Positions 1-64,000 of a DNA stretch of 64,000 nt are shown here, piece by piece. Every line of letters starts with the position of its first letter. Positions within the stretch are counted from its first letter, which is position 1. The stretch is taken from the NCBI GenBank assembly GCA_963422365.1, contig OY729426.1, positions 288,001-352,000 of the forward strand, written 5' to 3'. A model generated the notes under the pieces. That model was not told the origin of the DNA. It saw nothing but the letters and a program-made list of their open reading frames with translations, and did not search any database. Position numbers and translations under genes: made by a program. This stretch comes from Nitrospirales bacterium. Lineage in GTDB: Bacteria > Nitrospirota > Nitrospiria > Nitrospirales > UBA8639.

Positions 1-467
1 CCGGCATGGGCGTGCGCTTTGACTTAGCCACTTTCAAGGAGCCCTCGACTCGACTCGGTCGAAAATTCATGAAACTCCGGAATCATGAAGAGGTCGTCAG
101 CATCGAAGCCCTGGACCTCTCCGCCGCAACACCCATCCTCGCGATCGCCTCTCAACAAGGACGCGTTCTGCTGTGCAAAGCCGAAGAAGTGGGCAGGCTC
201 TCCGGTCCGGGACGAGGTGTGACGGTCATCAAACTCGACGGCACGGATCGAGTCGTGGCTGGACGCATTTTGTCCCGACAACAAGACCAATTGGTCGTCT
301 TGAAACAAGAGGGCGGCAAATTCCCTATTTCAATGAGGAAGTATCAACCCGGCAGCCGAGGTGGGAAAGGCCACGTCTTGTTTAAACGCGGGACCCTGAA
401 AGGGGCTCAAACATTACCCGTCGAACTGCCGGTCCTCGATTCGGAGAATCACAAAAACGGCAATTGA
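1..467 (+). CDS. DNA gyrase/topoisomerase IV subunit A, C-terminal beta-pinwheel (5' truncated by window edge)
   Basis: Repeated blade motifs TRLGRKFMKL, GPGRGVTVIKL, SRGGKGHVLF; cognate B subunit lies 3.3 kb downstream. Confidence 0.8.
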   Translation, partial: GMGVRFDLATFKEPSTRLGRKFMKLRNHEEVVSIEALDLSAATPILAIASQQGRVLLCKAEEVGRLSGPGRGVTVIKLDGTDRVVAGRILSRQQDQLVVLKQEGGKFPISMRKYQPGSRGGKGHVLFKRGTLKGAQTLPVELPVLDSENHKNGN

Positions 468-513
468 AACTTGCCAGCTTGTCAACCACCATAGAGTCGC
501 GACAACAGCGACA

Positions 514-805
514 ATGAAGACTCATGCGACGAGTGCCGTTGGCATTAAAGAATCTTCTTGCCCATTACCTGCAACGAACCAAGCAAAGAGAAAAAGTCAT
601 CGTCACGGAACGCGGCAAACCGGCTGCTCTCCTCCAACCCCTCAAAACTGCCCACCACGCCGCCTCGATCGACGCTCGCTTGTCTCGACTGGCCACCCTA
701 GGCCTCAACCCTTCCCACTCGACAAACCCGTCAAAAGCCGAAACCGATAAAATTTTCCGGGCCGCCCGTTTCGAAAGTCGTTCTCGACGATCGACATTGA
801 TGTAG
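514..805 (+). pseudogene. Phd/YefM-family antitoxin, frameshifted
   Basis: MKTHATSAVGIKE in one frame continues as LKNLLAHYL...VIVTERGKPAALL in another; typical Phd VGIKELKN..L..V.VT.RGKP pattern. Confidence 0.7.
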
Positions 806-901
806 GTTAGATTCGCGCAGCGTAATCCAACAATTCCGTGAGACTTGTTGTCATACTAACCGAAGCAGGCTGTCGGGTTACGCTCCGTTAACCCGACCTA
901 C
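802..901. repeat. Inverted pair of GTAG-type REP elements
   Basis: GTAGGTTAGATTCGCGCAGCGTAATCCAACA (802-832) facing TGTCGGGTTACGCTCCGTTAACCCGACCTAC (871-901). Confidence 0.7.
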
Positions 902-1045
902 CGTCTAATTCGTTGACCATTCCCGCCGTCTCCTTCCCCCTTTGCAGGTGTTATGTTCCGCATACTGATGGAGGAGTTGATGGGAGGACTGGTATTTGTC
1001 CGAGACAGCCGTAGCCGACGCGGTGGCCTAGTCGCGTCAAACGGA

Positions 1046-1555
1046 ATGAGCCCTCTGCGAGTTGTCATCGACACTCACGTGCTGCTTTCGTCGCTCCTGT
1101 TTCATGCAGGCACTCTCTCCTAGCTACCGCACGGCAGGGCAGGCCGCCGCGTCTGTCCACTGGTGAGCCGAGAGACGATGGACGAGTTGCTTCGAGCACT
1201 GGACGATCCGAAGTTCGACCTAAACGGCGGCGAGCGGGAGGACCTGCTGGCGGATTATCTGCCTTGGTGCGAAACCGTCACCGGATCGAAGCCAGCCAAG
1301 AGTCCGCTGTGCCGCGACCCATTCGATCTCCTCTTCCTCGAACTTGCCCTTGCGGGCCGGGCCGACGCCTTGCTGAACGGCGACAAAGACTTGTTTGCCA
1401 TGGCGCACGCCTTTCCCGTTCCGATTCTCACCCCGCGCGCGTTCCGTAACGCGACGGCCCTCTTCCGGACAACAGGGCAACCCGTAGAGAGAACCGATGC
1501 CGTTTCTGCATTGACCGACTTTCAAAAGGATTCATCGGACGGCCTGCCCCATTGA
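1046..1555 (+). pseudogene. PIN-domain TA toxin, disrupted
   Basis: MSPLRVVIDTHVLLSSLLF then in-frame TAG; downstream CRDPFD..FLELALAGRADALLNGDKDL matches the CRDPxD...LVTGDxDL PIN family. Confidence 0.75.
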
Positions 1556-1632
1556 ATGAGTTGCAATGATGGTGCATATTGAGAACTAAATAGATTCTAT
1601 TGCTATCCTGAATAGGTTCTCATTCGAGATAA

Positions 1633-1854
1633 AAAAGTATTTCTGGTACAGAGACGCATAACGAATGGCTGAAAGCCCGAGTCGCTAGTCGGCAATATCA
1701 CTCTGAAAGTGAAGTCATCAGCGATCTTATCCGTGACCGGCAAAACCGCGATGCCGGAATCGAAACCATTCGCCTTGCCCTGATCGAAAACGAGAAAAGC
1801 GGTATCGGCAACCCAACACCGGAAGGCGTCAGAACGGCGGTGCAAGAGCGATGA
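1633..1854 (+). pseudogene. ParD-type (ribbon-helix-helix) antitoxin remnant lacking a start codon
   Basis: Manual translation KSISGTETHNEWLKARVASRQYHSESEVISDLIRDRQ...IETIRLALIENEKSG. Confidence 0.65.
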
Positions 1855-2212
1855 CGGAAAAGTGGATCGCTACCAATTCAATGATCACCCCTTGCCGATT
1901 CCGGTCGCCTCTGCCAATACGGAATCCTGCCATCAAAATAACCTGATGTTGACAACAAGCGGGGAAGAGGCTAGGGCAAAGCTACAGGGTGATTACGAGA
2001 CCAAACGTAGATACAGCCAAGAAAGATGGGATTTCTTTGCAATTTGCAGAACGCATAAGGGCATCAATCGGTCAACAAAGTGATCTCTCCGGGGCAATTG
2101 GAATCGGACCAAACAGCGGTGCCACTACCGGAGCCTACACCGCAGAAGAAGCCGAACAGTGGATTGCCGAATACGAAAAAGCCATGGCAGAAGTGCCTAG
2201 GAGGGATAACTG

Positions 2213-3215
2213 ATGCCCACCTCCGCTGGCTCACCCGAGACGAAGATCTCCGCGCTGCTGCCCATGTACCGTATCAGCTTCTGGAGGAAGCGCCTGACCT
2301 ATCAGGTGCCGACCAGACGCCGGTAACCTGCTGATTCAGGGCGATACTCTGGAGGTGCTCAAGGCGTTGCTGCCGTTCTACGCCGAAGAGTGAAGTGCAT
2401 TGATATTGATCCACCCTATAACATAACACGCGCTCGGATTTGGAAAAAGAGCTACGGGGGTGGGGCTAACGCCAAGTGGTTTGTGGCCTTCACGAAGAAG
2501 TCCTGTGTTCCACAAAAGACACAAGCAAAGTCCCTGAGATGTTTTTGCCTCCCGATCCCGATGTCGTGAGAAAGGATGACAGGTCTCAGGATGAACAATT
2601 TACAGAGAGAGGGTTGTCTCATTGACAGCCATGGGCAACAACGAGCATGGATGACCGTCCCACTTTGAGAGACCCGATTCTGCGTGAGAAGAGGGAAGAG
2701 ATGTGGCCGGAAAAGCAGTGGCAGTGGTCAAATGCACGTTTCTATCAGGCTCTGCCGGATAGGGGATTGGTGATTTCCAGAAGAAAGGGGCGACGGGTCG
2801 TCTCTGACAAGCCAGACCTCAAAGATGAGAGGGGAGAGGAAAGAAAACGCAAACCGCAGACCATCATTGAAGGGCATTCTCCGCAACACGGAACGTACCA
2901 GAGGATGGAGGGGGTTGGATTGCCGGACAAGGTCGCTTTTCCCAAGCCTGAAGGTCTTGTTGAATATGTCTTTGAGGCGGCCACCAGCCCCGGCGACCTC
3001 GTCCTCGACTCCGGCACCACGGCGGCGGTGGCGCACAAGATGGGGCGTCGCTATATCGGCGTCGAAATGGGCAAACACGCCGGGACGCAATGCGTCCCGC
3101 GTCGGCAAAAAATCAGTGACGGCGAACAAGGCGGCATTTTCAAGTCTGCCGGCTGGCCCGGTGGCGGCTTCCGGTTCTATCACCTCGGTCCCACCGTGTT
3201 TGACGAGCAAGCCCG
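2213..3215 (+). pseudogene. mod: Type III R-M Mod methyltransferase, heavily decayed
   Basis: Fragments LRWLTRDEDL, NLLIQGD, IDPPYN (~2408), FPKPEGL, GDLVLDSGTTAAVAHKMGRRYIGVE (FxGS part of motif I deleted); several frameshifts. Confidence 0.8.
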
Positions 3216-3783
3216 CATCGCCGGGCCGCAGGCAGCCTACGAGGCAATGACCAACAAACCGGATCAGGCCGGGCGGATCGGACATGATGCCGTGGCGTAT
3301 GCGCCACTGACCGAATTGCCGGATGTCCCCTCTGTCTGCCTGCACCTGCCCACGGGCGGCGGCAAGACGCTTCTGGCCGCGCACACGATCGAGGTCGCCC
3401 GTGATACCTGGATCGAGAAAGAACATCCGATGGTCCTCCGGCTCGTTCCGTCGAATACCATCCGGCTCCGGACTGTCGAGACGCTCAAGAGAATGCCGGC
3501 CACCCGTACCGGCAAGGCGCTCCATGAAGCCTTTGACTGCCGCGTGCGGGTGTTTGACGTCGCTGACTTCACGCCCCTCTGCCCGCACGACCTGCGTGAT
3601 CATTGCTGCGTCGTGGTCGGACCATCCGGACATTGCGCGTGTCGAATACCGAGGGCCGCAAGGTGTATGCTCACATCGAAGATCTGGAACCGCATTTTTC
3701 AACCCTGCCGAACACCACGACAGGGCTGGAAATACTGGACAACGGCATCGGGAGCAGCGGCAAAGATTGAAGGAATAGCGTAG
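3216..3783 (+). pseudogene. res: Type III R-M Res helicase N-terminal fragment
   Basis: VPSVCLHLPTGGGKTLLAAH Walker A and LVPSNTIR motif; truncated, joined in frame to the mod remnant. Confidence 0.7.
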
Positions 3784-5724
3784 ATGACCACACAATACGA
3801 CGCGAGCGAGATTGTTGTTTTAGAAGGGATCGACCCGGTTCGTCGGAGACCGGCGATGTATATTGGCGGGACGGACAAGACCGGGCTGCATCATCTTGTG
3901 TGGGAAATCGTGGATAACGCCATTGACGAAGTCATCAATGGGTATGCCACGACGATCACGGTTGAACTCGATAAGACGGGGGGCGGCATCCGCATCACCG
4001 ATAACGGACGCGGCATTCCGGTCGATCAGCATAAGAAATACAAAAAGTCGGCACTTGAAATTATCATGACCACGCTCCATGCCGGCGGAAAATTCGAAAC
4101 CGGCAGCTACATTCACTCAGGCGGATTGCACGGGGTCGGGGCATCGGTAGTCAATGCCTTATCCGATCATTTGGAAGTCACCGTCAAACGGCATGGGCAT
4201 GAATGGCACCAATGTTATCAGGCCGGCCGACCCCTGGGACCCGTCAAAAAAGGAGACACGGCACGAGGCACGGGAACATCGGTATATTTTCGTCCGGATC
4301 CGATTATTTTTGGAAAGCATACGACCTTCGACTCCACCCTGTTGAAAGACACCATCGAGGCGAAATCCTATCTTCACAAAGGACTCAAAATCTCCTTTAA
4401 AGGTGGACCTACGCAGCAAACGCTCCATTTTGTCCATGAACAGGGCATTGAAGAATACCTCACCAAGCTCGTGAAAGACCGTGGACACAAACCCACTGCC
4501 GACTTCGTGTTTTATTTGAAACGAAGCTTACATGGCCAAGACCCCCTCGCGACAAATGACGAAGGGTTTGCCATGGAAGTCGCCCTTCAATGGACGGATG
4601 AACCAGCGGAATTTGTCCGCAGTTACGTGAACGGCGTGGCCACATCGAGTGGCGGCACCCATGAATTAGGATTGCGAAACGGCATCGTCAAAGCCGTGCG
4701 TCATTATATGGAGACGCACACCCTTGCTCCGAAAGGGCTCAACATCCAAGCAGAAGATATCCGCGAAGGGGTAGCCTGCGTCCTGAGCGTGCTTATCCTG
4801 AACCCTCAATTTCAAGGGCAGACCAAAGAACGGCTCAATAATCCTGAAGTGCAAGGGCTCGTGGACAACGGACTTCGACCGTCTCTGGAAAACTTTTTGC
4901 ACGAAAATAAAACCATTGCCGAAACCCTGGCCGGCCGCATGATCTTGGCGGCGCGCGCACGAGAAGCGTCTCGTGACGCGTCGAAGGCCGTCATCCGAAA
5001 ATCAGCCGTGAGTCATCGCCTGAATCTGCCGGGCAAACTGGCGGACTGCCAAAGTACGAACCCTGAGATCAGTGAGCTGTTTGTGGTGGAGGGCGATTCC
5101 GCCGGAGGGACCGCCAAGCAAGGTCGCGATTTGAAAACTCAAGCGATCTTCCCTATCCGGGGCAAGGTGCTGAACACCGAGGAACTCACCCTCGGCAAGG
5201 TGGTGGAGAATAAAGAGTTGGCGGATCTGGTCAAGGTCCTTGGCTGTGGGATTGGGCAGAATTTTGATCTCAAGAAGTTGCGGTACCACAAAATTATTCT
5301 GCTCATGGACGCAGACATTGACGGCTACCATATCAGCACGTTGCTGCTGACCTTCTTTTTCCGGCATGTATCGGAATTGATCAGACAGGGGCACATCTAT
5401 CTTGCCCAACCGCCGTTATACCGCATCAATTTCGGCAAGGCCGTCCATTGGGCAGGGTCGGATGAAGAGAAAGAACAAATTCTGGCTGAAGCCCGAGGCA
5501 AGACGACGCCGGTCATCAGCCGGTTCAAAGGTCTCGGCGAAATGTTTCCCCAACAACTCAAAGAAACGACGCTCGATTCTGCTACACGCCAACTCCTCAG
5601 AGTCGAACTTCAAGATGAACTCGACACCGACCGCACCTTCCACGACCTGATGGGCAAACGTACAGACGCTCGGTATCAGTTTTTGATGGCGAATGCTACG
5701 CTCGCCGACAATGTAGACGTGTAG
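3784..5724 (+). CDS. DNA topoisomerase IV/gyrase subunit B
   Basis: VRRRPAMYIG, EIVDNAIDE, GGLHGVGASVVN, VEGDSAGG, DADIDG, RFKGLGEM; 646 aa short form, ParE-like. Confidence 0.95.
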   Translation: MTTQYDASEIVVLEGIDPVRRRPAMYIGGTDKTGLHHLVWEIVDNAIDEVINGYATTITVELDKTGGGIRITDNGRGIPVDQHKKYKKSALEIIMTTLHAGGKFETGSYIHSGGLHGVGASVVNALSDHLEVTVKRHGHEWHQCYQAGRPLGPVKKGDTARGTGTSVYFRPDPIIFGKHTTFDSTLLKDTIEAKSYLHKGLKISFKGGPTQQTLHFVHEQGIEEYLTKLVKDRGHKPTADFVFYLKRSLHGQDPLATNDEGFAMEVALQWTDEPAEFVRSYVNGVATSSGGTHELGLRNGIVKAVRHYMETHTLAPKGLNIQAEDIREGVACVLSVLILNPQFQGQTKERLNNPEVQGLVDNGLRPSLENFLHENKTIAETLAGRMILAARAREASRDASKAVIRKSAVSHRLNLPGKLADCQSTNPEISELFVVEGDSAGGTAKQGRDLKTQAIFPIRGKVLNTEELTLGKVVENKELADLVKVLGCGIGQNFDLKKLRYHKIILLMDADIDGYHISTLLLTFFFRHVSELIRQGHIYLAQPPLYRINFGKAVHWAGSDEEKEQILAEARGKTTPVISRFKGLGEMFPQQLKETTLDSATRQLLRVELQDELDTDRTFHDLMGKRTDARYQFLMANATLADNVDV

Positions 5725-5739
5725 CAGGGCGGGCTGCAT

Positions 5740-5845
5740 GAGGCATGTCCCGGGTCGTAACCCGGATGCCTCCCCTACGGAACCTCTCTTTGCAGGGCGG
5801 GATCTCTTCCCGCCTCCCTCTTGGCCGCATGAAATGCGGCCCTAC
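5740..5845. repeat. Cluster of REP-like hairpins
   Basis: Hairpins ending in CCTAC (5775-5778 and 5842-5845), e.g. GGCCGCATGAAATGCGGCC-CTAC, plus GCAGGGCGGGA...TCCCGCC. Confidence 0.55.
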
Positions 5846-5909
5846 AAATGCAGAGAGACGATTTCCATGCTTTGTCTGAAGGCGTGAGAAACAGTAGAAT
5901 CCACATCAG

Positions 5910-7631
5910 ATGAACCCCCTCGAACTCGTGAAACAGTACCATGAGCAAACAAAGCATGACTTCAACCGATATGCCCGCGCCCTCGGGTATATGGACTGGG
6001 CCAACCAGCCTGACCCCTTTCGGCGATATGACGGCGCTTTGCTCTACACCTTACCACTGCTCACGGCCGACGAGGCTCCCGTTGCACCTTCTTATGAATC
6101 GCTCTTTTCAGCACAACCGGTTCCTCCTGAACCCTTAAGCCTGAAGAGTCTTTCCCGATTTTTTGAATACAGCCTCTCCCTCACGGCGTGGAAAGAATAC
6201 GGGGGAAATCGCTGGGCGTTACGCAGCAATCCTTCCAGCGGCAATTTGCATCCCACGGAAGGCTATTTGGTGATCAAAGAAATAGCCGATCTTCCGCTGA
6301 AGCCTGGGCTCTATCACTATGCACCCAAAGAACATGGTCTGGAATACCGACGGCATGGGTCAAACACGTTCATTGAGGCACTCCTCCGACCTTTTCCCCC
6401 GCAATCCTTTTTCGTCGGGCTGAGTTCGATCCATTGGCGGGAAGCGTGGAAGTATGGGGAACGCGCCTTTCGCTACTGCCAGCATGACATTGGCCATGCG
6501 CTTGGAACGCTTCGGATTGCGGGCGCAGCCCTCGGTTGGCGAGTCCTTCTTCTCGCCGGGCTCGATGACCCAACGGTTGGCGCCCTTCTCGGCTTGCATC
6601 GGTTGCATGAATTTGAACCCACCGAACCAGAATGCCCTGAACTGATGTGTGTCGTCTATCCTACGCACGACTCCCCGCTGGAATCCCTGCCGATCGTCAT
6701 TGATCCGGACGCTCTCGAGAATTGGGGACAAGGAAGCTGGCAAGGCAACGCAAATCGGTTGAGTCGGGACAACCCCGTTCCCTGGGAAATTCTTGATAAG
6801 GTGACCAAGGCCTCATGGAAAACCTCGACGGAACAGTCGGTGTTTCGAATGGCCGCCTTCCCTGCGACTCTCCCGGAACAGGGCGGAGAGGAGCCGACCA
6901 CGATCTCTGCGCACCAAATCATTCATCAACGACGAAGTGCCGTGGCGTTTGACGGAAAAACATCGATTTCCGCACAACAGTTTTTCACGATGCTAGGGCG
7001 TGTCATGCCTCACCCGGATCGACCGGTCGCACAACGGCCCATGCCGTGGGATTTACTAGCATGGGATCCCACCATCCACCTGGCCCTTTTCGTGCATCGA
7101 GTCGAGGGGCTCCTGCCCGGAATGTACCTGCTCCTGCGAAATGCCGACCCGGCACTCAAAGCAACCTTTCAACAGTCCATGCATCAGCAATTTGTCTGGA
7201 CCGTTCCCGAGAATTGTCCAAGATCACTTCCGTTGTATTTGTTGGAAGACGGGAATGCCCAACGCATTGCCATACAGGTCAGTTGTCATCAGGAGGTCGC
7301 GGGCGCCAGTGCGTTTTCGTTGGGGATGATTGCGGAGTTCGAGTCGTCGTTGGAGAAACATGGACCGTGGTTTTACAAACGCTTGTTTTGGGAGACCGGA
7401 CTCATCGGTCAGGTGCTGTACCTCGAGGCGGAAGTGGCCGGTGTCCGTGCAACCGGTATCGGATGTTTTTTCGATGATCCCGTACATCGCGTGCTTGGGT
7501 GGTATCCCGACACACAATTTCAATCCCTGTATCACTTCACCGTCGGTGGAGCCGTAGAGGATCATCGCCTTACCACCCTGCCTCCCTATGGCGAACGTGG
7601 AAGGGGCCGGAAGCATGGGGAGCGCCGCTAA
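5910..7631 (+). CDS. SagB/ThcOx-family two-domain nitroreductase
   Basis: YHEQTKH, LRSNPSSGNLHPTE, REAWKYGERAFRY, RRSA, TGIGCFFDD. Confidence 0.9.
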   Translation: MNPLELVKQYHEQTKHDFNRYARALGYMDWANQPDPFRRYDGALLYTLPLLTADEAPVAPSYESLFSAQPVPPEPLSLKSLSRFFEYSLSLTAWKEYGGNRWALRSNPSSGNLHPTEGYLVIKEIADLPLKPGLYHYAPKEHGLEYRRHGSNTFIEALLRPFPPQSFFVGLSSIHWREAWKYGERAFRYCQHDIGHALGTLRIAGAALGWRVLLLAGLDDPTVGALLGLHRLHEFEPTEPECPELMCVVYPTHDSPLESLPIVIDPDALENWGQGSWQGNANRLSRDNPVPWEILDKVTKASWKTSTEQSVFRMAAFPATLPEQGGEEPTTISAHQIIHQRRSAVAFDGKTSISAQQFFTMLGRVMPHPDRPVAQRPMPWDLLAWDPTIHLALFVHRVEGLLPGMYLLLRNADPALKATFQQSMHQQFVWTVPENCPRSLPLYLLEDGNAQRIAIQVSCHQEVAGASAFSLGMIAEFESSLEKHGPWFYKRLFWETGLIGQVLYLEAEVAGVRATGIGCFFDDPVHRVLGWYPDTQFQSLYHFTVGGAVEDHRLTTLPPYGERGRGRKHGERR

Positions 7632-7973
7632 ACACTGCGCGGGATTATCAATGTTCACTCATTCGTTGACAGAATAAGAGGCTGTCCGTCTTCTTCTCTC
7701 GTAGCGACACCTGCCCCCGATCAGACCGGGGGCAGGCTTATGTCGCTTTCTTTTGGTTTCATGAGACGACGCGACTTCAAATCACAAAAGAAAACGGCAT
7801 CAGTCACCGAACGCGTACACTCCCTTGCAGTCTCCCTATTGAATAGGATAGGGTATCTCTCCATCGAATACGGCGTCGGCTCATTGCCTCTACGACGAAC
7901 GGAGGATGGTCGAATGCAGACTCCACAGACAAGGCAACGACGCCGAGAATCACCCACTATCAAGGAGGACACC

Positions 7974-8063
7974 ATGAATCCACTCGACTCGATCCCTGGA
8001 ACGATAACCGCAGGATTCGTGCTGACTGTCGTTCTGTATTTTGTGGTGAAAATGCTTGTCTAG
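7974..8063 (+). CDS. 29-aa single-TM small protein
   Basis: AAGGAGG RBS just upstream of ATG; MNPLDSIPGTITAGFVLTVVLYFVVKMLV. Confidence 0.65.
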   Translation: MNPLDSIPGTITAGFVLTVVLYFVVKMLV

Positions 8064-8118
8064 ACTGTCTTGAACATTTCTCACTTACCTGCAATCAAAA
8101 AAAAAGAGGATACAACCA

Positions 8119-8601
8119 ATGGAAACCTTATTAGCCTGGGGACATTTTCTGGCGGGTATCACCTGGATCGGCATTTTGTATTACTTTAATTTCATTCAAG
8201 TTCCCTTTCTGGGAAAGGTCACCCCGGAAACCAAGGCGGAGGCCTTTAAACATTTAGTCCCGAATGCGCTCTGGTGGTTCCGTTGGGGTGCCTTGGCCAC
8301 TTGGCTGTTTGGTGCCGGGCTCCTGATGAACCAAGGCAGGTTCGGTTCGGCATTTGCCCTGCAGGGACAAGATGCCGTTATTGGGATGGGGGCTTGGCTT
8401 GGAACCATTATGCTCTTGAATGTCTGGGGCATTATTTGGCCCAATCAGAAAAAGGTGCTGGGCCTGAAAAAAGCCACGAGTGATGAAAAGAAACAGTCTG
8501 CCCGCATGGCCCTCCTGGCTTCACGGACCAACACGATGCTTTCAATTCCCATGTTGTTCTTCATGGCATCATCCGGTCACGCCTCTCCCGGTCTGTTTTA
8601 A
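8119..8601 (+). CDS. PuuD/urate-oxidase N-terminal-like membrane protein
   Basis: WGHFLAGITWIGILYYFNF, ALWWFRW, NVWGIIWPNQKK, SRTNTMLSIPM. Confidence 0.8.
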   Translation: METLLAWGHFLAGITWIGILYYFNFIQVPFLGKVTPETKAEAFKHLVPNALWWFRWGALATWLFGAGLLMNQGRFGSAFALQGQDAVIGMGAWLGTIMLLNVWGIIWPNQKKVLGLKKATSDEKKQSARMALLASRTNTMLSIPMLFFMASSGHASPGLF

Positions 8602-8805
8602 GTGGATTGATCGGGGGAAGCGCCCGAAGGTTGCCGGCTCTTTCCCCTTGAATCGCCTGACTCAGAGCAAGGAAATCCCGTCAACTTTTCAGGTCGTCCA
8701 TCATCAAGTGGCCTTTTATGGATACCGTCAAGGAGGTCGGTCATTAGGCCGCACCACCTCTTCGAAATTGCACGCTTTCACAGATCAACAGAAAAGGAGG
8801 ATGAT

Positions 8806-9234
8806 ATGAGCAAGAATCTCAAGGGAACACACAGCCATGACAATCTCAAAGCCGCTTTTGCCGGAGAATCCCAAGCCAATCGCCGTTATCTGTATTTTGC
8901 GCGCCGGGCCGACATTGAAGGGTACCCGGATGTCGGCGGATTGTTCCGTGATACCTCCGAAGCCGAAACCGGTCATGCCTTCGGCCATCTGGATTTTTTA
9001 AAGGAAGTTGGCGACCCCGCCACGGGTGAGCCCATTGGGAACACCGAATCGAATCTCAAGGCCGCCATTGAAGGAGAAACCTACGAGTACACACAAATGT
9101 ACCCGGGCATGGCCAAAACCGCACGAGAAGAAGGCTTTGAAGAATTGGCAGAATGGTTTGAGACCTTGGCCAAAGCGGAACGTTCCCACGCTAACCGCTT
9201 CACCAAGGGGCTGGAATCTTTGAACTACGCGTAA
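8806..9234 (+). CDS. Rubrerythrin (short form, no rubredoxin domain)
   Basis: [28 protein letters not shown] di-iron motifs. Confidence 0.95.
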
Positions 9235-9248
9235 TCCCTGCTTCCCCG

Positions 9249-9298
9249 ACAAGTGAGGCGGAGTAGCCGCTTCGGACTACTCCGCCTCACTTGTTTTT
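9249..9298 (+). terminator. Strong hairpin with T-tract after rubrerythrin
   Basis: 18-bp perfect stem ACAAGTGAGGCGGAGTAG / CTACTCCGCCTCACTTGT followed by TTTT. Confidence 0.75.
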
Positions 9299-9321
9299 GG
9301 CCTGAAACGTGAGGACATTCG

Positions 9322-10602
9322 TTGAAAGGTCTACACCTCATCTCCCCTGACTGGACGCGAAAGGATCTCGAACAAGAGACGAATCGCGTGTTCGACTTCT
9401 GCGACGGCTGTCGTCGATGTTTCAACCTCTGTCCTTCCTTCAACACGCTGTTGGATCGCATCGACGAGTATGAGAGCGACGTTTCCCAAATGACCGCCGC
9501 GGATTATGAACAGGTTGAAAAGGAATGTTATTACTGCAAGCTCTGTTACAACCACTGTCCGTACACCCCACCCCATGCCTACCAAATCGATTTCCCGCGT
9601 CTCATGGCCGCATGGAAAAAGCAACGGGTCAAGGAGCAGGGAGCCTCTTGGCGCGATCGTCTGCTTATCAAAACGGATCTGATTGGAAAAGTGGGAGGGA
9701 TGACTGCCTCGCTGACCAACCTGGCTCTCTCGACGCCATGGATACGAACCCTGTTGGAAACACTGATTGGCCTGCACCGAGACCGGCACGTACTGGCCTT
9801 TTCTCGAGAGAACTTTCCCGAGTGGTGGCGCAAACACGGCCCAACGCTGCAACCCGAGACCGCCAAGCACAAAGTCGTGCTTTTCCCAAGTTGCATGGTG
9901 AACTATCAAGCCACCGATATTGGAAAAGCGACGGTACAGGTCCTCGTCAAGAATAACGTGGAGGTCGTCATACCCAAAGGACAACGCTGTTGCGGCATGC
10001 CGTCCTTTGATCTCGGCGATACCGAGACCATGGTGCAGACCGCCACACACCATGTACAACTGCTTCTGCCGTATCTCAAACAAGGCTATGACCTCGTCGT
10101 GCCGACCCCCAGTTGCAGTCTCATGTTCAAACGGGAATATCCGTATTTGATGCCGACACACGACATGACGACATTGGCTGAACGAACGTTTGATATCTGT
10201 GAATATCTGATGCGGCTCAAAAAAGACGGGGCGTTGTCAATGGCGTTCAGGCAAACCAGCCAGCGCATTGCGTACCAGGTTCCCTGCCATTTGCGCGATC
10301 AGAATATCGGCTTTCAATCCAAAGAACTCATGGAACTCACCGGGGCTCAGGTCGAGATGGTCGAAAAATGTTCCGGCCACGATGGCTCATGGGGAGCCAA
10401 AGTCGAATTTTTCGATCGTTCGATGAAAATCGCCCAAAAGGCCGTCAGGGCCATTTCCGATTGTGACCCGAATCTGGTGGCGTCGGACTGTCCTCTTTCG
10501 GCGCTGCAACTCGATCAAGCAGGAGCGACGCAGTCGGAAAACAGGCCGGCGACTCAACATCCCATTCAAATTATTCGCGACGCGTATAACCTTCCCTCAT
10601 GA
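9322..10602 (+). CDS. Fe-S oxidoreductase (GlpC/HdrD-like, CCG domains)
   Basis: CDGCRRCFNLC, CYYCKLCYNHC, RCCG, PCH; usual partner of rubrerythrin and DUF3501. Confidence 0.9.
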   Translation: MKGLHLISPDWTRKDLEQETNRVFDFCDGCRRCFNLCPSFNTLLDRIDEYESDVSQMTAADYEQVEKECYYCKLCYNHCPYTPPHAYQIDFPRLMAAWKKQRVKEQGASWRDRLLIKTDLIGKVGGMTASLTNLALSTPWIRTLLETLIGLHRDRHVLAFSRENFPEWWRKHGPTLQPETAKHKVVLFPSCMVNYQATDIGKATVQVLVKNNVEVVIPKGQRCCGMPSFDLGDTETMVQTATHHVQLLLPYLKQGYDLVVPTPSCSLMFKREYPYLMPTHDMTTLAERTFDICEYLMRLKKDGALSMAFRQTSQRIAYQVPCHLRDQNIGFQSKELMELTGAQVEMVEKCSGHDGSWGAKVEFFDRSMKIAQKAVRAISDCDPNLVASDCPLSALQLDQAGATQSENRPATQHPIQIIRDAYNLPS

Positions 10603-11183
10603 ACCGTTTGACTCAATCCGATCTCCTCTCCCAGGCAGACTATGCGGTGCAACGCACGAAGTTTCGCCAAGAGATTATTGCCCTCAAAAAACGACGCCGG
10701 ATTGAAGTCGGTCCTTTGGTCACGCTGGTTTTTGAGAATCGGCAGACGCTTCTTTTTCAAATTCAGGAAATGATTCGCGCCGAACGCATTGTTGAGCCGT
10801 CGAAAATTCAGGATGAACTTGATGTGTACAATGCTCTTCTTCCTCAAACGGGTGAATTCAGTGCCACCGTGATGATTGAAATTACGACTCAGGAGCACAT
10901 CAAAGAAATCTTGGACTCCTTTCAGCATTTCGACCGAGCAGACACTCTGGCTCTTACCGTTCAGGACCAAGCCGTGTTTGCCGATTTCGAAGCCGGCCAT
11001 AGCAAGGAGGATAAAATAAGTGCGGTTCATTTTGTCCGGTTTATGGTTCCTCCGTCTTTTCTGGAAGCGCTTAAAGAAGATGGGGCTCATGCCGGCATTC
11101 GGATTACCCATGAGAACTATAGAGCAGAGGCTCAAGTCCCCCCTGCCATGCAAGAAGAGTGGCTGAAAGACCTGGAGGCCTAA
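10599..11183 (+). CDS. DUF3501 family protein
   Basis: KKRRRIEVGP..FEN..Q(I)QEMIRAE, SAVHFVRF; conserved context. Confidence 0.85.
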   Translation: MNRLTQSDLLSQADYAVQRTKFRQEIIALKKRRRIEVGPLVTLVFENRQTLLFQIQEMIRAERIVEPSKIQDELDVYNALLPQTGEFSATVMIEITTQEHIKEILDSFQHFDRADTLALTVQDQAVFADFEAGHSKEDKISAVHFVRFMVPPSFLEALKEDGAHAGIRITHENYRAEAQVPPAMQEEWLKDLEA

Positions 11184-11333
11184 TTGTCGTTATTTTTTCA
11201 GATTTTTCCTTCGACAAATTGACAACCGTGAGGAGGGATGGTTATCATCAACATGAATTAGGAGAAAGTTCTGGTTTTTTGAGAATCTGGAAAACACGAT
11301 ACCTATTCATCTCATAGTTGAGGGGAGGGATTT

Positions 11334-11657
11334 ATGGTCACTATCACGACACTTGCCGAAGAAAAAATTAAAGAGTTGATACACGATGAAGAATCCGATG
11401 TCATCGGATTACGGATCTATGTCAAGGGCGGCGGTTGCAGCGGCTATCAATATGGGATGTCCTTTGAATCCAAAATGGATGACGATGACACAGTGATTGA
11501 AAAAGGCGAGGTCAAAGTTATTGTGGATTCGCAAAGTGCCCCTATGCTGAGTGGTGCGGAAGTCGATTATGTCGATAGCCTGCAAGGCTCAGGGTTTGCG
11601 ATTAAAAACCCACAAGCCAAAAGCACGTGCGGTTGCGGCAGCTCCTTTAGTACCTGA
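11334..11657 (+). CDS. erpA: A-type Fe-S carrier ErpA
   Basis: GGGCSGYQY, NPQAKSTCGCGSSF. Confidence 0.88.
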   Translation: MVTITTLAEEKIKELIHDEESDVIGLRIYVKGGGCSGYQYGMSFESKMDDDDTVIEKGEVKVIVDSQSAPMLSGAEVDYVDSLQGSGFAIKNPQAKSTCGCGSSFST

Positions 11658-11676
11658 CCCCAGCAAGTTCGACCTC

Positions 11677-11728
11677 AAAAAGGCCATGATTCTTGCCTAT
11701 TTTTTTAGGCAGAATTCATGGCCTTTTT
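11677..11728. terminator. Bidirectional terminator-like hairpin
   Basis: AAAAAGGCCATGA...TGCCTA-T6-TAGGCA...TCATGGCCTTTTT. Confidence 0.6.
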
Positions 11729-11756
11729 CTTCAGAGCCGGTTTCCTTTCATTGAGC

Positions 11757-12548
11757 ATGGCAAGATCAACCCTCACGAAACGAATAGAATTTTCTGCTTC
11801 CCACCGGTATTTCAAAGCCGAGTGGGACAAGGCTCGCAATAAAAAGGTCTTCGGCCTTTGTTCTCAGGAGCATGGGCACAATTATCTCCTTGAAGTGACC
11901 CTTGGTGGACGGGTCGATCCTGTCACGGGCATGATTATCAATTTGTATGACCTTAAAGAAATCGTGACGGACGTGCTCGAAGAATTCGACCACAAACACC
12001 TCAATTTCGATACACCCTACTTTGAACATCTTGTCCCCACCACTGAAAATCTCGCCTTGGTGCTGTGGAGGAAATTCCGCGAGCGCCCCGAGACCCAAGA
12101 CATCGAATCGATACGGCTTTGTGAAGGGGAAAACCTCTGTGCCGAGATCTATCCGCCGAACAAGACCGACCCGGCATCAAGGGAACATGCGGAACCGCCC
12201 GAAGCCCTGATGACTCGTCGGTACGCCCTGACGGCAAATCGAAACTCTGCCTCTTCCCACGTGGAAACGTGGCCCCTTTCTATGGACGTCACGGTTCGAG
12301 GCCCGATTGATCCCATGACGGGTCGCATCACGGATATCTCGGCGTTAGACCAGCGGGTACAAAACCAGGTCCTCAACGTCTTGACGGGAACGAATTTGTC
12401 CCAACACCCACAAATTGTTTCCCAGCCGGTGACCTTGTCCACCTTGGCCAAAGTCCTGTGGTCCCAATTAGGCGACGTTGCAGGTGGGCGTCTCGAACGA
12501 CTCAGGCTTGAAGATCATCATGGACTGATCCTAGACTATTCGGAATAG
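11757..12548 (+). CDS. queD: 6-carboxytetrahydropterin/6-pyruvoyl-tetrahydropterin synthase, two-domain (second domain degenerate)
   Basis: FSASHR, HGHNY, PTTENL; second domain VTVRGPIDPMTG lacks the His motifs. Confidence 0.75.
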   Translation: MARSTLTKRIEFSASHRYFKAEWDKARNKKVFGLCSQEHGHNYLLEVTLGGRVDPVTGMIINLYDLKEIVTDVLEEFDHKHLNFDTPYFEHLVPTTENLALVLWRKFRERPETQDIESIRLCEGENLCAEIYPPNKTDPASREHAEPPEALMTRRYALTANRNSASSHVETWPLSMDVTVRGPIDPMTGRITDISALDQRVQNQVLNVLTGTNLSQHPQIVSQPVTLSTLAKVLWSQLGDVAGGRLERLRLEDHHGLILDYSE

Positions 12549-12850
12549 TCATCCACAGTGGCCCGAAAGGTCAACGGCATCGGTTACGCATCCACGGAAA
12601 CTGTCTTGACGTCATTCTCAAGCACAGAAATCTTCGCCTCCGGATTGCGTAGCTCAACCTTTCGTTTAAAGTCGACTGCACTGGTCTCCGGCGCATTGTA
12701 TTTCGGGAATCTCATCTTCTAATACTGCATGGCGTTCCAACGCTTCGCTGGAGTCCGGGGAACACAGCAACGAGAGCACGTGGCAAGGTCGGTGTTGTGG
12801 AAAAATACATCGCCTGAACAATGTTGCTCAGGATGCGTTAGGCTGAACCC

Positions 12851-13762
12851 TCAAGACGTGCTCGGGGCGACAGGTGGTTCGTTCTTCCGACTTCGTCCTG
12901 CCCCCGGCGGTTCGTCCTCGCGGATTCGCCAGAAGACAGGAAATCGCGGTTTGCCCTTGGAGGTGAATCCCTGGTGTCTGAAGGTAATGGTGGCGCCGAG
13001 GGGCGGCGGGGTCTTACGCTCGTCGTCGGAAAATCCGCTGCCGATCTTGACGGTGATTCCACCCATGGTTCGCACGGTGACGCTGCCCATCAGTCCGGCC
13101 AACCGTCCCTTGCCGGGATTGTGGGCGATGACGATGCCTTCCGCGTCGTCGAATCGTTTCAGTTTCAATAAATCCATGCCGCGCCCGCCGTGGTAGCGCG
13201 AGTTGCCGCGGTGCAGCATCAGTCCTTCACCGCCGATGGAGGTGACGGTGTCCAGTTTTTTTAACAGCGACGGGTGGTCGGCGATTTTTGTCTGGGCGAC
13301 GACGGCGAGAAACTCGCTCTGCGACACGGCGGTGACGTCACGCAGTTTTTGCAGGCGCACGTCGAACACCCCTGGGTCTTCAGGCAGGTCAAAGACCATG
13401 TAGCGCACCCGGCGCCACCCGGCGTGCGGGACACCACGGGTGACGATGGAGACCGTCTCTTCAAACTGCCTGCGCCCAATCCACAATTCACCGTCCAGCG
13501 CGACCAGCGGAAAACCTGCAGTAAACCAGGACGGTGTCGCGAACGCGTTGCCGCCGCGCGAAATCAGCCGCTCGCCGTCCCAAAACGCCCTCACCCCATC
13601 CAGCTTTTCGCTTACCCAATAGGCGGAAAGGTCAATGTCCTGTCGATATTTTTCGGCGAGCAGAAGATCGGTCTTTTTCCCATCGACAACCGGTGAGGCA
13701 AGCAAAAGCACGGCGACAACGAGGGCGAAGAACACGTGCAGCCGGCAAAACAGGCGTGTCAT
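12851..13762 (-). CDS. Minimal ATP-dependent DNA ligase with signal peptide (Lig E type)
   Basis: SEKLDGVRA, LDGELW, EGLML, LLKLK, PRFP; hydrophobic N-terminus from ATG 13762. Confidence 0.88.
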   Translation of the reverse strand: MTRLFCRLHVFFALVVAVLLLASPVVDGKKTDLLLAEKYRQDIDLSAYWVSEKLDGVRAFWDGERLISRGGNAFATPSWFTAGFPLVALDGELWIGRRQFEETVSIVTRGVPHAGWRRVRYMVFDLPEDPGVFDVRLQKLRDVTAVSQSEFLAVVAQTKIADHPSLLKKLDTVTSIGGEGLMLHRGNSRYHGGRGMDLLKLKRFDDAEGIVIAHNPGKGRLAGLMGSVTVRTMGGITVKIGSGFSDDERKTPPPLGATITFRHQGFTSKGKPRFPVFWRIREDEPPGAGRSRKNEPPVAPSTS

Positions 13763-14049
13763 CTCTGGATTTTTCTGTTCTCTTCCTTTGACAGATGAGT
13801 TCAGTCTAAATGGCAACGGCTTCTTCATGCAGCACAGAACAGCGGCCGGACCCCATGGATATGCAAGCGAAGGTAGGAGAAGGCATTGTAGAGCGAATCC
13901 CTCGGGCACGCAACGCCTCTGAGCACGCCCTTGTCCCCCGCGCGCTGTCGGTTGGCATCCCCTCGATGACCATGACGTTGAGGCACAAAAAACATCCCGT
14001 CCGGCAGAACCTTTCCTTTTCCTCAAGCGTTGGGTAGCATTCGGCCCAC

Positions 14050-16026
14050 ATGAGCAACGGAGACCTTCATTGGATCGCCAATTTTATCTGGGGTATTGCG
14101 GACGACGTGCTGCGGGACGTCTACGTCCGTGGGAAATATCGGGACGTGATTCTTCCGATGGTGGTCATTCGCCGACTCGACGCCGTGCTGGAACCGACCA
14201 AACAGGCGGTATTGCACATGAACCACACACTCGACAAAGCAGCCGTTGCCAACAAGGACGCCGCTCTGCGGCAGGCCGCGGGACAAGCCTTTTACAATGC
14301 CTCACCGTTCACGTTGCGCGACCTTCGCGCGCGGGCCAAGTCTCACCAACTCAAGGCGGATTTCGAAGCCTGCCTCGACGGCTTTTCGCCCAACGTTCAA
14401 GAAATTCTCGATACGTTCAAATTCAGAAATCAAATCCCCACACTGGTGGAGGCCGACATCCTCGGCAGCCTCATTGAAAAGTTTTTGGATCACGCCATCA
14501 ATCTGAGTCCACAACCCGTTCGCCATCCAGATGGCTCTGAACGCTTGCCGGCGCTGGATAACCACGCGATGGGCACCATCTTCGAAGAGCTGATTCGGCG
14601 GTTCAACGAAGAGAACAATGAAGAAGCCGGCGAGCATTTCACCCCGCGGGACGTGGTCACACTCATGGCGGAACTCATCGTTCGCCCCATTGCCGACCAC
14701 GTCGAATCAGGAACCTATCTCGTATACGACGGGGCTTGTGGAACAGGCGGGATGCTGACCGTCGCCGAGCAACGACTGCGTGAGTTGGCTAAAGAGCACG
14801 GCAAAGAAGCATCAATCCACCTCTTCGGTCAGGAGGTCAATCCGGAGCACTACGCCATCACCAAAGCCGATCTTCTGCTGAAGGGTGAAGGAGAAGAAGC
14901 CGAACATTTCGGCCTTGGATCAACCCTCTCGCAGGATAGCTTCCCAACCCGCGAGTTCGACTTCATGCTCTCGAATCCGCCGTATGGCAAAAGCTGGAAG
15001 ACCGATCTCGAACGAATGGGTGGAAAGAACGACATCAACGATCCCCGCTTCCTCATCGAACACGCAGGCGATCCGGCGTTCAGCCTCATCACGCGCTCAA
15101 GCGACGGGCAACTCATGTTCCTCGTGAACAAGCTGGCCAAGATGAAACACAACACGCCGCTCGGCAGCCGCATTGCCGAAGTCCACAACGGTTCATCGCT
15201 CTTCACCGGCGACGCGGGCCAGGGCGAGAGCAACATCCGCCGCCGGATCATCGAGAACGACTGGCTGGAAGCCATCATCGCCCTGCCGCTGAATATGTTC
15301 TACAACACCGGCATTGCCACCTATATTTGGGTGTTGACAAATCGCAAACCCTCGCACCGCAAGGGCACGGTGCAACTCATCGACGGCACCAAGTGGTATC
15401 GGCCGCTGCGCAAGAACCTCGGAAAGAAAAACTGTGAGCTGTCGGAGAACGACATCCGACGCATCTGCGACACGTTTCTCGCATTCGAGGGCACCGAACA
15501 GTCGAAGATCTTCCCGAACAACGCATTCGGGTATTCGAAGGTGACCGTGGAGCAGCCGCTGCGCCTTGCGGGCATCGACCACGACCGGGTCTACACAGCC
15601 AAGGAAATCAAGGCGCTCAAAGAGAAGGCCAAGCGACTGGAGACCGCGCCTCCGATCATCAGAAAAATCCACAAGAAGGGAACCGATCCCGACCCGTTGC
15701 ATGGCTTGTTCGAGACCGCCATCGCTGGTCAGTCAGCCGTCGTCGAATACGAGCCCGACGCTGACCTGCGCGATACCGAGCAGATCCCGCTGTTGGAGGA
15801 AGGCGGCATTGAAGCATTTCTTCGCCGAGAGGTATTGCCCTACGCACCCGACGCCTGGTACGACCCGGCCAGCGTCAAGATCGGCTACGAGATCAGCTTC
15901 ACCCGCCACTTCTACAAGCCCACGCCCATGCGCACGCCGGAGGAAATCCTCGCGGATATTCTGGCAGTAGAGAAGGAAACGGAGGGGCTGTTGGATGAGA
16001 TCATCGGGAGGAGTGGGAAGCCATGA
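14050..16026 (+). CDS. hsdM: Type I R-M methyltransferase subunit (locus 1)
   Basis: AGEHFTPR, YDGACGTGGML, SNPPYG, GYEISFTRHFY tail. Confidence 0.95.
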   Translation: MSNGDLHWIANFIWGIADDVLRDVYVRGKYRDVILPMVVIRRLDAVLEPTKQAVLHMNHTLDKAAVANKDAALRQAAGQAFYNASPFTLRDLRARAKSHQLKADFEACLDGFSPNVQEILDTFKFRNQIPTLVEADILGSLIEKFLDHAINLSPQPVRHPDGSERLPALDNHAMGTIFEELIRRFNEENNEEAGEHFTPRDVVTLMAELIVRPIADHVESGTYLVYDGACGTGGMLTVAEQRLRELAKEHGKEASIHLFGQEVNPEHYAITKADLLLKGEGEEAEHFGLGSTLSQDSFPTREFDFMLSNPPYGKSWKTDLERMGGKNDINDPRFLIEHAGDPAFSLITRSSDGQLMFLVNKLAKMKHNTPLGSRIAEVHNGSSLFTGDAGQGESNIRRRIIENDWLEAIIALPLNMFYNTGIATYIWVLTNRKPSHRKGTVQLIDGTKWYRPLRKNLGKKNCELSENDIRRICDTFLAFEGTEQSKIFPNNAFGYSKVTVEQPLRLAGIDHDRVYTAKEIKALKEKAKRLETAPPIIRKIHKKGTDPDPLHGLFETAIAGQSAVVEYEPDADLRDTEQIPLLEEGGIEAFLRREVLPYAPDAWYDPASVKIGYEISFTRHFYKPTPMRTPEEILADILAVEKETEGLLDEIIGRSGKP

Positions 16027-16029
16027 ACA

Positions 16030-16200
16030 CTCAATTTACTTGCAGGAACACTTTGTTATTTAAATTTTATTCGTAAAAATTAAACAACATGATGGTTTAT
16101 TCAAAAAATATTAATAATGATTAGATTTCACTTCATTATTAAATTTTTATACTATAAAGTTAAATATGTGGATTTATTTTTAAGAAAACTTCAATAGTGG
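16030..16200. promoter_or_regulatory. Very AT-rich spacer upstream of fic, probable promoter/operator region
   Basis: Abrupt AT-rich tract inside GC-rich locus; partly repeated at 18556-18618. Confidence 0.4.
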
Positions 16201-16209
16201 TTATTCATC

Positions 16210-17363
16210 ATGGAGCGCGGAGAAATCGGCAGATACGAGAGCACGAGTACTGGAGGCGAGCAAGTTCGTGCCTTCGTGCCGGCTCCGCTACCGCCGGTTC
16301 CTACCTTGGCACTGGACGGTTCGTTGCAGCAGACGCTCGAAGCGGCAACGCTCGCCATCGGGCGGCTGGACGCCATCTCGACGCTCCTGCCGGACGAGGC
16401 ACTCTTTCTCTACGCCTGCGTGCGCAAGGAGGCGGTGCTCTCTTCCCAGATCGAGGGGACGCAGTCGTCGCTGTCAGATCTCTTGCTCTTTGAACTGGAT
16501 GAAGTGCCCGGGGTTCGGCTTGATGACGTGGTCGAAGTCTCGCCGCACTTGAACACGGTTTGCCCCGCCTGCGGGAGAATTTTCCGCTATCGAATCGATT
16601 GATCCGTGAGATTCACGGTGTGCTGCTGTCGCGCGGTCGGGGCAGCGATAAAAATCCCGGTGAGTTCCGCCACTCGCAAAACTGGATCGGTGGAACCCGG
16701 CCAGGCAATGCCGCTTTCGTGCCGCCACCACATACCACCGTGCCCGACTGCATGGCAGCGTTCGAGCACTTTCTTCACGCCAGCGATGACGGGCTGCCCG
16801 TGCTGATTCGAACAGGGCTTGCACATGTGCAGTTCGAGACCGTTCATCCCTTCCTTGACGGGAACGGACGGATGGGAAGACTGCTCATCACATTCCTATT
16901 GTGCCAGGCTAAAGTAGTACTGAGGCCACTCCTGTATTTGAGCCTGTATTTCAAGCAGCACAGGGAGCGCTATTACGAGCTATTGACCCATGTGCGCGAC
17001 ACCGGCGATTGGGAAGCATGGCTCGCGTTCTTTCTTGAGGGAGTGCAAGTGACTGCTGAGGGCGAGGTCATTGTGTCTCGTCGCCTGTCGGAAATGTTCG
17101 CGTCGGATCGGACGGCCATAGAGCAACAAGGCCACCGCGTTGGCTCGACATTGCGCGTACATGAAGCGCTGAAGAAGCAGCCGATTTTGTCCTTGTCCTG
17201 GATTTGTAACCGCACCAAGCTCTCCTTCCCCGCCGCTTCCTCGGCGATGCAACTGCTCGTTGAACAAGGAATCACGCGTGAGCTGACCGGAAAGTCCCAC
17301 AACCGGCTGTTCGCCTACGACCAGTACCTCTCCATCCTCAACGAAGGGACCGAGGGGCCGTGA
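16210..17363 (+). pseudogene. Fic-family protein, frameshifted near 16540
   Basis: EAVLSSQIEGTQ in first ORF, HPFLDGNGRMGR in second; small deletion at VEVS-AALEHG. Confidence 0.85.
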
Positions 17364-17480
17364 TGTCGGGTATGACCCCCAACCCTACCCCAACTACAAA
17401 CCCTCCGGCCTGTTTGCACTTGCCTGCGCGGGGCGTACCAGCAGGTGCAGCCACGCACAGGCGGCTGGGCGATGTGGCCA
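17363..17480 (+). pseudogene. hsdS 5'-end remnant
   Basis: QPYPNYKPSG...LGDV mirrors PYRTYKPSGVEWLGDM of the intact hsdS. Confidence 0.65.
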
Positions 17481-17563
17481 ACGCCACGCAGCGGCAGGAT
17501 TGACCACTTGGCAATAATGTGTGACATTCATACACATAATGATAGAGAGGATAGAGATACGCC

Positions 17564-17839
17564 ATGGCCAGAGTTCAGTTGGTAATCCCTGATGAAGACC
17601 GCGACCGGTTCGTCCATCAGGCGCGTAGGGAAGGCATGACGTTTAGCGCGTGGCTGAGGGCCGCCGCCCGTGAACGGCTCGAAGAACGGCAACGCTCGAA
17701 ACGCTTCGAGTCACCGGCACATCCGGAGGAGTTCTTCCGAGCGTGCAACGCACTGGAAGGTCCAAAGGGCGAACCGGAATGGGACGAGCACTTGAGCGCA
17801 ATCGCTGAGTCGCGGCGGCGGAACACAGCCAACACATGA
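17564..17839 (+). CDS. Antitoxin (RHH/CopG-like) of VapBC pair
   Basis: MARVQLVIPDEDRDRF...SAWLRAAA; stop overlaps toxin start. Confidence 0.7.
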   Translation: MARVQLVIPDEDRDRFVHQARREGMTFSAWLRAAARERLEERQRSKRFESPAHPEEFFRACNALEGPKGEPEWDEHLSAIAESRRRNTANT

Positions 17840-18245
17840 TATTCGTCGATACGAATGTCTTCATGTACGCGGTAGGGCAGCCGCATCCGCTGCATCCGCT
17901 GCAAGCGCCCGCCAGGGATTTCTTCGCCGAGTCCAACCGGAGTCGCACCCCGCTCGGCACATCGGCGGAGGTCTGCAGGAGTTGGCCCATGCCTATCTGC
18001 CGGTCGGCAGAGTTCAGACGCTTGATGCGGCCATGGCGCTGGTGGTCAGAGCCGGTGTCCAAGTGTGGCCGCTGGAAGAAGCGGATGTGACGCTGGCGAA
18101 GAAACTCCACGACCAGTATCCCGCGCTGGGCGCCAGAGACCTCTGCCATCTCGCGAGTTGCCGACGGCGCGGCGTGAGAGAAATCATGACCTTCGACCAA
18201 GACCTTGGCGCCGCGGGTTCGAAGCCGGCAAGCAAGCGTGCATAA
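17836..18245 (+). pseudogene. vapC: VapC PIN toxin, frameshifted near 17970
   Basis: MIFVDTNVFMYA, TSAEV/LQEL, ARDLCHLA, TFD. Confidence 0.8.
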
Positions 18246-18266
18246 ACAGCGCCATCGAGGACAGCC

Positions 18267-18540
18267 TTGACGAACCAGCTTCAAATATACCCTGCCTGCA
18301 AGCCCTCAGACATCCGGTTGCTCGACGGAGGTATCAATGGCTTCCTGCGCCATGAGATGCTGACCTACGCTCCCGACGCCAAGTACGACCAGGCAACCAG
18401 CTTCAAGACAGGCTATGAGATCAGCTTCACGCGCCACTTCTACAAGCCGATGCCAATGAGTCCGCTGGAGGAGATACGACCTGACATCCTGGTGCTGGAG
18501 AAAGAGACCGGAGGAGTTGTTGGATGAGATTATCGACTGA
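18267..18540 (+). pseudogene. Chimeric remnant: hsdS 5' start plus duplicated hsdM 3' end
   Basis: LQIYPACKPS followed by GGINGFLRHEMLTYAPDA...GYEISFTRHFYKPMPM..LEEI..DIL.LEKET, matching 15800-16010. Confidence 0.85.
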
Positions 18541-18665
18541 TAGAGCGGTGATACCATTATTAAACATAAACTTTAATAAGAATGGATTTCGCTTACATGT
18601 TAAATGTTTTCTTTACTAATAGCTTCAGAGTGCCGTTGTCGGGAAAATAGCAGAAGAGACAGAAA

Positions 18666-20086
18666 ATGAGTGAAAACCAACCGATAACCGAAGACCTCAA
18701 AAAAGCGTTGTCGCTGAAATGGCCGGAACCCGCAATTTCGCCTGAACAACCGTGGTCCGATGATGCTATGGAGCGTGCCAAGGTTGGCGTAGCCTTGACC
18801 AATCTCATCCGCAATCAGTCGGGCCCATTAGCCATCAGTTTGAACGGGCAGTGGGGAACAGGCAAAACGTTTTTGCTCAAGCGTTGGCAGGAAGCATTGA
18901 AAAGTGGCAACTTCGCGTGCATCTACTTCAACGCGTGGGAAGACGATTTTTGCGACGACCCTTTCGTCGCACTCATCGGACAATTATCGGATTCCTTCGA
19001 GAAAGACCCGTATAAAGAAATAGTCGGCACAATCAAGAAGGCCGCCAAATTTCTGCTCGTCAAAAACATTCAGGGAGTTTTGAAGTTTACCGGTTTCACC
19101 ATTCCTGATGACCTTCCGGAGCAGCTCGCGGACAAGACGCTGAAAGCGTATTCGGAGCAAAGAAAAAACAAGGAAGCGCTCAAAACATCGTTGCAGGAAC
19201 TATCCGCCAAAGTAAAAGAAACAACCAAAAGCCCGCTCGTTTTTATCATCGATGAGCTTGACCGGTGCCGCCCGACCTTCGCCGTCGAACTACTGGAAAG
19301 AGTTAAACACGTCTTCGACATCGACAACATGGTTTTCGTTTTCGGTGTCAATCGCGATGAGTTGTGTTCGTCAATCAAGTCAATCTACGGAGAAATTGAT
19401 GCAGACGTGTATCTCCGTCGCTTCTTCGATATGGAGTTCCAATTGCCGGAAGCGAATTCGGAAACGTTTGCAGGCACTTGATCGAGCGATACGGACTCGA
19501 AGAGTTCTTTTCCAAACTGAGCAATAGTGCTGAAAACTCAGTCCATCGGAACGATTTCCGTGAGTTTCATGCTTTCTTCCCTCGTTTTTGCAGCCGCTTG
19601 GATCTGTCCCTTCGGGATATCGATTACTGCATCAGGTCTATGGCTCTCGTCGGGAAGAATATCCAGGAAAAGTTATTTATGTATCCATATCTCCTCGGCG
19701 TGCTGATTGTCTTGCGCTTGAAGAATCAACCTCTTTACTGGCGATTCATGACCGGGGAAGCACATGGTGCTGAGGTCATGGACTCTATCAACGAACTGGG
19801 TTTTCGTGCCGACGTGGACGACGATTTGAAACAGAGCCTTCTCTGGGTTGAGGTCGATTTATATCGCACGGATGATCACACGCAGGTTACCGACCAACTA
19901 GAGCTTCTGAAAGAAGGGAAACCATTGACGCATCCCGAATATTTGTCCGAGAAGACCAGAGACAGAAAATTATGGAAGGGACAAGACTTGGAAAAAATTT
20001 TAAAGAGCATGCCTTATCATGTACCAGGTCCTACAAAAAACACGATTCGATACCTTGGCGGCTTAATTGAACTTTTCCGACAATGA
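18666..20086 (+). pseudogene. KAP-family P-loop NTPase, frameshifted near 19468
   Basis: GQWGTGKT, FNAWE, FIIDELDRCRP, YLRRFFD; frame restored by adding one T in a T-run, so may be a sequencing error. Confidence 0.8.
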
Positions 20087-21495
20087 TGGAACAAAAGCAA
20101 CAAACCATGAAGCTAACACCCTATCGCACCTACAAGCCCTCCGGTGTGGAGTGGCTCGGGGACATGCCGGCACATTGGGAGGTGCGGCGGTTGAAGCAGG
20201 TTGCTTCGCTGAATCCTAGCAGAATAGAAGCGCGTACTTCTCTTGTGGCAAAGACATCCGTAACATTTCTCCCGATGGAAAGAGTAGCTCCAGACGGGCG
20301 AATTGACTCACGGGAAGTACTGGCTGCATTCCACGTCTGGAATGGCTTCACGTACTTCCGGCGAGACGATGTTCTTGTTGCCAAGATTACACCGTGCTTC
20401 GAGAATGGCAAAGGTGCCTGCTTGGAATCATTGCCCACCGAAATAGGCTTCGGGTCAACCGAGTTTCACGTTCTGAGAGGCAAGTCCTCAATTTCGCCCC
20501 AATTTCTCTATCGTCTAACCACAGTTTCCGAGTTTCGCAGGCTGGGAGCAGAGACAATGAACGGTGCTGCCGGTCAGCAGCGAGTGCCTGCGGACTTTGT
20601 AGCCAACTACCCTATCCCCCTTCCACCCCTCCCCGAACAGACCGCCATCGTCCGTTATCTTGACCACGCTGACGGGCGGATACGCCGCTACATTGACGCC
20701 AAGCAGAAGCTCATCCGGCTGCTGGAGGAGGAAAAGCAAGCCGTCATTCACCACGCCGTCACCCGCGGCCTGCCTGCCGAAGCTGCGGCGCAGGCAGGCC
20801 TTGATCCCAACATCCGTCTTAAGCCCTCCGGCGTGGAGTGGCTCGGGGACGTGCCGGCGCATTGGGAGGTGCGGCGGTTGAAGCAGGTTGCTTCGCTGAA
20901 TCCTAGCAGAATAGAAGCGCGTACTTCTCTTGTGGCAAAGACATCCGTAACATTTCTCCCGATGGAAAGAGTAGCTCCAGACGGGCGAATTGACTCACGG
21001 GAAGTACTGGCTGCATTCCACGTCTGGAATGGCTTCACGTACTTCCGGCGAGACGATGTTCTTGTTGCCAAGATTACACCGTGCTTCGAGAATGGCAAAG
21101 GTGCCTGCTTGGAATCATTGCCCACCGAAATAGGCTTCGGGTCAACCGAGTTTCACGTTCTGAGAGGCAAGTCCTCAATTTCGCCCCAATTTCTCTATCG
21201 TCTAACCACAGTTTCCGAGTTTCGCAGGCTGGGAGCAGAGACAATGAACGGTGCTGCCGGTCAGCAGCGAGTGCCTGCGGACTTTGTAGCCAACTACCCT
21301 ATCCCCCTTCCACCCCTCCCCGAACAGACCGCCATCGTCAAATATCTCGACAAAGCGACCGCCGACATCAACACCGCTATCGCCCGCGCCCGCAGGGAAA
21401 TCGACCTCCTCCGCGAATACCGCACCCGCCTCATCGCCGACGTGGTCACCGGCAAGCTCGACGTGCGCGAGGCCGCGGCGCAACCTCGCCGATGA
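20083..21495 (+). CDS. hsdS: Type I R-M specificity subunit with two identical TRDs (locus 1)
   Basis: KPSGVEWLG..P.HW, PPLPEQ twice, LIADVVTGKLDV. Confidence 0.95.
   Translation: MMEQKQQTMKLTPYRTYKPSGVEWLGDMPAHWEVRRLKQVASLNPSRIEARTSLVAKTSVTFLPMERVAPDGRIDSREVLAAFHVWNGFTYFRRDDVLVAKITPCFENGKGACLESLPTEIGFGSTEFHVLRGKSSISPQFLYRLTTVSEFRRLGAETMNGAAGQQRVPADFVANYPIPLPPLPEQTAIVRYLDHADGRIRRYIDAKQKLIRLLEEEKQAVIHHAVTRGLPAEAAAQAGLDPNIRLKPSGVEWLGDVPAHWEVRRLKQVASLNPSRIEARTSLVAKTSVTFLPMERVAPDGRIDSREVLAAFHVWNGFTYFRRDDVLVAKITPCFENGKGACLESLPTEIGFGSTEFHVLRGKSSISPQFLYRLTTVSEFRRLGAETMNGAAGQQRVPADFVANYPIPLPPLPEQTAIVKYLDKATADINTAIARARREIDLLREYRTRLIADVVTGKLDVREAAAQPRR
20173..21339 (+). repeat. Perfect 480-bp direct repeat (20173-20652 = 20860-21339)
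   Basis: Sequence identical by inspection at offset 687; ORF track shows duplicated peptides. Confidence 0.95.
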
Positions 21496-21558
21496 ACCGG
21501 AGAGCGATGACTTTTCAGGGAACATGCAATACGCAGAAGTAGATGAGGAAGCCCCGTC

Positions 21559-22735
21559 ATGAGCAGCCGACGCTTGCAAATTACACTGCAACCGGACGTG
21601 CTGCGGTGGGCGCGAGTGAGGGCCGGCTTCAGTCCGGAGCAACTGGCGGATAAACTCGCTGTACAGTCGGAGCGTGTGCAGGAGTGGGAACAGTCCGGCA
21701 AAATCAGCATTGCCCAGGCGGATAGGCTTGCCCAACGCACCCATACGCCTCTGGGCTTTCTGTACCTGACAGAACCGCCTGAGGACCACTTGCCAATACC
21801 CGATTTCCGAACTCGGAACGATGGCACGCCGCCACGGCCGAGTCCGGACCTGCTTGAAACCGTGGAGACCATGCAGCGTCGGCAAGCCTGGATGCACGAT
21901 GAACTCATTGAAGATGGAGCCGAACCTCTCAACTTCGTTGGAGCCTACGGAACAACCGATGCCCATCCCCGGCAAGTAGCCATGGCCATGCGTGATGCGC
22001 TGCAACTGGACGACAACTGGGCCTCGCAAGTGTCCACCTGGACCGATGCGCTGAGGGTTCTACGGGATCAAGCCGAAGATGCCGGTGTCCTGGTCGTTTT
22101 CAATGGCATCGTGGGAAACCACACGCGACGCAAGCTTGATCCTGATGAGTTTCAAGGCTTTGCTCTCGTTGACAAGTATGCCCCCCCTCACCTTTGTGAA
22201 CAGTGCTGACTTCAAGGCAGCGCAGATGTTCACCCTCGCCCACGAGCTGGCGCACCTCTTTGTCGGAGAGACCGGTCTCTCCATCTTCAAAGACTTTCAG
22301 CCAACGCCTCATGTCACAGAGCGTTTCTGCAACCGGACGGCTGCTGAGTTCCTGGTGCCGGAGGAAGATTTACACGATTTCTGGACTACCGCCAAGCGAA
22401 CACGTGAGCCTTATCAGGCCATTGCGCACAGGTTCAAGGTGAGTTCTCTTGTGGCCGTGCGGCGTACTCTCGATCTCAACTTAATCGACACGAATGAATT
22501 TTTCAGGTTCTACCAAGAATATAAGGACACGAAGTGGCACAGCAAACGGCATGACGGGGCCAGTGGCGGCGATTTTTGGAACACTCAAAAATGGCGCATA
22601 GGCCCACGCTTTGGCACCGCAGTCATCCGCGCGGTCAAGGAAGGGCGTCTGCTCTATCGGAAAGCGTATACCCTCACTGGCCTGAAAGGAAATACCTTTG
22701 AAAGAATGCCGGAAAAGATGGGAATGCGGCTTTGA
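21559..22735 (+). pseudogene. XRE-HTH plus ImmA/IrrE metallopeptidase, frameshift in C7 run at 22181-22187
   Basis: LRWAR..AG HTH, PDFRT, FTLAHELAH (HExxH). Confidence 0.85.
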
Positions 22736-22756
22736 TGAACCAAGCCCGCACATTGT

Positions 22757-23267
22757 GTGTTAGATACGAACATCTTCGTAGAGGCGCACCGTCGCTACTA
22801 CGCACAAGACCTGTGCCCCGGGTTCTGGGAATGCTTGACTCACTATTGCCGTGAAGGACGAGTGTTGAGCATTGATCGAGTTCGTGACGAATTGATGGAA
22901 GGACCAAGTGATCAGGATAATCCGGACAAGTTGGTTGAATGGGTGAAGACCACACCGAACGATCTGTTCAAACCATCAGCGGAGCAGTCGGTCATAGAGG
23001 CTTTCGAGGAAATGATGAACTGGGTCAAGGGCAATGCGCAGTTTCGACCTGAAGCGAAAACGGAATTCGCAAACGTAGCTGATGGATGGGTGGCTGCATA
23101 CGCCAAGGTCTAACGCCATCGTGATTACTCATGAGGTATTCAACGTAGCGGTAAGGAAACGAGTGCCTCTGCCCAATGTCTGCCAACAGTTCGATCTTCG
23201 TTACCAAGACACCTTTAAGATGCTGCGCGAACTTGAAGTAAATTTTCAGTGGAGGCGGTTCCCGTGA
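22757..23267 (+). pseudogene. DUF4411 PIN-like protein, frameshifted near 23110
   Basis: LDTNIFVEA..YY..CPGFW, ADGWVAAYA, then ITHE...PNVC in another frame. Confidence 0.8.
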
Positions 23268-26200
23268 CCACCGATACCAGCGAACAAGGCCTCGAGCGCC
23301 TCATCGTCGCCGCGTTGACAGGCAGCAGCGCGGGCCCCTCAAGCCGGCGACGAATTCGTTCATGATCCCCATGGGACCTACGGCGGCGCGGGTTACGTAC
23401 CAGGGAATTCCAACGACTACGACCGCGACCATGCCGTGGATCTGGTCAAGCTCCTGGACTTTTTTCACAAGACCCAACCCCGAGTGATTGAGCAACTGGG
23501 CTTACAAGAAGACGGCCCTAGGCGACAGCAGTTTCTCGCTCGCGTCCAAGCCGAAATCGGCAAGCGCGGCGTGGTCGACGTGCTGCGCCACGGGGTGAAG
23601 CACGGCCCGGCCCACGTGGAACTGTTTTACGGATCGCCGTCACCCGACAATCCGACGGCAATCGAACGGTTTGCCGCCAACATCTTCAGCGTAACCCGGC
23701 AACTCCGCTACAGCAAGGATGAGACTCAGCTTGCGCTCGACCTCGCGTTGTTCATCAACGGTCTGCCCGTCGCCACGTTCGAACTGAAGAACCGGCTTAC
23801 CAAGCAGACCGTTGCCGATGCCGTGCAACAGTACACGCGCGACCGTGATCCGCGTGCGCTGCTGTTTCAGTTTGGCCGCTGCCTGGTCCATTTTGCCGTG
23901 GATGATCAGGAAGTCCGGTTCTGCACGCACTTGAAAGGGAAGGAGTCATGGTTTTTACCCTTCAACCAAGGCTGGAACGACGGGGCGGGAAATCCACCGA
24001 ATCCTCACGGGGTGAAGACCGATTATCTCTGGCGCACCATTCTCACGCGTGAGGGGCTCACGGATATTATTGAAAACTACGCGCAAATCGTGGAGGAGAA
24101 GGACAAGCGCACTGGACGAAAGCAACGCAACCAGATTTTCCCACGCTTTCACCAACTCGACGTCGTACGGAGGCTTTTGGCCTCCATCCCTTCACAGGGG
24201 GTCGGCCACCGCTATCTTATCCAACATTCGGCGGGAAGCGGCAAAAGCCATTCCATCACTTGGCTTGCGCATCAATTAGTGGGATTGGAACACAACCGTT
24301 CCCCACTCTTCGACTCGGTCATCGTCATCACGGACCGCACCGTGCTGGACAAACAGATTCGGGACACCATCAAGCAGTTCGCTCAAGTGGCGGCGACGAT
24401 CGGACATGCCACGCATTCAGGCGATTTGCGAACCTTTGTCGCTAGCGGCAAGAAAATCATCATCACGACCGTGCAGAAATTTCCCTTGATCCTTGACGAG
24501 ATCGGGAACGAACATCGTGGACGAAGGTTTGCCATCCTGATTGACGAAGCGCACTCCAGCCAAGGCGGACGAACGGCCGCGAAGATGAACGTCGCATTGT
24601 CGGCAGAAGGCGTTCAAGACAAGGAGGAAACGACTGAAGACGCGATCAACCGCATGATGGAATCGCGGAAGATGCTGCCCAATGCCAGCTACTTTGCCTT
24701 TACCGCCACGCCGAAGCATAAAACCCTCGCAGTCTTCGGCGAAGCGTATCAGGAGGGAGACACCATCAAGCATCGGCCTTTCCATGCTTACACCATCAAG
24801 CAGGCGATCCAGGAGGGATTTATCCTTGACGTGTTACGACACTATACCCCCGTGGACAGCTATTACCGTCTGATGAAGACCGTGGCGGACGACCCGGCGT
24901 TTGACACGAAGACGGCGCAGAAGAAACTGCGGCGGTACGTCGAGTCGCACCAATATGCCATCCGCGCGAAAGCAGAAATCATGGTTGACCATTTCCATCA
25001 GCAGGTTTTGGCGAGACACAAGATCGCTGGAAAAGCCCGTGCGATGGTCGTAACCGGAAGCATTCAGCGCGCGATTCACTATTTTCACGCCTTCCACGAG
25101 TATCTGAGAGAGCGGAAGAGTCCGTGGCGGGCTCTCGTCGCCTTTTCCGGGGAACACGACGATGACGGCCGGAAGGTCACGGAGGCTTCGCTCAACGGCT
25201 TCCCCGGCCATACGATTACGACTCGTATTCAGGAAGATCCATATCGCTTTCTGATCTGCGCCGATAAATTCCAAACCGGCTACGATGAACCGTTGCTGCA
25301 CACGATGTACGTGGACAAGATTCTCTCCGGCATCAAGGCGGTGCAGACGCTCTCCCGCCTCAACCGCGCGCACCCGAAGAAGCATGACACGTTCGTACTG
25401 GATTTCATGAACGATTCAGATACAATCCAAGCGGCTTTTGAAGACTACTACCGCACCACGATCCTCGCCGGCGAGACCGATCCGAACAAGCTCCATGATC
25501 TCAAAGCCATCCTCGATGGCTGCCACGTCTGCGACAACACAGCGATTGATCTGTTCGTTGAACGGTACCTCGATGGGGCTGATCGTGACCGACTCGATCC
25601 GATCCTCGATGCCTGTGTCGAGACCTACATCAACACACTGGATGAAGATGGCCAGGTTGTCTTCAAAGGCCATGCGAAAGCCTTTGTGCGGACCTACGAG
25701 TTTCTCGCCGCGATCTTGCCCTTCACCAATTCGGCTTGGGAAAAACTGTCCATTTTCCTGAGCTTTTTAATTCCAAAACTCCCGGCTCCTCAGGAGGAAA
25801 ACCTTTCCACCGGTCTTCTTGAGTCCATCGACATGGACGGCTACCGGGTTGAGGTCCGGTCGACCATGGCTGTGACCCTTGCCGATGAAGACGCCGAAAT
25901 CGAGCCGATTCCCACGAGGAGCGTCAGTGGGAAACCCGAAGCGGAACTCGATCATCTCAGTCACATTCTTCGCAGCTTCAACGAGCAATTCGGCAACATT
26001 GACTGGAAAGACGCCGACAAGATTCGACGAGTCATTACCGTGGACATTCCCGCGAAAGTTGCCGCGAATACCGCCTATCAAAACGCGATGAAACATTCGG
26101 ATAAGCAGAATGCCCGAATCGAACACGACACCGTTCTTCAGGAGGTCATCATCGATCTGATGACGGACCACACGGAACTGTTTAAACAATTTAGTGACAA

Positions 26201-26270
26201 CCCGTCATTTAAGAAGTGGCTGGCCGATACGATCTTCCGAGAAACCTATCTCCCACGAGGGCCCTCGTGA
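23264..26270 (+). CDS. hsdR: Type I restriction subunit (locus 1), with an N-terminal frameshift near 23340
   Basis: MTTDTSEQGLE start at GTG 23264 is out of frame with the 944-aa body; D..FINGLP..ELK, HSAGSGKS, DEAH, FTATP, QTLSRLNR. Confidence 0.9.
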
Positions 26271-26322
26271 CCTTCTTCCTCAATGGAGAAGGAATGTAAA
26301 GGCTGGGACTGATTGCTGGGGA

Positions 26323-26706
26323 TCAGGAATTGAGCAGGTATTGCCGGATGAGGGAAAGCAGTTCATCTTCTTCGACTGTTCCTTCACGGGTCAGAAGCAA
26401 GTTCCCTCGAGAATAGAGATGCGTGGTGGGGTACGTTTCAAACTGATGCTGTTTTTTCATTTTCCGGCACCGGCCAGGCACGTGCATCTTGGCCTTTCCA
26501 ATGCGAACGGTGGGAAGCTTTCGGGCAACCGCTGCCAAGATGGGATCATAGGCCGCACAGGGTTCGCAGGAGGCAATGCCATAGGCAACCACGGTTGCTT
26601 CCGCCCCCTTGAATTCTTCGTAATTTTCGTCAGTGACGTTTTCTACGGTTCCGGCCACTTGGATCCGTTTCTTGTTGGTGTCCTCAAAAATCAAGGGGGA
26701 TCCCAT
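26323..26706 (-). CDS. Thioredoxin-like protein
   Basis: CEPC motif, YPT cis-Pro loop. Confidence 0.75.
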   Translation of the reverse strand: MGSPLIFEDTNKKRIQVAGTVENVTDENYEEFKGAEATVVAYGIASCEPCAAYDPILAAVARKLPTVRIGKAKMHVPGRCRKMKKQHQFETYPTTHLYSRGNLLLTREGTVEEDELLSLIRQYLLNS

Positions 26707-26745
26707 GTTCGTGGAATCCCCCTTCAACACGTCTCAACGCGACCG

Positions 26746-27216
26746 TTAGCTTAACTGTTTCAATACGTCCAAAATCTCTTTGTCATCCCGAGCCGTTTTG
26801 ATTTCCTGCACTTTGACATAGGCCGCCTTGCCTTCTTTATCCACAATCACCGTCGCTCGTTTGGAACAATTGAGGTCCGGAAAATACAATCCATAGGCCT
26901 TGCAGACCGTACGATGCATATCGGCTAACAAGGTGTGTTTCAACTCGAGTGAGTCGGCCCAGGCCTTATGAGAAAAAAAGCTATCCGTGCTGATACCGAA
27001 CACTTCGGCATTGGCATCGGAAAAGCTCGGAAAATCGTCCGTCAAACATTTATTTTCACCCGTACAGACCGGACTCCAATCCAGGGGATAAAAGGCCAAG
27101 ACCACATTCTTCTGACCCTTAAAACTACTCAGCGTGACCTCGTTCCCATCCTGGTTCTTCAGGGTAAAATCGGGAGCCGCATCGCCAACTTTTATTTCCG
27201 AAGCAACATCAGACAT
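26746..27216 (-). CDS. Peroxiredoxin (AhpC/TSA, AhpE-like)
   Basis: [22 protein letters not shown]. Confidence 0.92.
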
Positions 27217-27413
27217 CAAACAGCCTCCTTCTTGAATTCGTTATGAGAGAAATGGGCAGAACGCCCATTCTGCGTTGTTTACAGAATGTTTTCTGTAGCA
27301 CGTCCCTTAAAAGTTTGTCAACCAGGCAGAGGCGCTTGTCTTTTGCATCAACCAAGGGTATCGTAAATTCATATAAGCCCTATCCACTAGAGAAACAACC
27401 TCTGAACTTGACA

Positions 27414-29780
27414 ATGCCCACGTTGAAGTCTCGACTCCAAGCTTCAGGAACCCGCCATCTGACAAAATCCCTCCTGTGGCCTGCATTGATTGTCAGCGGG
27501 CTGACGGTCGGAGGAGCAGGGGCGTTGGCCTGGCATCTCGCAAAAGGGCTTCCCTCGCTCGATGGGCTCCGGGAGTACCAGCCAAGCCTGATTACAAAGG
27601 TGGAGGCGGATAACCGTCAGGTTATAGGACAATTCTATGTGGAACGCAGAATTTTAACCCCTCTGCATGAAGTCCCCCAGCATTTAATCAACGCCGTCAT
27701 TGCAGTCGAAGATGCCCGGTTTTTCGAGCACCCGGGCTTGGACGTCTGGGGTATCTTTCGAGCCGCATGGACGAATTTCAAACGTGGAGGAAAGGTTGAA
27801 GGCGCCAGTACGATTACCCAACAACTGGCAAGATCCCTGTTTTTAACCACGGAACGGACCTTCCAGCGCAAAATACGGGAACTCTTTCTTGCCATGAAAA
27901 TGGAATTCATTCTGACGAAGGAACAAATTCTCGAGATGTATTTCAATCAGATCTACTTCGGCCATGGGGCCTATGGGGTTGGCACCGCGTCCTTAACGTA
28001 TTTTGGCAAAGAGTTATCTGAATTAAGGCTACCAGAGTCAGCATTTCTCGCCGGACTGCTGAAGGCCCCCAATACCTATTCCCCTTACAAAAACTACGAC
28101 CTCGCGAAGAAACGCCAGGAACACGTACTGAGAAGGATGGTCCAAGCCGGCTTTCTGACGCAGTCCCTTGCCCGGGAGACGAGCGCGACCCCGCTGTCCT
28201 TTACCCGTCAATCCTTCGAACGCGTGGCCCCGTATTTTCTTGAAGACGTCCGCCAGCACCTGGTCAACGAATACGGTGAGGCCATGGCGTATAAAGGAGG
28301 GCTGCGGGTTTCCACAACCCTGAATATTCAGATGCAACACCGCGCCGAGGAGGCCTTAAGGAAGGGGCTGCGCGAACTCGATAAACGACAGGGTTGGCGC
28401 GGACCGATCCGTCATGAAGATCCACCGGCAATGCTTCCGGAAAAGCCCACCGCCGACTTCCCTGCGTTTGGGGAAATCATGGAAGGCCTTGTCGTGAACG
28501 TCTCCCAAAAGGAAGTCACGGTCTTGGTGCATGACCTGATCGGCACCATCACCTTATCGGACATGCGATGGGCGAAACGTCGGATCCCCGAAGGAGCGTC
28601 AGTCAGCGAAGCGAGCGTGATTCCCATCACCTCGGCCCGGCAATTGGTCCGGCCGGGAGACGTAATAGAAGTCTCGTTGAAATCGACCCGCAACAATACG
28701 ATCCGATTCCGTCTGGATCAAACTCCCCTGGTCGAAGGAGCGCTCATTGCGATCGATCCCAGAACCGGCGCGGTTCGAGCGATGGTCGGTGGGTATCATT
28801 TCAAACGGAGTCAATTCAACCGCGCCTTATTGGCCATTCGGCAACCCGGGTCCGCTTTCAAACCGATCATTTATGCCACAGCCATCGATCAAGGCCTGAC
28901 GCCCGCCACGCTCATTCTCGATGCTCCCGTGGTGTATAGACAAGAAGAGCCTGGAAAAACCTGGAAACCGGAAAACTATGAAAAACGCTTTTTCGGCCCG
29001 ATCACCGTACGAGAAGCCTTACGCCACTCCAGAAACGCAGCGACGATCCGCTTGCTCGAACAAACAGGCATTCGCCGCGTCATCAATTTTTCACGCTCCC
29101 TCGGCATTCAAAGCCCATTAAGCCCGGACCTGTCATTGGCGCTCGGCTCTTCAGGCCTGACGCTTCAAGAGCTCACCGCGACATATGGTGTATTTGCCAA
29201 CCAGGGACTTGCGTTGGAACCCTATACTATTTCTCTGATCAGAGATCAGCAAGACAACATTTTGGAACAACACGTCTTCGAACCCCGGCAAGCCGTCTCC
29301 AAAGAAACCGCCTATTTGATTACGCACATGATGATGGATGTCATTCAAAGTGGAACAGGCAAACGAGCGCGCTCAATCGGGCAGCCCCTGGCCGGCAAAA
29401 CCGGCACCACAAACAGCTACCGCGATGCGTGGTTTCTCGGATATGCTCCGAATCTCGTCACCGGCGTATGGGTAGGATTCGACAGCATGGGAACGCTCGG
29501 AAAAATGGAGTCCGGAGCCCATGCCGCACTTCCCATCTGGAAAGACTTCATGACGGAAGCACTCAAAATGCTGCCCGTCATGACTTTCTCGGTTCCGGAT
29601 GGGATTCAGTTTGTCGAAGTCGACCGACAAACCGGCACCCTTGCCAACAAGCCGTCAAAACGCACCAGAACTGAAGTCTTTGCGGACGGAACGATTCCTC
29701 AACACCCCAGCCGCCGTCCGGTTGATCCCTTGGATTTCTATGAATTCGATCAACTCGAGCAGACTGTCGAAACCCAGTAG
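27414..29780 (+). CDS. mrcA: Penicillin-binding protein 1A
   Basis: EDARF, GASTITQQL, RK..E; SAFK, SRN, KTG transpeptidase motifs; start uncertain. Confidence 0.93.
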   Translation: MPTLKSRLQASGTRHLTKSLLWPALIVSGLTVGGAGALAWHLAKGLPSLDGLREYQPSLITKVEADNRQVIGQFYVERRILTPLHEVPQHLINAVIAVEDARFFEHPGLDVWGIFRAAWTNFKRGGKVEGASTITQQLARSLFLTTERTFQRKIRELFLAMKMEFILTKEQILEMYFNQIYFGHGAYGVGTASLTYFGKELSELRLPESAFLAGLLKAPNTYSPYKNYDLAKKRQEHVLRRMVQAGFLTQSLARETSATPLSFTRQSFERVAPYFLEDVRQHLVNEYGEAMAYKGGLRVSTTLNIQMQHRAEEALRKGLRELDKRQGWRGPIRHEDPPAMLPEKPTADFPAFGEIMEGLVVNVSQKEVTVLVHDLIGTITLSDMRWAKRRIPEGASVSEASVIPITSARQLVRPGDVIEVSLKSTRNNTIRFRLDQTPLVEGALIAIDPRTGAVRAMVGGYHFKRSQFNRALLAIRQPGSAFKPIIYATAIDQGLTPATLILDAPVVYRQEEPGKTWKPENYEKRFFGPITVREALRHSRNAATIRLLEQTGIRRVINFSRSLGIQSPLSPDLSLALGSSGLTLQELTATYGVFANQGLALEPYTISLIRDQQDNILEQHVFEPRQAVSKETAYLITHMMMDVIQSGTGKRARSIGQPLAGKTGTTNSYRDAWFLGYAPNLVTGVWVGFDSMGTLGKMESGAHAALPIWKDFMTEALKMLPVMTFSVPDGIQFVEVDRQTGTLANKPSKRTRTEVFADGTIPQHPSRRPVDPLDFYEFDQLEQTVETQ

Positions 29781-29856
29781 GGGCGGAAGAGGACAAGGAG
29801 TTGCCTCCCGAGGTTTGCCGTTTGGCAGCGTTCCGATTGTCTGCTAGAAAAGAAGT

Positions 29857-31514
<1,658 letters not shown>

Positions 31515-31515
<1 letters not shown>

Positions 31516-32630
31516 TGGTGGCCATCCACTATCATGCCGGACGGTTTCCGCCCGATGACCGCATCGATTGGCAGAAGCTGGTCCCGTTCATCGGGTCGGC
31601 GGCTGCGGCGCTGGCCCGCTACGACGGGATGCTGGCGGCCATTCCCAACCCCGGTGTTCTGCCGGCGCCGCTATCCACCCAGGAAGCCGTGCTTTCCTCG
31701 CGAATCGAAGGCACTCAGGCCACCATGGGGGAGGTGCTGGAGTTCGAGGCAGGACGGGAACCCGACTCGCCCGCGCGCCGCAAGGACATCCAGGAGGTGC
31801 TGAACTACCGCAGCGCCATGCGGCAGGCGGAAAAATTATTGGAAGACCTGCCGTTGTCTCAGCGCGTTATCCGCGAGGTCCACACGGTTCTGCTCGCAGG
31901 AGTGCACGGCGAGGGGAAGTCCCCCGGCGAATTTCGGCGCATTCCCAACTGGATCGGACCGCCTGGCTGCACCATTGATGACGCCACATTCGTGCCCATC
32001 GGGGCGGACAAGCTCCCAAGCGCGATGAGCATATGGGAACGCTGCATCCACGAGGGCGCCCCGGACCAGCTGGTGCAACTGGCGGTTCTGCACGCCGAGT
32101 TCGAGGCCCTGCACCCGTTCCTGGACGGCAACGGTCGCCTGGTACGCATGTTCGTGTCCTTGTTCCTGTGGCAAACCGGCCTCATCCGGGCGCCGGTATT
32201 CTATATCAGCGCCTGGTTCGAGGCGCGGCGCGACGCCTATTATGACCGCTTGCTCGCCGTCTCCCGTGACGATGACTGGACCGGCTGGTGCCGCTTTTTC
32301 CTCGAAGCGGTGCAGTCCCAGGCGAAGGACAATCTGACCAAGGCGCAGGGCATTATCAACCTGTACAACCGCATGAAAGGCGACGTGCCCAATCTGACCC
32401 ATTCCCTGTACGCCATTCGCGCTCTGGACTGGATATTCGAACGCCCCATCTTCAGGAGCGCCGATTTCGTGGATGCCGAGGGCATCTCGCAGGCTACGGC
32501 GCGGCGGATTCTGAAAATCCTGCGTGAGAGCGGCATACTCAGGGTCGTTGTCGAAGGACAGGGACGCCGGGCCGCGGTACTGGTTTTCCCCGAACTATTG
32601 AACATCGTGGATGGAGAAAACGCATTTTGA
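31515..32630 (+). CDS. Fic-family protein
   Basis: EAVLSSRIEGT, HPFLDGNGRLVR, C-terminal HTH. Confidence 0.92.
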
Positions 32631-32788
32631 TGCTCACTTGTGAGACATAACCGGGTTTGTGAATCGGTTTATGAGAAAAAACGACACACAACCCGTCTTG
32701 TCGCTCATTCATGAGCAGCAACACAGCGTCATCGGGGATCGACAGGAACGAGGAATAACAATCGACACGGACATGATCGAGGCGTCGA

Positions 32789-35161
32789 ATGATGACTGAC
32801 CGGCTGCATCTTGAGCCGAGGCACCGCCACGTGCTGGAAGCGCTGTTGCTGGAGCACCTGCCCGGCGTTGATGCCTGGGCCTATGGCAGCCGCGTCAATG
32901 GCCGAAGCCACGACGGCAGCGACCTCGACCTGGTATTACGCAGCCCCGGTCTCGTCAAAATTGACCCCTCGCAACTCGCCGAATTCAACGAAGCCGTACA
33001 GGAGTCCACCGTCCCCTTTCTCGTAGAAGCGCGGGATTGGGCGCGGCTGCCGGAGAGCTTTCAGCGTGAGATCGAGCGGAAGCATGTGGTGTTGGTGGGG
33101 AAGGATCAAGGTGCGGCAGACGACTGGCAATCGATGCCACTTGGCGACTGTATTACGATAAACGCTTCCACCTATGCGCCGAACGAAGCTTGGCCTTTCA
33201 TCAACTATCTTGACACCGGCAACATCACGCAGAATCGGATAGACGAAATTCAGTGTCTGCTTCCCGGACAGGACAAGATACCCAGCCGCGCGCGTCGGAA
33301 AGTGCAGCCGGGTGACATCGTATACTCGACGGTTCGCCCAAATCAGAAGCATTTCGGCCTGTTGAAGAATGTCCCGGAGAATTTTCTGGCTTCAACAGGT
33401 TTTACCGTCATCAGAGGAAAGAACGGCTTAGCAGACACGGATTTCGTCTACTGGTTTTTGGCGCAAGACCATGTTGTCAATCGTCTGCATACCATTGCCG
33501 AGCACAGCACGTCGGCATATCCGTCAATTAGACCGGCAGACATCGAACAATTAAGTGTAGATTTACCACCCCTCCCTGAGCAACGCGCCATCGCCCACAT
33601 CCTCGGTACGCTGGACGACAAGATCGAGCTGAACCGCCGCATGAACGAGACGCTGGAGGCGATGGCCCGCGCCCTGTTCAAGTCCTGGTTCGTCGATTTC
33701 GACCCCGTCCGCGCCAAAGCCGCCCTGCGCCGACACCGGGAGACGGCTCACGCGAACCCCCTCCCCTTGAGGGAGGGGGCAGGGGGAGGGGAGGCCCCCG
33801 CCCCGTCAACCGGCCGCTCCATGCGCGAGGGAGTCCCCCCACCCCAGCCCTCCCCCTCAAGGGGGGAGGGAGAGGAGGCGGACCAAGCCCTCCGATGGGA
33901 GGCTATCCGGCGCAGCTACAGCCCTCGGACCATCAAGCACGCCAAAATCCTCCGCCAGAACCAGACCGACGCAGAAGGGCTGCTGTGGCACTACCTCCGC
34001 AACAAGCAATTAGGCGGCCACAAGTTCCGCCGCCAGCAGCCCATCGGCCCCTACATCGCCGATTTCGCGTGCCTGTCCGAAAAGCTGCTGATCGAACTCG
34101 ATGGCAGCCAACACGCGGAACGGAAGACACACGACGAAGAACGGGATGCCTTTCTGCGTCAGGCCGGCTACCGAATCCTCCGCTTCTGGAACAATGAAGT
34201 GTTCGAGAACTGCTTCGGGGTGTTGGAGAGTATTTATGCCGCCCTGCATCCCCACCCGTCCTTCGCGGCGGAACCACAGCCACCACGATTCCCTCCCTTT
34301 GAGGAGCAGCTACCCCCGCAATCCTCTCCCTTTGAAGGGGAGCCGCCGCCACGATTCCCTCCCCCTTTGAGGGGGAGGGTCAGGGTGGGGGGAGACCCCT
34401 CCCCGAAAGACTCACGTCTTTCGACCCTCCCTCAAGGGGAGAGTGATTGGACCATCGAACGCGCCTGCGCCTATCTCGACAGGATGGACCCGGAGATTGC
34501 GGCCCTGTTCCCGGACCGCTTCGTCGATTCGGAATTGGGCGAGATACCGGAGGGGTGGGAGGTGAAAACGCTGCCTGAACTGATCGAGGTTAATCCGAAT
34601 AGATCTTTAACAAAAGGCAAGCTCGCTCCGTATCTCGACATGGCAAACATGCCAACCCAAGGCCATGTACCTGAAACGGTGACTGATCGACCCTTCGGAT
34701 CCGGTATGCGGTTCGCCAACGGAGATACGCTTATTGCCCGTATCACGCCATGTCTGGAAAACGGCAAGACTGCCTATGTTGATTTTTTGCACGATGGACA
34801 GATTGGGTGGGGATCAACCGAGTATATCGTCATGAAGCCAATACATCCACTCCCGAGCGAATTCGCCTACCTCCTGGCACGGAGTGCCAGATTCCGAGAA
34901 TTCGCCATCCAGAACATGAGCGGGACTAGCGGGCGTCAGCGCGTGCCAGCCACGGCTCTGGCAGGATTCTCAACGCCTTCGCCATCTCCGCGGGTCGGCA
35001 TTGAATTTGGGCGTTCTGTCCGGTCGCTGCTTGGACGAGCTAGATATGCGGGCGATGAATCCCGTACCCTCGCTGTCCTACGCGACACGCTGCTGCCGAA
35101 ATTCATCTCCGGCGAACTGCGGGTGGAGGATGTTGAAAAGTTCATCGGGAGGGCTGTGTGA
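32789..35161 (+). CDS. hsdS: Composite HsdS: N-terminal nucleotidyltransferase, TRD1, inserted DUF559 nuclease, TRD2
   Basis: YGSR..G....SDLDL (MNT); [49 protein letters not shown] (DUF559); [23 protein letters not shown]. Confidence 0.9.
33757..34444 (+). mobile_element. Putative repeat-flanked DUF559 module inserted in frame in hsdS
   Basis: DUF559 at ~33917-34246 with inverted repeat pairs at 33757-33791/33835-33872 and 34357-34392/34396-34444. Confidence 0.6.
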
Positions 35162-37470
35162 ATCGTATTACTCGTATATCGCATCTACGCGGTTGCGGCG
35201 TCTTCCGGAATTTCAAGTGGCCGTCAGAACTGCCGGAATTCGGACGTTACAACCTGATCTACGGCTGGAATGGGACTGGCAAGACCACACTGAGCCGATT
35301 GCTTCGCGACCTTGAACTCAGGCGGTCGCCGACAATGGGAGATGCCGTGCTGCGAGATGCCGTGCTGCGTATTGACGGCAGTGATGTCAAAGGCGAGGGC
35401 TTCCCAGAATCGAACCTTCAGGTGCGCGTCTTCAACTCGGATTTCATCAACGAGAATGTGTTTCCTGTGGGCGGCGGCATGCCGCCCATCCTCGTGCTGG
35501 GCGCGGAGAATGTTGAGAAACAGAAGGAAGTTGAACGCCTGAAGAAGAAAAACGCGAAGGCCCAATCGAATCTGGAATCCGCACGCTCTGCGGAACAGGC
35601 GGACCTTGGAAATTTGGATCAGTTCTGTATCGACCGTGCGAAGGTTATTAAAGACACGCTCCGGTCAAGCGGCCCAAACTCGTACAATAACTACGACAAG
35701 ACCAATTTTCGGAATGATGCAGAGAAGATGATCAGTGCCGGTGACAGCGCTACTCACCGCCTGACCGACGCGGAACGCGAGGGGCTACTCGCCCAGCACA
35801 AGGCGACGCCGAAGCCGAAAGTGGCAGAGATCGCCTATGTCCTGCCGGACTTCATCGCGATCACGGACGGCCTTTCGAAACTGCTGAAGGCGACGGTTGT
35901 ATCGGCGGCGATCGAAGCCTTGACAGGTAACCCCAAGCTCGCTGACTGGACCCGACAAGGTCTGGCATTGCACCAGAGTCAAAATGCCGAACGATGCCTG
36001 TTCTGCGAACAACCGTTGCTGGAGGACCGCTTGGCTGCCCTGGAGGCACATTTCAGCGCCCAATATGAGCAGTTCATTCAGCGCCTGGACAAGGAGATCA
36101 ACGAGCTAAAGGCCGCGTCTAAGGCTGCGAAAGAACTACAGTTGCCGAACAAGGCAGAGCTTTACGACGACCTCGGTCCGAAATTTCAGTCTGAGGAGGA
36201 CGGGCTGATGGCAGCGCTGGAGTCGACGCGGGGCTTTCTTGACGCCGCAGTGCAAGCGTTGGAGGACAAGAAGAGTCGGGTTTTCGAGCACGTCAAGCTG
36301 GGACTTGAAGTGCCGCTTGTGGACGCGGGCGCGGTCGAGAAGCTGAACGCGGTGATTCGAAAGCACAATCAGGTGTGCGATGACTTCGAGACTCGGGTCG
36401 AAAAGGCTCAGAGGCTGCTGGCCGCCGATACGGTCGCAGCAGATTTGGAAGAGTTCATGCGCCGCGGGGATGCCGCAGACGGTGCGACGGCCGATGTGCA
36501 AACGAAGACGCAAGAGGTACAACGCTTGAATGATGAAATCGACAGATTGGAACGGGAAATCGTTGAGTATCGCCAGCCTGCCGAGGAACTGAACAAGGAT
36601 CTCCACAAGTATCTCGGCCATGACGAGCTATACCTGGAAATCAAGGAGACCGGCTACGCAATCACACGTGGCGGTGAGCAAGCACGGTCTTTGAGTGAGG
36701 GCGAAACCAAGGCGATCGCCCTTTTGTACTTCCTGAAGTCGCTGAAAGACACGAGATTTACGCTTGCCGATGGCGTCGTCGTGCTTGACGACCCAGTGTC
36801 GAGTCTCGATGCGAACGCCTTGTTCCTCGCCTTCGGCTTTATTCGGCAACGCACGGAGAACGCGGGTCAACTGTTCGTCTTGACTCACAATTTTTCCTTC
36901 TTCCGACAGATCCGCAATTGGTTTCACCATTTGAAGGGACAGCGAAGGAACGATATAAACCAACGGCCTGCTCGATTCTTCATGCTCGACTCTACTCTGG
37001 ACGAGAACACACGGAGCAGCGCTATTCGACATCTCGATCCTCTGCTTGAGCAGTACGATTCGGAGTACCAATACCTATTCGCTCGCGTCCATCGGGCGTC
37101 CACCGAATTGCCTTCGCAGGGTCTCGAGCAGAACTATGTCCTCCCGAATATGGCCAGACGCATGTTGGAAGCCTTTCTCGCGTTCCGTCAGCCGCAGGTC
37201 TCAGGGGAGCTGTGGAAGAAACTAAAAACGGTTCCGTTCGACGAGGTAAAGAAGATCCGAATTCTCCGGTTCCTGCACACACACTCGCACAGCATTGCAG
37301 TCGGAGAACCGGAGCATGACCTGACAGCGCTCGCCGAGGGTCCGGCTGTTCTCAAAGACCTGTTGGAGATGATCGAGTCGCTGGACGAAAAGCACTTCTC
37401 GGCAATGGTGCAACTTGTAGCCCCGACGGCAGATACCGATGAGGCGGAAGACGGGGCTGTAACGGCATGA
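35158..37470 (+). CDS. rloC: RloC-like ABC ATPase/zinc-hook/HEPN anticodon nuclease
   Basis: [12 protein letters not shown] in coiled coil, [24 protein letters not shown]...HTHSH; between hsdS and hsdR. Confidence 0.8.
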
Positions 37471-37518
37471 AATCCGCATTGACCAGGCTAAGAAGATAGT
37501 GGAGGTTGTGATATAACC

Positions 37519-38670
37519 ATGCCGCGTGTCTTCATCAAGCCCGAACTGCTCCGCTGGGCGCGGGAGCGGGCCGGTATGACGCTGGATGATCTCGCGAATA
37601 GATTTGCCAAGCTCCCGGAATGGGAGAGCGGTGAGACTCAGCCCACCCTGAAACAGTTGGAAGCATTTGCCCGCGTCGTCCATGTACCGTTCGGCTACCT
37701 GTTTCTCGCCGAGCCTCCGCAGGAATCGGCGCCCATTCCAGACTTCCGCACCCTCGCTGGGCAGGCCGTGACACGCCCGAGCCCCGATCTTCTGGACATG
37801 ATCTACGCCTGTCAGGAACGGCAAGCTTGGTATCGCGACTTCGCCCGGTCCACGTGGCAACCCGAGCTCGGTTTCGTCGGCAGCGCCACGATGGAGACTG
37901 AGCCGGAGACAGCAGCGGCCCGCATCAGCGAAACACTGGACTTCGCCTCGACGGCCCGACGGCAATGCCCGACCTGGAGCGATGCCTTGCGGCTGTTCAT
38001 CCGCAAGGCTGAAGATGTCGGCGTGCTGGTCATGGTCAGTGGCGTTGTGGGGAGCAACAACCATCGTCCTCTCGATCCAGGCGAGTTTCGCGGCTTTGCG
38101 TTGTCCGACCCGCTGGCGCCGTTGGTCTTCGTCAATGGCGCGGATACAAAGGCGGCGCAGATGTTTACCCTTGCCCACGAGCTTGCACATCTGTGGCTGG
38201 GTGCGTCGGCTCTATCGAACAGCGAGGCGCTACTGAGGCCGGGGTTCAGTCGGGAGGAGGTCTGGTGCAATGCGGTGGCGGCGGAGTTGCTGCTCCCGCT
38301 CGTCGACCTCAGGCCCGAATTGCGTGACGACGAGGACCTCCCCGAAGCGCTGTCCCGGTTGGCCCAGTCCTTCAAGGTCAGCACCCTGGTGATCCTGCGG
38401 CGTCTGCTCGATGCCGGCCGGCTCGACCGCAGGCTTTTCGATATCGCCTGGGAGCAGGAAATCGCGCGTTTCCGCAAGCCCACGCAACCCGGCGGAGGCG
38501 GCGATTTCTACCGCACCACCTTGGCCCGCGTGAGCCATCGATTCGCCCGTGCGGTCGTGGGCAGCGCAAAGGAAGGACACACCCTCTATCGGGACGCCTT
38601 CCGGATGCTTGGCGTATCGAAGACCGAGACGCTCAACAGGCTCGGTCGCGAGGCCGGACCGATGGCATGA
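37519..38670 (+). CDS. XRE-HTH plus ImmA/IrrE metallopeptidase
   Basis: LRWARERAG, WESG..PTLKQL, FTLAHELAH. Confidence 0.9.
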   Translation: MPRVFIKPELLRWARERAGMTLDDLANRFAKLPEWESGETQPTLKQLEAFARVVHVPFGYLFLAEPPQESAPIPDFRTLAGQAVTRPSPDLLDMIYACQERQAWYRDFARSTWQPELGFVGSATMETEPETAAARISETLDFASTARRQCPTWSDALRLFIRKAEDVGVLVMVSGVVGSNNHRPLDPGEFRGFALSDPLAPLVFVNGADTKAAQMFTLAHELAHLWLGASALSNSEALLRPGFSREEVWCNAVAAELLLPLVDLRPELRDDEDLPEALSRLAQSFKVSTLVILRRLLDAGRLDRRLFDIAWEQEIARFRKPTQPGGGGDFYRTTLARVSHRFARAVVGSAKEGHTLYRDAFRMLGVSKTETLNRLGREAGPMA

Positions 38671-39173
38671 CCTCATATCTCCTGGACACCAACGTTTTCA
38701 TCCAGGCCAAGAACCTGCACTACGGGTTCGATATTTGTCCCGGATTTTGGGACTGGCTGGTGGAACGGAATCTGGCAGGGCTGGTGGCGAGCATCGAGAA
38801 GGTCGCCGACGAACTGCGCACCGGCGACGACGATCTGATGGCTTGGTCCAGAGGGCGAGGAGATGGTTTCTTTCTGAAGCCCGACGATGCCGTTGCGGAA
38901 GCGCTCGGGATCGTAAGCGGCTGGGCCAACGGCGCCGGCTATGAACCCGGCGCAATCTCAACCTTTCTGCAGATGGCCGACTACTGGCTTGTCGCTCATG
39001 CACTGGCCCATGACTGCATCGTCGTTACGCACGAAGTTCCCGCAGATACCATCCGCAAAATCAAGATTCCGAACGCCTGCATCGGCCTCGACCTGCGCTG
39101 CATGAATCCCTACACGATGCTACGGCAGGAGCGCGCGAGGTTCGTTTTGGAGAAAACCGGAGCGACCACTTGA
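38667..39173 (+). CDS. DUF4411 PIN-like protein
   Basis: YLLDTNVFIQAKN.HY.FDICPGFWDWL, ADYWLVAHA, VVTHE, KIPNAC. Confidence 0.88.
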   Translation: MTSYLLDTNVFIQAKNLHYGFDICPGFWDWLVERNLAGLVASIEKVADELRTGDDDLMAWSRGRGDGFFLKPDDAVAEALGIVSGWANGAGYEPGAISTFLQMADYWLVAHALAHDCIVVTHEVPADTIRKIKIPNACIGLDLRCMNPYTMLRQERARFVLEKTGATT

Positions 39174-39250
39174 TGCAGAACTTCACCGAGAACGAGGTTG
39201 AAGCCGCCGCCGCCACTGGCTGCTCGTGGATGACGTGACGGTGGACCGGA
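39173..39250 (+). pseudogene. Internally deleted hsdR 5'-end remnant
   Basis: MQNFTENEVEAAA start; TGCTCGTGGATGACGTGACGGTGGA (39221) matches TGCTCGTGGATGGCGTGACGGTGGA (41341). Confidence 0.7.
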
Positions 39251-39288
39251 ATATGTGTTTCGCTCCGAAACCCTATTGGATTTGACCT

Positions 39289-40383
39289 ATGCCCCAGCTA
39301 GAACGCCTTACCGTCCGCGGTTTCAAGTCCATCCGCGCGCTCGAAGATTTCGAGTTGCGGCCATTGAATGTGCTGCTCGGGGCCAACGGGGCCGGCAAGA
39401 GCAACTTCATCAATCTGTTCCGCATGCTGGCCGAGTTGAGCGAACAGCGCCTGCAACGATTCGTCGCCGAACAGGACGGCCCGGACGCGCTGCTGTTCGG
39501 CGGACGCAGGCAAACGGCCAGTCTGGATGCGGAATTCGTCTTCGGGAGAAACGGCTACGGCTTCTCGCTCGTACCGGCAGGCGACAGCCTGATTTTCGAT
39601 CGGGAGGAGACGATTTTTTTCGGTGATGTATGTCCACAGGTAGAACACGCGCTGGGGAGGGGCCATCGGGAAGCATTTCTGCCGGAAATGGTCGACGACG
39701 ACACCTTCGCCCCGTATGTCCTGCCTGCCATTCAAGGCTGGCGTCTCTACCACTTTCACGACACCAGCGCAACGGCGCCCGCGCGACAAGCATCGGCGGT
39801 GCGGGACAATCGTCGCTTGAAACCGGACGCAGGCAATCTGGCGCCGTTCCTGCGTTGCCTTCGGGAACGGCATGAGGCGGAATTCCAACGTATTGTCCGT
39901 ACGGTACGCATGGTGGCACCTTTCTTCGGAGACTTTTTCTACCGCAAGGAACCGGGGGAGCGCATCGAACTCGAGTGGTCGGAAGCGAACGACCCGGATA
40001 CCGTACGCGGCCCGCGCCAGCTCTCCGACGGCACCCTGCGCTTCATCTGCCTGACGACGCTGCTTCTGCAACCGGCCCGTCTACAACCGACTACCATCCT
40101 CATCGACGAACCCGAGATCGGGCTGCATCCTTACGCGCTGGCTGTGCTCGGCGCCCTGCTGCGGCAAGCCAGCGAAACAAAGCAGCTCATCGTCGCCACG
40201 CAATCGGTTGAACTGGTCCATGAGTTGGCACCGGAGGATGTGGTGGTGGTCGATCGCGAAAACGGCACGTCCGTGTTCGAACGGCTGGATTCGGAACGCT
40301 TGGGCGAATGGCTGAAGGACTACGCGCTGGGCGATCTGTGGAAGATGAATATCCTCGGCGGGAGGCCAAGGCGCGATGGTTGA
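39289..40383 (+). CDS. ABC/AAA_21-type ATPase
   Basis: GANGAGKSN, LSDGTLRF, IDEPEIGLHP, ATQS. Confidence 0.9.
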   Translation: MPQLERLTVRGFKSIRALEDFELRPLNVLLGANGAGKSNFINLFRMLAELSEQRLQRFVAEQDGPDALLFGGRRQTASLDAEFVFGRNGYGFSLVPAGDSLIFDREETIFFGDVCPQVEHALGRGHREAFLPEMVDDDTFAPYVLPAIQGWRLYHFHDTSATAPARQASAVRDNRRLKPDAGNLAPFLRCLRERHEAEFQRIVRTVRMVAPFFGDFFYRKEPGERIELEWSEANDPDTVRGPRQLSDGTLRFICLTTLLLQPARLQPTTILIDEPEIGLHPYALAVLGALLRQASETKQLIVATQSVELVHELAPEDVVVVDRENGTSVFERLDSERLGEWLKDYALGDLWKMNILGGRPRRDG

Positions 40384-41065
40384 GGTAATCGTCGTCTGCG
40401 AAGGCCGGACCGAGGAGACCTTTGTGCGTGAGGTGCTAGGCGCAGAGCTTGCGCACCGGAGTGTATTTCTCCAGCCGCGATTGATGACGACCTCCCCGGG
40501 GCATCGCGGCGGTGCGCTCAACCGCGACAGGGTCGTGCGCTATCTGTGTACTACGTTGCGAGAACGCCGGGATGTCTATGTCACCACGCTGTTCGATCTG
40601 TACGGCTTGCCTGGCGGTTTTCCTGGACAAGGCAGCTCCGACGGAAAGGCCGACCCCATCGAACGCGCGGTATCCATCGAGCAGGACTTGCATGAAATCG
40701 TGGTGCGGAGCGCCGAATGCCGACCGGACCGATTTTTACCCCACGTTCAACCCCACGAGTTCGAATCCCTTCTTTTTTCCGACGTCGCACAATTCGCGGA
40801 AGTAGAACCGGACTGGCAGCCCTTCTTGGGCGTATTGCGGAATATCCAACAAACGGTCCCAAGCCCGGAACACATCAACGACGGTCAGGATACGCACCCT
40901 TCGGCTCGCTTAAGGCAAGTTTTGGGCGCTTCATACCAAAAAGTATTGCACGGTGCCGCCGTATCGGCCCAAATCGGCCTCGAACGCATTCGCAACGAGT
41001 GCCGTCATTTCGGGGAATGGCTGGCCCGGTTGGAAGAACTTCCTCCGCTGCGTGAGGACAACTAG
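40376..41065 (+). CDS. DUF4276-family (TOPRIM-like) protein
   Basis: [37 protein letters not shown]. Confidence 0.8.
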
Positions 41066-41069
41066 CGCC

Positions 41070-44300
<3,231 letters not shown>

Positions 44301-44351
44301 GTTGCGTGTGAAAGTTATTGTAGCTCAGGACAGGGGGGAAGAAATTTTCTG

Positions 44352-44567
44352 CTATGACGTGTCCTGATATTCTTCGTGCCAAGCCATCTGAATGGCTTCG
44401 AGTTGGTTTTCGTTGGAACTCTTGGGATCATCCGTGAATTCAGGCCAGGCCACAATCCACGCATGCAGATCGGTAAAGCGAACCATCAGCGGATCAAGGT
44501 CCGGATGTTCTTCATGGAGTCGAATCGCTATGTCTTCGGCCATATCCCACGTTAACTCTTGAGACAT
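44352..44567 (-). CDS. iscX: Fe-S assembly protein IscX
   Basis: LTW....DIAI.L...RFTDLH.W...LEAIQMAW. Confidence 0.9.
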   Translation of the reverse strand: MSQELTWDMAEDIAIRLHEEHPDLDPLMVRFTDLHAWIVAWPEFTDDPKSSNENQLEAIQMAWHEEYQDTS

Positions 44568-44596
44568 GTGGTTCTCCTTGTCGCTGCGTCGCACAT

Positions 44597-46420
44597 TCAA
44601 TCCGTCACTTCGGACAGTTTTTTGCTTTCGAGTGCTTCTTTGAGCGTGGCATCCATTAAGACTTCGGCCAGGTGATGGGTCATTTTTTCCACGTCGGAAA
44701 TCTTGGCCCGAATCAGTCGATGATCTTCCTGATCTCTTGCGAGTCGTAGTTCTTCGATGGCGTTGCGAATGGATTGGATTTCTTCCGTCGCAATCAAATC
44801 CGTTCCCCGTTTCAGCGACTTCTCGGTGGCCATCATGATGGCGTCGGCCTCTGTCTTCGCCTCGATCACCTGACGAGCCTTCATATCCTCCGCCGCAAAT
44901 TGGCATGATTCCCGAATCATGGTTTCGACTTCGTCATCCGTCAGCCCATAGGATGGTTTGACTGCAACGGATTGCGATTCGCCGGTCCGAATATCGGACG
45001 CCGTGACGTTGAGAATGCCATTCGCATCGATCAGAAATGTCACGGCAATACGAGGCACGGCTGCCGGCAACGGCGGGACATTGAGCTGAAATCTGGCCAG
45101 GCTTCTATTGTCTTTCACTAGCTCGCGTTCGCCTTGCAAAATATGAATATCCACAGCGGTTTGGCCATCGACATAGGTGGTAAACATTTCCTTGGCACTC
45201 GTGGGGATGGTCGTATTCCGACGAATCAAGGTGCTCATGACATTGCCCATGGTTTCAATGCCCAAGGACAACGGGGTCACGTCGAGCAAGAGCATGTCTT
45301 TGTTCTCTCCGGCCAGAATGCCGGCTTGGACTGCAGCCCCCAGCGCGACGACTTCATCGGGATTCAGATCACAATGGGGCGTCTTCTCAAAAAGCTCTTG
45401 AACGCGGGATCGAATCAACGGCATCCTGGTGCTGCCGCCGACCAGGACCACTTCGTCGATTTGACCGGTCTCCAATCCCGCATCACTCAATGCGCGGCGA
45501 CAGGGGGTCATGGTTTGTTCGGCCAGGTCCAGGATCAAGGATTCGAATTCATCACGTGACCACGTGCGTTCATAAGTCCCTTTTCCATTGGGAAGGGAAA
45601 AGGCCATAGTAGCCTGCGGCTCATCCGACAATCGGATTTTGGTCTTCTCGGCTTCAAGACGAACGGTTTGCATCAGTTCCAGCGAATCTTCCACTTTGAC
45701 GCCATGCCGAGCATCGACACCCTGTATGACCGCATCGACCAACCGTCGATCGAAATCGTCTCCGCCGAGATGCGTGTTCCCGTTGGTCGCGAGCACCTCG
45801 AAGATGCCATCCTTGAGTTTCAGGATGGAGATATCAAAGGTTCCGCCTCCAAGATCATACACGGCCACGAACCCCTGCGTGTCCTTTTGCAGACCATAGG
45901 CCAACGACGCCGCAGTCGGTTCGTTGATGATGCGCAGCACGTCCAAGCCGGCAATGAGGCCGGCATCTTTCGTCGCTTGTCGCTGGCTGTCATTGAAATA
46001 CGCCGGGACCGTAATGACGGCTTTGGTAATGTCCTCACCCAGATGCGCTTCTGCCCGAAGCTTGAGTTCTTTTAAAATCATGGCGGAGACTTGCGGAGGA
46101 GAGTAGGTTTTCTCTCCGACTTGAATGCGAATCACTCCGCCTTTTTCCTGTAAGGTATACGGGAAATATTTCAATTCTTCCGCCACGTCCGCCACGACTT
46201 TCCCCATGAACCGTTTCACGGAATATATCGTGCGGGACGGATCGCGGACGAGATATTCCTTGGCAGGATCTCCGACCAAGAACCCATTATCCGTGAGGCC
46301 GACGATCGAAGGGACCTTGGCTTGGCCATGTTTTCCGAGTATGACCTGCGGACGGTCACCAGCCATATACGCGACTAATGAATTCGTCGTTCCAAGGTCA
46401 ATGCCGACTATCGGTGCCAT
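44597..46420 (-). CDS. hscA: Fe-S chaperone HscA
   Basis: Hsp70 motifs GIDLGTTNS, DLGGGTFD; VKPSYGL; isc context. Confidence 0.92.
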   Translation of the reverse strand: MAPIVGIDLGTTNSLVAYMAGDRPQVILGKHGQAKVPSIVGLTDNGFLVGDPAKEYLVRDPSRTIYSVKRFMGKVVADVAEELKYFPYTLQEKGGVIRIQVGEKTYSPPQVSAMILKELKLRAEAHLGEDITKAVITVPAYFNDSQRQATKDAGLIAGLDVLRIINEPTAASLAYGLQKDTQGFVAVYDLGGGTFDISILKLKDGIFEVLATNGNTHLGGDDFDRRLVDAVIQGVDARHGVKVEDSLELMQTVRLEAEKTKIRLSDEPQATMAFSLPNGKGTYERTWSRDEFESLILDLAEQTMTPCRRALSDAGLETGQIDEVVLVGGSTRMPLIRSRVQELFEKTPHCDLNPDEVVALGAAVQAGILAGENKDMLLLDVTPLSLGIETMGNVMSTLIRRNTTIPTSAKEMFTTYVDGQTAVDIHILQGERELVKDNRSLARFQLNVPPLPAAVPRIAVTFLIDANGILNVTASDIRTGESQSVAVKPSYGLTDDEVETMIRESCQFAAEDMKARQVIEAKTEADAIMMATEKSLKRGTDLIATEEIQSIRNAIEELRLARDQEDHRLIRAKISDVEKMTHHLAEVLMDATLKEALESKKLSEVTD

Positions 46421-46443
46421 ACGCTCCTTCCAGATTCGGCTGT

Positions 46444-47172
46444 TTAGCTTGTCGCCGCCGCCAAATCATTCACGATATTCTTCACATACGTGCGGTGCGA
46501 TAAAATTTCCTGCATACCCGTGAGCACCGCGTCCTGTTGCGCCTGAACGGTTGCATCGTCCGCGGCTTCGGTTTGCAGGGCATCCCATCGGCTGAACTGC
46601 TCCAACAGGCGACGTTCCATTTGCGCTTTTCTCGCTTCGAGCGTCCGGCGGTCGGCTTGCAATTTCTTCAGCAGTTCTTGCCGCCGTTCGGCGGACCCCT
46701 CGGAAGGCAGTGACCGAAATTCTTCTAACCCCTCTTGAAGCTCTAAAATTTCATCGAACAGGTCAGCCGGAGGGGAGGTCCGAATATCTTTTGCCGATCC
46801 TGCTTCGAGACGAATGAGGTACTCGGCTCGTTGGACGGGATCTTTCAACGTCCGATACGCCGAGTTCAACAATGCGGTGTTTCCGAGACTGATCGCCTGC
46901 TCACCGTCGTCTTTCGTCACGAAATAGTCAGGATGAAAGCTTCGGCTCAAGGCGTAGAAGGTTTCTTCAAGCGCCTGTTCGTCGAGGGTTAATTTGCGAG
47001 GCAGGTTCAGACAGGTAAAATAGTCGAGTTCCTTGGAAAGCGGTTGTACCTTGACGCACTGACCACAAAAATACTCGCCGGACACTTCAGATTGACAATG
47101 CCAACACATACTGCGGGCCATCGGCAGATCGCGGGTCCGTGCTGAAGCCGGTTGCGGTATGTCCTTGCTCAT
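46444..47172 (-). CDS. hscB: Co-chaperone HscB with N-terminal CxxC pair
   Basis: CWHC...CGQC, J-domain HPD. Confidence 0.92.
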   Translation of the reverse strand: MSKDIPQPASARTRDLPMARSMCWHCQSEVSGEYFCGQCVKVQPLSKELDYFTCLNLPRKLTLDEQALEETFYALSRSFHPDYFVTKDDGEQAISLGNTALLNSAYRTLKDPVQRAEYLIRLEAGSAKDIRTSPPADLFDEILELQEGLEEFRSLPSEGSAERRQELLKKLQADRRTLEARKAQMERRLLEQFSRWDALQTEAADDATVQAQQDAVLTGMQEILSHRTYVKNIVNDLAAATS

Positions 47173-47257
47173 TCCATCACTGACGAAGCGGCATGGGAAA
47201 CCTTCACCATGCCCGCAGGGTTCTCTCCCTAATGGTCAAACAACCCGGTTACCTGTC

Positions 47258-47611
47258 TTATGCTGAAAACGATTCTCCGCACCCACAGGTCTTAGACGCG
47301 TTGGGATTCAGAAATTTGAATCCTCCACTGACCATATCTTTTTGATAGTCAAGCTGCATACCATCAAGGTAAATGGCGCTCTTCGCATCGACAATCACTT
47401 TCACGCCGGCCTGCTCGCACACCGTATCGAACTCGCCGATTTTTTCATCAAAATTGACCGTATAACTTAACCCGGAACACCCGCCCCCTTTGACTCCCAA
47501 ACGAAGGGCCCCTTCGGCCAGATCTTGTATATCCATGAGTCGTTTTACTTCAGCAACCGCGGCCTCCGTCAACCTGACGAGGGGGGTCTGAGTGGTTTGT
47601 GTCGTCTCCAT
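47258..47611 (-). CDS. iscA: IscA
   Basis: GGGCSGLSY, TCGCGESF. Confidence 0.92.
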   Translation of the reverse strand: METTQTTQTPLVRLTEAAVAEVKRLMDIQDLAEGALRLGVKGGGCSGLSYTVNFDEKIGEFDTVCEQAGVKVIVDAKSAIYLDGMQLDYQKDMVSGGFKFLNPNASKTCGCGESFSA

Positions 47612-47637
47612 TACTTCGCTCCTTGCAATTCCACGTG

Positions 47638-48057
47638 TTAGGCACCGGCCGAAGCGGCTGGTTCTTCGGTTTTCGCTTCGGTGTCCGCTTTCTGTTTGTA
47701 ATCATTCAAGGCGGCTTTAATCGCATCTTCCGCCAACACGGAACAGTGGATTTTGACCGGGGGGAGGTTTAGCTCCTGCACGATCTCGGTATTTTTAATT
47801 TGTCCCGCTTCATCGACGGTTTTACCTTTCAACCACTCCGTTGCCAAACTGGAACTGGCAATGGCCGACCCGCACCCGAAGGTTTTGAATTTCGCATCCA
47901 CGATGGTGTCGTTTTCAACTTTAATTTGCAATTTCATCACGTCACCGCATTCGGGGGCCCCGACAATTCCGGTCCCCACGCCATCTTCCTGTTTCTTGAA
48001 CGATCCCATGTTGCGTGGACTGTTATAATGATCAATCACTTTTTCACTGTATGCCAT
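47638..48057 (-). CDS. iscU: Fe-S scaffold IscU
   Basis: GAPECGD, FGCGSA, LPPVKIHCS. Confidence 0.96.
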   Translation of the reverse strand: MAYSEKVIDHYNSPRNMGSFKKQEDGVGTGIVGAPECGDVMKLQIKVENDTIVDAKFKTFGCGSAIASSSLATEWLKGKTVDEAGQIKNTEIVQELNLPPVKIHCSVLAEDAIKAALNDYKQKADTEAKTEEPAASAGA

Positions 48058-48122
48058 GATACGACCCTCCTTCTCCACAGAAATTTATAACAACGGTATC
48101 TTCGAATAATCTCATGCTCTGC

Positions 48123-49337
48123 CTAATGAGCCGCCCATTGGACTGACTTGAGGTCGACCCCTTCCTTCGCCATTTCATAGAGGGGCGACATTTCGCGAAG
48201 ATGATTGACTGCCTGAATCATCCGAGTAATCGTATATTCCACTTCTTCCGGTGTCGTAAACCGACCGATACCGAATCGAATGGAGGAATGCGCTAAATCG
48301 GACCCGACTCCCAAGGCCCGAAGGACATAGGATGGCTCAAGAGTGGCCGAGGTGCAAGCCGATCCTGACGACAACGCGATTTCTTTGACCCCCATCAATA
48401 AGGCTTCCCCTTCGACATACGCAAAACTGAGATTCAGATTCCCCGGGAGCCGTTCCGTAGGGTGTCCATTGAGATAAACTTCCTCCAAGACAGCCGTGAT
48501 GCCGTCGTGCAGACGATCACGAAGGGCCATCATGCGAATGGACTCCGTCGGCATCTCTTGCACACACAGTTCAATGGCTTTTCCAAACCCGATAATGAGC
48601 GGAACCGGGAGCGTGCCCGATCGCATCCCTCGCTCATGACCGCCGCCGTCGATCATCGGTGACAAGCGGACCCGAGGAGCTTTTCGTCGCACGTACAGTG
48701 CGCCGATGCCTTTGGGTCCGTAAATTTTATGGGCGGTAAAGGACATCAGATCAACTCCCAGTTTCTGAACGTCCACCGGGATTTTCCCGACGCCTTGCGT
48801 GGCGTCACAATGAAAGAGCACGCCCTGTTCCTTCGCAATCTTGCCGATCTCTTGGATGGGATGAATCGTGCCGATTTCATTATTCGCCAGCATGACCGAA
48901 ATCAAAATGGTTTTATCCGTGATGGCCTTCCGCACGTCATCCGGATCGACCCTGCCGGTTTTATCGACAGATAAGTACGTCACCTGTATGCCCTTTTTCT
49001 CCAATGACTTCGCCGGATCGATCACCGCGCGGTGTTCCGTCGAACTGGTGATGATATGATCACCTTTCTCCTTATACATTTCGACCACACCCTTCAGCGC
49101 CAGATTATCGGATTCGGTGGCGCCACTTGTGAACACGATTTCCTTGGCATCGGCATTAATGAGCTTGGCAATATTTTTGCGCACTTGATCCACCGCCTCT
49201 TCGGCTTCCCAGCCGAAGGTATGATTCCGACTCGCGGAATTGCCAAACTTTTCAGTGAAATATGGGAGCATCACATCCACCACACGAGGATCGCAAGGCG
49301 TGGTCGAATGGTTGTCCATATAAATGGGTAACTTCAT
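48123..49337 (-). CDS. iscS: Cysteine desulfurase IscS
   Basis: [23 protein letters not shown]. Confidence 0.96.
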
Positions 49338-49816
49338 GATGGGACTCCTTGTGGCTTTAAAGATTTGACGAGAAGCAGGGGTGTTTCCTCAACTAATAAA
49401 TCTTCAATGGACATGCTGTTCAGCAATTGGAAGATAGTTTCTTGAATTTTGAAAAGCGGAGTTCGAATATTACAGCGGTCCATTTGCTCACACTGGGATT
49501 GATCATTTTTTTCATGAGAACAATCCGTTAATCCCAAGGGACCTTCTATGACTTCCAGCACTTGTGCCATGGTAATGTCTCTGGGTTCACGCCCCAACAC
49601 ATATCCTCCTTTGGGTCCATTATGATGACTTTCGATCAGTTGATGCCTGGCAAGAGTCTGCAGCACTTTCGCCAATAATTCCAAAGGGATATGATGTTCT
49701 TCGGCAATTTCCTTGGTATTCACCACACGTGGGTGGGCATCGATTCCACTTTGAACCGTTGCTATATACTGAAGAGCCAGTAAGGCATAATCAGCTTTTT
49801 TCGAAAGCTTCAGCAC
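49334..49816 (-). CDS. iscR: Rrf2-family regulator (IscR-like)
   Basis: GPKGGY wing, three Cys; heads the isc operon. Confidence 0.85.
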
Positions 49817-50021
49817 GACTCCTCACAAAAAAACGTGGAGTAAATACATCTCCGATCAAAACCATCGGAGTAAATCTTATCATTGACATTCATTTGTAGT
49901 CAAGAGTATTGTAATCGGAGATTGAAATAGTCGGAGATTGACTCATCTCATGAGTGAGAAATAGTTATCTTATTGAAAATACATCATAATTTTTTAATTT
50001 TTACGGAGAAAAGGAGATTAG

Positions 50022-50435
50022 ATGGGCGGCAGTAATCCATATATCGAACAAGTCGAAGTCAAAGCAGCCACAACCTCTTTCACGGTGACCTTTAATATGC
50101 CTGAGGCAACCCTTGAGGTGCAGGTTGATCCAAGTAAAGTCCCGTATGGACCAACCGGCCAGCCAGGCAGCGTTTTGGACATTGCGATGGGAGCAGGAAT
50201 CGATGTCGAACATGCATGCGGCGGAGTCTGCGCCTGTTCAACCTGTCATGTCATTGTGAAGGAGGGTTTGGATTCCTGCAGTGAAGCCACGGACGATGAA
50301 TTGGACCAGTTGGATGAAGCCCCTGCGATGACGCTGCAATCACGATTAGCCTGCCAATGCGTACCCGATGGATCAACCGAACTCGTAGTCGAAATCCCCG
50401 AATGGAATAAAAACCTGGTGAAGGAAGGGCACTAA
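50022..50435 (+). CDS. fdx: ISC-type 2Fe-2S ferredoxin
   Basis: HACGGVCACSTCH, SRLACQ. Confidence 0.93.
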   Translation: MGGSNPYIEQVEVKAATTSFTVTFNMPEATLEVQVDPSKVPYGPTGQPGSVLDIAMGAGIDVEHACGGVCACSTCHVIVKEGLDSCSEATDDELDQLDEAPAMTLQSRLACQCVPDGSTELVVEIPEWNKNLVKEGH

Positions 50436-50503
50436 GCGCCTAGCCGATCAGCGTCACCCTCCTCTTCCCCCATTGCCGCCCGCCGCACCTTCATAAAGGC
50501 CGC

Positions 50504-51078
50504 CTACTCCGTAATTTGGGCTATCAAAACAGGTTCATGTCCGTTGCCGAACAACGCCTGTTTCACCAGATTGACTTCGCCCATCCACGTGAACGTGTCG
50601 TGGGATTCTTCCTCCAAGCGTTGCATGCCTGGGAGAATCGACTCCGGTCGTGACAAATCAGGGAAGGTCATCGAGAGCGTCATGTGCATGCTAGGTGGAG
50701 CCTTCGTCACGTCGTTGGCGGCATTGGCGAATCGTTCTTCAGCGTGGGCGTCACCGACGTGCAGGAACGGTCCAAATCGTAAGTACAGGGCGACGACACC
50801 GGAAGCATCTGCCCAATGCCATACATGTTAACGAACAGCACTCCCGTCTTTTCGAGGTAAGAGCTAACTTCCTCGAACGGAAGCACGGGACCTCCAAACG
50901 GACGGAAGTGCAGGTGGGCATCTACGATCGAGGTTTGGGGTTGAAGCGAGCGGTCGTAACATGGAGCGCCATCGGTCCGGAACGTTTCCAACGTCGGCTT
51001 CGAAGCGCAACCGGCAATTCCTACGGCACTGAAGAAAATAAACAGGACAACCGATGTTTTTGGTACGGCATTTTTCAT
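50504..51078 (-). pseudogene. Truncated secreted amidohydrolase-family protein
   Basis: Lipobox IAGC, DAHLH, frameshift near 50720, GEVNLVKQAL, then truncated. Confidence 0.55.
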
Positions 51079-51303
51079 GAAGAGACTCCCCATGTCTGAC
51101 TTTCTTGCCGATATCAGCAAGTTCACCTAAGTAACGAAAGAAATCTACCAAGGAATGCCAGGGTAAACCAGTCCAAAGGAGGCAAACTGGACAAAGATAC
51201 GTTGGGAAGAGACGAGAAGCGTGTTTGCGAACTGAGAGGTGACAGGTTGCACTCTATGAGTGTCGGCGGTGGCGTAGGAACGCTTAACTGAAAGGAAAAC
51301 CCT

Positions 51304-51598
51304 ATGCCTATGAAGAACCCGCTTCACCCAAGCAAAGTGGGACGTGTGTCCTGTCTGGAGCCGCTTGGCCTCAACATCACCGAAGGCGCAAAGGTCCTCG
51401 GCGTCAGTCGCCAGGCACTCTCGAATCTAGTGAACTGTTGCGTTCGCATGTCGACCGAGATGGCGGGTCAGGCTTGCGAAAGTCTTTGGCTCTACGCCGG
51501 AAATCTGGATACGCTTGCAGGCAGCCTACGACATCGCGCAGGCACAAGTGCGTGAGGATGAGATCGAGGTCGATCGCTACGAGCCGCAACCAGTTTGA
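51304..51598 (+). pseudogene. higA: HigA antitoxin, frameshifted
   Basis: MKNPLHP, AKVLGVSRQALSNLVN, then RLAKVFGSTPEIWIRLQAAYD in another frame. Confidence 0.8.
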
Positions 51599-52035
51599 AG
51601 CCGTGAGCTAACGATATTGACGGAGAGAATAGATAAGCTGCCCGAAGCGCTCAGGGAAAGTGGATAAGCGAGCGAAGCCATCTCGCCAAGCCCCAGCCCC
51701 AACCAGCTCAGATTGTCACGGCCACCTCGCAATGACAATAAAACGACACAACCCCGTGGGGGCAACCCAACCGTTGGCCGGGACTAAACAGCGACGTGAG
51801 CGGAAGCGGCACCAATGCAAGGGGCCGCCGATGATTTGCATTTGAAAGTTTAACTTGCATCATGCAGTATCCCCTTTGGCATCTGACCGGACCACGTCAA
51901 TCTGGAAAGACCATGCCCTGACACGCAACTCGACAATCCCGACGAGACGGTGAGGTTGTGCCGTTGACTGACCTCGTTGTGGTGCTTGAGCGCTTCCAGG
52001 AGAAAATACCTGATGGACGTCTTCCTTTACGTATC

Positions 52036-53871
<1,836 letters not shown>

Positions 53872-53923
53872 ATAGCCCGTAGACCAGCAACTCTTCCAAA
53901 CGACCGCGCCATAGTAGACCGTC

Positions 53924-55321
53924 TTATGGCTGGAGCCTCTCTCGGAACGGCTCTGACTTACGGGCAGTCCTCCATAACTTGCGGGTGAACCTGCGGCCTA
54001 GGCCTCGCTCAATCTCACGCCATTTCCGCTCTTCGTCCGACGTGATGAACGTGACCGCTTCTCCTGAGCGGCCCATGCGGCCAGTCCGTCCGACCCTGTG
54101 CGTGAAAAGTTGTTCCGAGTCCGGCAGGTCATAGTTGATGACTTGGCCAATGCCTTCAACGTCCAAGCCTCGAGCCGCCACATTTGTCGCGACCAAAATC
54201 GGCGCGGCGCCAGAACGGAAGTCTAGCATCACACGCTCACGTGCGTTTTGGCTAAGATTTCCTTGGAGCGCCCCTACCGGATAGCCCAACGTGTCGAGCT
54301 GTCTTGCCAGCTTATTGACGCCGTGCTTGGTCTTACCAAAAACGATAATCGGAGCGCCGTCCCGCTGGTTTAAAAGCGTTTTGAGAGCCTCTATCTTGTC
54401 GCTCTTCTGGATGGTATAGACTAGGTGCTCCACAGTGGGCAGAGCTTGCAGGTCTGCGTCCACTTTCACCGTGACGGGGTTCCGCAGGTATTTCTTCGCG
54501 GTCTTCGCCACCCACTCAGGCATGGTTGCGGAGAGAAGCGCCGTCTGCCGACTGGATGGCGTCTCGCTCAGGATGGCTTCCACATCGTGGGCAAACCCTC
54601 TATCCAGCATTTCGTCCGCTTCATCCAGCACCAAGAATCGCACCGATCTCAGGTCGAGTGTGCCATGCCGTAGATGGTCCAGCGTACGTCCAGGAGTGCC
54701 GATGATGATCTGGGCTCCGTTCCTCAACGCCGTGTGCTCCGGCCTCAACGACCGGCCGCCGTACAGTAACGTCACACGCAGCCGCTGTGATGAAGCCAAG
54801 GCCTTCATGACTCCAGACACCTGAATGGCCAGCTCCCGGGTGGGCACCAGCACAAGCGCCTGGACCTGCAGGACCGACGGTTCACACTGTTCTGCCAGGG
54901 GCACAGCAAACGCCAGCGTCTTTCCGGACCCCGTGCGCGCCTGACCGATCAAGTCCCGTCCCGTTAGGAGATGGGGGATGGACTTTTCTTGAATGGGCGT
55001 AGGCTCTGAGATGTTCATCCGGGAAAGCGCCGCTCTGGTCAAACCCTTCAACGCCATTCCAGGAAACACGGCAGCACCGGCATGGGCGCTATCGGCAGAA
55101 GTATTATTTGCAACAAATGACTCACACACCGGTGTGTCGACCGCAGAGGAAAGACCGTTTCGACGGGCTTTAAAGCACGAGGGGCAGTACACCGCCCTGT
55201 CAGGACTGGGCCGGAAGGGGACGGTTGTCGACATATCGCAATCAGCGCAAACGGCCTGGTGGCGCTGTGTACGGTTAGATGGACGTAGACGGGTTGACGT
55301 TGATAGAGATTGAAAAGGCAT
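53924..55321 (-). CDS. DEAD-box RNA helicase with N-terminal CxxC-x17-CxxC zinc ribbon
   Basis: CADC..VPFRP..VYCPSC; TGSGKT, PTREL, DEAD, SAT, HRVGRTGR. Confidence 0.93.
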   Translation of the reverse strand: MPFQSLSTSTRLRPSNRTQRHQAVCADCDMSTTVPFRPSPDRAVYCPSCFKARRNGLSSAVDTPVCESFVANNTSADSAHAGAAVFPGMALKGLTRAALSRMNISEPTPIQEKSIPHLLTGRDLIGQARTGSGKTLAFAVPLAEQCEPSVLQVQALVLVPTRELAIQVSGVMKALASSQRLRVTLLYGGRSLRPEHTALRNGAQIIIGTPGRTLDHLRHGTLDLRSVRFLVLDEADEMLDRGFAHDVEAILSETPSSRQTALLSATMPEWVAKTAKKYLRNPVTVKVDADLQALPTVEHLVYTIQKSDKIEALKTLLNQRDGAPIIVFGKTKHGVNKLARQLDTLGYPVGALQGNLSQNARERVMLDFRSGAAPILVATNVAARGLDVEGIGQVINYDLPDSEQLFTHRVGRTGRMGRSGEAVTFITSDEERKWREIERGLGRRFTRKLWRTARKSEPFRERLQP

Positions 55322-55623
55322 AGGGAACAAACTCCTTAGTTATTGGTTATTGAGCATCCATGAGAACCTACCTGGCATTCGCCTACAGGGCACCACAAGG
55401 GTTCACCTCATACCACTCTATGTATCCTGGTCCGCGATCAGCAGGCGGTGACAGCCGTACAGGATTGGCGAAACCTAGCTTTTCTCAAGGTATCGATATT
55501 ATACAGTACCCGCGCCATAGAGCAGGGCGTCGAGCAGGCGGCGGCGGATGTCGCCGGCGGCGAGGGTTACCCTTCGTGGTCTCGCGTTCACTAACAAGCC
55601 GCTGAGGTCAGCGGCTATAAATT

Positions 55624-55981
55624 TGGCTCCTCGGGCAGGACTCGAACCTGCGACCAATCGGTTACGAGTTTCCCAGTATTTCTACCGGACTCGGACTATC
55701 TCATCACCAGCCTGACGAATCAGGTGAGGGTGTCGGGCGCTTGTGAGGTCTTATTGGGTTGGGTTCCTCAACCTCTAGTCTCTGCACGTTCTTGCCTACC
55801 AAGACCCTTCGGCAAGCTTCGATCAGGATTCCCTTTCCGAGTTCGCCACGAACTCGGGGAAGGCTTCCCTGAATTCACCCGATTTTTCAACCACAGTTTC
55901 CTGTGGAAGCTGCAATACGACGTGAATCTTTCGCACGCCTCCCTTTACAGCCGACCGCTCTACCAACTGAGCTACCGAGGA
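55624..55981 (-). tRNA. tRNA-Asn(GTT), intron-split: exon 1 55981-55947, exon 2 55664-55624
   Basis: Joined exons give a 76-nt cloverleaf TCCTCGG...GTCGG-CT-GT^T-AA-CCGAT...TTCGAGT...CCGAGGA-G-CCA. Confidence 0.95.
55665..55946 (-). ncRNA. Group I self-splicing intron (282 nt, no ORF)
   Basis: Exon ends in U, intron ends in G; IGS GCAGC; P7 AGACUA/UAGUCC; GAAA-capped P2 and P9. Confidence 0.9.
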
Positions 55982-56082
55982 ACACGATCGTTGGCTTCTT
56001 TTCCACCATGGTGGAGTCGGAGCGTGATCATAACATAATTCTGAAATTGAGCAATAGCTCCTGCCGACAACAGTTTCATATA

Positions 56083-56346
56083 CTAAAACTGAAAATCGTC
56101 GGAATCCTCTTCGCCTTCTTCGGCCTCTGCCGCTCCACCTTCGGATAGCGCGACGTAATGCCGCGCCCAAGATAAATAAATGTTGGCGCTGTCTTTCATG
56201 GCATCGGCACCCATGGTCAATTTTTTGGCGACATCGGAATCTCCTCCCATGAGTTCCATTTCCTGGGCACGACTCTCTAATCGGTCATGGAATTGGCTCA
56301 TGTGCAGGGTAATCTCACCCATGAGTTCTCTGAGGTCATCGCTCAT
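56083..56346 (-). CDS. Acidic hypothetical protein
   Basis: Clean helical ORF downstream of the OFOR operon. Confidence 0.6.
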   Translation of the reverse strand: MSDDLRELMGEITLHMSQFHDRLESRAQEMELMGGDSDVAKKLTMGADAMKDSANIYLSWARHYVALSEGGAAEAEEGEEDSDDFQF

Positions 56347-56475
56347 GTCCACACCTTCTGTTTCATTCGACTCTTGTGGGAGCTCACTTGAGAAAAAATT
56401 GAGAAAAAATAAAGCCCCACGACAATCAAAAATGATTCTGTCGTAGGGCCCTTAGCTGATACCTGATGTGTAAAA

Positions 56476-56754
56476 CTACCCTTGATAGGCTTGTCCTAAG
56501 CCAGCGGCTTCTCCGGCCTTGTCCATCAAGGAACCATCAGCACTCACCGCCACCATGTCTATTGCCATATGTTTTGCAGCATCGCAAACCACTTTGCACA
56601 GCTCACAGCCCTTACATCGGTTGATGATTACTTCCGCCACCAGTTTTTCAACATTCAGGTCCAAACAATTGGCCTCGGGGCAGTACATGATGCACAACCG
56701 ACACCCTTTTTTGGCGACGCACTTTTCATCCGTCACTTGCGCTACGTTATACAT
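56476..56754 (-). CDS. 2-oxoacid:ferredoxin oxidoreductase epsilon (ferredoxin-like) subunit
   Basis: C....GCRLC...CP and CKGCELC motifs; operon position. Confidence 0.85.
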   Translation of the reverse strand: MYNVAQVTDEKCVAKKGCRLCIMYCPEANCLDLNVEKLVAEVIINRCKGCELCKVVCDAAKHMAIDMVAVSADGSLMDKAGEAAGLGQAYQG

Positions 56755-56781
56755 GAATGCCTAGCCTTTCCCCTGTCTTCT

Positions 56782-57477
56782 TTATGCCGCCGCAACGGCT
56801 AGTTCGATATTATTCTTTTCCGCCCATTCACTCGCCATTTCGTATGCCCGGATGACCGTCTCCAAGTTTTTCTTTAACAGCATTTCTTTTTTGGCAAATT
56901 TTTTCTTAATGGCTTCATCCAAGGTGGCCGTTCCCCCAGAGGCCACAAACTTTTTCCCGAACCGCTCCTGCAGTGCCCCATCGAGTCCCTCCAGAGAAAC
57001 GCATTTGGTAATACCGGCAACAGAACCAATCATGGTCATGTTCGTGGAAAGTTCCGTACCAGCCACTTCCAACGCGACCTGGGTTCCTTTGATGTAAAAC
57101 ACCGCCACATCCAGATCCTTTAACCGCTTCACATCTTCATCTGATAAAAGCGGCACATCTGAATTAATGATGACAACTCCGTTTTCCTTAATACCCGAGT
57201 AAAATGGCATGGTATAACTTTTGCCCATCGTTATCACTTGCGGATGAAACACTTCAATCACGTCGGGAAAGACCAACTCTCCACGATCATAGATCCGACT
57301 GATACCAATCCGACAATAACTCTCAGCCGGCGCCATGCGCTTTTCCGCACCAAAAAATGGATTCGAGATCGCAAATTTTCCGTCACGTGACGCCGCCATC
57401 GCCAACACGTGTGCAGCCGTCACGGCACCCTGGCCACCAAGACCCGACATGCGAATATTTAATCTCCGCTTGATCAT
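56782..57477 (-). CDS. 2-oxoacid:ferredoxin oxidoreductase gamma subunit
   Basis: GLGGQGAVTA, FFGAEKR. Confidence 0.92.
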   Translation of the reverse strand: MIKRRLNIRMSGLGGQGAVTAAHVLAMAASRDGKFAISNPFFGAEKRMAPAESYCRIGISRIYDRGELVFPDVIEVFHPQVITMGKSYTMPFYSGIKENGVVIINSDVPLLSDEDVKRLKDLDVAVFYIKGTQVALEVAGTELSTNMTMIGSVAGITKCVSLEGLDGALQERFGKKFVASGGTATLDEAIKKKFAKKEMLLKKNLETVIRAYEMASEWAEKNNIELAVAAA

Positions 57478-57511
57478 GATGCTTTCCCCTTTTTCATTCC
57501 GTAGGGAGGGC

Positions 57512-58417
57512 TCAGGCCTTTCCCGCCAATTGCTTTTTCGCAGCGGCTTTTCTTTCTTTTTCCTTCGCCGCCAGTTCGGTCAACAACTCTTTGGCTTGAT
57601 CACTGACATACTCCTTATACGCAAATCGTTCAGTCGGTTTTTCAGAGTCCCGCATTTCTTGCAAGCCTTCCATGCTGTTTTTCCCGATTTCCAGGATACA
57701 CGGGGTGTAGAGCTGCAAATAGGTAGGACCGATTTCGCGAGCCACATGAATCGCATTTTTGATGACTTTTTCAACAAGGTTTGGTTTGCTGACCGTACAA
57801 TTCACCACGTAGTGGCATCCGGACTCACGCGCGATTTCCGGCAGTTTGACCTTTTCAAACGTTTTTCCCACGGGAGCCATCTTAGCCACAAACCCTTTTT
57901 GCATTAATCCGCTTTCTTGGCCGCCTGTATTGGCGTAGAGCTCATTATCAAAACAAATGGTCGTGAATTTTTCTTGGCGGAACCAAGCTTGCAGCGTCAT
58001 ATCGAGGCCGATATCGACCGTTGCCCCATCACCGGCCAACACCACCACATCTTTGACCCGCCCGGGGAACCGCACGGTGAGGGCACGCTTGAGCCCCGAA
58101 GCAATGGCGTTCTGATTGCCAAAGAGGGAGTGAATATTGTGTACGCCCACATGTGGGAAAACCAAGCTGGTGCAGCCCGTCGAACCCACCATCACGGTAT
58201 CTTCCGGGGCAGGCAATGACGCTAAAATGTACCGAAAAGCCATGGACTCCGGGCACCCGGCACACAACGAATGCTCTTCTATCAATTCCTTTGAGGTCCC
58301 GATATCCTTCCACCCGCGGTTCTCATTCCCATACGTTGCTCGTCCAACCAAATCCTGATACTCCGATGGCATGATATCGAACATTTCCGGAGCTATTTTA
58401 ATTCGTTCTTTACTCAT
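57512..58417 (-). CDS. 2-oxoacid:ferredoxin oxidoreductase beta subunit
   Basis: CAGC, TGC, GDG...DNELYANTGGQ TPP motif. Confidence 0.93.
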   Translation of the reverse strand: MSKERIKIAPEMFDIMPSEYQDLVGRATYGNENRGWKDIGTSKELIEEHSLCAGCPESMAFRYILASLPAPEDTVMVGSTGCTSLVFPHVGVHNIHSLFGNQNAIASGLKRALTVRFPGRVKDVVVLAGDGATVDIGLDMTLQAWFRQEKFTTICFDNELYANTGGQESGLMQKGFVAKMAPVGKTFEKVKLPEIARESGCHYVVNCTVSKPNLVEKVIKNAIHVAREIGPTYLQLYTPCILEIGKNSMEGLQEMRDSEKPTERFAYKEYVSDQAKELLTELAAKEKERKAAAKKQLAGKA

Positions 58418-58499
58418 GGGGCCTCCTCACACTTATCCAAAAATTTCACATTAATTCCGCATGCCATTTTGACAGACTCAGCAATCGACACATGCCGTG

Positions 58500-59708
58500 T
58501 CAGCTTCCACGTCCGGCCAAGCTTTCGGCTTTAATGCCCAATTGCTTCTTGATGTCGGCCGCAATAATTTCTGGCGGCATGGTCATGCCTCCGCAGACAT
58601 GCGGACCGGCATACACTCGCTCCGGATTCTGAATCGTGGCACGAATCTCTTTGGCAAGCCAACCCGTGACATTAAACTCCGGCACAATGATATGTTTGGC
58701 ATGCTTGGTAGCCTCTCGAATTTCTTCTTCCGGCCATGGCCGAAGTACTTTGATTTTTAGGATTCCCACATCGATGCCATCCTCTTCCAAGAGAATCTGG
58801 GCTTCACGACCTTGGGAAACCGCCGTACCGGACGAGACGATCAACACTTCGGCATTGGGCTTGTCCACTTCAATCAATCCGTCCAACCACCGAATGGTGT
58901 GCTTTCTGGACCGCTCTATCGCTGCCCACACCTCCTGTTGCCAGCTTGCATGGGTGGCATAACTAATATAATTGCTCTTCATGACAAACGGGTCGCGCAT
59001 CATTCTGACCGGCGGACATTCCATATCCATACAGGGCACGGGAGACCGATACGGATCATATGGCGGAAGACACATATCGGCGGGGGTCAGATTCACGACA
59101 TCTTTGGTATGGGTCACGAAAAACCCATCACAACAGAGCGCCAACGGCAAATGCACATCCGGCTCTTCCGACACCATGTACCCTTTTAAAATCCAGTCAT
59201 AAAAATCTTGAGCTGTCTCGGCATGCCAAACCAGCATCCCGGTATTCAAGAGATATGAGATTTCCAACGTATCCGGCTGAATCGAGAGAGGTGAGTTAAT
59301 GCCGCGACAGGTCACGATCATTTGAATGGGCAGACGCGCCCCGGCCCACATCGGAAAGTTCTCCATGGCGCGCATGGTGCCAGGGCCCGCGGTTGTGGTG
59401 AATACCCGTGCACCGCCGAAGGCCGCCCCGGCGCATTGGGACATCACCGCAAATTCACTTTCCCCGCGAAAGTAGTCTCCGATAAACCCTTCGGCAAACA
59501 ATTCTCCGATCAACGCCGCGGCTTCACTTTGCGGGGTAATCGGATACGCAATCATGACATCGCAATTCGAACGACGAACCGCCTCTTTAATGACTTCACT
59601 GCCCGTATAAAAGCAGGGAGTTCGCTCAGCTTCATGCAACAACTTCCAGGCATCCGTCACGACCTGACCGGCCCTATTTTTTGTCCCGATTAACGATTGA
59701 GTTGCCAT
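58500..59708 (-). CDS. 2-oxoacid:ferredoxin oxidoreductase alpha subunit
   Basis: YPITPQS, ESE, TAGPG, RPWP. Confidence 0.93.
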   Translation of the reverse strand: MATQSLIGTKNRAGQVVTDAWKLLHEAERTPCFYTGSEVIKEAVRRSNCDVMIAYPITPQSEAAALIGELFAEGFIGDYFRGESEFAVMSQCAGAAFGGARVFTTTAGPGTMRAMENFPMWAGARLPIQMIVTCRGINSPLSIQPDTLEISYLLNTGMLVWHAETAQDFYDWILKGYMVSEEPDVHLPLALCCDGFFVTHTKDVVNLTPADMCLPPYDPYRSPVPCMDMECPPVRMMRDPFVMKSNYISYATHASWQQEVWAAIERSRKHTIRWLDGLIEVDKPNAEVLIVSSGTAVSQGREAQILLEEDGIDVGILKIKVLRPWPEEEIREATKHAKHIIVPEFNVTGWLAKEIRATIQNPERVYAGPHVCGGMTMPPEIIAADIKKQLGIKAESLAGRGS

Positions 59709-59868
59709 GATTGTGCCTCCTTTTATCTTAGGCTAAATGGCTTTTTCCCATCAGGATGTTACAACTGTATGTCATGAATAAAGAATTTCATGTTTCTTGC
59801 ATTGTAACTTCTTAAAAATATTAAATAAATGAAAAATTTTCTTCACGAGACCGCCCCATCCTCGAGCC

Positions 59869-60483
59869 TTAGTCTTTAGGCAGCTCGACCGACCCTTTTA
59901 ATTTTTTCACCCAATCGGCTAATTTCATGATCTTTTCGGCTGTGGCATCACGGAAAGACAGCATGGCATCTTCATGGCCGGCCTGAGCGCACATGGCGAT
60001 GGTATAACAATAGGTGCCTCCACGAATAATCTTGAGAGACAGATTCGCCTGGTGACAGTGAACGCCGACAAACATGCAGGTATCGATTTTGTTATGCCAA
60101 ATAGTGAGATTGGGATGGTTGGGATTGATTTCGACTTCCGGGTTGATTTTCGGATATTTGGGCCGGTAATCAGGCATAGGAATGAGCATCGCCTGCTGGG
60201 ACGGGGTGACGCACGCCTTAAGCGTTTCATATAAATGCCTGATCGCCGTGGCTTTTCCAGCCGCTTTTTCATTCCAGGCCCACAGGACAAGTGGACCGGG
60301 GAAAATCGTTGGAACTTTGGCCGATAAGAACTGACGGGCCGCGACTTCCATGGCTTCCTCTTCATTGACAATTTTCCCATGAATATGCGCTTGTCCCGGG
60401 TCCGGCAGACGAATGCCCATGCTGGCTGCCGCAGGGGGGAGAAAATGCTCCGGACCTCGTAAAACTTGATACATTGTCGACAT
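59869..60483 (-). CDS. Five-subunit OFOR delta subunit
   Basis: LPPAAASMG, PDYRPKYPKINPE.EINPNHPNLTI; first gene of the operon. Confidence 0.85.
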   Translation of the reverse strand: MSTMYQVLRGPEHFLPPAAASMGIRLPDPGQAHIHGKIVNEEEAMEVAARQFLSAKVPTIFPGPLVLWAWNEKAAGKATAIRHLYETLKACVTPSQQAMLIPMPDYRPKYPKINPEVEINPNHPNLTIWHNKIDTCMFVGVHCHQANLSLKIIRGGTYCYTIAMCAQAGHEDAMLSFRDATAEKIMKLADWVKKLKGSVELPKD

Positions 60484-60920
60484 AGGCTTATTTCCTCAAC
60501 TCCATGCAGAATATAGGAACCGCCGATTTATTGCACTATCGCGCACATGGCGGCTTGGTGTTCTTGCTCAACCTCGACTTGATATGTCTCGGGTTTCGCT
60601 GTGGACGCCTTGCCCTGCATCCCGCTACCACCATAAATCAGAGGTTCGCTAAATTTCTTCTTCTAAATTGACTGTCTAGTACTTTATGCCGGTCCACGGA
60701 ATTTCGCAACCTAGAAAAAGCCCCAACAAGCCTGATATTTAGGCCATTTTTTCGATCGGCTGCATGAGGCTTTTGACCCAGCATTCCGCTTGGCTATTCG
60801 AAAGAATCACTACAGGAAGTTCAAAGAAATTTTATCAATTCACAAACGGCTAGACTGGTCTGAGCCGGGGAGCAGTAAACGATTCACGGCTTCCGGACCC
60901 TCAACCGATCGCGACGACAG

Positions 60921-62302
60921 TCAGTACCTGTACGTTTCTGGCTTATACGGGCCTTCAACCGGAACCTTAATGTAGGCGGCTTGTTCCTTGGTGAGTTTGG
61001 TTAACATGCCACCGAACCCTCGCACCATATGGGCGGCCACTTCTTCATCAAGCTTCTTCGGCAGGACTTCGATGGTGACGGGAGCCCCGGGCGTGTCGGC
61101 AAATTTCTTCCCGAATAAATAAATTTGCGCGAGGACTTGGTTGGAAAAGGACCCGTCCATAATCCGGGAGGGATGACCAGTTGCGTTTCCTAAATTCACC
61201 AAACGCCCTTCGGACAAAATGATCAGATGATCGTTGGCGAGCGCGTCACGATAGACTTTATGAACTTGCGGTTTCACTTCTTCCCACTCCCAATGTTTCC
61301 GCATATAGGCTGTATCGATTTCATTGTCAAAGTGGCCAATATTACAGACCACGGCTCCTGATTTGAGGGTTTGTAACATGGCGTTGTCACAGACGTTATA
61401 ATTGCCGGTTGCCGTCACAATAAGATCCGTATTGGCTAAGAGCGCGTTGTTGATATCTTCGACTTCCCCCGTATTGATTCCCTGATTGTAGGACGAGACC
61501 ACTTCAAAGCCATCCATACAGGCCTGCATTGCACAAATAGGGTCGATTTCCGACACCTTCACAATCATGCCTTCCTGGCGCAGGGATTGTGCCGATCCTT
61601 TTCCCACGTCTCCATACCCAATCACCAAGGCCTTCTTCCCTGATAATAAATGGTCCGTGCCACGCTTAATGGCATCATTCAAACTGTGTCGACATCCATA
61701 TTTATTGTCGTTTTTCGACTTCGTGACCGAATCATTTACATTAATGACCGGAACTTTCAGGGCCCCTTTTTTAAACTGCTCTTGAAGACGATGCACCCCC
61801 GTTGTGGTCTCTTCCGTGATTCCGTGGATTTTATCCAACATCGTCGGGTACTTCTCGTGGAGCATCTGGGTCAAATCGCCCCCGTCATCCAAGACCATAT
61901 TGGCATTCCAGGGCCGGCCATCCTTTAAAATAGTTTGCTCAATGCACCAGTCATATTCTTCGAGCGTTTCGCCTTTCCAGGCGTACACCGGAATGCCTCG
62001 GCTCGCGATGGCGGCGGCGGCATGATCTTGTGTGGAGAAAATATTGCAAGAGGACCACCGCACTTCCGCCCCAACTCCATCAGGGTTTCAATCAAGACCG
62101 CCGTCTGGATCGTCATGTGAATACACCCGAGAATTCTTGCGCTCTTGAGAGGTTGCGCCACTCGATGTTTTTCCCTCAATGCCATCAGCCCCGGCATTTC
62201 CGTTTCGGCGATTCGCATTTCTTTTCGACCCCAGTCGGCCAGGTTGATATCCGCGACCTTATAATCACGCACAGATTTTTCCAGTTGCGTAGCTGTCCCC
62301 AT
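60921..62302 (-). CDS. ahcY: S-adenosylhomocysteine hydrolase, single frameshift near 62070 (likely sequencing indel)
   Basis: [18 protein letters not shown] | [32 protein letters not shown]. Confidence 0.92.
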
Positions 62303-62346
62303 AATCTGTCACTCCCTTTTGCTCGGGCTCGATCAACACCTCAGCC

Positions 62347-63504
62347 CTATAAGTGCACATCGACGGCCTGCTTCAAAATGGAGGCCTTGTCCGTTTTCTC
62401 CCAGGTGAATCCCTGGCCGCTTCGCCCAAAATGCCCATAGGCAGCCGTCTGCTTGTAAATGGGGCGTCGCAGTTTTAAATATTCGATAATCCCACGCGGG
62501 GTCATCGGAAAATGTTTTCTGACCAATTTATCGATGACTTCAAGCGCGACTTTCTCCGTCCCTTTCGCATCGACCAGCACGGAGACGGGTTCCGGCACCC
62601 CGATCGCATACGCTAATTGCACTTCACATTTCTCGGCCAATTTCGCGGCAACAATATTTTTCGCGATATACCTGGCCATGTACGAAGCAGATCGGTCCAC
62701 CTTACTAGGATCTTTTCCGGAAAAGGCCCCGCCACCATGGCTTCCCACTCCACCATAGGTATCGACAATGATCTTGCGACCGGTCAACCCGGTATCGCCC
62801 ATGGGCCCCCCCGTCACAAACCGCCCCGTCGGGTTAATGTGAAACGTCACCCTGTTTGGATCGAAGATCCCGTTCGGCATCACAGGCTTAATGACTTTTT
62901 CTTTAATCTCTTTCTCAATTCTCTTGGAAGTCACCTTGTCACTATGCTGAGTGGAGACCACAATCGTATCGATCCTGACCGGCTTACCCTTTTTATACTC
63001 GACGGTCACCTGAGCCTTCCCATCGGGGCGCACCCAGGGTAACAGGTCCGTTTTTCTGACTTCGGCCAATCGTTTCGTCAGGCGATGGGCCAAGACAATC
63101 GGCATAGGCATCAATTCGGTTGTCTCATTGGTGGCGTAGCCGAACATCAATCCTTGATCACCCGCTCCACCCGTATCCACGCCCATGGCAATATCGCCAG
63201 ACTGGGCATCAATCGCCGTCAACACCGAACAGGTTCGGTGGTCAAACCCCCAAGTGGCATCGGAATAGCCCACCTCACGGATGGTTTCTCGAATGATATC
63301 GGGAATTTCAACATACGCCTTCGTGGAAATTTCTCCTGCGACGAACGCCAATCCCGTGGTCAGAATCGTCTCGCACGCCACCCGGCAGTTCTTATCTTGG
63401 CCCATAATGGCATCCAGGATGCCATCGGATATCTGGTCGGCAATTTTATCCGGATGCCCTTCAGTCACGGACTCAGAAGTAAACAAGAAGTTTTGTTGGC
63501 TCAT
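62347..63504 (-). CDS. metK: S-adenosylmethionine synthetase
   Basis: [28 protein letters not shown]. Confidence 0.97.
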
Positions 63505-64000
63505 GACAGGTACCCTTCCGTTGCCACAAAAAGGCAGCCCCTCTTCACTAATTTTGCGGTGAGGAATGACTGCGTGAAGTGTGAAAGCTGTACAGCTTAG
63601 TTGGTATATTGGGACACGCACGCAATCCTCAAGCCAAGGCTGCGTACCTCTCTAATAAAAAGAAGTCAGTCCGGTTTGTCAAATACAAATTTCCATGATG
63701 GAAAAATTCCATTTCTTTTCAACTGGTTCGGACCCTCTTGTTTGTGAAGAAGAATGAGGACATTCTGGAGGGAAGCTAGGCGTCGATCTTGGGTAGAACC
63801 GTGGCGATTCGCAGTCGTCTGGAACCGATCAAGTGAGTGGCACGGCTGATCACGCGACATTGGGAAGGGGTGATCCATGCGGCGACACCCCACGTCACCA
63901 CTGTACTCTGGGAAGGGACCGACGCGAAGCTCGAGTGGAGCAAACGCATGGGCTGTGGCTCCCGACATCGCGAACACTTCCGGGATGCCATCTACTTCCA

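What the first reader, a model, noticed from the sequence alone, without database searches (positions are those of the whole stretch)
33757..34444. DUF559 nuclease bracketed by inverted palindromic repeats, inserted in frame in HsdS: candidate nuclease/repeat mobile system
Seen: between FDPVRAKA and [18 protein letters not shown] lie about 230 extra codons with no stop. They contain a complete DUF559 (Vsr-like) domain. On each side is an inverted pair of hairpin repeats of consensus CCCTCCCC-TTGA-GGGGAGGG-NNN-GGGTGGGGG, translated as Pro/Gly-rich linkers. Known: REP/RAYT systems have the same layout (nuclease flanked by REP doublets) but use an HUH transposase. Inference: DUF559 may be the cognate enzyme that spreads this repeat family. 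The module stays tolerated by being stop-free in frame, giving a four-domain HsdS that tethers an extra nuclease to the R-M complex.
Basis: partly seen in the sequence, partly recalled or inferred. Interest (0 to 1): 0.8.

Follow-up and report, generated by a model that had tools for sequence, protein, structure and literature searches.

The report
Triplex-ended nuclease cassette inside HsdS
A restriction-enzyme specificity gene carries, in frame, a small nuclease gene bracketed by inverted copies of a long-unexplained repeat known to fold into three-stranded DNA; the same gene-plus-repeat unit recurs across many bacteria, including E. coli, and is likely a selfish element whose nuclease spreads those repeats.

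Summary
A 691-bp cassette (33757-34447) sits in frame in the variable central loop of a 790-aa HsdS (MNT + TRD1 + DUF559 + TRD2) and is bracketed by inverted repeat doublets. The repeats are BoxC/PIT/TM intrastrand-triplex motifs, not REPs: the tail co-varies with the stem as a third strand (57/77 perfect, 21% when swapped). Hairpins flank both sides of 76/101 and 20/26 DUF559 loci, against about 4% of control windows and 0/29 Vsr genes. Repeat load tracks DUF559 across 61 relatives and 9 E. coli chromosomes. HsdS alleles occur filled, scarred and empty with the same TRD pair. The nuclease is under purifying selection yet is lost in frame, and separate DUF559 lineages entered the same loop. 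Sister cassettes sit at unrelated loci, with homology ending at the repeats. Best reading: a selfish nuclease/triplex-repeat element that HsdS tolerates and spreads during TRD shuffling. Cleavage and mobility are untested. No target duplication was found, and this genome is repeat-poor. I found no paper linking DUF559 to these repeats. The scan has noted this family many times on other DNA, including hsdS.

The parts
32789..35161 (+). hsdS fusion ORF, 790 aa: MNT + TRD1 + inserted cassette + TRD2
32873..33109 (+). N-terminal MNT/Polbeta nucleotidyltransferase domain (aa 29-107); common in homologs with or without the insert
33119..33721 (+). TRD1 and first conserved helix, up to FDPVRAKA
33757..34447 (+). 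DUF559 cassette from outer repeat to outer repeat (691 bp), in frame in the central variable loop
33757..33791 (+). Triplex-motif unit U1 (stem-loop plus G-rich third strand pointing inwards); codes [10 protein letters not shown]
33836..33870 (-). Triplex-motif unit U2, inverted against U1; within 2 substitutions of the TMECO pattern
33935..34246 (+). DUF559 (YcjD-like, Vsr-fold) nuclease domain, aa 383-486, with E396, D425, E436, D438, H442 and D449 present
34290..34342 (+). Two decayed half-copies of the hairpin
34357..34391 (+). Triplex-motif unit U3; within 2 substitutions of the TMECO pattern
34396..34447 (-). Outer right unit U4 (stem, second hairpin, tail), ending in the GAGTGAT end shared by the clade
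34448..34504 (+). Lineage-specific host helix [19 protein letters not shown], kept in scar alleles
34505..35158 (+). Conserved LFP segment, TRD2 and second helix
31234..31268 (+). Solo triplex motif (exact TMECO match) in frame in hsdM; a relative (L024) has a whole DUF559 cassette at this site
42339..42371 (-). Solo triplex motif (exact TMECO match) in frame in hsdR ([11 protein letters not shown])

Best explanation
The insert is a DUF559 nuclease gene bracketed by inverted BoxC-type triplex-motif repeats and read in frame inside a variable HsdS loop, and it is likely a selfish element whose nuclease nicks at or beside the folded repeats and so promotes copying of the repeats and of itself. 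Shown: the layout; the repeat-gene association across phyla; covariation of the third strand with the stem; movement of the unit between unrelated loci; separate entries into the same HsdS loop; purifying selection on the nuclease; in-frame loss. Inferred: (1) the enzyme recognises the hairpin or triplex on transiently single-stranded DNA; (2) a nick, followed by host repair or recombination, pastes repeats or the whole cassette at new sites, often beside an existing repeat, which would explain ragged junctions and no target duplication; (3) insertions into genes survive only in a stop-free frame and a surface loop; (4) in hsdS the cassette lies in the conserved segment between the two TRDs, so it rides TRD shuffling and horizontal transfer of R-M islands, and HsdS works as usual with the nuclease hanging on disordered linkers.
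For: Bracketing: hairpins within 250 nt on both sides in 76 of 101 loci (87 up, 87 down) against 23 of 602 distal windows; tails mostly point towards the gene. 20 of 26 held-out phylum loci against 5 of 140 windows. Vsr genes 0 of 29. Genome level: rho 0.78 over 61 genomes; 27 of 29 with DUF559 have 3 or more repeats against 9 of 32 without. E. coli chromosomes with ycjD have 23, 29, 29 and 19 TM copies; those without have 1, 11, 2, 6 and 7. A TM lies about 170 nt downstream of ycjD. Cognate pairing: Mantel rho 0.32, 0 of 999 permutations. Triplex: stem/stem/tail states T-A-A 33, C-G-G 25, C-A-A 1; 57 of 77 units perfect against 21% with swapped tails and 22 of 77 in parallel orientation. Unit mobility: free-standing sisters of the hsdS cassette lie beside lspA, pilM/pilO, radical-SAM and other genes, and homology to the hsdS copies is confined to 521-624 bp. 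One intergenic site is empty, repeat-only or cassette-filled across 30 congeners. A single origin of hsdS-embedded domains is rejected (AU p 3e-4; L198, L284). Selection: dN/dS 0.20 in hsdS, 0.15-0.17 free-standing, about 0.9 for the linkers; predicted catalytic residues 96-100% conserved in 115 alleles. Dispensable: the window's TRD pair occurs in 10 filled, 3 scar and 18 empty alleles; 60 TRD combinations among 87 filled alleles. AF2: HsdS core mostly pLDDT 80-97, linkers about 30-40.
Against: No biochemical data exist for any repeat-flanked DUF559. No target-site duplication at 28 loci, and ccm junctions are heterogeneous. Seven of 61 genomes have 10-146 repeats but no DUF559 at E<=1e-15 (G019 has 146), and five have DUF559 but fewer than 5 counted repeats, including this genome (4). 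The cassette's own subtype occurs nowhere else here, and the genome's second DUF559 is frameshifted. Genomes and loci are kin and were chosen by similarity, so the p-values overstate; the E. coli split is close to one lineage contrast. 25 of 101 loci are not bracketed on both sides, and E. coli ycjD has repeats only downstream. Holder et al. found no stable triplex in duplex DNA or by in vivo footprinting (PMC4666352). Caulobacter VsrA, a DUF559 protein, was interpreted as a repair enzyme (PMC12907096).
Confidence: 0.62

Rival explanations
1. DUF559 is a host-serving Vsr-like repair or structure-resolving nuclease. It is kept where triplex repeats are abundant because it processes them. The repeats spread by replication errors or other enzymes, and the gene moves only passively by recombination between repeats.
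For: Vsr fold, and the active-site spacing of Caulobacter VsrA (E73/D102/D115/H119) matches E396/D425/D438/H442. VsrA deletion suppresses SOS in a methylase mutant. Repeat-rich genomes without DUF559 exist. ycjD is single-copy and conserved in 3378 of 5426 E. coli genomes.
Against: A host gene need not sit between inward-facing repeats on both sides, in fixed orientation, in many phyla. True Vsr genes never do (0 of 29). Genomes hold 1-4 copies at shifting sites. Each clade carries its own repeat subtype.
Confidence: 0.18
2. The fusion is a functional R-M accessory: HsdS tethers a nicking or mismatch nuclease to its target sites, which adds restriction power or repair near methylated DNA.
For: Purifying selection inside hsdS and intact catalytic residues. 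The fusion is widespread, and cassettes also occur in hsdM and a further methylase-type gene. The locus is a defence island.
Against: The same TRD pair occurs without the domain. In-frame deletions remove it, for example P0019, which keeps only its C-terminal remnant, and P0158 and P0174, which keep only the repeats. The selection equals that on free-standing copies. The domain hangs on disordered repeat-coded linkers. R-M loops also take solo repeats and GIY-YIG inserts.
Confidence: 0.1
3. It is a free-standing homing endonuclease of the Vsr/EDxHD type that cuts scar or empty hsdS alleles and is copied in by homologous recombination; the repeats are incidental.
For: Same nuclease superfamily as I-Bth0305I. 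Filled and scar states are interleaved on a host tree (36 changes, with weak support). Several hsdS alleles co-occur in one sample.
Against: The 104-aa domain has no separate DNA-binding region. Cassettes occupy many unrelated sites. No intron or intein was found. TRD shuffling alone can give the interleaving.
Confidence: 0.1

Closest known systems
BoxC / PIT / TMECO intrastrand triplex repeats (Holder et al. 2015, PMC4666352; read abstract, parts 1, 4, 5 and 7 of 10, and passages)
   Same: Same pattern (C-rich arm, loop, G-rich arm, 3-nt loop, G-rich third strand) and inverted doublets. The hsdM and hsdR copies match TMECO exactly; two hsdS units match within 2 substitutions.
   Different: Described as always intergenic in E. 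coli K-12, with no mobility gene found near the sites and origin left open; the paper does not mention ycjD. Here the units flank a nuclease gene and are translated.
REP/REPIN with RAYT (Nunvar et al. 2010, PMC2817692; abstract only)
   Same: An enzyme gene flanked by inverted repeats, repeat-enzyme co-evolution, and genome-level correlation between enzyme and repeat load.
   Different: The enzyme is a PD-(D/E)XK Vsr-fold nuclease, not an HUH tyrosine transposase. The repeats have no GTAG/CGTC tag and carry a third strand. Whole cassettes sit in frame inside genes.
EDxHD (Vsr-like) homing endonucleases, I-Bth0305I (PMC3239194; passages)
   Same: Vsr-type catalytic domain in a selfish element.
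   Different: No N-terminal DNA-binding domain, no intron or intein, no single cognate target.
Rickettsia palindromic elements and intragenic REPs/MITEs (PMC2229807, PMC3184786, PMC3733652; passages)
   Same: Palindromic repeats translated in frame in tolerant loops.
   Different: Those are non-autonomous; here a whole nuclease domain is carried inside the host protein.
Vsr and Caulobacter VsrA (PMC12907096; passages and first part of the Discussion); N. gonorrhoeae 3HRL
   Same: Fold and active-site residues; 3HRL matches at E 1e-27.
   Different: Vsr genes are not repeat-flanked. Whether vsrA is flanked could not be checked.

Membership tests
BoxC/PIT/TM repeats | TMECO sequence pattern | tested here: met
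   Exact at 31234 and 42339; within 2 substitutions at 33836 and 34357; U1 and U4 are variants outside that limit
BoxC/PIT/TM repeats | Third strand antiparallel to the purine arm (G*G, A*A, T*A triads) | tested here: met
   57 of 77 units perfect against 21% with swapped tails; covariation 33/25/1
BoxC/PIT/TM repeats | Physical triplex formation | not testable with these tools
   Shown in vitro for TMECO oligonucleotides only (PMC4666352)
REPtron (REP/RAYT) | HUH Y1 tyrosine transposase | tested here: not met
   Only DUF559/PRK09767 match the insert
REPtron (REP/RAYT) | GTAG or CGTC tag next to the hairpin | tested here: not met
   Absent from units U1-U4 by inspection
REPtron (REP/RAYT) | Gene flanked by inverted repeats that are also dispersed, with load tracking the gene | tested here: met
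Classical IS / MITE system | DDE-type transposase | tested here: not met
   No such domain in the cassette
Classical IS / MITE system | Target-site duplication | tested here: not met
   None of 3 bp or more at 28 loci; old insertions may have lost them
Classical IS / MITE system | Terminal inverted repeats with conserved ends | tested here: met
   ATCACTCCCCCC-type ends at 28 loci with unrelated flanks
Intein or intron homing endonuclease | Splicing element around the nuclease | tested here: not met
   No intein family in Pfam; no Rfam match at E<=0.5 in 31000-43000
Intein or intron homing endonuclease | Cleaves the empty allele | not testable with these tools
   Needs an assay
DUF559 / YcjD family | Profile match with conserved acidic and His residues | tested here: met
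   140 bits against cut-off 20.6; below the 218-bit YcjD equivalog cut-off; residues conserved
Type I HsdS | Two TRDs joined by conserved helices, within an hsdM-hsdS-hsdR locus | tested here: met

The most novel reading that the evidence does not exclude
DUF559/YcjD is the missing mobilising enzyme of BoxC/PIT triplex repeats. It would define a class of bacterial mobile element whose ends are read as three-stranded DNA by a Vsr-fold nuclease, and which can live translated inside host proteins without splicing, using the shuffled core of hsdS as a vehicle between phyla.
Probability: 0.5. Interest if true: 0.9.

Novelty: categorically new. Interest (0 to 1): 0.76.

Why it matters
BoxC/PIT/TM repeats have been known since the 1990s and are linked to genome instability, but their origin and spread are stated as unanswered (PMC4666352). 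A candidate partner enzyme, present as ycjD in E. coli K-12, makes this testable with a deletion strain and a 100-residue protein. If right, it adds a mobile-element chemistry (Vsr-fold nuclease, triplex ends) and gives a role to a large domain of unknown function. It would also explain many Pro/Gly loops and apparent DUF559 fusions in R-M and other proteins as parasites rather than accessory domains. This locus adds the hsdS angle: a selfish insert placed in the segment that TRD shuffling conserves.

Tried and rejected
Assembly artefact: rejected. RNA or protein splicing: no Rfam or intein match. Expression: no RNA holder listed, so expression and the full-length product are untested. A single-sequence AF2 model of the domain failed (pLDDT 49.5) and was not searched; in the full model the domain is only low to moderate confidence. 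Exact junctions and target duplication: none found. DUF559 at the hsdR repeat site: 0 of the top 120 homologs carry PF04480, but the query favoured short loops. Tree of host segments to order gains and losses: too few columns to resolve. The careful DUF559 tree did not finish, so quick trees were used. The left doublet does not fold better than shuffles as a whole (z -1.4); the right one does (z -4.3). Literature: nine completed searches plus one search found no paper linking DUF559/YcjD to BoxC/PIT/TM or to flanking repeats. The nearest hint is a table row showing DUF559 genes enriched among inverted-repeat-overlapping CDSs (odds ratio 14.3; PMC9881135). The Geobacter papers describe in-frame multicopy repeats without an endonuclease. 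Chen and Shapiro 2003 (CIR repeats) was not held; Hoyne/Maher, Bachellier and Bergler are known only as cited. Subscription papers and all supplements (including Holder's tables of genes beside TM sites) were not seen and may bear on novelty.

Full report
Observation. The ORF at 32789-35161 encodes 790 aa: an MNT domain, TRD1, a complete DUF559 domain (aa 383-486, E 2.6e-41) and TRD2. It lies between hsdM (29857) and hsdR (40953) in a defence island of 61% GC against 53% for the genome. The cassette runs 33757-34447; only the coding frame is stop-free. Each side has a tail-to-tail inverted doublet. The fourth unit has a second hairpin between stem and tail. Contigs from four public runs show no indel. 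An alignment-based AF2 model gives a confident HsdS core that matches solved HsdS structures, with the insert on disordered linkers and the nuclease domain at low to moderate confidence. The domain matches N. gonorrhoeae 3HRL at E 1e-27.

Alleles of this site. Of 214 homologs from two searches (the second used a scar allele as query, so proportions are not population frequencies), 115 carry DUF559 in the loop, 54 have a short scar in the same lineage-specific loop, 40 have the ordinary short loop and 5 could not be parsed. Among 80 metagenome loci, 39 had a 17-aa loop and one (L198) a different DUF559 cassette. Some scars are clear deletions: P0019 keeps the C-terminal end of DUF559, and P0158 and P0174 keep only repeat-coded peptides. 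The window's TRD pair (60% identity clusters) occurs in 10 filled, 3 scar and 18 empty alleles, and 87 filled alleles span 60 TRD combinations. The closest allele, in a Pseudomonadales MAG, is 91.6% identical over 32795-34563 and stops at TRD2. Contigs from the same samples join other sequences at 33566 and 34560-34564, the TRD boundaries. So the cassette sits in the segment conserved during TRD exchange and crosses phyla with it (inference).

Selection. In 19 of 23 hsdS loci that could be parsed, median dN/dS is 0.20 for DUF559 (80 pairs), 0.12 for the HsdS flanks and 0.92-0.96 for the linkers; free-standing clades give 0.15 and 0.17 (linker alignments are less reliable). E396, D425, E436, D438, H442 and D449 are 96-100% conserved in 115 alleles. 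Four of these match the spacing of the residues predicted for Caulobacter VsrA. A domain that is conserved while present but lost in frame fits a selfish element better than a needed module (inference).

Association with the repeat. A generic hairpin detector finds units within 250 nt on both sides of 76 of 101 DUF559 loci (109 loci after removing two weak non-cognate hits and two duplicates; 8 lacked full flanks), against 23 of 602 distal windows, with tails mostly facing the gene. These loci were the 30 returned of 64 matches in relatives and the best 80 of 528 in genome contigs. A held-out set gave 20 of 26 against 5 of 140 (its query included the linkers). Vsr genes gave 0 of 29. Across 61 relatives, DUF559 count correlates with the load of three repeat patterns (rho 0.78). 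Seven genomes have 10-146 repeats without DUF559, and five have DUF559 with fewer than 5 repeats, this genome among them. Repeat similarity follows protein similarity (Mantel rho 0.32); a gene's own downstream repeat is the best match to its upstream one in 28 of 97 loci and in the top five in 58. Kin are not independent, so significance is overstated.

Identity of the repeat. The NCBIfam hit to the YcjD family and my recollection that boxC lies near fabI led to E. coli K-12. There ycjD has a decayed hairpin at its 3' end and a full unit about 170 nt downstream, but none upstream. Holder et al. define this motif as TMECO (formerly BoxC/PIT), show a triplex in vitro but not in duplex DNA or in vivo footprints, report instability at TM loci, found no mobility genes nearby, and leave the origin open. 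The hsdM and hsdR copies match TMECO exactly. Across distinct units the stem and third strand change together (33 T-A-A, 25 C-G-G, 1 C-A-A), and 67 of 72 positions opposite an A hold A or T. 57 of 77 short-spacer units form perfect triads, against 21% with swapped tails (maximum 36% in 1000 shuffles) and 22 of 77 in parallel orientation. In nine E. coli chromosomes, those with ycjD hold 19-29 copies and those without hold 1-11; this is close to a single lineage contrast (PMC12817139).

Mobility as a unit. Free-standing copies nest inside the hsdS clade, three of them as sisters of hsdS copies with support of 97-100. They lie beside lspA, pilM/pilO, radical-SAM, PIN and other genes, two of them just upstream of hsdM. 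Their DNA homology to hsdS copies covers only 521-624 bp, and the ends are conserved at 28 loci with no target duplication. One intergenic site in 30 congeners holds a cassette in 4, repeats only in 11 and nothing in 11; one has an unrelated stretch and 3 lacked the anchor, one of which shows a cassette. Different DUF559 lineages occupy the same HsdS loop in L198 and L284; one clade for all 14 hsdS-embedded domains is rejected (AU p 3e-4, quick tree, nested free-standing rows left out). A relative has a whole cassette where the window's hsdM has a solo unit.

Mechanism and status. The most likely reading is a selfish nuclease/triplex-repeat element; recognition, nicking and copying are inferred, not shown. 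It works like REP/RAYT but fails membership on enzyme and tag. It fails the IS tests on transposase and target duplication, and the homing-endonuclease tests on splicing element and single target. The parts are known separately; I found no paper joining them (searches listed under Tried and rejected). In this genome the copy looks like an imported passenger: its subtype has not spread and the other DUF559 gene is frameshifted. Earlier notes of this scan report the same family on other DNA, and 64 notes hold the BoxC/ycjD words. I reached the BoxC link, before seeing those; they are not independent support.

Noticed in passing
window 29857-44300: Defence island of 61% GC: hsdM, Fic (SoFic-like), hsdS fusion, AAA_13 protein (PADLOC PDC-S06), HTH-IrrE plus DUF4411, AAA plus DUF4276 (HEC-01), hsdR. 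A second hsdR lies at 23436-26270.
   Followed up: partly
window 32873-33109: MNT nucleotidyltransferase domain fused to the HsdS N-terminus; frequent in homologs whether or not they carry the insert. No HEPN partner was looked for.
   Followed up: no
G000:C1:578365-578607 (L002): Second DUF559 cassette between two genes, frameshifted, with a half repeat upstream whose G-rich tail abuts the start codon.
   Followed up: yes
free-standing DUF559 loci: In 15 of 43 measurable loci the start codon lies within 3 nt of the end of the upstream G-rich tail, which could double as a ribosome-binding site; untested.
   Followed up: partly
P0224, P0236, P0241: HsdR homologs with a GIY-YIG domain inserted in frame at two different loops, bounded by LPAP and ARQAG peptides; possibly a parallel nuclease/repeat cassette.
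   Followed up: no
L172, L175, L177, L186; P0003-P0005: The same HsdS loop takes other repeat-like peptides in frame (PSTSSGQA, ALSKVE, GRGGFETRPY), so it is a general insertion hot spot.
   Followed up: no
window 42339-42371 and HsdR homologs: The in-frame PSPQPSPSGRG loop is shared by most of the top 120 HsdR homologs and in some is expanded to 79-98 aa.
   Followed up: partly
L095, L031, L287: DUF559 cassettes in frame in a TrpF-like gene (named from recalled motifs), a methylase-type gene and a second HsdM site.
   Followed up: no
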